Below are positions 1 to 64,000 of a DNA stretch of 64,000 nt, in pieces. Origin of the DNA: Centroscyllium fabricii (lineage: Eukaryota); NCBI GenBank assembly GCA_051313645.2, contig JBNRSN020000006.1, positions 294,562,001 to 294,626,000 on the forward strand. Direction: 5' to 3'. The stretch's first letter is position 1. The number at the start of each line of letters is the position of its first letter. The position numbers were made by a program, and so were the translations under genes. Under the pieces are notes generated by a model that worked only from the letters and a program-made list of their open reading frames with translations, did not search any database and was not told where the DNA came from.

Positions 1-308
1 GAAAAATGGCCGCCCGGCACCCCCCCTTTTTTAATAGCGTTGGCCTGGCTGCAACTGCGCCCCCCTGACCCTGTCGGTGACAGTGCCCGGTCCTAAGTCA
101 GGGGGCGCGACTGAAGTTCGCGGCCGGGGCGTGAGCAAGGCGCTGCGCACAGCGATAACATCATCGCTGGCGGCCCAGCGCCCCGCTGAATATCACTGGA
201 GGTTCCAGCCCAGGCGCTAGGTGTCTTGCGCCCCATTAGCAGCCCTCTTAGGGTGCTAACGGCTGGCGCAAGCCACTCAATTTTTCCCCCCATGTTATTT
301 AAAAAATA

Positions 309-1020
309 CAGGTTGAAGTTCGTTAATCCGGCACCCGAAAAACCGGCAGCTTCAGTCGTTCGGCACAGATTTTCCCGACTGCCCGGCGCATGCGCAGACA
401 ATTCAAAATGGCCACCGTCGGGGCTGGGCTTCCCTTTCACCTAACATATACTCACTGGATCCCGGCTTAGTGACCACCCCGATGCCGATGGTGAATCCCA
501 GGCCCAGAAAATGAGCTGTTTCCGCCTTTCGTGAGCCGGGCTTGAGCCGCGCATTGGGCCTCAGGCCCGCTGGAGCCATGCAGCCCGCTCCCTGATCCGC
601 AGTAGAATCGATGGCTGCGTGCTGACGTCCCCGTGTTCCGAAGCTGGCGTGCGGTGGCGTCACGTGAGCCAGTCTTGAGCCGCGCATTGGGCCTCAGGCC
701 CGCTGAAGCCGTGCAGCCCGCTCCCTGATCCGCCATGGGCAGCAGAATCGAGTGCGTCCTGTGAGTTCCACCCGACCCTAGGGCCGAAAATTACCTTCTA
801 CGTACCGGCGGCGCATGCGTAGAGCATTAAAAATTTTGCGGTGGCTATTTTGAATGCTCTGTGCATGCGCCGGCGAGCGCATGCGCAGAGTATTCAAAAT
901 TTTGCGGTGGCCATCTTGAATGCTCTGCGCATGCTCCGCCGAAGCTTCAATCATTCGGCGTTTTCAATCATTCGGCACGGTGCTGGCCCCGACCCTGCCG
1001 GATTAACGAACTTCAACCTG
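309..1020. mobile_element. Tigger/pogo-type MITE
   Basis: Perfect 25-bp TIR CAGGTTGAAGTTCGTTAATCCGGCA, TA on both flanks, no transposase; internal direct (~540-600/675-735) and inverted (~810-940) repeats. Confidence 0.85.
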
Positions 1021-1813
1021 TAATGTAAAGTTATTGTTCATTTCATTTTTAAAACCTTATTTATTCAGTGGATACAAACCCGGGCTCCACTCCCTGTGCA
1101 GAGCCTCACTAGCTGGGAGCATGGCTAGATCACTCATCATCAGAGGTCGATTCTGCCACCTGTTGTTCCACCTAGCAAGGCTCGATGGATTTGCCATAAC
1201 CTCGGCAATGAAACAAGTTCGAGTGCCCAACTGACATATGCAGTGGTTGCACTCTCCTAGGCATATGCAGAAGCCACTGTTTGTCCTTATAATATTAGTG
1301 TATGTACAAACCTGAAGTACTGATTTTGCTAAAGGATAAATTGAGATGACACTGGAAGTTGAGCAGACAACAGTGAGCTGACATACATTTGTCAATTGTC
1401 AACTGAGATCAATTTTAGGAGTAGCTTTAGAAATTGGATAATTCATCTTTTGTACTGTGTTGGAATTAGTCTAATTAATCTGTTTCGCAGTGTGGAGTTT
1501 TAAAAGGTTTTCCCCTTATGAATCAAGAAATCAAATGGAATTCAGAAGAAACTTCTCAATCATATAGGGAATTCAAAAGAAACTTCTTTACCCAGAGAGT
1601 GGTGAGAATGTGGAACTCACTACCAGAGTGAGTGGTTGAGGCGAATAGTATAGATACATTTAAGGGGAGGCTAGACAAGCCTAGTTGATTTTGATTTTTA
1701 TTATATTGCCATATGTAACTGGTACAATGGAATGCTTACTCCCCACTCACTCCCACAATATAAGTATAAATATAAAAAGCAGAAGTAAAAACAAGTATAC
1801 ATGTAGACATAAT

Positions 1814-3573
1814 GGCCCAGAAATTGCAGTGGAGCCTTTCATGCGGGTGCAGTGCTGCTTAACGCACTTTAATCAATTCAATTCAAGTTTTATTGTCATT
1901 GCAGAGTACTAGTACAATACAACGAGACGAAGACTCGACGCTCCCGAGAGTAGTGCAAATAAATTACATGCAAATTGCATACAGTAAAGTACATTATCAG
2001 GCGTGCAGCTACCGGAGTTTATTTATAGAGTTCAGGAGGCTGACAGCCCTGGGGAAGAAGCTATTCTTAAATCTAGTCGTGCGGGTGCGAATTGATCTGT
2101 AGCGTCTCCCGGAGGGCAGGGGGGCGAACAGACTGTGGCTGGGGTGTGTGGGGGCTTTAATAATGTTCAGAGACCTCCGTAAGCAGCGTTTGAGGTAGAT
2201 GCTTTCCATTGACGGTAGCTGGGTACCGGTGATACGTTGGGCAGTTTTGACTACCCGCTGCAGGGTTTTCCGGTCCGAGATAGTGCAATTTCCATACCAG
2301 ACAGTGATGCAGCTTGTCAGTATGCTTTCTATTGTGCAGCGATAGAAGTTGGAGAGGATGCCGGATGACAGCCTGGCTTTCTTCAGCTTCCTTAGGAAGT
2401 ACAGGTGCTGTTGGGCCTTCTTAACCAGAGAGGAGGTGTTTAGTGACCAGGAGAGATCTTCTGAGATGTGGACCCCGAGGAACTTGAAGCTGGACACCCT
2501 TTCCACCTCAGCCCCTTGGATGAAGATGGGGGTGTGTCTTCTGCTTCCAGTCCTCCGGAAGTCTACTTTGATCTCCTTAGTTTTCTTGGTGTTCAGTGCC
2601 ATTTGTTGTTGGCCCACCAACCCACAAGGCGCTGGATCTCATCCCTGTAGGCTGACTCGTCGTTGTTGGTGATCTGGCCAACCACCGTGGTGTCATCTGC
2701 AAACTTGATGATCGTGTTGGAGCCATGGACAGCCGCACAGTCGTGAGTGAAGAGGGAGTAGAGGAGGGGGCTCAGCACACAACCTTGTGGGGCCCCCGTG
2801 TTCAGGGTAAGGGGGGGGAGGTGAGGTTGCCTAACTTCACAGACTGTGGTCTGTTGGTTAGGAAGTCCAGGGTCCAGTTTAATTGCCCATATTCAGTTTT
2901 GCTTTTTTGCACTGAGAAATTCCCATTAGCCCTGCCTGTCAGAGCTCCGTGCGAGTTCTGAACGGCATAATTAGTGCGAAGTGGCTTTTGAGACCAGCTG
3001 ATTGGCAGGGAGCCAATCAGTGGAAGCAATTCTCCGTTCAAAACTTCCACAGAGAAATCTGTGCGAGTCTTGAAAAGGGAGAATCTCAAAAGACACCTTA
3101 ACACAAAAATTAAATTTTACAAACACCACATTTTTTAAACATTACCCCAACTAACACAAATAACCTATTTTAAAGAAAAAATAAAAATTTGCAGAATTTT
3201 TTTTTCACTTCCAACAGGTCTAAAAAAATACTTACCTGTCTTTAAAGTTATCAACAATTAAAAACCTGAAAAACAACAATTAAAATCAATAAAATACACA
3301 CTTACCAGATGAAAACGGGTGTTAACGACTGCTTTTTCCCAGCGTTGATTTTTCTCCTCTTGCTCCGTAGAAAAAGTTAAAAACAACAGTGGAAAGTCTG
3401 GGCGGTCCTGTAGTTCGCAGCTTCCTGCGGTGGACCTCGCAGGAAGCACTGACTCCCCCGCTGGGCGGCACAGGAAAGCCTGAAGCGTGCGCACCGGCAG
3501 CTTCCTGCGGGTTTAAGCTCTGGTGCGCTCGCAGAGCTTAAACTCGATATGCGATGACGGGAATTTCTGGGCC
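1814..3573. mobile_element. MITE (TIR GGCCCAGAAATT) split by a Rex-like LINE
   Basis: Ends GGCCCAGAAATT...AATTTCTGGGCC; colinear with the uninterrupted copy at 55865-56628. Confidence 0.8.
1871..2878 (-). mobile_element. Rex1/Babar-clade LINE, 5'-truncated
   Basis: LSPLLYSLFTHDC...KFADDTTVVG and FYRCTIESILT motifs; (TTGAA)n tail; same family as 58497-59652. Confidence 0.8.
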
Positions 3574-3576
3574 ATT

Positions 3577-5702
3577 AAGCAAATAACAAACAAATAAGCA
3601 AACAAGTGCGATTAGCAGTTCAGTAGGCGCACTGCCTGTGGGTAGAAACTGTTCCTGAACCTGCTGGTCCCGGTTCGGATGCTGCGGTACCGACGGCCGG
3701 ACCGCAGGAGGGAGAACAGATCGTGCCCAGGGTGATTGGGGTCCTGGATGATGGAGTGGGCCTTGTTCCGACACGATGGAAGATCTCATCAATAGACGGA
3801 AGTGCACACCCGATGATCTTTTCAGCCGTCCTCATGACCCTGTGAATGGCTTTCCTGTCCTGTGCAGTGGTGTTACCATACCACACAGTGACACCACCCG
3901 TCAGGACGCGATAAAAGCTCACAAGCCATTGTGTGCTTATGCCGCATTTCCTCAGGCACCATGGAGGGTAGAGGCGCTGGTGTGCTTTCTTCAGCATGGC
4001 CTCAGTGTTGTGGTTCCAGGTCAGGCCATCGGAGATCTGCCGACCCAGGAATCAGCAGCAACTGACGACTTCCTCCGGTGTCCCGTCTATGATGATTGGT
4101 CGGTGGTTCCCTCGATGGCTTCTGAAGTCCACGATGAGCTCCTTAGTCTTCCTGATGTTCAAGGCAAGGTTGTTATCATTGCACCATCTTATCAGCTGAA
4201 CTATCTCACCCCTGTACTCTGTCTCATCGTCATTGCTAATCAGGGCGATTACTGTGGTGTCATCGTCAAACTATTATCCGGTTGTTGCTATGTCTGGCTG
4301 TACAGTCATTTGTAAACAGAGAGTACAGCCGAGGACTGAGGCAGCAGCCTTGTGGCGCTCTGGTGTTGAGGACCAGAGTGGATGAGGTGTTGTTCCCTAT
4401 TTTCACCACTTGAGGCCTACCAGTCAGGAAATCCAGAATCTAATTGCAGATGGGCTGCCCCAGACCTAGTTCCCTCAGTTTCAGGATCAGCTTGGAGGGA
4501 ACAATGGTGTTAAATGCAGCAGTAAATGAACAACAGTCTGACGTAGGTGTCCCTTCTGTCTAGGTGTTCCAGGACAGTGTGCAGTGTTAGGGAGATGGCA
4601 TCGTCCACAGACCTGTTCGCCCTGTATGCGAACTGGAACGGATCCAAGGAGTCGGGGATGATGCTGTTTGTGTGCCATGACCAGCTTTTCCAGGCACTTC
4701 ATAGCTATGGATGTTAGAGCCATGGGTCGATAGTCATCGAGACCTGTTACCTTGGTGGTCTTGGGTAACGGCACAATGGTTGTCTCTTTGAAGCACACTG
4801 GTACGACAGACTGCTGCAGTGAGATGTTAAAAATGTCTGTGAACACAGGAGCCAGCTGGTCCGCGCAGGTCTTGAAGACGCTGGGTGGAACCCCGTCTGG
4901 GCCGGCTGCCTTTCGTGCCTTCACCCTCCTGAAGGTTCTCCAGACCTCGGACTCAGTCAGCTGTAGTATGTAATCCTCTGGGTGACTAGGGGTTTTTATG
5001 ACCGGCTCAGTGTTCTCCCTATCAAAGCGAGCATAGAAGGTGTTCAGTTCGTCTGGTAGGGAGGGATCGGTGTTGCTGACACCTGCTAATCTTTCCTTGT
5101 AGTTGGTGATGGCCCTCAGTCCTTGCCACATGCGTCTGGCGTTGGAATCCCCACCGTACTGGGACTCCAGTTTGTTCTTGAAGTCTCTTTTTGCTGTTTT
5201 GATCGTCCTTTTAAGGTCATACTTGGCCTTCTTGTAGACTTCGCTCTTCCCTGATTTAAAGGCGATACATCGTTCTCTCAGTTTGTTATGGATGTCTGAA
5301 TTCATCCATGGTTTGCAGTTGGGAAATGAACACACAGTGTTAGTAGGAATGCATTCATCCACCAGCTTGTTGATGTATCCAGTGCCTTGGCCTGCATACA
5401 CATCCAGGTCTGGGTTCTTGAAAACACTCCAGTCCGTTATTTCCAGCCCACCCTGCAGTTTTAGTTCGTTGTCCGCTGTCCAGATTCGCACTGTTTTCAC
5501 TGTTGCAACTGTGTTCTTTAACTTCTGTTTGTAAACAGGAAGTAGGAGCACAGAGGCGTGGTCTGATTTTCCGAAGCCCAGCCGAGCAATGGCACGGAAG
5601 GCGTGTTGTATTGTTGTGTAACAGTGATCTAGAGTTTTTCCGTTTCTTGTCGGACAGGAGATGTGTTGGAAGTATTTTGGCATAACTTTCTTTAGGTTGC
5701 AG
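3577..5702 (-). mobile_element. Rex1/Babar-clade LINE (EN C-terminus plus RT), frameshifted
   Basis: ORF 4487-5683 with TLDHCY, SDH, KAAGPDG and DYRPMALTS; C-terminal fragments 3620-3997. Confidence 0.8.
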
Positions 5703-8700
5703 TATGAGGGAGAAAGGAATAGAGGGTTATGCTGATAGAGTTAGAAGAGTTAGATGAGGAAAGGCGGGAGGAGGCTCGAGTGGAGCACAAACGCCGGCAC
5801 GGACTGGTTGGGCCGAATGGCCTGTTGCTATGCTGTATGTCATATGTAATTCTAGGAATGAACCTTTGTGTGCTGACTTATCCAATCAAGACAAAGATGA
5901 TGATCAATCAGTCAGATAGAGTTTTTGCTGAGGTAGGACTGGATAATTTACTTCACTTATAAACTAATTATTCCAAACTCATAATTGTCTTTGATTACCT
6001 TGCATACTGCTCCCACTATAGTCCTTAACTCTTATCCCACTACATGTCGCTTTTGACGGTGCATTCAAATGGGGCTTTCAGCTGAAGCCTCAAACTCTCA
6101 TGTAAATGGTGTGCAGCATCCTGAGAGATGAGGACTACAAAAGTGTTTTCTGGGAAACTGGGCAGACAATACTGAATTGACTGTGACAAAGATGAAGGTT
6201 TTTGCTTGTGTTTAAAGAAACGTGGAATAAGTGTACATACAGTCTTATTTGAAATTTATTATTCTAGTAATAAAAAAAGTAAATTATATTTTAAACTTTT
6301 AAATCTCTGTCCATCTGGAAACATCAATAAAGACTTTTGATTGCAAGAATCGCAGCAAATTGCCAAATTTGAAATTGTTTCAGTGCCTTTTAAATAAATT
6401 CAGTTCATTGATGTATTTTGTTTCAAGTTGGGATGAGCTGATAAAGTGTGATGCTGCTCAGAATTACTTTCTCTCTTAGAAAGGACATGCACTATACAAT
6501 TACTGAGTTTGGCAAAACTACACCCAGCTATTTGCACACTGGTCCCTTAGGTGCATGCCCACCGGAACAGGCCACTCCTAAAGAAGCCATCTCGCACTAT
6601 AACAAACCCAATGTGAACTATAAGTAAGTGTTCTATTGAAGGTCCAGTTCAGAAAATGTACTGTCTGCTTTCACATTTAAAAGGCAGCTCATGCGCTCCA
6701 TCACAATATTAACACGGGGTGACAGTGCAGATTCGTATTCCAATGCTATAGCAGTCTCACCACTTGCTAAACATAGAGATCTAAAATAAATTGTGCTGTA
6801 CATAAACCTTTGAAGACTTCAATATCATTTAAGCACTAGTCACATCCAAAGTAATTTAAAATGGGAGTGCTTCTATTTTATTCAGAATTGAGGTTACACA
6901 GAGCCATGCCCCATGTGCCTGTGCTGCAGTGTTGTGTTCTGCATTATATTTTTTTAAGAATGTGTTTTTAGCTTGTTTTTCCAAAAAGTGATGAAAACAT
7001 GCTACTTTCTCAGTGATTAACACCAACAGCAAAGATCATACGGTTTTGTGAGGCTTTCAGTTGTAACAACTGTCATGGTGGCTTTAGAGTTCGGAAGGTG
7101 GAAACCACAAACTACTGATCGATCAATACTGTGTATTGCAAAGTGCTCTGCGTGTTAATGATGGCTTTAGCACATTGGCGAGACTTCTCTTTCGAGGGAA
7201 GCTACATAAGTACATGAGGGAGAAAGGAATCGAAGGATATGTTGCTAGGGTGAGATGAAGTAGGGTGGGAGGAGGCTCGTGTGGAGCATGAACACCAGCC
7301 TGGACCAGTTGGGCCGAATGGCCTGTTTCTGTGCTGGACATTATATGTAATTCTACCCCCCCTTATAAAACAAGCATAGTATCTATCTCATCAAAGTATT
7401 AGTGATATTTGTTCTATTTTGACGAATAGTGTGAACTGTCCTGATTTCTAATTTGAGAACAAGTCAAGCTTAGATATATCATTAAAAAAAATGTTACTGA
7501 CAACTAAATTCTTGTATTGCTCTGAAAATGCAGTTATCAAATTTCAACGGAATGAATTGCAAAGAATCACTCCTTGAGTTAACAAAACTCTTAAGTTATT
7601 CAAAAACAGAACAATTTGCATTTATATAGCGCCATTTGACGTCGTAAAACTTCCCAAGGCGCTTCACGGGAGCATAATCTGTCAAAAATTGACAAAACAG
7701 AACAGTAATTCAGAAGACTTTCTGCATTCATTGAAACTATAGGGGAAATGTCACTTCCAGCAGGGAGTTGAGGTGAGCGCGTACAAAGTGCGGTTTGGAG
7801 AGAAGAGGCTATAATGTTAGCACTATCTTCGATCCACATTCTCTGCAAGCATTGACTCCTGACTTGGGATCATGGACTTACCCCTTACATTGCCTTTCCA
7901 TGTTATCTGGTCCGTCAGATCATTGTACAGGGTGACATTGAACTTAATGATATTGTCACTTAACTCAGGTACCACAGTTATTCAGGATATTAAACAAGCA
8001 AATATGGTCAAATAAATTGCATTTATTTGTTGCTCCGCACTGTTGAACTCTATGTGGCATGTTTTACTGTGCCTACAATTGTGGAGAATAAGCTTCAGCT
8101 AATAACTGATCAAAAAGCGGATTCCAATGTATCACTGTATAATCTGCTTTAACAGTGCATCAAAATGCCAGGCCAAAATCCAACAATTTAACTTATTTTC
8201 TGTGAACTGTTTTGGATATTCATGTCTATTCTGTGTGAGCTACTGACAGTCTAACATGCATTCTAATGAAAACTGAATACTCTTGGCATGTCTTAATTAT
8301 CACTCCGCATAGTACTGTGAAATTAAGTTAATGCTCCTCTTATACTAGCCTTTCACATCAACACTTTCCACAAGCTGCCACGAATAAAAGTCTGCTCATA
8401 CATCTCGACTCTCCAGCGCCCTGCTGCCTTTTCTTGTGTCCATAGCAGTGAGACTCCCACATGTCTTGGATCATTGTTCCAACTGATGCATTTGAGGAGA
8501 AGCTGGATAAACACGTGAGGGAGAAAGGAATAGAGGGTTCTGCTGAAAGGTGGGATGAAGAAAGGTGGGAGGAGGCTCGTGTGGAGCATAAAACATCCTC
8601 ATGGACCAGTTGGGCCAAATGGCCTATTTCTGTGCAGTACATTCTATGCAAAGTAATTGTGATGGTGTAGTATTGTGCTGGCAGCCAGCAGAACTCCTGT

Positions 8701-8766
8701 CCACACGCTTACCTTCTGCTGCCTTATCAACTTCTGTTCTGATTTCATCAGAATGAAAATTGCCAA

Positions 8767-9140
8767 TAGAAACATAGAAGATAGGAGCAGGAGTAGGCTA
8801 TTCGGCCCTTCGAGCCTGCTCCGCCATTCAATGAGATCATGGCTGATCATCCAAACCCAGCACCCCGCCCCAGCCCTCTCCCCATATCCCTCGATCCCCA
8901 TCCTATCCCCGTAACCCCACATATTCAAATCCCCTAACACTAAGGGTCAATTTATCCTGGCCAATCAACCTAACCCGCACATCTTTGGACTGTGGGAGGA
9001 AACCGGAGCACCCGGAGGAAACCCACGCAGACACGGGGATAATGTGCAAACTCCACAGATAGTCACCCGAGGCCGGATTTGAACCCGGGTCTCTAGTGCT
9101 GTGAGGCAACAGTGCTAACCACTATGCCACCGTGCCGCCC
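8767..9140 (-). mobile_element. HE1-like V-SINE
   Basis: tRNA-like head GGGCGGCACGGTGGC..GGTTCAAATCC, V-domain GTGTGGAGTTTGCAC..GGGTTTCCTCCGGGTGCTCCGGTTTCCTCCCAC, CR1-type tail with (TTTCTATG)n. Confidence 0.9.
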
Positions 9141-10099
9141 AATAGTCCAAAGCAAAGTGGCAGTTGACTTCCAATCCAAATACATGTGTCTAACTGCACC
9201 TCAAATGAATGCAGATGTTTAGAATTTCAGCAGGTGCATGTGTGAAATGTATTACTGGCCTCCATAAGAATTAGGAGCAGGAGTCGGCCATACGGCCCCT
9301 CGCGCCTGCTCTGCCATTCAATAAGATCATGACTGATCTTTGCCCTCAACTCCACTTTCCTGCCCGATCTGCATATCCCTTGATTCCCCGAGAGTCCAAG
9401 GGGTCAATTTTCCTCGAGGTGTGGGGAATTGGTGGGTTTTCCACGGGTCACATTTTCTTCCCGTTTTCTAAAGGGTTTGGGAGATCCACGCAATTAAATC
9501 CCTACATGTGGGAACCCTTGCCACTGGACTTTCCAGACAGAAAGCCAGCGGGGTTTCGGCTGTTTAAAGAGCAGAGCCCATTAGCCTAGTGAAACCACAG
9601 AGGTTGAGTGATAGCTGCTGTTGGTTTCGATGGATTGTGAAAGAGCTTTGTGACATCACAAAGCATTGTGAAACCACAGAGGTTGAGTGACAGTTGTAGT
9701 TTTTCTCAATGGCTGCCTGCTCCAGAGCTACTGAAGAGCGATCTGTCAAACCAGCTACAAGGTGAGTTTGTGAAAGTTTTTTTCTCACTGATCTTGTGCA
9801 CCCTAGGGATACAGTTAGTCCTCATGCAGGCTGGAGCCCAGGGACGACTTCTGCTGCAGCTGCTTGAATGATGGTCAGCAAGTCACTCGTGTCCCCGCCA
9901 GGTTTCAACGCCGTGGTTCCCACCAAGCGTGTTTAGCATAGGAAAAGGCTCAAGTTAGCAAGGGGCCCTTAAAATGGCATTAAACATGCCAATTAAGGGC
10001 CCTTAATGAGCCTAACGACCATCCCCGCAGGTGGCGGGTGGGACTGAAACGGGCCGATCAGACCCGCCGGGCTGAAACTCACAACTGGCGGGAGGGTTC

Positions 10100-11403
10100 G
10101 GGGAGGATGCCGAGAAACTCCAGTATGATTTGGACAGGTTGGGTGATTGGGCAGAAGCATGGTAGATGCAGTATAACGTGGACAAATGCGAGGTTATCCA
10201 CTTTGGTGTCAAAAGCAAGAAGGCAGATTATTTGAACGGCAATAGATTGGGAGAAGGGGAAGTGCAACGAAAGCTGGGCACCCTTGTGCACCAGTCGATG
10301 AAGGTAAGCATGCAGGTGCAGCAGGCAGTTAAGAAGGCAAATGGTATGTTGGCCTTTGTAGCGAGAGGGTTTGAGTACAGGATCAAGGATGTCTTGCTGC
10401 AGTTGTACAGGGCTTTGGTGAGACCACATCTTGAGTATTGCGTACAGTTTTGGTCGCCTTACCTGAAGAAGGTTGTTCTTGCCATGGAAGGAGTGCAGCG
10501 AAGATTCACCAGGCTGATACCTGGGATGGCAGGAATGATGTTATGAGGAGAGATTGGGTCGATTGGGCTTGGACTCGCTAGAGTTTAGAAGAATGAGAGG
10601 GGATCTCATTGAAACTTATAAAATTCTAACAGGACTGGACAGACTAGATGCAGGAAGGATGTTCCCGATGGTGGGGGAGTCCAGAACCAGGGGTCACAGG
10701 CTAAGAATAAGGAGTAAACCATTTAGGACAGAGATGAGGAGGAATTTCTTTACCCAGAGAGTGGTGAACCTGTGGAATTCTCTGCCACAGAAGGCAGTAG
10801 AGGCCAATTCATTAAAGATATTCAAGAAGGAGTTGGATATACAGTCAAACCTGTACAGGAAGGCCACTCAAGGGAAACGCAAAAAGTGGCCTTTATGGAT
10901 AGGTGGCCTTTCTATACAGGTTGGCGGGAGGGGTCGGGACGCCCCCCCCCCCCCCCCCCCGCTTTCGCGATTTTTAAGCCCACCCCACTGGAAACGCGCC
11001 CTCATAGCCCTCCAAATTTTAAAAATATATTTTATGTTGATTAACACTGACCGCTGTGTGCGGTCGGAAACTGATTGAGGGATACAAAACGGGTGGCCGC
11101 TGGTCACGTTGAACAGGTGGTCGTTGTGTACAGGGCTTATAATACAGTATTTCTCTGCAGGGGAAACCGATGTGGCCGCTATGAACAGGTGGCCATTCTG
11201 CAGAGGTGGCCACGAACACAGTTTTGACTATTAAGGCTGAAGGGATATGGGGACAAAGCAGGGACGGGGACTGTATTGTGTTTGCTCACTCTGCAATGAC
11301 AATAAATTGAATCTAAATCTAAATCTAAAATTTGGATGAACAGCCATGATCACATTGAATGGCGGAGCAGGCGCAAGGGGCTCCTATCTTCTTTGTTTCT
11401 ATG
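10100..11403 (+). mobile_element. CR1 ORF2 3' fragment
   Basis: [15 protein letters not shown] and FFTQRVVNLWNSLP motifs. Confidence 0.9.
10842..11230. mobile_element. Tigger-like MITE inside CR1
   Basis: TA-CAGTCAAACCTGT...ACAGTTTTGACTA imperfect TIR; CR1 resumes afterwards. Confidence 0.65.
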
Positions 11404-12747
11404 ATCCCCCGTTTCCGTGATTTTGCCTCCCCGGCCGCCGAAAAAGCCGCCTGTCGTCGCAATGAAAATTGACCCCCAAAACTCTATCGACCTTAGTCTT
11501 GAAAATACTCAATGACTGAGTAGCAACAACCCTCGGGTAGAGAATTCCAAAGATTCACAACCCTTTGAGTGAAGAAATTACTCCTCATCTCAGTCTTAAA
11601 TGGCCGACCCCTTATCCTGAGACTATGCCCCCTGGTTCTAGACTCTCCAGCCAGGGGGAAACAACCGCTCAACCTCTACCCTGTCAATCCCCCTCAGAAT
11701 CTTACATCTTTCAAGCGATCAGAACATCTGCACATTTCTAGAGTTAATTCCTCCCGGTGATGGTGCGTTTCATTTATTCTGCTATCCATGCACGAGAACT
11801 TTATAACTCCCAAATATATAACTCTCTCCCAAATAAACAATCATAACCCATTGTCGCCAGTTATCAGCCACTCCTACTGACTTGAATTAGTAAATGTATC
11901 TATCCGTGGTGTTGTCAATCTTCAAATCTAAATGTTGGATTATTTAAATAATTGGTTATGGCTTGTGTTATTTTAAGTTAAAAAAATGATATGGAATATT
12001 TTGAATTTCACGTGGTCATTTCCTTAGTATGGACACTAACTTATTTTATGATGTGTATTTTCCTATATGTCAGAATAAAGCAAATCAATATCTACAGCAG
12101 TTGGGTGTTTTTTGATGTTTATATTTTAAGCGTTTTCAAATGGCAGCTTACGGATTCTAATCACTAACTCAGAAAATTGAGCCTATGGTTCAAATCTATG
12201 CCAGAAAATGTATCAATTTATTAACTATTTCAATTAACACAGATGGACAGAACCAAACTGAGTTTCAGGCATCAGGTTAGAATATAACATGCAAATGTTA
12301 CTGGTCGCTGCCTTTGTAGTGTTCAAGATACAGATGGAAACCAATGTTGTGTTTAGTTTTATTTCCCTTTTCCAGTTTTCTGTCTGACTGGCTCAATTTA
12401 CCCCACCTCTTTTCTTGAAGGCAATGCCTTATGATGGCTACAGTCCCGTAGTCAACCGCAGTTCTTGTGAACCTGCTCAGTATAGGCTGTTCAACTCCAA
12501 GGCCATTACAAGTAAGTCAGGCCTTGTTCTTAACCAGTTTTTAAACATTCACATTTGCAGCAGGGCTCCCAGAGACAGCTATCCGGAGAAATTGGCACTT
12601 TCTTTCCCTTCCCGGCACAGAGGCCAGTTGCTTAACTCCCACTGCTACATTGACTAAGATTATCTCATCGAAAACAGACCAAGTAACAAACATCCTTCTT
12701 GATCAATAAGTGTCAGCCTTGGCTCAGTTGGTAGAACTCTCGACTCT

Positions 12748-13928
12748 GGGGGGAGATTTTCCTGGAGGTGCGGGGATTGATTGGGGCAGGTTCCTGTCCC
12801 GCCCGGCCAAGGGCCTGGGAAGCCGACGCTATTTTAGTTTAATTGCTCTATTTAATCCCCGCATGCGGGGTGCCCCTGGTAATTGCCGCAGTCGAGTCAC
12901 CAATTACATAGAAACATAGAAACTAGGAGCAGGAGTAGGCCATTCGGCCCTTCGAGCCTGCTCCGCCATTCAATGAGATCATGGCTGATCATCCAAACCC
13001 AGTATCCCGCCCCTGCCCTCTCCCCATATTGCTCGATCCCTATCGAGCCTGCATCAACACATATCCCACCCTATCCCCGCATATTTAATCCCCCTAACAC
13101 TAAAGGTCAATTTATCCTGGCCAATCAACCTAACCCGCACATCTTTGGACTGTGGGAGGAAACCGGAGCACCCGGAGGAAACCCACGCAGACACGGGGAG
13201 AATGTGCAAACTCCACACAGATAGTACCCGAGGCTGGATTTGAACCCGGGTCTCCAGTGCTGTGAGGCAACAATGCTAACCACTGTGCCACCGTGCCGCC
13301 CTAGTGGTACAGAGCTCAAACTGCATTCTAGCAGGTTGTGAGACAGCTACGGGGACCCTGTGTTTATAGTTCACATGGAAACACTCCATTGTGACATCTC
13401 AGTGGAGTGGAACCAATGGGAAAGGCCAAGTGCTCTGAGTGACAGGTGGGCGAGCGGGCTGCAAATCTTTGACAGCTAGGCACCCGCCGTCACTGCAGCT
13501 GTCAGTGGAGCTTGAAAGGTAAGATTTCTAAGCTTTTCCCCACAGCTGGTCTTCACCCAAGGGAGTGACTTACTCCTCCAGGGTGTTGAAGGCCTGGGAA
13601 GCATTTTGCTCCAGGTTCTTCAACACCTTGAAGGAGAAAGTTAGGAAGACCACTGTACTCCCACTGGTGGTTTTAGGATGGCGGGGTTAGGGTGGGAAGG
13701 GGTTGAAAATTGCTAGTGGCATTACAGATGCCAATTAAGTGCCCTTAATGAGCTGAACAACCATCCCCACCGGCCGCCGGCGAGAAAGATTCGGGGCGGG
13801 GAGACAGGGCAGCGGAAAATGCAAAAGCAATGGGGATCCGTCGGGAGGGGTCGGGACCCACCGGTTCCGCTATTTTGCCGTCCGACCCACCGAAAACCCC
13901 GCCTCACGGGGACATGAAACTTTTTGCC
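12748..13928. mobile_element. Harbinger-like MITE containing a V-SINE
   Basis: 3-bp TSD TCT, degenerate G-rich TIR; host SINE rejoins cleanly. Confidence 0.6.
12907..13300 (-). mobile_element. HE1-like V-SINE
   Basis: Near-identical to the other copies. Confidence 0.9.
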
Positions 13929-14784
13929 TCTGAGTCAGAAAGTTGTAGGTTCAGGTCCCACTCTAGAGACTTGAGCACAAAAGCCAGGCTGACGCTCCAG
14001 TGCTGTACTGAAGGAGTGCTGCACTATCAGATGAGATGTAAAATTGAAGCTCCATCTGTCCTCTCAGGCGGATGTAAAAGATCCCATGGCAGTATTCGAA
14101 GAACGGAAGGGGAGTTCTCCCCGGATGTTTTGGCCAATATTTATCCCTCACCCAGCACCAAAAACAGATAATACCCTAATTTTCTCATTGCTGTTTGTGG
14201 GACCTTGCTGTCCGCAAATTGTCTGCCGTGTTTCCTACATTACAACAGTGACTACATTTCAAAATTTAATTGGCTGTAAAACGCTTTGGGATGTCCTGAA
14301 TTCATAAAAGGTGCTATTTAAATGCAAGTCTTTCTTCATTCTGCTCTGGTTGGCTCAGAGAATTCTTGTGTATATTTCTACCATGCCATCTACTGAGATA
14401 AGAAGAAACAGCAAAACGTGAATTAAACTGGTAGCAGTAAAAAGGCACAAAAGCCCTAACAAAAATGAAAGAAAATTAGAAACCCTTAAATTCCAAAACC
14501 ATCTTAAGATTCATCAACCTGTGTGTACAAATCAGCATCATCTAAGTCATGCCCAATGTCCACATAGTAACTGTCATCATTGTTGCTGTCGCCTTTGGCG
14601 CTAGTCTGGCTGAGGTTGATCTCCCTCTCTCAGAACGGCATCTGCTGAGCTATCCATGGACTTTGATGTACCGCATATCTTGAAGCTGTGCACAATAATC
14701 TGTGGATTCCACCGATCCACTATTTACTGGATAGTTTCTTTCCGAGTTGGACTTCACGTACAATCTCCAGCAGTGAAGATGTGT

Positions 14785-15038
14785 ACATAGAAACATAGAA
14801 GATAGGAGCAGGAGTAGGCCATTCGGCCCCTCGAGCCTGCTCCGCCATTCAATGAGATCATGGCTGATCATCCAAACCCAGTACCCTGTCCCTGCCTTGT
14901 CCCCATATCCCTCGATCCCTATCGAGCCTGCACCGACACATATCCCACCCTATCCCCGTAACCCCACATATTCAATCCCCCTAACACTAAGGGTCAATTT
15001 ATCCTGGCCAATCAACCTAACCCACACATCTTTGGACT
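14785..15038 (-). mobile_element. HE1-like V-SINE, 5'-truncated
   Basis: Tail plus partial V-domain. Confidence 0.85.
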
Positions 15039-15070
15039 GCGCTATGAGTAATCCAACGATTTCACTTTAG

Positions 15071-15480
15071 TGTCAGCTTGGCTCAGTTTGTAGCACTCTT
15101 GTCTCTGAGACTTGAGCACAAAAATCTAGGCTGACAATCCATTGCAGTACTGAGGGAGTGCCACCCTGTCAGAGGTACCGTCTTTCCAAGGCCCTGTCTG
15201 CTCTCTCAGGTGGATGTAAAAGATCCCATGGCACTATTTTGAAGAGGAGCAGGGGAGTTCCCCAGTATCCTGGCCAATATTTAACCCTTAATCAACATCA
15301 CTAAAACAGATTATCTGGTCATTATCACATTGCTCTTTGTGGGAGCTTGCTGTGCCAAAATGGGCTGCCGCGTTTCCTACATTACAACAGTGACTACACT
15401 TCAAAAGTACTTCATTGGCTGTAAAATGCTTTGGGACGTCCTGAGGTCGTGAAAGGCGCTATATAAATATAGGTGTTTCT
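15071..15480 (+). mobile_element. SacSINE1/DeuSINE-like SINE
   Basis: Homologous to the SINE parts of 12711-14335. Confidence 0.75.
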
Positions 15481-15532
15481 TTTACTTGCAGAGTGGTCTT
15501 ACTGTTTATTGCTGCATCCAGAGGATGCAAGC

Positions 15533-15767
15533 TGATGTGACAAAAGAGACCTACACATCAATAACTCTAAGCAAAGCTTTAATCAACTATTTACAGAGTT
15601 TGCTTACAGGGGAAGCATCATCCCAGACTGGATAGCAGCAGAACTTATACCACTAGACAGGAAGTGATGTATATACAGGAAGTGACAGGTAAAAAGGAAA
15701 TGATGTCACAGGAAATAGATATGCAGAGTTCATTAGACTTTCTGCCGGAAGTTTCAATATCACCACA
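15533..15767 (-). mobile_element. Solo LTR
   Basis: TGTGGT...ATCA on the minus strand, ATTAAA near the 3' end, 5-bp TSD CAAGC. Confidence 0.8.
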
Positions 15768-15939
15768 CAAGCTACATGTCATTCCATGGGAATCATTGCT
15801 AGATTACTTTTTTCTTAACAGTCTTTTCGTGGCATTTAGATTGATTGATTGACAAAAGATTGATTAGTGTTGAGTATAGCACTAGGTCTAATAACCAACA
15901 CAATTCTAATCCAATCTAGCACAGGGACTCGCCCATCTA

Positions 15940-16258
15940 TTCATAGAATCATAGAATCCCTACAGTGCAGATGGAGGCCATTTCGGCCCATCGAGCCTGC
16001 ACCGACACATATCCCACTCTATCCCCGTAACCCCCACACATTTAATCCCCCCCTAACACTAAGGGTCAATTTATCATGGCCAATCAACCTAACCCACACA
16101 TCTTTGGACTGTGGGAGGAAACCGGAGCACCCGGAGGAAACCCACGCAGACACGGGGAGAATGTGCAAACTCCACACAGATAGTCTCCCGAGGCCGGATT
16201 TGAACCCGGGCCCCCAGCGCTGTGAGGCAACAGTGCTAACCACTATGCCACCGTGCCG
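15940..16258 (-). mobile_element. HE1-like V-SINE with short (ATTCTATG)n tail
   Basis: Same head and core as the other copies, different 3' end. Confidence 0.9.
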
Positions 16259-17002
16259 GCACGTATTCTTGGAATGCACTCTCAAAGGAGCACCCTTTTG
16301 GAAATGTTACTGTAGACCATGTCTTCCTTTCAAGTATAACCAAGCAGATGACTAGATTCCATCTGCTATAAGCATTTTTGAATTCTTACCAAGACTGTGG
16401 TCATTGCATTGACCATGTATTTCTATAAATTAACATCCATTAAAGGAGGACAATTCTTTGAGACAAGTACTTTTAATCTAAACTACTCCCCAGAAACACT
16501 TTCTAGCTGAGAAGGTATGTCCAGTTTCCCCCTGGCCAATATTGAACTCTTTAGGCTAGAAGCAACGCTAAGACCAGCATCCGGAACCAAGAAAAATGCC
16601 GTTAGCCACCAAACATTGCAATAACAAACCAGGTCTTGTCATTCTTTTTGTTGTCTTTATTCCCCCTTCACCAAGGTTTCTGCAGATCTTGCGTCAGAGC
16701 GGGGGATCGGGGAACTCTGCGGGAATTTACCCCGTCCAGTTTATTTGTTTTGGAAATTGCAGCCATACATGGAGCATAAACACCACCATGGACCAGTTGG
16801 GTTGAATAGCCTGTTTCTGGGCCGCACATTCTATGTAACACATTGGCCAATCAACACAGGTAAATCCTTTTCCCTGTACTTTTTACATATTGAAAGATGA
16901 ATTATTTGCTACTGTAGAACCAATATACTTTTCCTTAAATTTCGGCATATTGAATGCTATTTGCCCACTTTAAAATGCATTCTGAAAATAAGTGATAATA
17001 AT

Positions 17003-17600
17003 GGGCCTGAATTTGGTTGGAGGCTTCCGAACCGCAATAAATCTACGCACCTACCCGATGGTCCTGGATCCATGGAGACTTGCGCTCCTGTGCCTGCAGA
17101 TGTGCGCATACGTAGAGGCCCGCGTATCCCAGGAGTGCATGCGGTTCACAGCGCCCCGGGATCACGTGGACCAGCCCAACCAATCAGAAAGTGGATTCCC
17201 ATTATGCTTACGGGAGATTCCATTTACGTACGGAATCCCCATAAGCATAATAGGAAACCCCTAAAAAAAAACACCTATACACGACATTGAAATAAAAAAA
17301 TCATTACATGTTTAAAATCAATTAAAATACAATTTAATTAAACATTTAAAACAAAAAATTTATTTTTTGAAAAATAAATGTAAGTGTTTTTTAAGGGGCC
17401 AAAAATAACACTTATTTTAAAGTTTTTTGAATGTTAAAATGAGTTTAAGAAGTTTATTTTAATATTTATTTTCACCCTTACGCTGGTAAAAGAAGACCTT
17501 ACACCTGCTTTTATCAGGCGTAAGTGTTTCATGGACATTCGCTGGGCTCTCCACCAGCAAATGTCCATTTCCTGCGCATGTGGAGGATCTGTCAAGTAGA
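17003..17600. mobile_element. Probable MITE fragment
   Basis: GGGCCTGAATTT start and GC-rich/AT-rich layout like the other MITEs; no clear second TIR. Confidence 0.35.
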
Positions 17601-17602
17601 TT

Positions 17603-19240
17603 CATAGAATCATAGAAAGTTACAGCACGGAAGGAGGCCATTTCAGCCCATCGTGTCCGCGCCAGCCAACAAAGAGCTATCCAGCCTAATCCCATTTCCC
17701 AGCTCTTGGTCCGTAGCCCTGCAGGTTACAGCATCCCAAGAGCACATCCAAGTACTTTTTAATAGGGTTCCTGCCTCTACCACCCTTTCAGGCAGTGAGT
17801 TCCAGACCCCCACAACCATCCGGGTGAAGAAATTTCCCCTCATAGACCCTCTAAACAAGCCCCCAATGACTTTAAGTCTGTGCCCCCTGGTTTTGGACCC
17901 CTCTGCTAAGGGAAATAGGTCCTTTCTACCCATTTTATCTATGTCCCTCATAATTTTATACACCTCAATAAGGTCTCCCCTCAGCCTCCTGTGTTCCAAG
18001 GAAAACAGACCCAGCCTATCCAGTCTTTCCTCATAGCTAAGATTCTCTACTCCCTCGGTATCTGTCATACGCCTCCCTTGTTTGCTTTATCCTACCCTGC
18101 ATGTCTCTAGACACCCGGGGGGGGCTCCAGGTTTGTTAGTCCCACCTTTTTTCTTTAAGGGCACATGTTTGGTCTGAACATTCCAGATCTCCTCCTTGAA
18201 TGCTTCCCACTGCTCTGACACTGATTTACCTTCAAGTAGCTGTTTCCAGTCCACTATGGCTAAATCCCCTCTGAGCTTAGCAAAATTTGCTTTTCCCCAA
18301 TTTAGAATTTTTATTCCTGGTCTATCCTTGTCCTTTTCCATAACTACCTTAAAACTAACAGAATTATGGTCACTAGCGCCAAAATACTCCCCCACTGATA
18401 CGCCTTCTACCTGCCCAGCTTCATTCCTTAAAACTACGCCCAGAACCACACCCTCCCTTTTTGGGCTTGCTACATACTGGCTAAAAAAGTTCTCCTGGAT
18501 GCATTTTAGGAATTCCACACCTTCTATACCCTTCACACTAATTTTATCCCAGTTAATATTGGGATAGTTGAAATCCCCGACTATTACTGCCCTATAGTTT
18601 TTGCAATTCTCAGAAATGTGCCTACATATTTGTTCTTCTATCTCGGGCGGCACGGTGGCACAGTGGTTAGCACTGTTGTCTCACAGCACTGGAGACCCGG
18701 GTTCAAATCCAGCCTCGGGTACTATCTGTGTGGAGTTTGCACATTCTCCCCGTGTCTGCGTGGGTTTACTCCGGGTGCTCCGGTTTCCTCCCACAATCCA
18801 AAGATGTGCGGGTTAGGTTGATTGGCCAGGATAAATCGACCCTTAGTGTTAGGGGGTTTGAATATGTGGGGTTACGGGGATAGGGTGAGATGTGTGTCAA
18901 TGGAGGCTCGATAGGGATCGAGGGATATGGGGACAGGGCAGGGGCGGGGTGCTGGGTTTGGATGATCAGCCATGATCTCATTGAATGGCGGAGCAGGCTC
19001 GAAGGGCCGAATGGCCGACTCCTGCTCCTAGTTTCTATGTTTCTATGTTTCTCCCTCTCACTGTTTGGGGGTCTGTAGTACACTCCCAGCAGTGTGATCG
19101 CCCCTTTTTTGTTTTTCAATTTGACCCATATGGCCTTGTTTGATGATCCCTCCAAGGTATCATACCTCCTCACAGCTGTAATAGTTTCTTTAATCAATAC
19201 CGCGACCCCCCCCCCCCCCCTCCTGTTTTACCTCCCTCTC
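17603..19240 (-). mobile_element. Rearranged CR1 (3' end plus endonuclease segment)
   Basis: GVYYRPPN, GDFN and SDHNSV motifs; C-terminal RTRGH-like motif; SINE inserted at 18646. Confidence 0.85.
18646..19048 (+). mobile_element. HE1-like V-SINE
   Basis: Full-length copy. Confidence 0.9.
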
Positions 19241-20150
19241 AGTGTACATGTCTGAACAAAAGAGACTTTTTACAAAAGGAACGCCTATAATTCATTGGGG
19301 TGGGAACTCCATAATTCATGGCTCACATCAAGTTTCAGAAGCAATTTGTGAGGTTCTCCCCGGGGCTGGATATTATTCAATGGATAACTGGTTTGTTATG
19401 CTCCCAGGCATTCTTGTGATTTCTTGTTGCTTGTCACATCTTATTCCGTGTGCGTACAGTATAATTTCACCAGCTGAAAAAGGGATCATTACACGTATGG
19501 AGGATTGATCTAGTATTTTGATCCTTTCCCATTTGATGTCACCCAAAAACATTTCCAGCTTTTTTTCTGTGACGAATTATAGCAAGCCAATGCTGATGAT
19601 ATATTGGCCCAAAAATTGCTGTCAAAACAACAGGGAGGCTAATGGCGTTCGCCATCACTTAAGTGCAAATGCTACAGCAACTTCAGGTGAGGGACAGATG
19701 CGGGATTAAACGTGGAAATCGAGACGTTGCTGTCCGAGATGTGGCGCTCCACTGTTAGCTTTGCAAAAACGGCATCTGGCCGCTTGGCTCCCCATTCAAA
19801 TGCATTGAGCAGCGTGGCATTCCTTGGGGTGGGGAAGAACATTGGTACTTGGGGTGGGAACCCTCTGATGGATGGAACACTGCTGGTGGGGTGATCTGCA
19901 CCCTTGTTGTGGACCTGTTGTTTTTCCACACCAGATTCCCTGGAAGCCTATGCTTCCTTGCTGGATTTTGATGCCCATTTATATTTTCACGTGCTCTGCA
20001 TAGCGTGTTTTCTATTTCTTTGATTTCTCATTATGCCTCCTGCTATTTATTTAACCCTCTCCTCTTCTCCCTCACCCAAGCATTTCACAACTCATTCTAT
20101 TTATTTTCCTGTGTGCGTATGCGGTTCCCCCTACCCCCACCCCCGCCTTT

Positions 20151-23035
20151 ACATAGAAACATAGGAGATAGGAGCAGGAGTCGGCCATTCGGCCCCTTGA
20201 GCCTGCTCTGCCATTCAATGAGATCATGGCTGATCATCCAAACTCAGTACCCTGTCCCTGCCTTCTCCCCATATCCCTTGATACCTTTAGCCTTAAGAAA
20301 TACATCCAGCTCCTTCTTGAATATATTCAATGAACTAGCCTCCACCGCCCTCTGTGGCAGAGAATTCCACAGGTTCACCACTCTCTGGGTGAAGAAATTC
20401 CTCCTCATCTCTGTCCTAAATGAGTTACCACTTATGCTTAGACTATGACCCCTGGTTCTGGACTCTCCGATCATCGGGAACATTCTTCCTGCATCAAGTT
20501 TGTCCAGACCAGTTAGAATTTTATACGTTTCGATGAGATCCCCTCTCAATCTTCTAAACTCGAGAGAGTACAAACCCAGTCTACCCAGTCTCTCCTCATA
20601 CGCCATTCCTGCCATCCCAGCTATCAGCCTGGTGAATCTTCTCTGCACTCCCTCCATGGCAAGAATGTCCTTCCTTAGATAAGGAGACCAAAATTACACA
20701 CAGTACTCAAGGTGTGGTCTCACCAAGGCCCTGTACAACTGCAGCACAACATCCTTGTTCCTGTACTTGAACCCTTTCGCTATGAAAGCCCAACATACCA
20801 TTTGCCTTCTTAACCGCCTGCTGCACCTGCATGCTTACCTTCAGTGACTGGTGCACAAGGACACCCAGGTCTCGTTGTACTTCCCCTTCTCCCAATCTAT
20901 TGCCAGTCAGATAATAGTCGGCATTTCTGTTTTTGCCCCCAAAGTGGATAACCTCGCATTTGTCCACATTATACTGCATCTGCCACATCTCAGCCCACTC
21001 GCCCAACCTGTCCAAATCATCCTGGAGCTTCCTGGTATCTTCCTCGCAGCACACACGCCCTTTGTGTCATCTGCAAACTTGGAGACATTACATTTAGTTC
21101 CCTTTTCTAAATCATTAATGTATATTGTGAATAGCTGGGGTCCCAGGACCGATCCCTGCGGTACCCCACTAGTCACTTGCTGCCACTCGGAAAAAGACCC
21201 ATTTACTCCTACTCTCTGCTTTCTGTCCGCCAACCAGTTCTCAATCCAAGTCAATACCTTGCCCCCAATCCCATGTGCCCTAACTTTACATGCTAATGTC
21301 TTGTGCGGGACCTTGTCGAACGCCTTCTGAAAGTCTAAGTACACCACATCTACTGGTTCTCCCTGATCAATTTTCCCATTTACATCCTCATAAAAGCTCT
21401 TACAGTCAGTTTTTATATTCCCTGCAAGCTTACTTTCATATTCTATTTTCCCCTTCTTTGTCCTCCTTTGTTGAATCCTAAACTGTTCCCAATCCTCAGG
21501 GTTACTGCTTTTTTTGGCCAGTTTATATGCCCTTTGTTTGATCTTATGCTATCCCTAATTTCTCTCGTCAGCCACGGTTGTGTTACCCTTTTTGTTTTAT
21601 TCTTGTGCCACACTGGGATGAACAACATCTGTAGTTCATCCATGCAGCCTTTGAATATTTGCCATTGCCTATTTACTGTCAACCCTTTGAGTGACATTCC
21701 CCAGTCAATCCTACCTAATTCGCACCTCATACCATCATAGTTTCCCTTATTTAGATTCAAGACCCTAGTCTCTGATTCCACTACCTCACTCTCCATCCTA
21801 ATGAGGAATTCTATCATGTTATGATCACTCAGACCCAAGGGGCCCCGTACCACAAGATCGGTAATTACTCCTTTCTCGTTACATAATACCCAGTCTAGGA
21901 TGGCCTGGTCTCTGGTTGGTTCCTCGACATATTGTTCCAAAAAACCGTCCCGTAGACATTCTAGGAATTCCTCCTCAACAGTATTTTTTACTAATTTGGT
22001 TAGCCCAGTCGATATGTAAATTAAAGTCCCCCATGATGACTGCTGTGCCCTTACTGCAAGCTTCTCTAATTTCCTTTTTAATGCCATTCCCAACCTCCAT
22101 ATTACTGTTTGGAGGTCTGTATACCACTCCCACTGATGTTTTCTGACCCTTGTTAGTTCTCAGTTCTACCCATACAGACTCCGCATCATCAGAGTTAATA
22201 TCCTTCCTTTCAATTGTGTTGATCCCCTCCTTAACCAGCAATGCTACCCCACCACCCTTTCTTTTTTGTCTATCTTTCCTAAATATTGAGTACCCCTGGA
22301 TGTTGAGTTCCCAGTCATGGCCACCCTGGAGCCATGTTTCTGTAATCCCAATCAAATCATAAAACATTGAAACATAGAAGATAGGAGCAGGAGTAGGCCA
22401 TTCGGCCCTTCGAGCCTGCTCCGCCATTCAACGAGACCATGGCTGATCACCCAAACCCAGAACCCCGTCCCCGCATCCATCTCGAGCCTGCACCGACACA
22501 CATCCCACCCTATCCCCGCAACCCCACACACTTAATCCCACTAACACTAAGGGTCAATTTATCCTGGCCAGTCAACCTAACCCGCACATCTTTGGACTGT
22601 GGGAGGAAACCGGAGCACCCGGAGGAAACCCACGCAGACACGGGGAGAATGTGCAAACTCCACACAGATAGTACCCGAGGCTGGATTTGAACCCGGGTCT
22701 CTAGTGCTGTGAGGCAACAATGCTAACCACTATGCCACCGTGCCGCCCCTCTATTTGTGCCGCTAATTCATCTACCTTGTTCCGAATGCTCCTTGCATTA
22801 AGACACAATGCCTTCAGGCTTATTTTTTTTAATGCTCTCAGCTCTATATGTATTACTCTTACCTGTGGCCATGTTTGAAATAAACTGCTGTGTTCTTTGC
22901 CTTATACTTTTCTTTATCTCCTTCTTGCCTTTTACTTTTATTGTTGATCCCCTTTCCTCTGTCCCCCTGTTCCCAACCCCCTGCCATTTTAGTTTAAATC
23001 CTCCCCCACAGCACTAGCAAACACTCCCCCCGGGA
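20151..23035 (-). mobile_element. CR1, degraded, ORF1 end through 3' tail with an internal deletion near 21395
   Basis: [41 protein letters not shown] and KFADDT motifs. Confidence 0.9.
22360..22748 (-). mobile_element. HE1-like V-SINE inside a CR1 EN domain
   Basis: Full-length copy. Confidence 0.9.
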
Positions 23036-23082
23036 CCTTGTCCTGTTCCTTTTCAATTGTTGCTCATCTGTAATGCTTTTTC

Positions 23083-23187
23083 GGTCCTGAGGAAGGCTTG
23101 TCAGACCTGAAATGTCGACTCGGTTTCCCCACAGATGCTGCCTGACTTGCAGAGTCTTTCCAGCTTCTTCTGTTTTTGTCTTCAGAT
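23083..23187 (+). mobile_element. Penelope-like end with minimal hammerhead motif
   Basis: GGTC-CTGAGGA-AGG..CCT-GAAA-TGTC-GAC followed by CAGATGCTGCCTGAC, as in the copies near 34 kb. Confidence 0.6.
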
Positions 23188-23475
23188 ATCCCGTGTTGTT
23201 GCTCGCGATAAACCAGAGCAAACTGGGAACATTCTACCTGGTAATGCACAATATGTTATTCTGCTGCAGAGGTGAAGCTGTGTCTCTTGAAGCCCAGCTG
23301 GTAATTAAAGGCCATGGACTGAAAATTCAGCAGAAAATAAATAGTTTTGTAAAAACGTTATTTTGCATCTATAACAAAGTTTAACGCTTTGAAGTAGGAT
23401 ATCTGAAATGTGATGTATTAAATATAGACTGAAGAGAGGTTAGGAATAATAGACATGAATAGACATTAATCAGTA

Positions 23476-24339
23476 CAGGTTGAGCACCGTTAATCCGGCA
23501 CCCTCGGGACCAGGCTGGTGCCGGACCACTGAAAATTCCAAACCACTGAAGGTTCGGAGGGAGCGCGCGGGTAGAACACTCCCCGGGACCCGGAGCGCGC
23601 GGGTAGAACACTCCCCGGGCCCGGAGCGCGCGGGTAGAACACTCCCCGGGGCCCGGAGCGTGCGGGTAGAACACTCCCCGGGGCCCGGAGCGCGTGGGTA
23701 GAACACTCCCCGGGGCCCGGAGCGCGCGGGTAGAACACTCCCCGGGGCCCGGAGCGCGCGGGTAGAACACTCCCCGGGGCCCGGAGCGCGTGGGTAGAAC
23801 ACTCCCCGGGGCCCGGAGTGCACAGGTAGAACACTCCCCGGGGCCCGGGTAGAACACTCACCGGGGCCCAGAGCGCGTGGGTAGAACACTCCCCGGGGCC
23901 CGGAGCGCACGGGTAGAACATTCCCCAGGGCCCGGAGCGCGCGGGTAGAACACTCCCCGGGCCAGGAGCGCGCGGGTAGAACACTCACCGGGCCCGAAGC
24001 GCGCGGGTAGAACACTCCACGGGGCCCGGAGCGCGCGGGTAGAACACTCACCGGTGCCCAGGGCGCGCGGGTAGAACACTCCCCGGGGCCCAGAGCGCGT
24101 GGGTAGAAAACTCCCCGGGGCCCGGAGTGCGCGGGTAGAACACTCCCCGGGAGGGAGCCGGGGATAGAACACTTACAAAACCGAAATAAACAGAAACCCA
24201 AACGCCCGACGCCTTCGGCGCTCGCTCACCCTTTGCGGGAAACGGTGGCGCTGCTGAGCGGCTGCTCCGCAAAATGAAGAGCGCCGGTTTCCAATCATGC
24301 CGGACCACTGAAGGTGCCGGATTACCGGGGCTCAACCTG
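23476..24339 (-). mobile_element. Tigger MITE related to 57089-61647
   Basis: TIR CAGGTTGAGCACCGTTAATCCGGCA, TA TSD, shared subterminal sequence. Confidence 0.9.
23560..24170. repeat. 32-bp CpG-rich minisatellite, about 19 units
   Basis: Unit GGAGCGCGCGGGTAGAACACTCCCCGGGGCCC. Confidence 0.95.
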
Positions 24340-25224
24340 TAATATGAAATAAATTCCATTTGCTAATGTGACAGAACTAAATTAGCACACAAATATCCTT
24401 TATTGAAATATCTGCCCATATCCACTGATATCCATTAGCCTGTCATGTCCAGAAGCTTATTCCAATCATCTCTAATTATAAGATCAGTAATAAACAGACC
24501 CCGATGCCACTTTAACCTCCGACCGGGGCAGTGACGCCCGGTGGCGGATCGCGATCAGAAGAGGCCCAAGTAAGTTTACATTTTTTTTAAAGGTTTTATT
24601 TTGGGGCCGGGAGGAGCTGCTTCAGGCACCACAAGGAAACCTTGAGCACCCCCCTCCCTGCAGCATGGTCTTCTCCTCCCATGACTGTGTTCCCCCCGGA
24701 TGCCCCCCCCCACCTCATTACTTACATTAGTGGAGACGATGGCTCCCTCAGGTGCACAGCAGCAGTCTCCTCTCACGCAAAGTCCTGCTCCTGCCCACAT
24801 TGTCATTCTTACCAGGTTTGGGTGAGATTCCGGCCTGAGAGATGGTTTGGGGGGTTTTAACGTACAGAGGTAATGGTCCAGAATATAATGGTTCACGCCC
24901 TCCCCGGCCCCCACACGCCACGCTCACTCCCCGAGTCAAAATCAGGGCTATACTATGTATAACCCACTGCAGAGAATCTTCAGGAAATGTTGAAAATAAT
25001 TGCACCTCATGTGGCTCTGTGGCTACATGTTAATGCATTTGTTCAGGATTGTAATCCAACACTTGCTATTGGAATTCCATTTGCCTTTTCCTTTGTTTGC
25101 CCCCAGGGAAGGGAAGAAAGAGTTAGTCGAAACTCCTGTCCTGAAGGTAATGGTTCATGCAAGGGCCTGGTTCCACGGCATCAAGCATCCAAGTTACTTT
25201 GCCAAAGTGGCCGTTTCCCCCACC

Positions 25225-25480
25225 TAGAAGGATAAGGGCAGCAGGTGCATGGGCACACCCATCACCTCCAAGTCACACACCATCCTGACTTGGACATATA
25301 TCACCCATTCCTTCACCGTCACTGGGCCAAAATCCTGGCACTCTCTAATGGGAGTACTTTTCACCACATGGACTTCAGCATTTCAAGAAGGCGGCTCACC
25401 ACCACCTTCTCAAAGGCAACTAGGGATGGTCAATAAATGCTGGCCTTGCCAACGACACCCGCAATCCGAGAATGAATTTT
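25225..25480 (+). mobile_element. CR1/L2-group LINE 3' end (second lineage)
   Basis: Homologous to 31740-32060 and 61675-62517. Confidence 0.7.
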
Positions 25481-25831
25481 TAAAAATCATTCTTTCTGTA
25501 TATTCCTAATCAGAACCAGGTACGTTACTTTTCACCTCTGAAATGTACATATTCTTACACAGTATTTGCAGCACAGAAACAGGCCATTCTACCCAACTGG
25601 TCCGTGCCGGTATTTATGCTCCACACGAGCCTCCTCCCACCCTCTTCATCTAACCCCATAAACATATCCCTCTATTCATTTCTCCATCATGTGTTTATCT
25701 AGTTTCCCCTTAAATGCATCTGTGTTATTCACCTCAACTACTCCTTGTGTTAGCGAGTTCCACATTCTCACCACTCTATGGCTAAAGATATTTCTTCTTA
25801 GGTCTCTACTAGATTTATTAATGACTATCTT

Positions 25832-26372
25832 ATCATAGAACCCCTACAGTGCAGGGCCCATCGAGCCTGCACCGACACATATCCCACCCTGGGGCGGCAC
25901 GGTGGCACAGTGGTTAGCACTGTTGCCTCACAGCACTAGAGACCCGGGTTCAAATCCAGCCTCGGGTGACTATCTGTGTGGAGTTTGCACATTCTCCCCG
26001 TGTCTGCGTGGGTTTCCTCTGGGTGCTCCGGTTTCCTCCCACAGTCCAAAGATGTGCGGGTTAGGTTGATTGGCCAGGATAAATTGACCCTTAGTGTTAG
26101 GGAGATTGAATATGTGGGGTTACGGGGATAGGGTGGGATATGTGTCGGTGCAGGCTCGATAGGGATCGAGGGATATGGGAAGAAGGCAGGGACGGGGTGC
26201 TGGGTTTGGATGATCAGCCATGATCGCATTGAATGGCGGAGCAGGCTCGAAGGGCCGAATGGCCTACTCCTGCTCCTATCTTCTATGTTTCTATCCCCGT
26301 AACCCCACATATTTAATCCCCCTAACACTAAGGGTCAATTTATCCTGGCCAATCAACCTAACCCGCACATCT
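25832..26372 (-). mobile_element. Short-tail V-SINE remnant split by another V-SINE
   Basis: ATATCCCACCCT|ATCCCCGTAACCCC rejoins across 25891-26292. Confidence 0.8.
25892..26293 (+). mobile_element. HE1-like V-SINE
   Basis: Full-length long-tail copy. Confidence 0.9.
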
Positions 26373-27163
26373 TATATTTATGGCCACTGGTTCAGGTCTC
26401 GCCTGCAAGTGGAATTAATTTCTCTACGTCTACCCTATCGAACCCCTTTCATAATTTTGAAGACCTCAATCAGGTCACCGCTCAGCCTTCTCTTTTCTAG
26501 AGAAAAGAGTCCCGGCCTGTTCAATCTTTCCTGATTGGTAGAAACTCTCAGTTCTGGTATCATCTGAGTAAATATTTTTTTGGGTGTAGTACCCACACTA
26601 ACAGCCTAGTTGGGGTCAGCTAGCTGTACAAATCGAGAACGAAGCCTATGACTTTTCCAAAACAGTATAACTTCCTCAGGGAAGCAGAGCCAGACATGGA
26701 AGCAGCCATGTTCTCCTTCGTACAACAAGGAGTCCTGAGACCAATAGCCACCCGCGTAAACTCTCCGCTGTGGCCGATTAGAAAGCCGGACAACTGGAGG
26801 GCCACAATGGACTATCGGGTGTTAAATAGTAACATCCCAGCCTGTGCACCCACAGTAGCAGCAGTTGCCGACCTGATAGGTCGGCACGGTGGCATAGTGG
26901 TTAGCACTGTTGCTGCACAGCACTGGAGACCCGGGTTCAAATCCAGCCTCGGGTGACTATCTGTGTGGAGTTTGCACATTCTCCCCGTGTCTGCGTGGGT
27001 TTCCTCCGGGTGCTCCGATTTCCTCCCACAGTCCAAAGATGTGCGGGTTAGGTTGATTGGCCATGATAAATTGACCCTTAGTGTTAGGGGGATTGAATAT
27101 GTGGGGTTACGGGGATAGGGTGGGATAGGCACAAAGCAACCAGGGGGGACGGTACATACACCC

Positions 27164-27871
27164 GTGCAGAAGGGCAGGCGGGAGTCGGCGAAAGGGAAGG
27201 GGGAGGATGGGTCGAGGCCCTCAGGGGACATTCTCCTCGGCAACAAGTATGCAGCCCTGAATAATGAAGGGGGGGAAGAACTAACAGGGGGAGACCGAGA
27301 GGATGAGAACTCGGATACCAGACCAGAAGAGGTGGTGCAAAAAGGAGGAGGGGGAAGGCTGAGAGCAATAGTTATGGGCGACTCAATGGTGAGAAGGATG
27401 GAGAGGAGGTTTTGCGGGAGCAAAAGGGACTCGAGGATGGTCTGTTGCTTCCCAGGTGCCAAGGTCCAAGACATCTCGGACCGTGTTTACAGCACTCTAA
27501 AAGGGGAGAGCAAACAAGTGCAGGTCATGGTACACATAGGTACGAACGACATAGGGAGGAAAAAAGAGGAAGACATTAAGCGGGAATTTAAGGAACTCGG
27601 AAGGAAACTGAGAGACAAAACGAATAATGCCACGATTTCTGGGATCCTACCAGTGCCACGGGATACGGTGTGGAAAAACGAAAACAGAAAGCGAATAAAC
27701 GCGTGGCTACAAGATTGGTGCGGAAGGGAGCGCATGAGTTTCGTGGACAATTGGGGATTGTTCTGGGGAAGGTGGGATCTGTATGATGAGGACGGCTTGC
27801 ACCTGAACCGAAGGGGCATCAGCATTCTGGGAGGGAAACTCGCTTCGGCCATAAAGGGGGATTTAAACTAA
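27164..27871 (+). CDS. CR1 ORF1 C-terminal SGNH/GDSL esterase-like domain (partial)
   Basis: [18 protein letters not shown] and DGLHLN blocks. Confidence 0.9.
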
Positions 27872-30744
27872 TTGGCCAGGGGGATGGGGAAACGGGCAGG
27901 GAAACAGAGGGGAGACCGGGGAACAACGAGGAAAAGGGGGGAGAACCAAGGACACAGGGAAGGGAAAGGGGTCTGAAATGCACCTACTTCAATGCAAGAA
28001 GTATAAGGAACAAGGCAGGGGAGTTAGGGGCATGGATGGCGGCATGGGACTTCGATGTGGTGGCCATTACAGAGACATGGCTGGAGCAGGGACAGGACTG
28101 GATGCTTGGGGTCCCGGGATACAGAAGCTTCTGGAGGAGCAGGGAGGGAGGAAAGCGCGGGGGGGGAGTAGCACTGCTGGTCAAGGACAACGTGACGGCT
28201 ACAGAAAAAAACTTTGAGGGGGGCACACGAACGGAGGTAGTATGGGCGGAGCTTAGAAATAGGAAGGGGGCGGTAACGTTAGTGGGAGTCTTTTATAGAC
28301 CACCAAATAGTAACAGGGAGGTGGAGGAGGAAATTGCGCGACAAATAAAGGAAAGATGTCGGGGACAGAGGGTAGTTATAATGGGAGATTTCAATTTCCC
28401 TAATATAGACTGGAATCTAGGTAGGTCAAAGAGTGCAGAGGGAGAGATTTTCTTACAATGCGTACAGGAGGGTTTCCTGACACAATACATGGAGGAACCA
28501 ACAAGGGTGGGGGGGGGGGCAACGTTGGACCTGGTTCTGGGAAATGAACCAGGCCAAGTGGTAGAACTGGGGGTAAGGGAGCACTTTGGGGACAGTGACC
28601 ACAACTCGGTGACGTTCACAATAGTAATGGAGAAGGATAGGAGCATGAGGCAGGGTAAGGTATACAGCTGGGGGAGGGGAAATTACGACAGGGTTAGGCA
28701 CAATTTAGCTAACACCAATTGGGAACGGGAACTTGCTGGGAGAGGAACGGAAGAAAAATGGAGAGTGTTCAGGGAGCAAATTATGAAAGCCCTGGATAAG
28801 CATGTCCCGAGTAGGATGGGAAGCAAGGGTAAGAAGAGAGAACCATGGATCACGAAAGAGGTAGAACAATTAGTAAAAAAGAAGAAGGAAGCATATGATA
28901 GAATGAGAAAACAGAGTACAGAAGGGGCGGGAAGGGAGTACAAAGAAGCAAGGAAAAATCTGAAGAATGGGCTAAGGAAGGCAAAGGGAGGGCATGAGAA
29001 GGCATTAGCGGGAAGGATAAAGGAGAACCCTAAGGCTTTCTATGCTTACGTAAGAAATAAAAGGATGACTAGGGTAAGAGTAGGGCCGATCAAAGACAGC
29101 AAGGGAGAAATGTGCACGGAGCCAGAGGAAATTGGGGAAGCACTAAATGAATATTTTGCGTCCGTGTTCACAAGGGAGAGGGAACTAAAAGTAGAGGGGG
29201 AGTTCAAGATACAAGGGGAAAGGATGGGGGAAGTAAATATTCAGAGGGGGGAGGTATTGGATATTTTGGAGAAACTGAAGGTAGACAAATCTCCTGGGCC
29301 GGACGGGATATATCCAAGGATTCTCTGGGAGGCGAGGAACGAAATCGCAGAGCCACTGACCTCTATCTTTAGATCATCGCTATCCTCGGGGATAGTCCCT
29401 AAGGACTGGAGAGAGGCGAATGTGGCTCCCATATTTAAAAAGGGGAGCAGGGACGTGCCAGGGAACTACAGACCAGTCAGCCTCACCTCAGTGGTCGGAA
29501 AGGTGATGGAAAGGGTCCTGAGGGACAGGATCTACGACCATCTAGAAAGGGGCGAATTAATCAGAAGCAGTCAGCACGGATTCGTTAAAGGCAAATCGTG
29601 CCTGACCAACCTGATAGAATTCTTTGAAGAGGTGACCAAGAGTGTGGACGAGGGAAAGGCGGTTGATGTCATATATATGGACTTCAGCAAGGCGTTCGAC
29701 AAGGTCCCGCACGGTCGGCTCATGAAGAAAGTAAGGAGCTGCGGGGTAAGCAACAAAGTGGTGGGATGGATTGAGAACTGGCTGGCTCAGAGGAAGCAGA
29801 GGGTAGTGGTAGAGGGCCAATACTCGGGTTGGAGACCGGTCACCAGTGGGGTACCACAGGGGTCGGTGTTGGGGCCACTACTGTTTGTAATCTTCATCAA
29901 TGACTTGGAGGAGGGGACTGAGGGGTGGGTCAGCAAATTTGCGGATGACACATAGATTGGGGGAGAAGTGGATGAGGAGGAAGGAAGCAGAAAGATTCAG
30001 AGGGATATAGACAGGATACAGAGCTGGGCTGAAGAATGGCAAATGGAGTTCAACACGGGAAAATGCGAGGTGATGCACTTCGGTAGGGCAAATAGGAAGA
30101 GGGAATATAGGGTCAACGGCAGGGTCCTGAGTGAAGCAGAGGAGCAAAGGGATCTGGGAGTATATGTACACAGATCACTGAAGGCTGCCACCCAGGTGGA
30201 CAAGGCAGTAAAAAAGGCCTATGGTGTATTGGCCTTCATCAACAGGGGAATAGAGTTTAAGAACCGGGAGGTCATGCTGCAGCTGTACAGGTCACTGGTG
30301 AGACCACACTTGGAGTACTGTGTGCAGTTCTGGGCACCGTACTACAGGAGGGATGTGGAGGCGCTGGAGAGAGTGCAGAGGAGATTCACCAGGATGCTGC
30401 CGGGAATGGGGGGAAAGTCATACGAGGAACGGTTAAGGGAACTGGGACTCTTCTCCCTGGAACGGAGAAGGAAGAGGGGGGACTTGATAGAGATGTTTAA
30501 AATGATGAAGGGGATCGATAGAGTAAACGTGCAAAGACTGTTTCCCCGGGCGGGAAGAACGACAACAAGAGGACACGAGCACAAGATTCAAGGAGGAAGA
30601 TTCAGAAGGGATGGCAGGGGCAAGTTCTTTACACAGAGAGTGGTCGGGGAATGGAATAGGCTACCATCTGAAATAGTGGAGGCGGACAGTCTGGGTGCTT
30701 TTAAAAGGATGATAGACAGGTACATGGAGGGGAAGGAACAGTAG
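27862..30744 (+). pseudogene. CR1 ORF2 (AP endonuclease-RT) with one premature stop at 29953-29955
   Basis: One continuous frame: YFNARS, TETW, GDFN, SDH, KFADDT*IGG; ORFs 28036-29955 and 29968-30744 are in the same frame. Confidence 0.92.
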
Positions 30745-31739
30745 GGGGGACAGGAAAAATCAGAGACGGACTAAAGGCGGCACTACATTGAGGGCCCAAG
30801 GGCCTGTACAGTGCTGTATGTTCTATGTTCTATGTTCTATGTGTCGGTGCAGGTTCGATAGGGATCGAGGGATATGGGGACAAGGCAGGGACAGGGTACT
30901 GGGTTTGGATGATCAGCCATGATCTCATTGAATGGCGGAGCAGGCTCGAAGGGCCGAATGGCCGACTCCTGCTCCTATCTTCTATGTTTCTATGTTATTC
31001 CAGCATCCGCGACCACTTTCACGGTGCTGGATATTTCCAACGGGTTTTGGTCATTACCTTTCTAATAGTACCGAGTGTATTTCCCAACAAAGCCACTAAG
31101 GGAAGTCAACATTTCTTTACCCAATTAAACACATTCGAGTTTTAGTTAAAGAATTAATTTCAAAAGAGAAAATTCTTCACAACGCAGGGACAAATTCATA
31201 AACCCGTATGACGGGGCGAAAAAAAAACCAGACATTGAGATTTTGATCATTGCATTCTTTATTCAGAATCCTGTGGAAGACCAGATTTTTCTGCAACGTG
31301 TAGTGAAAAGTTCTAGCCAGTTGTTTCGAGCGAATAAATAGACTGTGGTTCTGAATTAAAGTTAGCAGCAAAGATCTATGGTATTTGCAATAACACACCT
31401 TTCAGGCAGTCCATGCGATTTAAAGGTCAGAATTTGACATGCAGATGTCCATTTATTTGCACAGTCACTAATATATCAAACCGCACAACAAAAACTACAC
31501 CGAATATTGGTTCAGAATTTACTGTTTTTAGCGGGCAGCACTAAACCCATCCCCTGTTTGACAGAGAGAGACTGTGCTTTTGACTTTCTTGTAGCAAACA
31601 AGAATAGGTTATTTCCTTTCTATATTAAAGCACAATTCTGCACAGATTTACATGTTAATGCAGTTAGGACATTTTTACAGTGCATTTACAGCAGCATACG
31701 TTGATAGAAATGAGTATGCTCTACACTCGAGGGCCAGGG

Positions 31740-32060
31740 ATTTTTTTATTCGTTCACGGGATGTGGGCATCGCTGGCAAGGCCAGCATTTATTGCCCATC
31801 CCTAATTTCCCTCGTGAAGGCGGTGGTGAGCCTCGCTCTTGAACCGCTGCAGTCCGTGCGGTGAAAGTTCTCCCACAGTGCTGTTAGGGAGGGAGTTCCA
31901 GGATTTTGTCCCAGTGACTATGGAAGAACGGCCGACATATTCTAAGCCGGGATGGTCTGTGTGACTTGGAGGGAAACTTGGAGGTGGTGGTGTTCCCATG
32001 CGCCTGCTGCCCTTGTCCTTCTCTGTGTTAGAGGTCGCGGGTTTGGGAGGTGCTGCCGCA
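31740..32060 (-). mobile_element. CR1/L2-group LINE 3' end (second lineage)
   Basis: Matches 61675-62000. Confidence 0.75.
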
Positions 32061-32274
32061 GAAGATGCTTATGTGTTTGGGTGGAGCACATAAAATGAAT
32101 ACAAGTAAAAAAAAGACTTTTGTGTATTCCTTTCGCTTAAAACCAGCAGTCAAGCATCAGATGAGCACATTAACAAATCAGCATAGGCTAGTGTTTGAGA
32201 TGTACACCCTTCATCAAAGCCGTTCAGATAAAGGGTCTACACCTGAAATGATAACCAGTCTTTTTCTTTGTATA

Positions 32275-32735
32275 TATCTGAGGAAGGATGTTCTTGCCAT
32301 GGAAGGAGTGCAGCTGCGATTCACCAGGATGATACCTGGAATGGCAGGAATGACCTACGAGGAGAGATTGTGCAGTTTGGGCTTGTACTCGCTGGAGTTT
32401 AGAAGATTGAGAGGGGATCTCATCGCACCATATAAAATTCTGACAGGCCTGGACAGGTTAAATTCAGAATGAATGTTTCCAATGGCGGGGGAGTCCAGAA
32501 CCAGGGGCCACAGTCTAAGGATAAGGGGTAAACCATTTAGGACAGATATGAGGAAGAATTTCTTCACCCAGAGAGGGGTGAGCCTGTGGAATTCCTTGCC
32601 ACAGAGGGCAGTGGAGGCCAGTTCATTAAATATATTTAAGAGGGAATTGGATATATTTCTTCAGGCTAAAGGGATTAAGGGTTACGGAGAGAAGGCGGGG
32701 ACTGGGTACTGAACTTGAAAGATCAGCCATGATCT
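32275..32735 (+). mobile_element. CR1 3' fragment
   Basis: LRKDVLAMEGVQ..GEKAGTGY. Confidence 0.9.
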
Positions 32736-33182
32736 CAGCCAAAGATCAGCCATGATCTCATTGAATGGCGGAGCAGGCTCGAAGGGCCGAATGGCCTACT
32801 CCTGCTCCTATCTTCTATGTTTCTATATTGATGGTCTTTGCTGCGTCGTTCCAGATCCTTCTGTTTTAATTTGATTTTCAGAATTTTCTTCCTTCTTACC
32901 AGCACACAATCCTGAATTTGTGTCACTCCACTCACACATTTTATCAGAACATAAGAACTAGGAGCAGGAGTCGAGCCTGCTCCGCCATTCAATGAGATCA
33001 CGGCTGATCTTCGACCTCAACACCACTTTCCCGCCCGATCTCCATACCCCTTGATTCCCCTGGAGTCCCAAAATCTATCGATCTCAGCCTTGAATATATT
33101 CAATGACTCAGCATCCACAGCCCTCTGGGGTAGAGAATTCCAAAGATTCACAACCCTCTGAGTGAAGCAATTCCTCCTCATA

Positions 33183-34395
33183 TAATAGCAAAATACTGCA
33201 GATGCTGGAAATCTGAAATAACAACAAAAAATGCTGGAAATACTCAGCAGGCCAGGCCGAAGGCAGTTCCGGTTCCGGCCACATCAGCCGCCATGGAGGG
33301 GACCTCCTCCTCCTCGAGGCAAAGTTAAATCGGCCACCATCCGTCCATGAGGAATGCCGGGAGGAGCCCGGCGTAGACGGTAGGATGAGGGAAGGCAGTC
33401 TGGAGCGATCAGGGGAACGGGGAGCCCGGAGGACTCGGGGAGCCGGCAAGGCGCCGGGCCGAGGGCTAGGCCTCCGGCCTCCGGGTGCTGCTCCCGGAGC
33501 CCGGCGGACTCGGCTGGAGCCGCGAGGCAAGGGACCAGGACCTTCGAACGCGGCCCCCGGAGCCCAGTTTCCGAGAGGTTTCGGTGAGGAGCAGGAGAAG
33601 CAGGTCACAGGCGTCCAGGCGCTTCGGAGCTCGGCGGACTCGGGGATGGGGGGGGCGGTGGATGGCGTCGGACCAAGGGGTAGGCCCAGGGCCTTCAAAT
33701 GTGGCCCCCGGAGCCCAGGTCTTTCGAGAGGATGCAGGGGAGCGAGTGAACCAACAGAAGAAGGTCGGCGATTGAAACAACAGAAAGGACTTTAAGAACC
33801 TTGAGAACTTTAAGAACTTTGCGTGCAGGAGAGGTCGGAGTCGTGCGAGAACGGGACTTGTGATTGATGGCGCTGGTGAGATGGCTGCCGTCTCACGGGC
33901 TCCGGGCGTGTCGGGCAGCTTAGTGTTCTATGTTGCGCGGTGCGTTCGAACCGTGAAAAAAGCATTTCACTGTCTCGATCGCACTTGTTGTATTTTAGTA
34001 CATGTGACAAATAAAATTGAAATAAGAGCATCCGTGGAGGGAGAAACTGAGTTAACGTTTCGGGTTCTGGACCTTTCATCGGAACTGGAATGAACTGGAA
34101 CAGGAACAGCTATTAAGCAGGTGCAGAGACAGTTGTGGGGGGGGCGGTTTGGAGGGGAGGAAGGATTGAAAGGACAAGCTGTGAAAATGTCGCCAATGGT
34201 AATGGCAAAATCACACAGCATGAAAAATAGGGGCAGGGATTATTATCTGAAATTATTGAACTCGATATTGAGCCCGGACGGTTTATTCCAGTTCCAATGA
34301 AGGGTCCAGAACCCGAAACGTTAACTCAGTTCCTCTCTCCACGGATGCGGCCTGGCCTGCTGAGTATTTCCAGCATTTTCTGTTGTTATTTCAAA
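33183..34395. mobile_element. Penelope-like inverted end pair inside a CR1 tail, with a GC-rich insert (about 33258-34025)
   Basis: GCTGGAAATACTCAGCAGG and GAGTTAACGTTTCGGGTTCTGGACC occur in both orientations; CTCCTCAT duplicated at the flanks. Confidence 0.65.
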
Positions 34396-34604
34396 TTTCT
34401 CCTCATCTCAGTCCTAAATGGCCAACCCCTTATCCTGAGTCTGTGACCCCTAAATCTTGACTCTCCAGCCTGGGGAAACAGACTATTTTGACCAAGTATT
34501 TAACTTCCGCTGTGTGCAACAGCGTTTTCAGGTGGAACTGAATACAAGTGGAATTTGTTGCCTGACCTGCTGAGTATTTCAAGCATTTACTGTATATATT
34601 TCAG

Positions 34605-35872
34605 ACTTCCTAATCTATTGGAATTCTTTGAGGATGTAACTGATAAAATAGATAGGGGAGAGCCAGTAGATGTGGTTTATCTGGACTTCCAGAAAGCCTT
34701 TGAAAAGGTCCCTCATAGGAGATTGGCATGCAAAATTAAGGCTCAAGGGATTGGGGGCAGGGTATTGACGTGGATAGAGAACTGGTTGGCAGATAGAAAA
34801 CAGAGAGTTGGGATAAACGGGTCGTTTTCTGATTGGCGGGCAGTGACTAGTGGGGTACTGCAGGGGTCTGTACTGGGACCCCAGCTGTTCACAATATATA
34901 TTAATGACCTGGATGAGGGAATTGGATGTAACATCTCCAAATTCGCAGATGGCACTAAGCTTGGAGGGGGAGTATGCTCTGAGGAGGATGTCAGGAAGCT
35001 CCAGTGCGATTTGGACAGATTGGGGGATTGGGCGAATACATGGCAAATGCACTATAATGTGGATAAATGTGAGGTTATCCACTTTGGTAGCAAAAACAGG
35101 AAGGCAGATTATTATTTGAACGGCAATAGATTGGGAGATGGGGAAGTGCAAAGAGATCTGGGTGTTCTTGTGCACCAGTCACTGAAGGTGAGCATGCAGG
35201 TGCAGCAGGCGGTTAAAAAGGCAAATGGTATGTTGGCCTTTATATCAAGAGGGTTTGAGTATAGGAATAGGGATGGCTTGCTGCAGCTGTACAGGGCCTT
35301 GGTGAGGCCACACCTTGAGTATTGTGTGCAGTTTTGGTCGCCTCATCTGAGGAAGGATGTTCTTGCCATGGGAGTGCAACGACGATTCACCAGGCTGATA
35401 CCTGGGATGGCAGGAATGACTTATGAGGAGAGATTGTGTAGTCTGGGCTTATACTCGCTGGAGTTTAGAAGATTAAGAGGGGATCTCATCAAGACTTATA
35501 AAATTCTGTCAGGCCTGGACAGGTTAGATGCAGAAAGGATGTTTCCGATGGCGGGGGAGTCGAGAACCAGGGGGCATAGTCTAAGGATAAGGGGTAAGCC
35601 ATTTGGGACTGAGATGAGGAGGAAATTATTCACACAGAGAGTGGTGAACCTGTGGAATTCTTTGCCACAGAGGGCGGTGGAGGCCGGTTCATTGAATATA
35701 TTCAAGAGGGAACTGGATATATTTCTTCAGGCTAAAGCGATTAAGGGATATGGGGAGAAGGCAGGGACGGGGTACTGAACGTGCAAGATCAGCCATGATC
35801 TCGTTAAATGGCAGAGCAGGCTCGAAGCGCCGAATGGCCTACTCCTGCTCCTATCTTCTATGTTTCTATGTT
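34605..35872 (+). mobile_element. CR1 RT/3' portion
   Basis: 407-aa ORF with RT motifs; (TTTCTATG)n tail. Confidence 0.92.
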
Positions 35873-36272
35873 TTCCGGCATCCACAGTATTTGGTTTGTT
35901 ACAAGTGAAATATGTGGAAGGGAGGTGTGGGGAAAGGGAGACATGAAAAATAGTGTGGAATCATAGAATGATATAGCACAGAAGGAGGCCGTTCAGCCCA
36001 TCGTGCCTGTGCCGGCTCTTTGAACGAGCGATCCAATTAGTCCCACTCCCTGCTCTTTCCCCATAGCCCTGCAAATATTTCCCCTTTCCAGCAATTAACT
36101 AACTGACAAGAGGGACATTATAAGAGAAAACGGAAAAAGGGAGAAAATTAGAAAAATGAAATGTATGAAAAAGAACATGGTAAAGAAAATAAAACATCAG
36201 ATGTTCAGGAAAAATAACATCTCTCACTCAATATCGATACCCTCCCACTCCTGCTGTCAAAACAGTGACAAT

Positions 36273-36843
36273 CATAGAAACATAGAAGATAGGAGCAGGA
36301 GTAGGCCATTCGGCCCTTCGAGCCTGCTCCGCCATTCGATGAGATCATGGCTGATCTTACAAATTCATTACCCCGTCCCTGCCTTCTCCCCATATCCCTT
36401 AATCCCTTTAGCCTGAAGAAATATATCCAGTTCCCTCTTGAATATATTAAATGAACCGGCCTCCACCGCCCTCTGTGGCAAAGAATTCCACAGGTTCACC
36501 ACTTTCTGTGTGAAGAATTTCCTCCTCATCTCAGTCCCAAAAGGCTTACCCCTTATCCTTAGACTATGCCCCCTGGTTCTCGACTCCCCCGCCATCGGAA
36601 ACATCCTTTCTGCATCTAACCTGTCCAGGCCTGACAGAATTTTATAAGTCTTGATGAGATCCCCTCTTAATCTTCTAAACTCCAGCGAGTATAAGCCCAG
36701 ACTACACAATCTCTCCTCATAAGTCATTCCTGCCATCCCAGGTATCAGCCTGGTGAATCGTCGCTGAACTCCCTCCATGGCAAGAACATCCTTCCTCAGA
36801 TGAGGTGACCAAAACTGCACACAATACTCAAGGTGTGGCCTCA
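36273..36843 (-). mobile_element. CR1 3' fragment, near-identical inverted copy of about 35305-35872
   Basis: Shared variants IKTYKILSG and GKPFGTEMRRK. Confidence 0.92.
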
Positions 36844-37104
36844 TTAGAAACGGGAGCCGTGTTTGCTATGTATGATAAACTGATCAGTCAAATTGTTTCT
36901 GAGAATCCTGTGGTGTTAGATTGAGGATCAGCTCGACTTTGCTCCCTCTGGTGTATCTCGGAGTAGTGCTGAGCCCACAATCCTCCTGAGCTTTACTCCG
37001 TCTGTAATGCCTATTGTGTTCGTAGTGCTAATCGATGGACCAGTCTGTCGGCATCAGGTATCATGAACCAGATCATACTGGCTCTCTTCTAGTGATGGAC
37101 AGAC

Positions 37105-37620
37105 AACTGGAAAGGTGTGATTGCACTCGAGAGGGTTACGAGGAGATTTGCAAAGGTGTTGCCAGGACTGGAGAATTTTAGCTCTGAGGAAAGATTGGAC
37201 AGGCTGGGGTTATTTTTTATGGAACCGAGGAGGCCGAGAGGAGATTTAACTGAGGTGTATAAAATTGAGGGGCCTAGATAGAGTGGATAGGAAGGACCTA
37301 TTTCCCCTAGCAGATAGGTCAATAACCAGGGGGCATAGATTTAAAGTAATTGGTAGAACGATTAGAGAAGAGTTGGGGAGAAATATTTTCACCCAGAGGG
37401 TGGTGGGGGTCTGGAACGCCCTTCCTGAAAGGGTGGTAGAGGCAGAAACCCTCATCACATTTAAAAAGTACTTGGATATGCACTTGAAGTGCTGCAACCA
37501 ACAGGGCTACGGACCGAGAGCTGGAAAGTGAGATTCGGCTGGAGAGCTCCTTTTTGGCCGGCACAGACACGATGGGCCGAATGGCCTCCTTCTGTGCTGT
37601 AAACTTCTACGATTCTATGA
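37105..37620 (+). mobile_element. CR1 3' fragment
   Basis: ITRGHRFKV and FTQRVVGVWNALP motifs; ATTCTATG tail. Confidence 0.85.
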
Positions 37621-38254
37621 ACTGGAATTAGTCGATGCTGTGCAATTAACTTTTTATTTCTGAAAGTGCGGTTCTGTACAATGTACATAATAGCATCCTT
37701 CGCTCCACCCACCCCCTACAAAAGAACTAAAGGGTATATTCTCATCAGACATATATATATATATCAAATGTACAGTGGCATTTGGTTGTCCATGGTGTGC
37801 CGGATGCCCAATCACATACCTGAATTTACGACGATGTCACCTGAAAATTTACCGCTTTAATCTGTCCCTAATCTTTTGATAAGACTGCCATGTGTTCAAC
37901 TGATGCTGAGGAATATATGATTCTTACAAGGAGGGTGGGGGAGGAATAAAGCAATTTTAGTTCCGTGATTACAGTAGCTTGTGTACAAATACTGAGGGGC
38001 AGCAGTTGAATCATCACCATTGTAGGCCAGAAGCATGATCCCACTTCCACAACACAAGGGAAGCACAGATAAAAGGCCATTGGGTGCAGCCCCAAATTGT
38101 GTGTAAAATACTACCGTGGACTCAATCCCGCCTATATAAATTCATGAGCAGAATGGTCTACATAAATATTCCTCGATCCCAAAAGATAATAAATAAAACG
38201 GTAGAATTATGTGTTTATCCTCAAATCTACACTGGCCTCCGTAAACTTGAGGTC

Positions 38255-38640
38255 ATCCAAAACTCGCACCAAGTTCCATTCGCTGACCTACATTGGCTCC
38301 CGGTTAAACAGCGCCTCAATTTTAAAAATCTCGTCATTTTTTTCAAAGCCCTCCATGGCCTTGCCCCTCCTCATCTCTAATCTCCTCCAGCCCTACAACC
38401 CTCCGAGATACCTGTGCTCCTCCAACTCTGGCCTCTTGAGCACCCCCCCATTTTAATCGCTCCACCATTGGCAGCCGTGCCTTCATCTGCCAAGGCCCTA
38501 AACTCTGGAATTCCCCCCCTAAACCTCTCCGCCTCTCTCTCCTTTTAAGAAGTCCCTTAAAACTTACTTCGTCATCTGTCCTAATATCCCCTCGGTGTCA
38601 AATGTTGTTTGATAATCGTTCCTATGAAGCGCATTGGGAA
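38255..38640 (+). mobile_element. L2 3' fragment
   Basis: LHWLPVKQRLNFK..KALHGLAP motif. Confidence 0.7.
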
Positions 38641-38649
38641 ATTTTACTA

Positions 38650-39570
38650 TGATACAGCAGGTGATCCGGAAGGTCAATAGAATCTTGGCTTTTATTGCAA
38701 GGGAGGGATGGAGTATAAAAACAGGGAGGTCCTGCTGCGGTTGTACAGGGTATTGGTGAGGCCACATCTGGAATACTGCATACAGTTTTGGTTTCCATAT
38801 TTGAGAAAGGATATACTTGTTCCCGAGGTAGTTCAGAGAAGATTCACTCGGTTGATTCCGGAGATGAGGGGGTTGACTTATTGACGTATCGTCAATTAAT
38901 CATACAAAGACGAGTAGTTACCTAAACTACAGGCTTTTATTAACTAAGAATGGAGCTGGTCTCCTGATGAGGTCAAGGTGAAGAATGAGCGGGGGCAGGG
39001 CAGCATTCACCTATATACTCAAACCTGAGGGGAGAAGTTAGGGGTGTGGCTGACCTGGCCTACAATATTATACAGGTAGACCAGCAACTATGTACAGTGG
39101 CTATACACGGTTACCACACTTATGAGGAAAGGTTGAGTAGGTTGGGCCTCTACTCATTGGAATTCAGAAGAATGAGAGGCGATCTTATCGAAACATATAA
39201 GATTGTCAGGGGGCTTGATCGGGTGAATGCAGTGAGGATGTTTCCACTGATGGGTGAGACTAGAACTAGGGGGCATAATCTGAGAATAAGGGGCTGCCCT
39301 TTCAAAACTGAGATGAGAAGAAACTTCTTCACTCAGAGGGTGGTGAGTCTGTGGAATTTGCTGCCTCAGCGAGCTGTAGAAGCTGGGAAATTAAATAAAT
39401 TTAAAACGGAGATAGACAGTTTCCTAGCTGATAAGGGAATAAGGGATTATGGGGAACGGGCAGGGAAGTGGACATGAATCTAAGTTCGGATCAGCCATGA
39501 TCCTATTAAATGGCTGAGCAGGCCCGAGGGGCCGTATGGCCGACTCCTGCTCCTACATCTTATGTTCTTT
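38650..39570 (+). mobile_element. CR1 3' fragment interrupted by a solo LTR
   Basis: CR1 frame GLTY|EERL split at a CTTAT duplication. Confidence 0.88.
38882..39118 (-). mobile_element. Solo LTR
   Basis: TGTGGTAA...GTCA on the minus strand, AATAAAAGCCT, 5-bp TSD CTTAT. Confidence 0.85.
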
Positions 39571-40599
39571 TATATAAATGCAAGTTGTTGTCGTCAACCC
39601 CAGCCAGTTGCTTTCCACAGATTAGATGTGATTTCCCAGGTTACAGTCACTCATGTATATTTGAATATACCTGCCCACATCTCTTGTGTATGTACTATAT
39701 TCAGTAACTCAGATCCTGGATCATTGCATATGTTTTACATTTCAAAGATCACAAGATAGATAGGGATGAGGAAGGCCACTTGGCCCATTCAGTAAAATAC
39801 TGATAGGATCCAATATTCCTCAGCAATTCTGCCAGACTTCAGGTGGAACATCTGAGAAACAGATAGGGATCCAAATGTTGGATCCCACTGACTCTTGGGG
39901 CTAAAAATTCCAGTTCGCTGGAAACAGCGCCGGCCAAGGCTAACGTCCGCCCTCCGAGAGAGAGCGCAGGCGGCACCAGCATTTTGGTGCTGCCGGCTAA
40001 TTAACATCAGCGGTGCGGAGAATTTGTGATCTTTCACAAGATCAGCAGGAGGCCGAAGGTCGCGTCTGCCTCCCGCTTGCAGTGAAGGGGAACGGGGAAG
40101 AAAGGAGCTAACCTGTTGGCCATGTACGGGGCGGTTACCACACTTGGCAGAACAATATTACCTGCCACCCGATTATTAACTCTAGAAACATAAAAGATAG
40201 GAGCAGGAGTAGGCCATTCGGCCCCTCGAACCTGCTCCGCCATTCAATGAGATCATGGATGATCATCCAAACTCAGTACCCCACCCCTGCCCTCTCCCCA
40301 TATCCCTTGATCCCTTTAGCCTTAAGAAATAAGGGCTCGATAGGGATATGGGGAGAGGGCAGGGACAGGGTACTGTGTTTGGATGATCAGCCATGATCTC
40401 ACTGCACCCCTTTGATGTGTCTTTTTTTTTTGCTTTTAAAAAAGGAAAAAAAATCACTCTGTGTTTTGCAGCATGTGACCCCCCTGCAATTGTGCCCCAT
40501 TGTTCGCAGACTGAGGTGTTAAGGTATGCTAATATGCTTGTGTGCTCTAGGGTTGGATCAGATTTCTCCCCTCCCCCATGTGTGATCTTTGAGTTCAGT

Positions 40600-40690
40600 T
40601 TCTCTTTGCCTGACGAAGGGGCAAAAGCTCCGAAAGCTTGTGATTTAAAATAAAACGTTGGACTTTAAACCTGGTGTTGTGTGACTTTTT
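40600..40690 (+). mobile_element. Penelope-like end with minimal hammerhead motif
   Basis: CTGACGA-AGGGGCAAAAGCTCC-GAAAGCTT; same as 62519-62601. Confidence 0.7.
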
Positions 40691-41076
40691 GCATGAAATG
40701 AATGCCTCTGCGTTCTCTTTAACATTAATCTTTCCCCAATGGTTACTTTTGAAAGTGTCTAAATGTGTAGTAATCCTGCCAGCTTCACACAACTCGACGC
40801 AAAATAATGATTTGATAATTATGGTTATGGAATTTTGAATAAATTAATTATAATTCCTTAAAATCTTAAGCAGTTGAGTCCAGGTTTGCTAGGCGGTGAG
40901 GTTCTGGTGACGCTATCATAAGGATAGAAGCGATCTTACCAGAAATGATCTTCAAACATTGCGATGGAGTTCTAACCAATCTGATGCCCTTTAGGAACTT
41001 TTTATTTGCTGGGAATTCGTCGAGGGATTTGCAGTTTTGTGCAGGTGTTCAGGTCTGAACCAATAGCTTGTTCCAC

Positions 41077-41465
41077 GGGCGGCACGGTGGCAGAGTGGTT
41101 AGCACTGTTGCCTCACAGCACTAGAGACCCGGGTTCAAATCCAGCCTCGGGTACTATCTGTGTGGAATTTGCACATTCTCCCCATGTCTGCGTGGGTTTC
41201 CTCCGGGTGCTCCGGTTTCCTCCCACAGTCCAAAGATGTGCGGGTTAGGTTGATTGGCCAGGATAAATTGACCTTAGTGTTAGGGGGATTAAATATGTGG
41301 GGTTACGGGGATAGGGTGGGATATGTGTCGGTGCAGGCTCGATAGGGATATGGGGATAAGGCACGGACAGGGTACTGGGTTTGGATGATCAGCCATGCTC
41401 TCACTGAATGACGGAGCAGGCTCGAATGGCCGACTCCTGCTCCTATCTTCTATGTTTCTATGTTT
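41077..41465 (+). mobile_element. HE1-like V-SINE
   Basis: Full-length copy. Confidence 0.9.
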
Positions 41466-42129
41466 CACCCATCGATTTATTGACCCACAAACACTCTAGG
41501 CCTCCCGGAGAGCCACCAGAAAATGCAAACCCCCCTCCCGCCCCACTGATGGTCAAACAAATCAAAGCATAAAAGAAGAACCTTGGCAAAGGTTTGAGGT
41601 ACCGACATCCACCCGAGGTGTTTCCCACTTGTCAGTCTGCATCCTCGTCTACAATCTGCCAAGTCCTGCCAGACTCCTCATGGCCGTTAACGCTGCTGAA
41701 GCACTTTTAGCGGCTGCACGCTCGGGCGTGCATTAGCGAGGGCGGCAAGAGGAGCGTCGAAATCCAAAATGGAGGAGTGGGTGTCAACTCGGCGTTGCAC
41801 GTCGCTTGACGTCACGCTCCGACTCATTAAAAATACTTTCGCCGATCGCAGGCATCGGCAGCACTGCGACCCGCCGAAAATGACGGCCGGCGGCGGGCAA
41901 AAGTGTGGTGGCTGCCATTTTTGTTCCTCAAATCAGGCGGTAACAGCCGGCGCTAAACCTCGAATTTTTAGCTCTTAGAGTTTCCAGTTTGCCTTGTAAG
42001 AAGTAGAACCTCTGTTCATCCCTTACAAAATCAATCACGACAGGGGACCAGGGTGGGGGGCTTCCTAGGCTGGACATTCTCACTTCCTTGGCCCAGAAAG
42101 GAACTAGTGTAAGACTGCAGACTGAAGGA

Positions 42130-43625
42130 GAGGAAGTAACATATAGGGTGGATAAAGGGGAACCAGTGGACGTAGTGTATTTAGACTTTCAAAGGCGGGG
42201 ACGGGGTACTAGCTTGCTAAAGATCAGCCATGATCTCATTGAATGGCGGAGCAGGCTCGAAGGGCTGAATGGCCTACTCCTGCTCCTATCTTCTATGATT
42301 CTATGAAAAGGCATTTGACAAGGTGCCACACAAAAGATCATTGCTTAAAATAAAAAATCATGGAATTGGGGGTAATATTCTGGCATGGATAGAAGATTGG
42401 CTATCTAACAGAAGGCAGGGAGTTGGGATAAATGATTCATTCTTAGACTGCCAATCGGTAACTAGTGGTGTTCCGCAGGGGTCAGTGCTGGGTTCCCAAC
42501 TCTTTACAATCTATATTAACGATTTGGAGGAGGGGACCGAGTGTAACATATCAAAGTTTGCAGATGATACTAAGATGGGAGGGAAAGTAGTGAGGGAGGA
42601 GGACATAAAAAACCTGCAAGGGGACATAGACAGGCTAAGTAAGTGGGCAGAGATTTAGCAGATGGAATACAATACTGGAAAGTGTGAGGTTATGCACTTT
42701 GGCAGGAAAAACCGTAGAGCTAGTTATTATCTTAATGGCAAGAAACTGGAAAGTACTGTAGTACAAAGGGATCTGGGGGTCCTGGTGCACGAAACTCAAA
42801 AGGTTAGTATGCAGGTGCAGCAAGTGATTAAGAAGGCCAATGGAATGTTGGCTTTCATTGCTAGGGGGATAGAACATAAAAATAGGGAGGTATTGCTTCA
42901 GTTGTACAAGGTATTGGTGAGACCGCACCTGGAATACTGCGTACAGTTTTGGTGTCCATACTTAAGAAAGGACATACTCACTCTCGAGTCAGTACAAAGA
43001 AGGTTCACTCGGTTAATCCCAGGGTTGAGGGGTTGGACATATGAGGAGAGGTTGAGTAGATTGGGACTCTACTCATTGGAGTTCAGAAGAATGAGGGGCG
43101 ATCTTATTGAAACATATAAGATTGTGAAGGGGTTGGATCGGGTGGACGCAGGGAGGATGTTCCCAATGATGGGTGAAACTAGAACTAGGGGGCATAATCT
43201 TAGAATAAGAGGCTGCTCTTTCAAAATTGAGATGAGGAGAAACTACTTCACTCAGAGGGTAGTAGGTCCATGGAACATGCTGCCCGAAAAAGCTGTAGAA
43301 GCTACATCATTACATAAATTTTAAACAGAAATAGACAGCTTCCTAGATGTAAAAGTGATTAAGGGTTACGGGGAGCGGGCAGGAATTTGGACATGAGCCT
43401 AGGTTCAGATCGGTCATGGCCCTGTGGGTAGTGGAGTGGGCCCAGGGACCGTGTAGCCTGATCCTGCTCCTATTTCGTGTGTCTAATTCTGTTAGATTCA
43501 GGAGATGGTTCTGTGATAGTAGATTGGTGGTTAGGATCAGATCAGCCATGATCTTATTGAATGGCGGAGCAGGCTCGAGGGGCCGATTGGCCTACTCCTG
43601 CTCCTATTTCTTATGTTCTTATGTA
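42130..43625 (+). mobile_element. CR1 RT/3' portion with a short tail insertion (about 42193-42306)
   Basis: DVVYLDFQ|KAFDKVPH; GVPQGSVLG and KFADDTK motifs. Confidence 0.9.
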
Positions 43626-43703
43626 CTAGCCTCCAGAAGAGTATTCTCTGGAATTGGAGGGGGGTGGGGGGTGGCCTTGGCCAGGGAAGTGGCCTGGACC
43701 TCC

Positions 43704-45430
43704 AAATGAATTCTTCTCTTCAGTTTTCACAAGAGAGAGGGACGATACCGACATCGAAATCGGGCAGAGTGTAGTGGGGGTAATCAAGGATATTACCACT
43801 ACAAGGGAAGAAGTTTTAGAAATCTTGGGAGGCTTAAAGGTGGACAAATCACCAGGGCCGGACGCAATGTTCCCCAGGCTGCTGTTCGAGGCCAGGGAAG
43901 AGCTTGCGGGCCCCCTGTCTCAAATCTTCAGGACCTCTCTCGCATCAGGGGATGTACCTGAGGACTGGAGAACGGCTAATGTAGTACCCCTGTTTAAAAA
44001 GGGTAGTAGGGACAAACCGGGTAACTATAGGCCAATCAGTCTTACATCTGTAGTAGGGAAAGTAATGGAAAAAATGCTGAGGGACAAAATCAGCTCGCAT
44101 TTGGACAAACAAGGTCTCATAAGGGACAGTCAGCATGGCTTCGTCAAAGGTAAGTCGTGCCTGACTAACCTGTTGGAATTCTTTGAGGAGGTAACTAAGA
44201 GGGTGGATGAAGGGAGTACTGTGGACGTAGTGTATATGGACTTTAGCAAAGCTTTTGATAAAGTCCCACATAGAAGACTAATAACAAAGGTTAGAGCGCA
44301 CGGGATTCAGGGCAACTTGGCACAGTGGATCGAAAATTGGCTGGGGGATAGGAGACAAAGGGTAATGGTAGAGGGCTGCTTCTGTGACTGGAAACCAGTA
44401 ACCAGTGGTGTCCCCCAGGGATCGGTTTTGGGACCCTTACTGTTTCTAGTATACATCAACGACCTGGATATGGGAGTAGGGGGTATGATCAGCAAATTCG
44501 CTGATGATACGAAAATCGGAAGGGTGATAAACAACGATGAGGATAGTAAGGGGCTTCAGGAGGATATAGATCTAATGGTTAATTGGGCAGAAAAATGGCA
44601 AATGGAGTTCAACCCAGAGAAATGCAAGGTCATTCAATTCGGTAGACCAAATGGGGTAAGGGAATATACCATGAACAACAAAACGTTAAATAGGACCGAG
44701 GAACAGAGGGACCTAGGGGTACAGGTGCACAGCTCCCTGAAGGTTGCTGGACACGTTAACAAGGTGGTTAAGAAGGCATACGGAATTCTGGCCTTTATTA
44801 ACCAGGGCATAGTATACAAAAGTAGGGAGGTAATGTTAAACTTGTATAATACACTGGTGAGACCCCAGCTGGAGTACTGTGTGCAGTTCTGGTCACCGCA
44901 CTTCAGGAAGGACGTGGTTGCCCTGGAAAGGGTGCAGAGAAGGTTTACCAGGATGATACCTGGTCTGGGGGACTTACGCTACGAAGAGAGGCTGGACAGG
45001 CTGGGGTTATTTGCCCTAGAGAAGAGAAGGTGGAGGGGTGACATGATTGAGGTCTACAAGATCATGAGAGGACACGATAGGGTAGATAAAGGGGCATTGT
45101 TTCCATTGGTGGGAGAGTCAAGTACCAGGGGACATAGATTCAAGATTAGGGGAGGGAGGTTTAGGGGGGAGGTAAGGAGAAATTTCTTTACCCAGAGGGT
45201 GGTGGAAGTCTGGAACTCCCTGCCTGTAAGGGTGGTGGAAACAGAAACCATCGCAACATTTAAAAAATATTTGGACCAGCACATGAAGGACCATAACATA
45301 CAGGGTTATGGGCCAGGTGCGGGCAAATGGGGTTAGTATAGCGAGGAGTTTCCTGGGCCGGTGCGGACTGGATGGGCCGAATGGCCCTTATCCGCACTGT
45401 AAAATTTCTATGATTCTATGATTCTATGAT
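43704..45430 (+). mobile_element. CR1 with uninterrupted RT and C-terminal ORF, 5'-truncated
   Basis: 560-aa ORF 43654-45336; (ATTCTATG)n tail. Confidence 0.95.
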
Positions 45431-46044
45431 AATGTAGTCTTAAAAAAAAAAAATCAGGATCGACTCCCTTAGTGAGGGGGGACTCCATGGAGTCTATGGG
45501 GAGGTGGGGGGCGCTGGGCATCTCCAGATGGTGGCGAATTTGCATGGGGCAGGCGAGCACCAAAGTTGTGCCTGTCACAGTGCAGGCACCCAGTAGCTGC
45601 TTACGGACCCCACTTACCACAAACTCCAGTGAGGTCAGCGCTAGAGGGTACTACCGGGGGCCAACATGGTCGCAACCTGTAAATATTTGGTGACTCTGGT
45701 CTCCTTTCCCATCATTGCATCAACCTGTTTCTTTAATGAGTCCTGAGATTTAGCCTCCATTACCTTAAGACTAAATCACTTCCACACATTGATTGCACTT
45801 CGTGTGAAACCCATCAATCCTAAATTTGCCTTTTTGCCCGTTTGAACTTGTGCCCACCATGCCCAAATTTAATTTGTGTTTTTCTTTCGAGCTCCTCTCT
45901 TTTCAGAGCTGAAAAGGCCAAGTTTCTCTTAATTTTTCTTCATAACTCACTTCTCTGATTGTAGGGATCAGTCTCACGGCTCTTCCCTGAAGCTTGAGTG
46001 TGTCCCTTACAGACACAGTGGGGGTCATTTTAATCTAATTCGTC

Positions 46045-46788
46045 AGGTGGGAAACCCATTCTGAGGCAGAAGGGCGAACAGCCAGAGGTCATGGTCCATA
46101 TCGGTACCAACGACATAGGTAGAAAGAGGGATGAGGTCCTGCAGGCGGATTTCAGGGAGCGAGGAAAGAGATTAAAAAGCAGGACCTCCAAAGGTAGTAA
46201 TCTCTGGATTACCCTTGATGCCACCCGCTAGTGAGTATAGAAATAGGAGGATGTGGTAAACCACTGTATATAGTGTAACTGTAACGTAACGCCTCCTTGC
46301 CAGGGAGGACTCACCTGGGAGGACTCCGCTCCTCGGCTTCCTCCCCAGGCTCCGCCCACTGGGTATAAAAGTGCCTGCACACCTGAGTGCTCTCGCTTCG
46401 GCTTGGAAGATCGTCGGACCTGTGTCCACTTCTAGGTGAATAAAAGCCTCGATTACATCTAACCATCGACTGGAGTCATTGATTGTGCATCAGAGGATAG
46501 CGCAGATGAATGCGTGGCTGGGGAGTTGGTGCAGGTGGGGCGGCTTCAGATTACTGGGGCATTGGGACTGGTTCTGGGGGAGGTGGGACCTGTACACGCC
46601 AGACGGGTTACACCTCAACAGGGCCGGAACCAATATCCTCGCGGGGAGGTGTGATAGTGCTGTTGGGGAGGGTTTAAACTAATTTGGCAGGGGGATGAGC
46701 ACCAGGATGTAACATTAGAAAGGGAAAATAAAGTGCTCAAAGTATTGGGAGAGACAGAGAACTCTAAAGTAAGAAATAGTAAGGTATT
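46045..46788 (+). mobile_element. CR1 ORF1 fragment and ORF1/ORF2 junction, degraded
   Basis: HIGTND and DGLHLN..GEGLN* motifs; solo LTR inserted. Confidence 0.85.
46252..46492 (+). mobile_element. Solo LTR
   Basis: TGTGGTAA...ATCA, TATAAAA, AATAAA, TSD GAGGA; same family as 60792-61063. Confidence 0.92.
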
Positions 46789-46921
46789 GGCGGAGCAGGC
46801 TCGAAGGGCCGAATGGCCTACTCCTGCTCCTATCTTCTATGTTTCTCCTATCTTCTTCTATTAAGTGATCATCGGGTGTGGTTTGCATATTTACATTTGT
46901 ATTCGACAGTTCAGACTTTAT

Positions 46922-48376
46922 TCAATGTATTGAGTTGTTCATACTGTGTTCGCTGGGTGTACCTCTGCTCATGTTACTCAGACTGGCCATCAGGGACTTC
47001 ATTCTGTCCGCATAGTAGTCGCGAAGGTTAAGCAGAGGCAATTCAGCCAGGCCCTCATCAAACTCACAGTTCCTCATGGCGTTCTCCAGATTTTTCTGCC
47101 GCCGGTAAAAGTGTGAGAATTTGTTGAAGATGAGGGTAATGGGAAGCACGACTACCAGGATCCCAGCCAGAATGCAGGCAGAGGCCGTTAGTTTACCTCC
47201 GATACTGATGGGGACCACGTCTCCGTAGCCCACGGTGGTCATGCTAACGGTGGCCCACCACCAGCACGAGGGAATAGTGGCCAGGCCAGAGTTGTCTTCT
47301 TTCTCGATGGTGTAGACCACTACCGAGAAGACGGACACTCCGACTGAGAGGTAGAGTAAGAGCAGCCCCACTTCCCTGTAGCTGTGCTTCAAGGTGGCTC
47401 CCAGCGACCTCAAGCCTGTGGAGTGGCGGGCCAGCTTGAGGATGCGGAAGATTCTCATGAGCCTGAGCACCTGCACCACTCGGCCGAGATTGACCAAGGT
47501 GGGACTGCTGTCGACGGCCAGGTTCACCAGCAGGGTCAAGTAAAAAGGCAAAATGGACATCAGGTCGATGAGGTTCAAAGGATGTCTGAAGAAGTGCTGC
47601 AGACTCGGGGACACAAAAAATCTGGCCAGGAGCTCAAAGGTAAACCAGGCGATGCAGATGTGTTCAACGATCTCAAACCGGGGGTCGTCCCTGGTTTTGC
47701 CCTGGCCATCCACCAGCTGGAATTCGGCCATGCTGTTCAAACACATGGTGGTTATAGACCCTAAAACCATCATTATAGACAGGGCACTGTATAACCTGCT
47801 TGCAATGTTGTAACCGGGGTTTTCAGACATCAACCAAAGACGCCTTCGGAGGTTACCAAAGACCTGGCTGTCGTACTTTGAGGCGTCCTTGTAGAAGGTT
47901 AAGACCTCGTCGAACGAAGATGTGTTGCTACCTTGGTCGCTGGCAGTCTCCTCGCACTCGTCCTGGTTGGCTCCCGTTCCCCTCGCGTGGTAACCGGGAC
48001 CGGAGCAGGACGGGTCGATGAAGAACTGGCTGATGCCCCAGTACTCGATCTCCTGGCTGAAAGAGAAGATGCACAGCTTGTCGGCGGCCTGGAGCTTGCC
48101 GGTGTGGTAGAAATTGAGGATGTAAGGGAACAGGGCGGGGTTCCGGTCGAAGTAAAACTCCTTCTCGCTGTCTTCATAGTCGTCGCAGAGTTGGAGGATG
48201 GACTCGGTGGAGTGGCATTTCAGCAGCTGGCCCAGCCTGGTTTCTGGAAACCGCGACAGGGTCTGGTACCTCAGCTTTCTCTTCAAGCCCCCGACATTGA
48301 CGCTGATCTCGCCATCGCCCATCACCTCCTCCTCCTCCTCGTCAGCCATCCAAGCATTTGGAACCGGACCAGTCAT
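46922..48376 (-). CDS. KCNS2: Voltage-gated K+ channel modifier subunit Kv9.2, single coding exon, 484 aa
   Basis: T1/BTB domain (INVGG-like, EFYFDRNP), S4 VLRLMRIFRILKLARHSTGL, pore WWWATVSMTTVGYGD, S6 GILVVVLPITLIFNKF; N-terminal MTG and C-terminal NLRDYYA..KSLMASL match KCNS2 as I recall it. Confidence 0.93.
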   Translation of the reverse strand: MTGPVPNAWMADEEEEEVMGDGEISVNVGGLKRKLRYQTLSRFPETRLGQLLKCHSTESILQLCDDYEDSEKEFYFDRNPALFPYILNFYHTGKLQAADKLCIFSFSQEIEYWGISQFFIDPSCSGPGYHARGTGANQDECEETASDQGSNTSSFDEVLTFYKDASKYDSQVFGNLRRRLWLMSENPGYNIASRLYSALSIMMVLGSITTMCLNSMAEFQLVDGQGKTRDDPRFEIVEHICIAWFTFELLARFFVSPSLQHFFRHPLNLIDLMSILPFYLTLLVNLAVDSSPTLVNLGRVVQVLRLMRIFRILKLARHSTGLRSLGATLKHSYREVGLLLLYLSVGVSVFSVVVYTIEKEDNSGLATIPSCWWWATVSMTTVGYGDVVPISIGGKLTASACILAGILVVVLPITLIFNKFSHFYRRQKNLENAMRNCEFDEGLAELPLLNLRDYYADRMKSLMASLSNMSRGTPSEHSMNNSIH

Positions 48377-48377
48377 C

Positions 48378-48432
48378 CTGGACGGGGAGAGAGAGAAAGA
48401 GAGAGAGAGGCGGCCGCGTCCCTGAAACAGAT
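48378..48432 (-). promoter_or_regulatory. Candidate splice acceptor(s) for the KCNS2 coding exon
   Basis: (CT)n tract-CCCCGTCCAG|GATG (AG at 48378-79) and TCTGTTTCAG (AG at 48422-23). Confidence 0.55.
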
Positions 48433-48629
48433 CGAGATTGAAGTCAAATATAATATGAGTAGGTCGGACACCTCACACCAGGGAATGGAAGGGGGGATGC
48501 TGTTGAGTACAGCCCGGGGGTGGCAGGGGTGTGGGGGGGTGAAGACAGTATAGCCCCGGGGTGGGGACAGTATGGGGGGGAATAGTTTGGCGGGGTGGGG
48601 GAAAGTTTGGAGGGTGGTGGTTGTGGTGG

Positions 48630-49870
48630 GGTCAGTTCGGTTCCTGTTCCCGGATCAGTTCGGTTCCCGGTCCTGGGTCAGTTCGGTTCCCGGTCCCGGG
48701 TCGGTTCTGTCCCTGGTCCTGGGTCGGTTCTGTTCCCGGTCCCGCGTCAGTTCGGTTCCTGTTCCCAGGTCATTCTGTTCCCGGTCCCGGGTCGGTTCAG
48801 TTTGTTTCTCGGTCCCGGGGCTGCGCGGGATTCAGTTTGTATCCCAGTCCCGGATCAGTTCGGTTCCCGTTCCTGGGTTGGTTCGGTTCCCGTTCCCGGG
48901 TCGTTCTGTTCCTGGTCTCGGGTCGGTTCGGTTTGTTTCTTGGTCCCGGGTCGGTTCGGTTCCCGGATCAGTTCCCGTTCCCGGATCAGTTCCCGTTCCC
49001 GGGTCGGTTCGGTTCCCGGGTCGGTTCGGTTCCCGGGTCAGTTCAGTTCCCGTTCCCGGGTCGGTTCAGTTCCCGGCCTCGGGTTGGTTCTGTTCCCGGT
49101 CCCGGGTTGGTTTGGTTTGTTTCTCGGTCCCGGGACTATGCGGGATTCAGTTTGTAACCCAGTCCCGGATCAGTTCGGTTCCCGAGTTGGTTCGGTTCCG
49201 GGTCCCGGGTCAATTTGGTTTGTTTCTCAGTCCCAGGGCTACCCGTGATTCAGTTTGTATCCCGGTCCCGGGTCGTTCTGTTCCCGGTCCCGGGTCCGTT
49301 CTGTTCCCGGTCCCAGGTCGGTTTGGTTCCAGGGCCCGGGTCAGTTCTGTTCCCGGTTCGGTTCCTGGTCCCGGGTCGTTCCGTTCCCGGTCCCGGGTCG
49401 TTCCGCTCCCGGGTCGGTTCGGTTCCCGCTCCCGGGTCGGTTCCGTTCCCATTCCCGGGTCGGTTCCGTTCCCGGGTCGTACCGTTCCCGATCTCGGGTC
49501 GTTCCGTTCCCGGTCCCGGGTCGTTCCGTTCCCGGGTCGGTTCGGTTCCCGTTCCTGGGTCGTTTTGTTCCCGGTCCTGGGTCGATTCAGTTCCCAGGTC
49601 AGTTTGGTTCCCATTCCCTGATCAGTTTGGTTCGTGGGTCGGTCTGGTCCCAGGTCGGTTTGGTTCGGTTCCCGGTCACGGTCAGTTCGGTTCCCGGTCC
49701 CAGTTGGTTCTGTTCCCAGCCTCGGGTCTGTTCGGTTCCCGTTCCCGGGTCGGTTCGGTCCCTGGTTCCGGATCTGTTTGGTTCGGATCCCGGTCCCGGG
49801 TCAGTTCGGTTCCTGATCCCGGGTCGGTTCTGTTCCCGTTACCGGGTCGGTACGGTTCCCAGATTCCGGT
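48630..49870. repeat. Degenerate GGTTCC/GGTCCC tandem repeat, CpG-rich and A-poor
   Basis: Reiterated GGTTCGGTTCCCGGTCCCG-like units. Confidence 0.9.
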
Positions 49871-50084
49871 TTATTCAGTTTCCAGGAAATGTCGAAACTT
49901 GGCGATAAACCAGAGCAAAACCTGCGGAAATCGCAGCTCGACTCCGGCAGGAACTCGATCTGAATTTTACAGCGAAATAGAAAAAAGAAAACTTGTAAAA
50001 ACTGAAAATAAAGAAGCAGCACCAGGAAATCCCAGAACTGAGCCCAGTCCCTGGCCAAACCAGGAGAATCTGCAGGTGATGCGG

Positions 50085-50212
50085 TTCCGGGATCCGGACC
50101 CGGTGATCTGGGATCGGGGACTCAGTGATCCGGACTTGGTGATCCGGGATCGGGGACTCGGTGATCCGGGATCGGGGACTCGGTGATCCGGGATCAGGCT
50201 CCGGGATCCGGG
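50085..50212. repeat. 22-bp minisatellite
   Basis: GGTGATCCGGGATCGGGGACTC repeats. Confidence 0.85.
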
Positions 50213-50322
50213 ACTATTCTCACAACCTGCTGTTTCTCTTTCATTGCCTGCACCGAGCTGTCCAGATTTCCAGCAGACATTGCAACACCTTAAATATTTC
50301 TCAGCATTTGCCCATTCACCTT

Positions 50323-50483
50323 NNNNNNNNNNNNNNNNNNNNNNNNNNNNNNNNNNNNNNNNNNNNNNNNNNNNNNNNNNNNNNNNNNNNNNNNNNNNNN
50401 NNNNNNNNNNNNNNNNNNNNNNNNNNNNNNNNNNNNNNNNNNNNNNNNNNNNNNNNNNNNNNNNNNNNNNNNNNNNNNNNNNN
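50323..50483. other. Assembly gap
   Basis: N run. Confidence 1.
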
Positions 50484-51880
50484 TCAATTTTCAATTCAAA
50501 TAGCTTTATTGGCATGAATGGTATCAACCTTTGTTGCTAAAGCATTGTAACATACATAAAAATACATTAGTAGAGCATTGTAACATACATATAAATAATA
50601 CCTTAGTAGACGTAATAACAACAGTACTAACAGAATATATACAACCGCATCCGTAGTAACATCAATAGATATATAGCTTAAATGCAGTTTCAAACAATAT
50701 CACAGTCAATGTTGGTCATTCTCTGCCTGTGTGTGCGTGCATGTGTGCATGTTGGTCAATCATTGTCCCTCAGGTTGTGGCATGCTGTTACGTATTGTGC
50801 ACCAAGCTGTGCCCTATCTCCTTCGCCAAGGATTATTTTTAGTTTTAAGGTATCATCTAATTCTTTGAAATCTGGGATTTCTAGGCCCAGTTTGTCAAAG
50901 TATGTTTTCCTTGTTTTGTCGAATTTTTTGCAATTTAGGAGGAAGGGCATCTCTGTTTCAACCTCATCTGTCAAGCAGTGACCGCATATTCTATTTTCTC
51001 TTGGCTGCCAGGATTTCTTCTGTCTTCCTTTTTCGACTGCCAACTGGTGGTCACTTAGTCTGTACCTGGTGAGGGTCTGTCTCTGCTTTATATTTCTGAC
51101 AGTTGAAAGATAGTCTGCCAATTTATAATCTCTTTCTAGGGCACGGTAGCATTCTACTAGTCTGCTTTGGTTTTTTGTTGCTTTTTCCCAATGTTCCAAA
51201 TATGTTTCTTTGCATTTTTTGATAATTTGGTTCACTCTAATTGATGTTTGGAAAGCAGTGTTGATCTGAGACTGGTCAAGGTTTGACTGAGTAGGGGTAG
51301 TTAGTCTCAGCACCAACTGACACAGGGGACTCTTTTCTGGGTTCCGCTCTTGGGTTTGGAGTGCTTTAAACTGGAGGGAGTCTGGGTGGCTAGATTTAAG
51401 GTGAGTCCAAAAATTTAATATTCTTTTTTGGATATTTATGATCAGTGGGTATCTGCCTAGTTCCGCCCTACATGCGTTTGTTGGTGTTTTCCTTTGGGTG
51501 CGGAGGATGCTCCGGCAAAATTCCGCATGTAGGGCCTCCATTGTGTGTTTTTCCCATTTGGCATAACTATGATGGCTGAGCGAACCCCACACTTCACTAC
51601 CATAAAGCGCAATGGGTTGGATTACGCTATCAAATATTTTAAGCCAGATTTTAATTGGGATTTGGATGTTGTAGAATTTTCTTTTGATTGCATACATAGC
51701 CCTTCGAGCTTTCTCTTTTAGTGCATTCACTGCCATGCTGAAGCTCCCTGATGCTGTAATGGTTAGACCAAGGTAAGTGTAGCTCATAGTGTGTTCGATA
51801 ATGGTATCCTTAAGGGTGAATTTGTATTTGTCTTCCTGACATCTGTTTTATTTGTTGAAAAATCATGATGTTTGTTTTCT
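50484..51880 (-). mobile_element. RTE-X-like LINE 3' portion
   Basis: 343-aa ORF: YTYLGL, IFDSVIQPIALYGSEVWG, ELGRYP, RLSDHQLAVEKGR and RICGHC..ETE Zn-knuckle-like region; AATAAA plus (ATTGA)n tail. Confidence 0.75.
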
Positions 51881-52183
51881 CCCTCATTCTCTACCCCTCT
51901 CATTCTCTCTCTCTCTCATTCTCTCTCTCTCATTCTCTGTTTCTCTCATTCTCTATCCCTCTCTCATTCTCTCTCTCTCTCATTCTCTCTCTCTCTCATT
52001 CTCTCTCTCTCTCATTCTCTGTTTCTCTCATTCTCTATCTTTCTCCCTCATTCTCTACCCCTCTCATCCTCTATCCCTCTCATTCTCTATCTCTCTCATT
52101 CTCTATCTCTCTCATTCTCTATCTCTCTCATTCTCTGTCTCTCTCATTCTCTCTCTCATTCTCTCTCTCTCTCATCCTCTATC
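51881..52183. repeat. (CT)n/CTCATT compound microsatellite
   Basis: Directly visible. Confidence 0.95.
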
Positions 52184-52336
52184 NNNNNNNNNNNNNNNNN
52201 NNNNNNNNNNNNNNNNNNNNNNNNNNNNNNNNNNNNNNNNNNNNNNNNNNNNNNNNNNNNNNNNNNNNNNNNNNNNNNNNNNNNNNNNNNNNNNNNNNNN
52301 NNNNNNNNNNNNNNNNNNNNNNNNNNNNNNNNNNNN
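52184..52336. other. Assembly gap
   Basis: N run. Confidence 1.
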
Positions 52337-53124
52337 CTCTATCACCGTCATTCTGTTTATCTCACTTTTCTCTTTTTTCAGTTCACCTTTCCCTCTCTCT
52401 CAGTCAATCTCATTGTTTATTTCGGTGACCCTGAAATTCTCTTGAGCTCTTTGGCTCTGTCGGTCATTCGCAGTTCCTGTCATTTCTCTGCCCATCTCCC
52501 TCTCACTGCCCCGGTCTCTCGCCATAACACTTCCTGATTGACTCCAGTTTCCAGCCTTTTATTGACCAGCTGAATACAACAGTACATTAATACAATAACC
52601 TCTTCCCCCGTATAAACTCTGCTCCATTGCCTGAGCCCACCAGCCACATTCCACTGGTGAACGGCGGGTAAATAAATGGCTACAGCGACTCTGAGACAAG
52701 AGTGGAGATGGAGTTCTCGGCTCCACAGGGGATTCACGTGTCTGGGGAGATGACTGAAGACCAACCATTGAGACACGTTCAAGCAAAACACATTGCAATC
52801 ACTCATCAGTCATAATTATACAACCTGGTATGAACAAATGGACTCAGATTGTTAACAGAAGTACGGTTAATACATTATTAACGGGAAAGACAGCTGAACA
52901 AGAAAAGGTGCTTACTGAACCTTAAGCTGAAGGACAACAATGTCACTCTCCGCCATATTTCATCCATTTCTCTGGCTTCATTTCTTGTTCCTCTCGCTAC
53001 TCTTAAACACTCTGTCCCCAGTTGCTAAATGCACTCAGTTCGGGGCTAGGGCTGTAATATATAAACCACTTTGGTTTCTTTTCTTACCTTGAAATTTCAT
53101 GTATTGGGTGAATGTGTGAATATC

Positions 53125-53826
53125 TGTATAAGTGTGTATCTGTACTGTAGGGGTGTGTGTATCTGTATTGTGGGGAGTGTGTGTGTGTATATCTGTACTG
53201 TAGGGGAGTGTGTGTGCGTATCTACTGTAGGGGGGTGTGTGTGTATCTGTATTGTAGGGGTGTGTGTGTGTGTATCTACAGTAGGGGTGTGTGTATCGAC
53301 TGTAGGGGGGTGTGTGTGTATCTGTATTGTAGGGGTGTGTGTGTGTGTATCTACAGTAGGGGTGTGTGTATCGACTGTAGGGGGGTGTGTGTGTATCTGT
53401 ACTGTAGGGGTGTGTGTATCTGTATTGTGGGGAGTGTGTGTGTGTATATCTGTACTGTAGGGGAGTGTGTGTGTGCGTATCTACTGTAGGGGGGTGTGTG
53501 TGTATCTGTATTGTAGGGGTGTGTGTGTGTGTATCTACAGTAGGGGTGTGTGTATCGACTGTAGGGGGGTGTGTGTGTATCTGTATTGTAGGGGCGTGTG
53601 TGTGTGTATCTACTGTAGGTGTATGTGTGTCTATCTGTATTGTAGGGGCATGTGTGTATCTACTGTAGGGGTGTGTATCTGTACTGTGGGGGGGTGTATC
53701 TGCACTGTAGGGGTGTGTGTGTATCTGTATTGTAGGGGTGTGTGTGTGTGTATCTGCATTGTAGGGGTGTGTGTGTGTGTATCTGCACTGTAGGGGCGTG
53801 TGTGTATCTGCACTGTAGGTGTGTGC
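53125..53826. repeat. (GT)-based minisatellite TGTAGGGG(TG)nTATCTG
   Basis: Directly visible. Confidence 0.95.
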
Positions 53827-53969
53827 AATGTTCCCTATAATTTTGGGGGGATTACGTGGCCCATTCAAAAGTCTGGGCATGCGCATTTTTTCCAATGTAA
53901 AAGGTGGCTCACTGGCTGCGCAGAACCCCTGGAGTGCTGTGCGGCCACACAGCTTAAAGGCAGCATTGG

Positions 53970-54142
53970 GGATGTGTGTATATTGGTGTGTATATTGGTG
54001 TGTGTATTGGTGTGTGTATTGGTGTGTAGGTGTGTGTATATTGGTGTGTGTATTGGTGTGTAGATGTGCGTATATTTGTGTGTGTACTGGTGTGTAGGTG
54101 TGCATATATTTGTGTGTAGGTGTGTGTATATTGGTGTTTATG
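53970..54142. repeat. GTGTATTGGTGT low-complexity repeat
   Basis: Directly visible. Confidence 0.9.
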
Positions 54143-54576
54143 TGTGGAGATGCACCATTCACATTTCTCAAGTTGGATGATGAGCAGGTATTGGGACTAT
54201 TAAATAAATCTGTCTTTTATATGTGTCTCATAAATCAAAAATTTGCTGCAGCAACTAACCTGGCCGAGGGAAGATCCTGCCAAAGCCGTTCAATCGGGCT
54301 GAAGGTGAGTGTCAGGGGAGCGACGTTTGACCTTTGCTGAGGCCTCAGATTATTCCGTTCACGATGACTGATTGCTCTGTGGGAATCAGTAACTTCACGG
54401 CTGACCAACTTGACGGTGAACAATGCAGAAATATAGAAAAACAAATTCAATAAATCCAATTATGCAAATATTTCACTTTTAATATCTGACAAGCTAATTC
54501 GAGTGCAGTTTTAATCTGATAGGAGTTACAGCAGTTGATTTTTTTTTACTGGATACGGTAGTACTGTACAGTGGTT

Positions 54577-55308
54577 ATAGAACATAGAACATAGATTGTA
54601 CAGCACTGTACAGGCCCTAGGCCCTCAATGTAGTGCCGCGCTTAGTCCGTCTCTGATTATTTGCATCCCCCTACTCTTCATTCCCCTCCATGTATCTATC
54701 TATCATCCTCTTAAAAGCTCCCAGACTGTCCGCTTCCACTATTTTGGATGGCAGCCTATTCCACGCCCCGACCACTCTCTGGGTAAAGAACTTGCCCCTA
54801 CCATCCCTTCTGAATCTTCCTCCCTGAATCCTGTAGGCGTGCCCTCTTGTCACCGTCCTTCCTACCCGAGGAAACAGTCTCTGCACGTCCACTCTATCGA
54901 TCCCCTTCATCATCTTAAACACCTCTATTAAGTCCCCCCTCGTCCTTCTCCGCTCCAGGGAGAAGTCCCAGTTCCCTCAACCTCTCCTCATACGACTTAC
55001 CCCCCCAGTCCAGGCAGCATTCTGGCGAATCTCCTCTGCACTCTTTCTAAAGCCTCCACCTCCTTCCTATAGTATGGTGCCCAGAACTGTACACAGTACT
55101 CCAGGTGCGGTCTCACCAGTGACCTGTACAGCTGCAGCATAACCCCCCGGTTCCTAAACTCCAATCCCCTGTTGATGAACGCCAATGCACCATAGGCCTT
55201 TTTTACTGCCTTGTCTACCTGGGTGGCAGCCTTCAATGACCTGTGCACATATACTCCAAGATCCCTCTGCTCCTCTGCTTCCCTCAGGACCCTGCCGTTG
55301 ACCCTATA
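54577..55308 (-). mobile_element. CR1 3' fragment, same subfamily as 27128-30840
   Basis: HRSLKAATQVDKAVKKAYG and GRFRRDGRGKFFTQ shared. Confidence 0.92.
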
Positions 55309-55864
55309 CTTTTTTCCAGCGTAGAAAATCCTGGTCTTGGTCCGTAGAAAAACGTTTTAAAAATATCGGAATGACTGGGATGCTCCCGTAGTTCGCTGCT
55401 TCCTGCGCTGGCCCTCGCAGGAAGTCCAACCCCCCCGCTGGGCGGCACAGGAAAACCCAAAGCTGCGCTACCGGCTGCTTCCTGCGGGTTTAAGCTCTGG
55501 TTATGTTACTGGACGAGTAATCCAGAGACCTGGACTAATGATCCGGAGACAGGAGTTCGAATCCCACCATGGCAACTGGGGAACTTAAATTCAGTTAATT
55601 AAACCTGGAATAAAAAGTTAGTATCAGTAATGGTGACCAGGAAACCACCAGATGAGGGTGTCTGCCTCTCCCACCCTTTCAGGTAGTGAATTCCACCCCC
55701 CCCCCCCCCCCCCCCCCCCCCGCCCCCACCACCCTCTGGGTGAGATAAGTACATGGTGCAAGGCATTGGGGCCTTGTAAATGTTATTACACCTGCACTTA
55801 ACCCATTTGGCTGACCTGATTTTCCATTTGTAGCAGGTTGGTGGGGCAGGATAGTAAATACTTT

Positions 55865-56628
55865 GGCCCAGAAATTGCAGTGGAGCCTTCGTGCGGTTGC
55901 AGTACCTGCTTAACGCACTTGAACTGCCCATATTCAGGTTTGCTTTTTTGCACTGAGAAATTCCCGTTAGCCCAGCTTGTCAGAGCTCCGTGCGAGCTTC
56001 ATGGGCATCTGAAGGGTGTAATTAGTGCGAGATGGCTTTTGAGACCACCTGACTGGCAGGGAGCCAATCAGTGGAACCAATTCTCCATTCAAAACTTCCA
56101 CTGAGAAATCTGTGCAAGTTCTGAAAGGAGAGATTACCCAAAAGACATCTAAACACAAAAATAAAATTTTACAAACACCACATTTTTTTAACATTACCCC
56201 AACTAACACAAATAACTTATTTTAAAGAAAAAATAAAAATTTGCAGAAAAATCTTTCAACTTCCAACAGGCCTAAAAAATTACTTACCTGTCTTTAAAGT
56301 TGTCAACAATTAAAAACCTGATAAAACAACAATTAAAATCAATAAAATACACACTTACCAGATAAAAATGGCTACTTACGACTGCTTTTTCCCAGCGTAG
56401 AAAATCCTGGTCTTGGTCCGTAGAAAAACTTAAATAAAATATCGGAATCACTGGATGCTCCCGTAGTTCGCTGCTTCCTGCGCTGGCCCTCGCAGGAACT
56501 CCAACCCCCCCGCTGGGCGGCACAGGAAAACCCGAAGCAGCGCTACCGGCTGCTTCCTGTGGGTTTAAGCTCTGGTGCGCTCGCACCAGAGATTAAACCC
56601 GATATGCGCAGACTGCAATTTCTGGCCC
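55865..56628. mobile_element. MITE (TIR GGCCCAGAAATT), uninterrupted copy
   Basis: Homologous to 1814-3573; partial third copy at about 55309-55500. Confidence 0.85.
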
Positions 56629-57679
56629 ATTATTTAACAAGTTGTTTTGGAGCCACGGATCGTAACCTGTATAGTGTAACATGAAGCTGCACAACTTGTC
56701 TGTTTATTTTTTAACTGGAACTGTGCAAAATATTAATAGTTCTTCTGGCAGGTTCTGGTTACTGTGGTTACATGATATTTTAGTTATAGCCATGATTTCT
56801 GTGTTAAGCAATGTTTTCCAATAAGGCCTCAGAAATTTAATCCAAATGGGAATTCAGGAGAAACTTCTTCACCCAGAGAGTGGTGAGAATGTGGAACTCG
56901 CTACCACAGGGAGTGGTTGAGGTGAATAGCATAGATGCCTTCAAGGGGAAGCTGGATAAACTCATAAGAGAGAAAGGGATAGAAGGATATGTTGATGGGG
57001 TGAAACGAAGGTGAGAGGAGGCTCGTGTGGAGCATAAACACCGGGATAGATCTTTTGGGCCGAATAGCCTGTTTCTGTGCTGTAAATACAGGTTGAGCAC
57101 CGTTAATCCGGCAACCGTTAATCTGGCACCTTCAGTCGTCCGGCATGAAAACCGAGCGGCACTCTTCAGCGTTCCGAGCAGCCGCTCGGCGGCGCAACCG
57201 CTTCCCGTGCTTTGGTTTGATGGAAAAATACCTGTCTTGTAGAAGTTCTATCCCCGGGAGTTCTCCCGGGGCGTGTTCCGCCTGCTCCAGCCCCTTGGAG
57301 TGTTGTACCGGGTTCCCTCCCAGGGCTTGTTCCAACTGCGTGCTTGGACCCCGTGGTGCTCGCAACCACGCGCTCCCTTCCGGGGCATTTTCCGACCACG
57401 TGCTGCTACCTTCTGGGGTGTGTTCCCACTGCGCGCTTCAACCCCGTGCTGTGTGCTACCACGCGCTCCGGCCCCGTGGAGTGCTGTACCCGCGAGTTCC
57501 GTCCAGCATAGAGAGCTCCGTCCAGCATAGAGTCACAGCGACATACATTTATACATCACAAACATCTTCAGTGATCCTGCATGATTTCTAACCCAATTTA
57601 AGCAAGCATTGTATGCATGTGCAATCGTCAATGCCAGTGATCTAAGGTGCCATATCGAAGGGTAAATTATAGCCAGAAA

Positions 57680-60499
57680 TAACCAAAGAGGCCAACAGAT
57701 GGTGATAGTGGTAATCCTGGGAAGCGTAAGCATGTGTCATTAACGCTGTTGGAAAAGGTTAAGTTATTGAGAAAACTGGACAGCGGAACATTAGTAAAAG
57801 CCTTGTGCGATCAGTACAATGTTGGCGCATCTACTGTGTACGATATTTAAAAAACAGAAAGATAAAATTAGAAAGTTCTTCGCTGACACAGAAACTAAAA
57901 AGGTGATCACATCACATAAGACAATTAAGGGAGGGTAAGCAAGCTGACGTGGGGTGTGCTCTCATGCAGTGGTTCAAGCAGTTTCGCACTGTGGAGTCAG
58001 GCTTTATTTCTGGAGAAATGATTATAGCACAGGCGAGGCTATTCCACAGAGAATTCAACATTCAGGAGGAATTTGAATATTCACAGGGCTGGCTGCATAG
58101 GTTTAAAAAGAGGCGCGGCGTTAGCTTGTACCGCGTGTGCGGTGAGATGAAAAGTTGCAGACGCAGAAGCAGCCACGGCATTTGTGGAGGAATTCGCCAG
58201 GTATGTTGCAGGTGAGAGATTATCACCTGAATAAGTTTACAATGCGGACGAAACAGCTCTGTATTGGAAATGCATGCCAAAGAAAACGTTGGCTTCGGAC
58301 ACTGAGGAGGTGTGAAGGGTTCCAAGGAGAGAGCAACTGTACTTGGCTGCAGTAATGCTAGTCACAGGTGCAAACTGCTCGTGATCGGAAAAAGTGTTAA
58401 CCCACGTGCATTTAAAGGTGTTAGAATCTTCCCGGTCATTTATTGGGGGAATAGGAAAGGACAAGTGAATTTTTTCTTCAGTGGTATGTGAAGCATTTTC
58501 AATTCAATTCAATTCAAATTTGTTGTCATTGCAGAGTACTGGTATAATACAACGAGACGAAGACTCGCCGCTCCCGAGAGTAGTGCAAATAAGTTACGTA
58601 CAATTGCATACAGTAAAGTACATTATCAGGTGTGCAGATGCTGGAGTTTTTTGTTAGAGTTCAGGAGGCTGACAGCCCTGGGGAAGAAGCTGTTCTTGAA
58701 TCTAGTCGTGCGGGTGCGAATTGATCTGTAGTGTCTCCCGGAGGGCAGGGGGGTGAACAGACTATGGCTGGGGTGTGTGGGGTCTTTAATAATGTTCAGA
58801 GACCTCCATGGGCAACGTTTGAGGTAGGTGCATTCAATTGACGGTAGCTGGGAGCCGGTGATTCGTTGGGCAGTTTTGACTACCCGCTGCAGGGCCTTCC
58901 GGTCCGAGATGGTGCAGTTTCCATACCAGACAGTGATGCAGCTTGTCAGTATGCTTTCAATTGTGCAGCGATAGAAGTTGGTGAGGATGCCGGATGTCAG
59001 CTTGGCCTTTTTCAGCTACCTTAGGAAATCCAGGCGCTGTTGGGCCTTCTTTATCAGAGAGGAGGTGTTTAGTGACCAGGAGAGGTCTTCCGAGATGTGG
59101 ACCCCAAGGAACTTGAAACTGGACACCCTTTCCAGTCTTCCGGAAGTCCACTATGATCTCCTTAGTTTTCTTGGTGTTCAGTGCCAGGTTGTTGTCGGCA
59201 CACCATCCCACAAGGCGCTGAATCTCATCCCTGTAGGCTGACTCATTGTTGTTGGCGATCTGGCCAACCACCGTGGTGTCGTCCGCAAACTTGATGATCA
59301 TGTTGGAGCCATGGACAGCTGCACAGTCGTGGGTGAAGAGGGAGTAGAGGAGGGGGCTCAGCACACAGCCTTGTGGGGCCCCCGTGTTCAGGGTAAGTTG
59401 GGGGGGGAGGTGAGGTTGCCTAACTTCACAGACTGTGGTCTGTTGGTTAGGAAGTCCAGGGTCCAGTTGCAGAGGGAGGTGTTCAGGCCGAGGGTGAGGA
59501 GTTTGTTAGACAATTTGCTGGGGACGATAGCGTTGAATGCTGAGCTGTAGTCAATAAACAGCATTCTAATATATGTATCTTTGCTATCCAGGTGGTTTAG
59601 TGCAGAGTGAAGAGCCGTAGTGATTGCATCTTCCGTTGATCTGTTTCCTCGATAGGCTAGAGTTTTGTGCCAGAGTCACGAGCACATTGCAAAAGTGTGG
59701 CCTTGACTCAAATTGTAAAATAGTCTTGGTTCTGGACAATTGTTCCTCCCACCCTAAGACTGAAAAACTAGTTCTAGGTAACACGACAGCTATCTATTTA
59801 CCCCCAAACTGCACATCTGTTATCCAGCCATGCGATCAAGGAATCCTTTGATCAATGAAATCAAAGTACAGGTCAGAATTAATGCACCGCATTTTACTGG
59901 CAGTTCATGGAGGGAAGCGCCTGACAGAAGTTCTGAAGGATTTCAACATGAAGGATATGATATGGTCACTAGCTCGTGCCTGGGAAAAGGTAACTCCAGA
60001 CACTCTGAAGCATGGGTGGCATAATCTGTGGCCAGCTTGTATGTTTGACACTGACAATGATGTTGCTGAAGCCAATTTCGTTGGGTTTCGCATTTCTGAG
60101 GAAACATAAATAATTTCTGAGTTACTGGATTATGCCAAGGGTTTGTCCAACCCTGCAGTATTGGCGATGACAGACAATTTGGAGCAGGATGACTTACATG
60201 ATTGGATGGGTGTCGACCATGATGTACCTGTTGTAAACCAGATGATAGATGAAGAAATTGTTCGAATGATACAGATTGAGAAGAATGCGCATGTAGAAGT
60301 AAGTGATGACGATGATGATGATGAGGATGACGATGAGGAAAGGTATTCTATTGACAAATGCATTCAGTTAGCAACAGATCTCATAAAAGGATTAGAACAA
60401 CGGAACTTCATCTCGGAACAACAGATAATGAATGTTTACATGATCCAAGAAGCGCTTATCCGGGAAAAACCCAAACACATGCGGCATACAAGCCTTTAA
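57680..60499 (+). pseudogene. CENP-B/TIGD-like DDE transposase pseudogene
   Basis: KRKHVSLTLLEK HTH, SQGWLHRFKKR, YNADETAL, LVLDNCSSHP, LPPNCTSVIQPCDQGI and an acidic tail; stops, frameshifts and a LINE insertion. Confidence 0.88.
58497..59652 (-). mobile_element. Rex1/Babar-clade LINE inserted in the transposase
   Basis: Same family as 1871-2878. Confidence 0.85.
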
Positions 60500-60791
60500 A
60501 ACTGGTTACGCACAAAGAAGGAAGACACCGAGAGTCAACGCCCTATGGGGAGCATCGATAATCCTGTCGCCTCTACCTCATCTGCCCCATATGTCCCATC
60601 AGCTGTTGGCCCAGAAGAAACCCCAGAAGAAACTTTAGACAATGAAGAAACCCCTGATGTCAGATACAGGGATACCCTGTATAAGTTGACTTGGACTTAT
60701 TATGTGACCATTTTTTTGTAATTGAAAGGTAAGAGAATGATTGTTTTTTATTTAATCCTTACCTGTACAATACTGCAATGTGTTTATACTG

Positions 60792-61063
60792 TGTGGTAAA
60801 CCACTGTATATTGTATATATATGTCTCCCCCTTGTGTCCCCTCCCTGTAACTGCACGTAACGCCTCCCTGCCAGGGAGGACTCACCTGGGAGGACTCCGC
60901 TCCTCGGCTTCCTCCCCAGGCTCCGCCCACTGTGTATAAAAGTGAGAGCACACCTGAGTGCTCTCACTTTGGCTTGGAAGATCGTCGGACCTGTGTCCAC
61001 TTCTATGTGAATAAAAGCCTCGATTACATCTAACCATCGACTGGCGTAATTGATTGTACATCA
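60792..61063 (+). mobile_element. Solo LTR
   Basis: TGTGGTAA...ATCA, TSD TACTG. Confidence 0.92.
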
Positions 61064-61674
61064 TACTGTTGGTTTTATCTACCTCTTTCCAGCTCTCCAG
61101 TTATTTCAGGTACCCTGTACAGTAATCTGTGACGCACTTTCAGTGGAGCGTGGACGTTTGGGTTGATGTTATTTTGTGCGTTCTAAGTTTTCTCTCACCA
61201 GTTAATCTGTGTTTGTCCAGTTAATCTGTGTTTGGCATGGTTGAGGGAGGATCACTGGTCTGTTCATAAATAAATAGCTTTAATAAATTGCAGTTTCTAC
61301 ATTGTTGCATTTCTTTGCTGCACAGAAGGCACCTGTGATTTAATGTGTAATCTAGTTTTGCTTTTACAAAAATAAACAACCCAACAATTAAAAGGAATTC
61401 ATGACAAAGTTTAACCAGCAAATTAAGTCTGCAGAAATCGGGCGGTCAGCATTTGAAATACTCTTTGCAGTGTTCTACCCATGCGCAGCGGCATCTTGGA
61501 CTGGTCTACGCGCGCGCTGCGGCAACTTGGACTGGTCTGCGCGCATGCTGCAGCCACTTGGACTGGTCTGCGCACAGTGGTTCGGCATTTTCAGTAGTCC
61601 GGCCCCGGCCTGGTCCCGAGGGTGCCGGATTAACGGTGCTCAACCTGTACTGTGTCATTGTCTGTGATAGAGGA

Positions 61675-62517
61675 TTTTTTTTAAATTCGCTTATGGGATG
61701 TGGGCATCGCTGGCAAGGCCTGCATTTATTGCCCATCCCTTGTTGCCCTAGAGAAGGTGGTGGTGAGCTGCCTTCTTGAACTGCTGCAGTCCGTGTGGTG
61801 AAGGTACTCCCACAGTGCTGTTAGGGAGGGAGTTCCAGAATTTTGACCCAGTGACGATGAAGGATCGGCGATTATATTTCCAAGTCAGGGTGGTGTGTGA
61901 TTCGGAGGGGAACTTGGAGGTGGTGCTGTTCCCATGCGCCTGCTGCCCTTGTCCTTCTAGGTGGAAGAGGTCGCAGGTTTGGGAGGTGCTGCTGAAGAAG
62001 CCTTGGCGAGTTGCTGCAGTGCATCTTGTAGATGGTACACACGGCAGCCATGGTGCGCCGATGGTGGAGGGAGTGAATGTTTAAGGTGGTGGATGGGGTG
62101 CCAAATATACGGACTACTTTGTCTTGGATGGTGTCGAGCTTCTTGAGTGTTGTTGGAGCTGCACTCATCCAGGCAAGTGGAGAGTATTCCATCACACTCC
62201 TGACTTGTGCCTTATATATGGTGGAAAGGCCTTGGGGAATCAGGAGGTGAGCCATTCGCCACAGAATACTTAGCCTCTGACCTGCTCTTGTAGCCACAGT
62301 ATTTATGTGGCTGGTCCAGTTAAGTTTCTGGTCAATGGTGACCCCCCAGGATGTTGATGGTGGGAGATTTGGCGATGGTAATGCCATTGAATGTGAAGGG
62401 GAGGTGGTTAGACTCTCGTTTGTTGGAGATATTCATTGCCTGGCACTTCTGTGGCCCAAATGTTACCTGCCACTTATCAGCCCAAGCCTGAATGTCGTCC
62501 AGGTCTTGTTGCATGCG
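61675..62517 (-). mobile_element. CR1/L2-group LINE 3' portion (second lineage)
   Basis: GVTIDQKLNWTSHI..YKAQVRSVMEY motifs. Confidence 0.8.
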
Positions 62518-62518
62518 A

Positions 62519-63150
62519 GAAGTCACACAGCACCAGATTATAGTCCAACAGTTTTATTTTAAATCACAAGCTTTCGGAGCTTTTGCCCCTTCGTCAGGTG
62601 AAAGAGAGACTGACTTAAAGAACGCACATATGGGACGATGGGAGAAATCCGATATCTCCCACATCTCACCTTAGCAGAGATAGACACACAAAGGCGTATT
62701 AACATATTTTAAGAGTTTCATTTAAACATAGCATAGAAAGAGAGAGAACAATGTGGTCTCTCCAGCTGTTTCACATCACACCTCAGCTGAGGGACATCAA
62801 AGCAATCAAAGGTGTTCCAACATATCAGCCAGCCTGAGATCAAAGGGTGCAAAGGGTCAAACGCTACAGTTTGCTGTAAATCCCACAGAATGATTTTTTA
62901 AAAACAAGGATTTTTCTTACTTAAAATCGCAGAACAAGCCAAAGATGGTTCGAGTCTGGATGACTCTACGTCAGGCGGGGTCACATGTAGCGCGACATAA
63001 ATCCAATATCACGGTTGAGGCCGTGCTCATGGGTGCGGAACTTGGCTATCAGCCTCTGCTCGACGATTTTGCATTGTCGTGTGTCTCGAAGGCCACCTTG
63101 GAGAATGCTTACCCGAAGATCGGAGGCTGAATGTCCTTGATTGACCTTCA
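62519..63150 (-). mobile_element. Penelope-like element 3' end (GIY-YIG C-terminus plus hammerhead motif)
   Basis: HSASDLRVSILQG..EQRLIAKFRTHEHGLNRD. Confidence 0.75.
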
Positions 63151-63550
63151 ACCACCACAACCTGAATTCCATTAAGTGTTTCCTGCAGGTATTATTGCTT
63201 ATGAGATGGTTATATGACTGCAATTGTGTCTAACTAGAGGGATCTTAACTGAATTTATAATGTATGAAATTAAAAATTCTTAAAAGTAAAGTAAAATTTG
63301 TCTTTTTTCTCAGCTTATTTCCCTTTTCTCCCCTCCACTTATACAGGCAATAATTCTTGCTCAGGTTTCCGTTCCTAATCACTAGTGACTCCAGCTGGAG
63401 TCCTTTGGATTCAGGGGCAACAGACAGGTTGCTACCTCCTTCCTCAAGAAGCCATTCTCCATGTGCGATTTTACATGGCCAGTGTTGGAAGGTAGTGTAA
63501 CTGTGAGCCCATCACAATTAAACCTGATCCTGCCCTTGCCTAATCTTAAT

Positions 63551-63962
63551 ACATAGAAACATAGAAACTAGGAGCAGGAGTCGGCCATTCGGCCCTTCGA
63601 GCCTGCTCCGCCATTCAATGAGATCATGGCTGATCATCCAAACCCAGTACCCCGCCCCTGCCCTCTCCCCATATCCCTCGATCCCTATCGAGCCTCCATC
63701 GACACATATCCTACCCTATCCCTGTAACCCCACATATTCAAACCGCCTAACACTAAGGGTCAATTTATCATGGCCAATCAACCTAACCCGCACATCTTTG
63801 GACTGTGGGACTGTGGGAGGAAACCGGAGCACCCGGAGGAAACCCACGCAGACACGGGGAGAATGTGCAAACTCCACACAGATAGCACCCGAGGCTGGAT
63901 TTGAACCCGGGTCTCCAGTGCTGTGAGACGACAGTGCTAACCACTGTGCCACCGTGCCGCCC
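63551..63962 (-). mobile_element. HE1-like V-SINE
   Basis: Full-length copy with an 8-bp internal duplication GACTGTGG. Confidence 0.9.
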
Positions 63963-64000
63963 TGGCCATGCTACATGCTACATGCTACATGTATATTGTG

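Follow-up and report, generated by a model that had tools for sequence, protein, structure and literature searches.

How the second open reading frame (ORF2) of two-ORF LINEs is translated is described as unclear in the available text of PMC3708506. The model cases of such elements yield separate proteins. A CR1-type LINE in the 7.2 Gb genome of Centroscyllium fabricii raises the same question, with an ORF2 that lies in the -1 frame relative to ORF1 and has its first ATG inside the endonuclease domain. The element lies in a stretch of 64,000 nucleotides, called the window below.

Anatomy of the element

The first frame carries an SGNH esterase domain (PF13472; PDB 4c1b) and the second an APE endonuclease followed by a reverse transcriptase (RT) (PF03372, PF14529, PF00078; L1 and TRAS1 endonuclease structures). 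Inspection of the 3' end showed a short tandem repeat, (TTCTATG)n at about 30820-30843, with neither poly-A nor LTR. Domain make-up and vertebrate homologues point to a CR1 element, and the nearest named ORF1 homologues come from sharks and rays. The features of the window are the following.

27130..27871, + strand: CR1-type LINE ORF1 remnant with SGNH/GDSL esterase domain (PF13472, E 2e-13; PDB 4c1b profile, E 4e-40); start boundary approximate
27862..27868, + strand: slippery heptamer T_TTA_AAC (TTTAAAC) in the ORF1 frame, from sequence and family conservation
27869..27871, + strand: ORF1 stop TAA, directly 3' of the heptamer
27862..27987, + strand: -1-frame linker from heptamer to endonuclease (FKLIGQG...), 41 codons long and free of ATG and stop codons
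27879..27883, + strand: G5 run on the 3' side of the heptamer, at a distance of 11 nt; may act as a stimulator, and a G-quadruplex could form in the window family
27988..28611, + strand: APE-type endonuclease domain of ORF2 (Pfam PF03372; endonuclease structures), with the first ATG, 28036, internal
29437..30744, + strand: RT and C-terminal part of ORF2, with in-frame TAG at 29953-29955
30745..30843, + strand: 3' UTR with terminal short (TTCTATG)n repeats
22992..22998, - strand: identical heptamer where ORF1 of a second CR1 family ends
46673..46679, + strand: identical heptamer where ORF1 of a third CR1 family, an older one, ends

The ORF1 frame of the window copy (27119..27871) ends GAT TTA AAC TAA, and the ORF2 frame (27790..29955) is -1 relative to it. 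The original prediction, made from this stretch of DNA, had placed an in-frame TTTAAAC at 27862-27868 and an ORF2 frame open from 27790 with no ATG before 28036; both are confirmed here, and the same junction is seen in 30/30 near-identical genomic copies (99% identical). The PF03372 match begins at residue 67 of the ORF2 frame (about 27988). The first ATG of that frame falls within the endonuclease, 15 codons past the Asn of the YFNARS motif and aligned with about residue 31 of the human L1 endonuclease in a structure-based comparison, so that an AUG-initiated ORF2 protein would lack this motif, as had been proposed. The missing Asn is presumably catalytic.

The window copy is 5'-truncated, with the first ~100 ORF1 codons absent and a short repeat at the break; sister copies have an open ORF1 frame of 350 aa. 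Because of this loss and of the TAG inside the RT, the window copy cannot encode a full protein. Its family is young, and the first -1-frame Met comes after NARS in 28 of the 30 near-identical copies, the exceptions being L018 (private ATG) and L028 (private indel). A copy-specific mutation or an assembly error as the origin of the junction is excluded, given that the copies share it without exception and that three contig sets show no heptamer difference or indel.

A search of the 64-kb window with TTTAAACTA gave three matches (0.5 expected), and all three are CR1 ORF1 ends of different families. Elsewhere in these elements, in-frame X_XXY_YYZ heptamers occupy 23 of 5,781 other codon positions (0.4%).

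Two further regions of the window (23381-24225 and 48543-50186) consist of long GC-rich tandem repeat arrays that give rise to spurious open frames on both strands. A 516-aa open frame at 46922-48472 (- strand) sits between repeats and presumably resembles a voltage-gated potassium channel modifier subunit (Kv/KCNS-like).

Conservation of the junction within the genome

The search for ORF1 ends used an HMM built without the final 11 codons. TTTAAAC followed by TAA or TAG is present in 197 of 235 ends so located, which comprise nine sets: four chosen by DNA likeness to the junction, four by protein queries (three of them ending Leu-Asn) and one unselected. Heptamer and stop were also present in 29/30 ends of a further set fetched with a query ending Gly-Asn, and 400 kb flanking the window contained only two ORF1 ends. 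Among the 197 heptamer ends the endonuclease motif lies in the -1 frame in 137 (126 stop-free), in frame 0 in 12 and in +1 in 19, and was not found in 29; the heptamer ends whose endonuclease frame is off -1 are old copies with private indels.

A closer inspection was made of 15 hand-picked representatives, 12 from the same genome (51-94% identical, mean 66%) and three metagenome loci, which were chosen for intact linkers and are mutually related. The Leu codon is TTA and the Asn codon AAC in 15/15. The base before TTA is G in a single representative and T in the other 14, where the codons it belongs to specify six amino acids. At each of five further conserved Leu columns 3-6 codons are in use, and TTA makes up 26 of 177 Leu codons in these sequences. 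The invariance of the Asn codon is by itself uninformative. The stop behind the heptamer is TAA in 11 and TAG in four. The third base is also invariant in two further columns, at -36 and -9, so relatedness contributes to the conservation.

The third base of ORF1 codon -9 is T in all 15 representatives, and in 7/14 it helps to form a stop codon that lies in the -1 frame five codons upstream of the heptamer; this T may be part of the shift signal.

Genome-wide pattern counts, made with one 3' anchor that covers several lineages and leaves the family of the window copy outside, gave 29,463 intact heptamer junctions. Single transitions silent in ORF1 (positions 1, 2 and 4) number 161, 40 and 144, and single missense transitions (positions 3, 5 and 6) number 155, 21 and 170; stop-loss variants number 109. 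The change AAC>AAT, which has no matched C>T control, occurs in 518 copies (1.8%). The counts track position in the run and not coding effect: A/T transitions that leave the ORF1 protein unchanged are found no more often than those that alter an amino acid, and a silent heptamer change has spread in none of the lineages covered. By contrast, TAA, TAG and several spacers are each typical of whole lineages. Taken with the codon columns, these counts show a site conserved beyond coding need. One of the checks proposed with the original prediction, conservation of heptamer and frame, was borne out, both being retained across diverged lineages.

At C822:506.71-507.01 Mb one variant of the CR1 junction recurs in about 16 copies spaced roughly 11-60 kb apart, which suggests a tandem segmental array.

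From the heptamer to the endonuclease the -1 frame is stop-free in 14/14 representatives, over linkers of 33-70 codons (shuffle P 0.001-0.38) that are alignable over just a few residues and whose other frames are mostly full of stops. Upstream of the heptamer the -1 frame is shut within 1-5 codons in 10/14. These limits of the open frame locate the point of entry into ORF2 at the heptamer. The junction combines an in-frame X_XXY_YYZ heptamer with a -1 downstream frame that is open from the site and has no conserved start of its own, the features of a -1 frameshift site.

A subfamily with ORF1 and ORF2 fused at the heptamer

In a sister lineage one T is inserted within the heptamer, giving a single ORF1-ORF2 frame that reads Ala-Leu-Asn-Leu-Ile-Ser across the junction; its Leu-Asn-Leu is the peptide predicted from tandem slippage. 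Open frames of up to 1,319 aa are found in many copies of this lineage, and one natural fused copy has a frame of 1,314 aa that covers the esterase, endonuclease and RT domains. Exact junction matches genome-wide number 850 for the fused form vs 2,870 for the sister heptamer form. Out of 100 fetched stretches that were classed, 57 are fused, 37 have the heptamer form and 6 are other or unaligned. All 51 sufficiently covered fused copies fall in one clade (FastTree support 0.74) at the young end of a ladder, with a mean pairwise distance of 2.0% vs 7.3% in 20 unselected heptamer copies. Three 1-nt indels are recurrent, each in 2-4 fused copies.

Selection was assessed in 39 unselected fused copies, a variant being called shared when present in three or more. 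In ORF2, shared variants comprise 44 silent, 39 missense and 0 stops, vs 126, 281 and 14 among singletons (P 8e-5), and the shared variants unseen in the sister form stand at 25:22 silent:missense (P 0.003). ORF2 of the fused subfamily is under purifying selection. For the ORF1 part, purifying selection was not significant (shared private variants 4 silent:11 missense, P 1.0). This young, monophyletic subfamily of 850 copies is new and is the strongest indirect evidence for the frameshift reading.

Private in-frame ORF1-ORF2 fusions were also seen in single copies: L180, by a deletion, and L320 and L375, by an extra A in the heptamer. A database search for fusions among longer proteins gave three matches and no clean ORF1-ORF2 fusion.

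Homologues beyond the genome

The Leu-Asn end is found in 43 of 60 ORF1 homologues and in 42 of 92 distant ones (those with a DGxH motif, of 150 representatives). It persists despite differing tail lengths, and the named proteins that have it include sharks, rays, a teleost, lizards and turtles. Other ends among the 92 are Gly-Asn in 10 (eight Gln-Gly-Asn) and Lys-Asn in three. These are the peptides that G_GGA_AAC and A_AAA_AAC would encode, candidate sites seen here through their proteins; DNA for the proteins ending Gln-Gly-Asn was not found in the C. fabricii genome or in viral contigs. The available sections of PMC5009743 place G_GGA_AAC, A_AAA_AAC and U_UUA_AAC among the shiftiest sites.

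Of 80 metagenome loci, the 11 with a readable LINE-like junction were used and the remainder set aside; a search of genome contigs for related loci gave five, none of which entered the analysis, and no related loci were found in viral contigs. The ORF1 end reads T_TTA_AAC_TAG in L091 and G_TTA_AAC_TAG in L093, with the -1 linker open in both. The decayed L118 retains the heptamer, and the likewise decayed L095 is without an intact one. In a distant esterase LINE (L097:856-868) ORF1 ends G_GAT_TTT_CAC_TAA and ORF2 lies in the -1 frame, possibly a second type of heptamer, represented by this single locus.

Six other distant esterase LINEs (L092, L094, L098, L099, L100 and L114), which we take to be L2-like, have ORF2 in the ORF1 frame behind a TGA, followed by C in five and by T in L098. 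Their linkers are 85-100 codons long, five of them open to the endonuclease motif and three without Met. These junctions are candidates for stop-codon readthrough.

Candidate 3' stimulators

In -1 frameshift sites a stimulatory structure is expected 5-9 nt downstream of the heptamer. Folding of the 15 representatives for local stem-loops found no stable conserved 3' structure, with z-scores from -0.6 to +1.4. A run of at least five G starts 8-12 nt after the heptamer in 15/15, vs a background of about 1%, and a three-tier G-quadruplex pattern occurs in one of the 15, that of the window copy's family. The adjacent stop and the 3' G-run may act as stimulators.

The TGGCAGGGGG.TGG motif that follows the ORF1 stop (window 27872-27890 and relatives) resembles a 3'-end stretch of amniote CR1 consensus rows in the available part of the PMC4316615 supplement, where all matches lay at 3' ends. 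The likeness may reflect either chance or shared function.

Probable frameshifting and its alternatives

These CR1-type LINEs probably express ORF2 by programmed -1 ribosomal frameshifting at U_UUA_AAC and the stop behind it. We infer both the slip and its efficiency: most ribosomes would stop and release an esterase protein ending Leu-Asn, and a minority would slip back one base at the heptamer and continue Leu-Ile-Gly-Gln-Gly. The latter would cross the flexible linker into endonuclease and RT, producing a Gag-Pol-like fusion of ~1,300 aa. A gag-pol-style fusion of esterase, endonuclease and RT had been suggested in the original prediction; the comparative tests and the subfamily that hard-codes this fusion at the heptamer lend it support at the level of sequence.

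The main rival is that ribosomes terminate at the ORF1 stop and then reinitiate, using a linker AUG if there is one and otherwise starting AUG-independently, as described for SART1 and mammalian L1, with the heptamer kept for another reason such as efficient termination or restart. Met codons are present in the linkers of 9/14 representatives, and the failure to find a 3' stem-loop in the 15 representatives also speaks for this reading. Precedents are the UAAUG coupling of SART1 (available text of PMC3708506) and the ORF2 of L1, which is thought to start AUG-independently (available text of PMC5009743). Against it, the linker AUGs are scattered over codons 14-56 and missing in five of the 14, the frame upstream of them is stop-free back to the heptamer, and no overlap of stop and start of the SART1 type was seen: in all 14 the 13 codons nearest the heptamer are free of in-frame ATGs. 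The original prediction had named as evidence against itself an AUG ahead of the endonuclease motif and in frame with it, together with free synonymous variation in the Leu-Asn codons; the former was thus encountered, at no shared position, and the latter was absent. Reinitiation leaves the invariant X_XXY_YYZ form unexplained. Moreover, the fused subfamily amplified with its ORF2 under selection despite loss of the ORF1 stop, and since its source elements kept this selection, reinitiation at that stop cannot account for it. Four linker AUGs are retained in 55-57 of 57 fused copies, so internal initiation is possible in that subfamily, as in the lineages with linker AUGs. On balance we regard reinitiation as unlikely.

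A constraint at the protein level, in which a C-terminal Leu-Asn of the ORF1 protein overlaps Phe-Lys-Leu of an ORF2 begun at a nearby upstream non-AUG codon, or by internal initiation, appears highly unlikely. The Leu-Asn end is indeed conserved in proteins, and double coding would freeze the bases. The -1-frame stops just upstream of the heptamer leave almost no space for such a start, however, alignment to 4c1b puts the end beyond the final helix of the esterase, and distant relatives end Gly-Asn or Lys-Asn. An effect on the RNA before translation, by a splice acceptor (CTAAT...CAG) or by polymerase slippage in TTT/AAA that yields an in-frame message, is scarcely credible: CTAAT followed by CAG/G occurs in several families and the fused subfamily shows that an insertion at the heptamer gives a viable frame, but the branch-like A is only about 8 nt from the AG, there is no pyrimidine tract, CAG is missing in family G, L091, L093 and L118, and runs of three are short for polymerase slippage.

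Relation to known systems

The frameshift reading has close parallels among viruses. The heptamer of IBV and other coronaviruses, U_UUA_AAC, is identical to that of CR1, in frame and with the downstream ORF in -1, and at G_GAU_UUU of PEMV a nearby stop matters, as the CR1 stop is also close, directly behind the site (both from the available part of PMC5009743, which also treats HeT-A). Unlike the viral sites, the CR1 junction shows a conserved G-run and, in local folding, no stem-loop, and its host is a non-LTR retrotransposon. Dictyostelium TRE5-A and TRE3-A, APE-type non-LTR elements like CR1, are said to depend on a -1 frameshift for their ORF2 (PMC5911963, available text); they differ in clade and kingdom and have no esterase ORF1.

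Canonical esterase-ORF1 CR1 LINEs (bioRxiv 10.64898/2026.01.13.699120; ZfL2-1 esterase PDB 4c1b, PMC3905857) share the esterase ORF1, the APE-RT ORF2 and the short 3' repeats; the available texts describe two ORFs or loss of ORF1, and no frameshift. The bioRxiv text, apart from its supplements and as far as available, contains no mention of frameshift, overlap, fused, single ORF or slippery. No report of frameshifting in CR1 was found in the available parts of the literature, including PMC2734521, PMC4255032, PMC6609765 and PMC11835228; the first papers on full-length chicken and turtle CR1 fall outside this scope and may hold an older remark. L1 and SART1, by reinitiation, and CR1-group elements with 2A recoding face the same problem of expressing ORF2 from one mRNA and make separate proteins (PMC5009743, PMC3708506, in the parts available), whereas the CR1 evidence presented here favours a fusion.

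Significance

The CR1 junction carries a genuine and conserved signal of the recoding type; its probable mechanism is a familiar one in a new setting. CR1 LINEs with an esterase ORF1 are the commonest repeat of sharks, reptiles and birds, and it is rather likely that throughout the jawed vertebrates they use a retrovirus-like Gag/Gag-Pol switch. This would be a conserved -1 frameshift driven by the stop and the G-run rather than by a pseudoknot. Distant relatives would use other heptamers (G_GGA_AAC, A_AAA_AAC, G_GAU_UUU), and a lineage that dropped the switch could still amplify, as one fused polyprotein. The fused subfamily of 850 copies serves as a natural experiment and renders the frameshift claim directly testable. 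If the claim is true, tens of thousands of genomic copies would bear the shift signal, possibly with an unusual stimulator, and annotations of CR1 ORF2 that begin at the first AUG would omit part of the endonuclease. The RT of a dominant vertebrate LINE clade would then be joined covalently to the ORF1 protein and produced in a fixed ratio.
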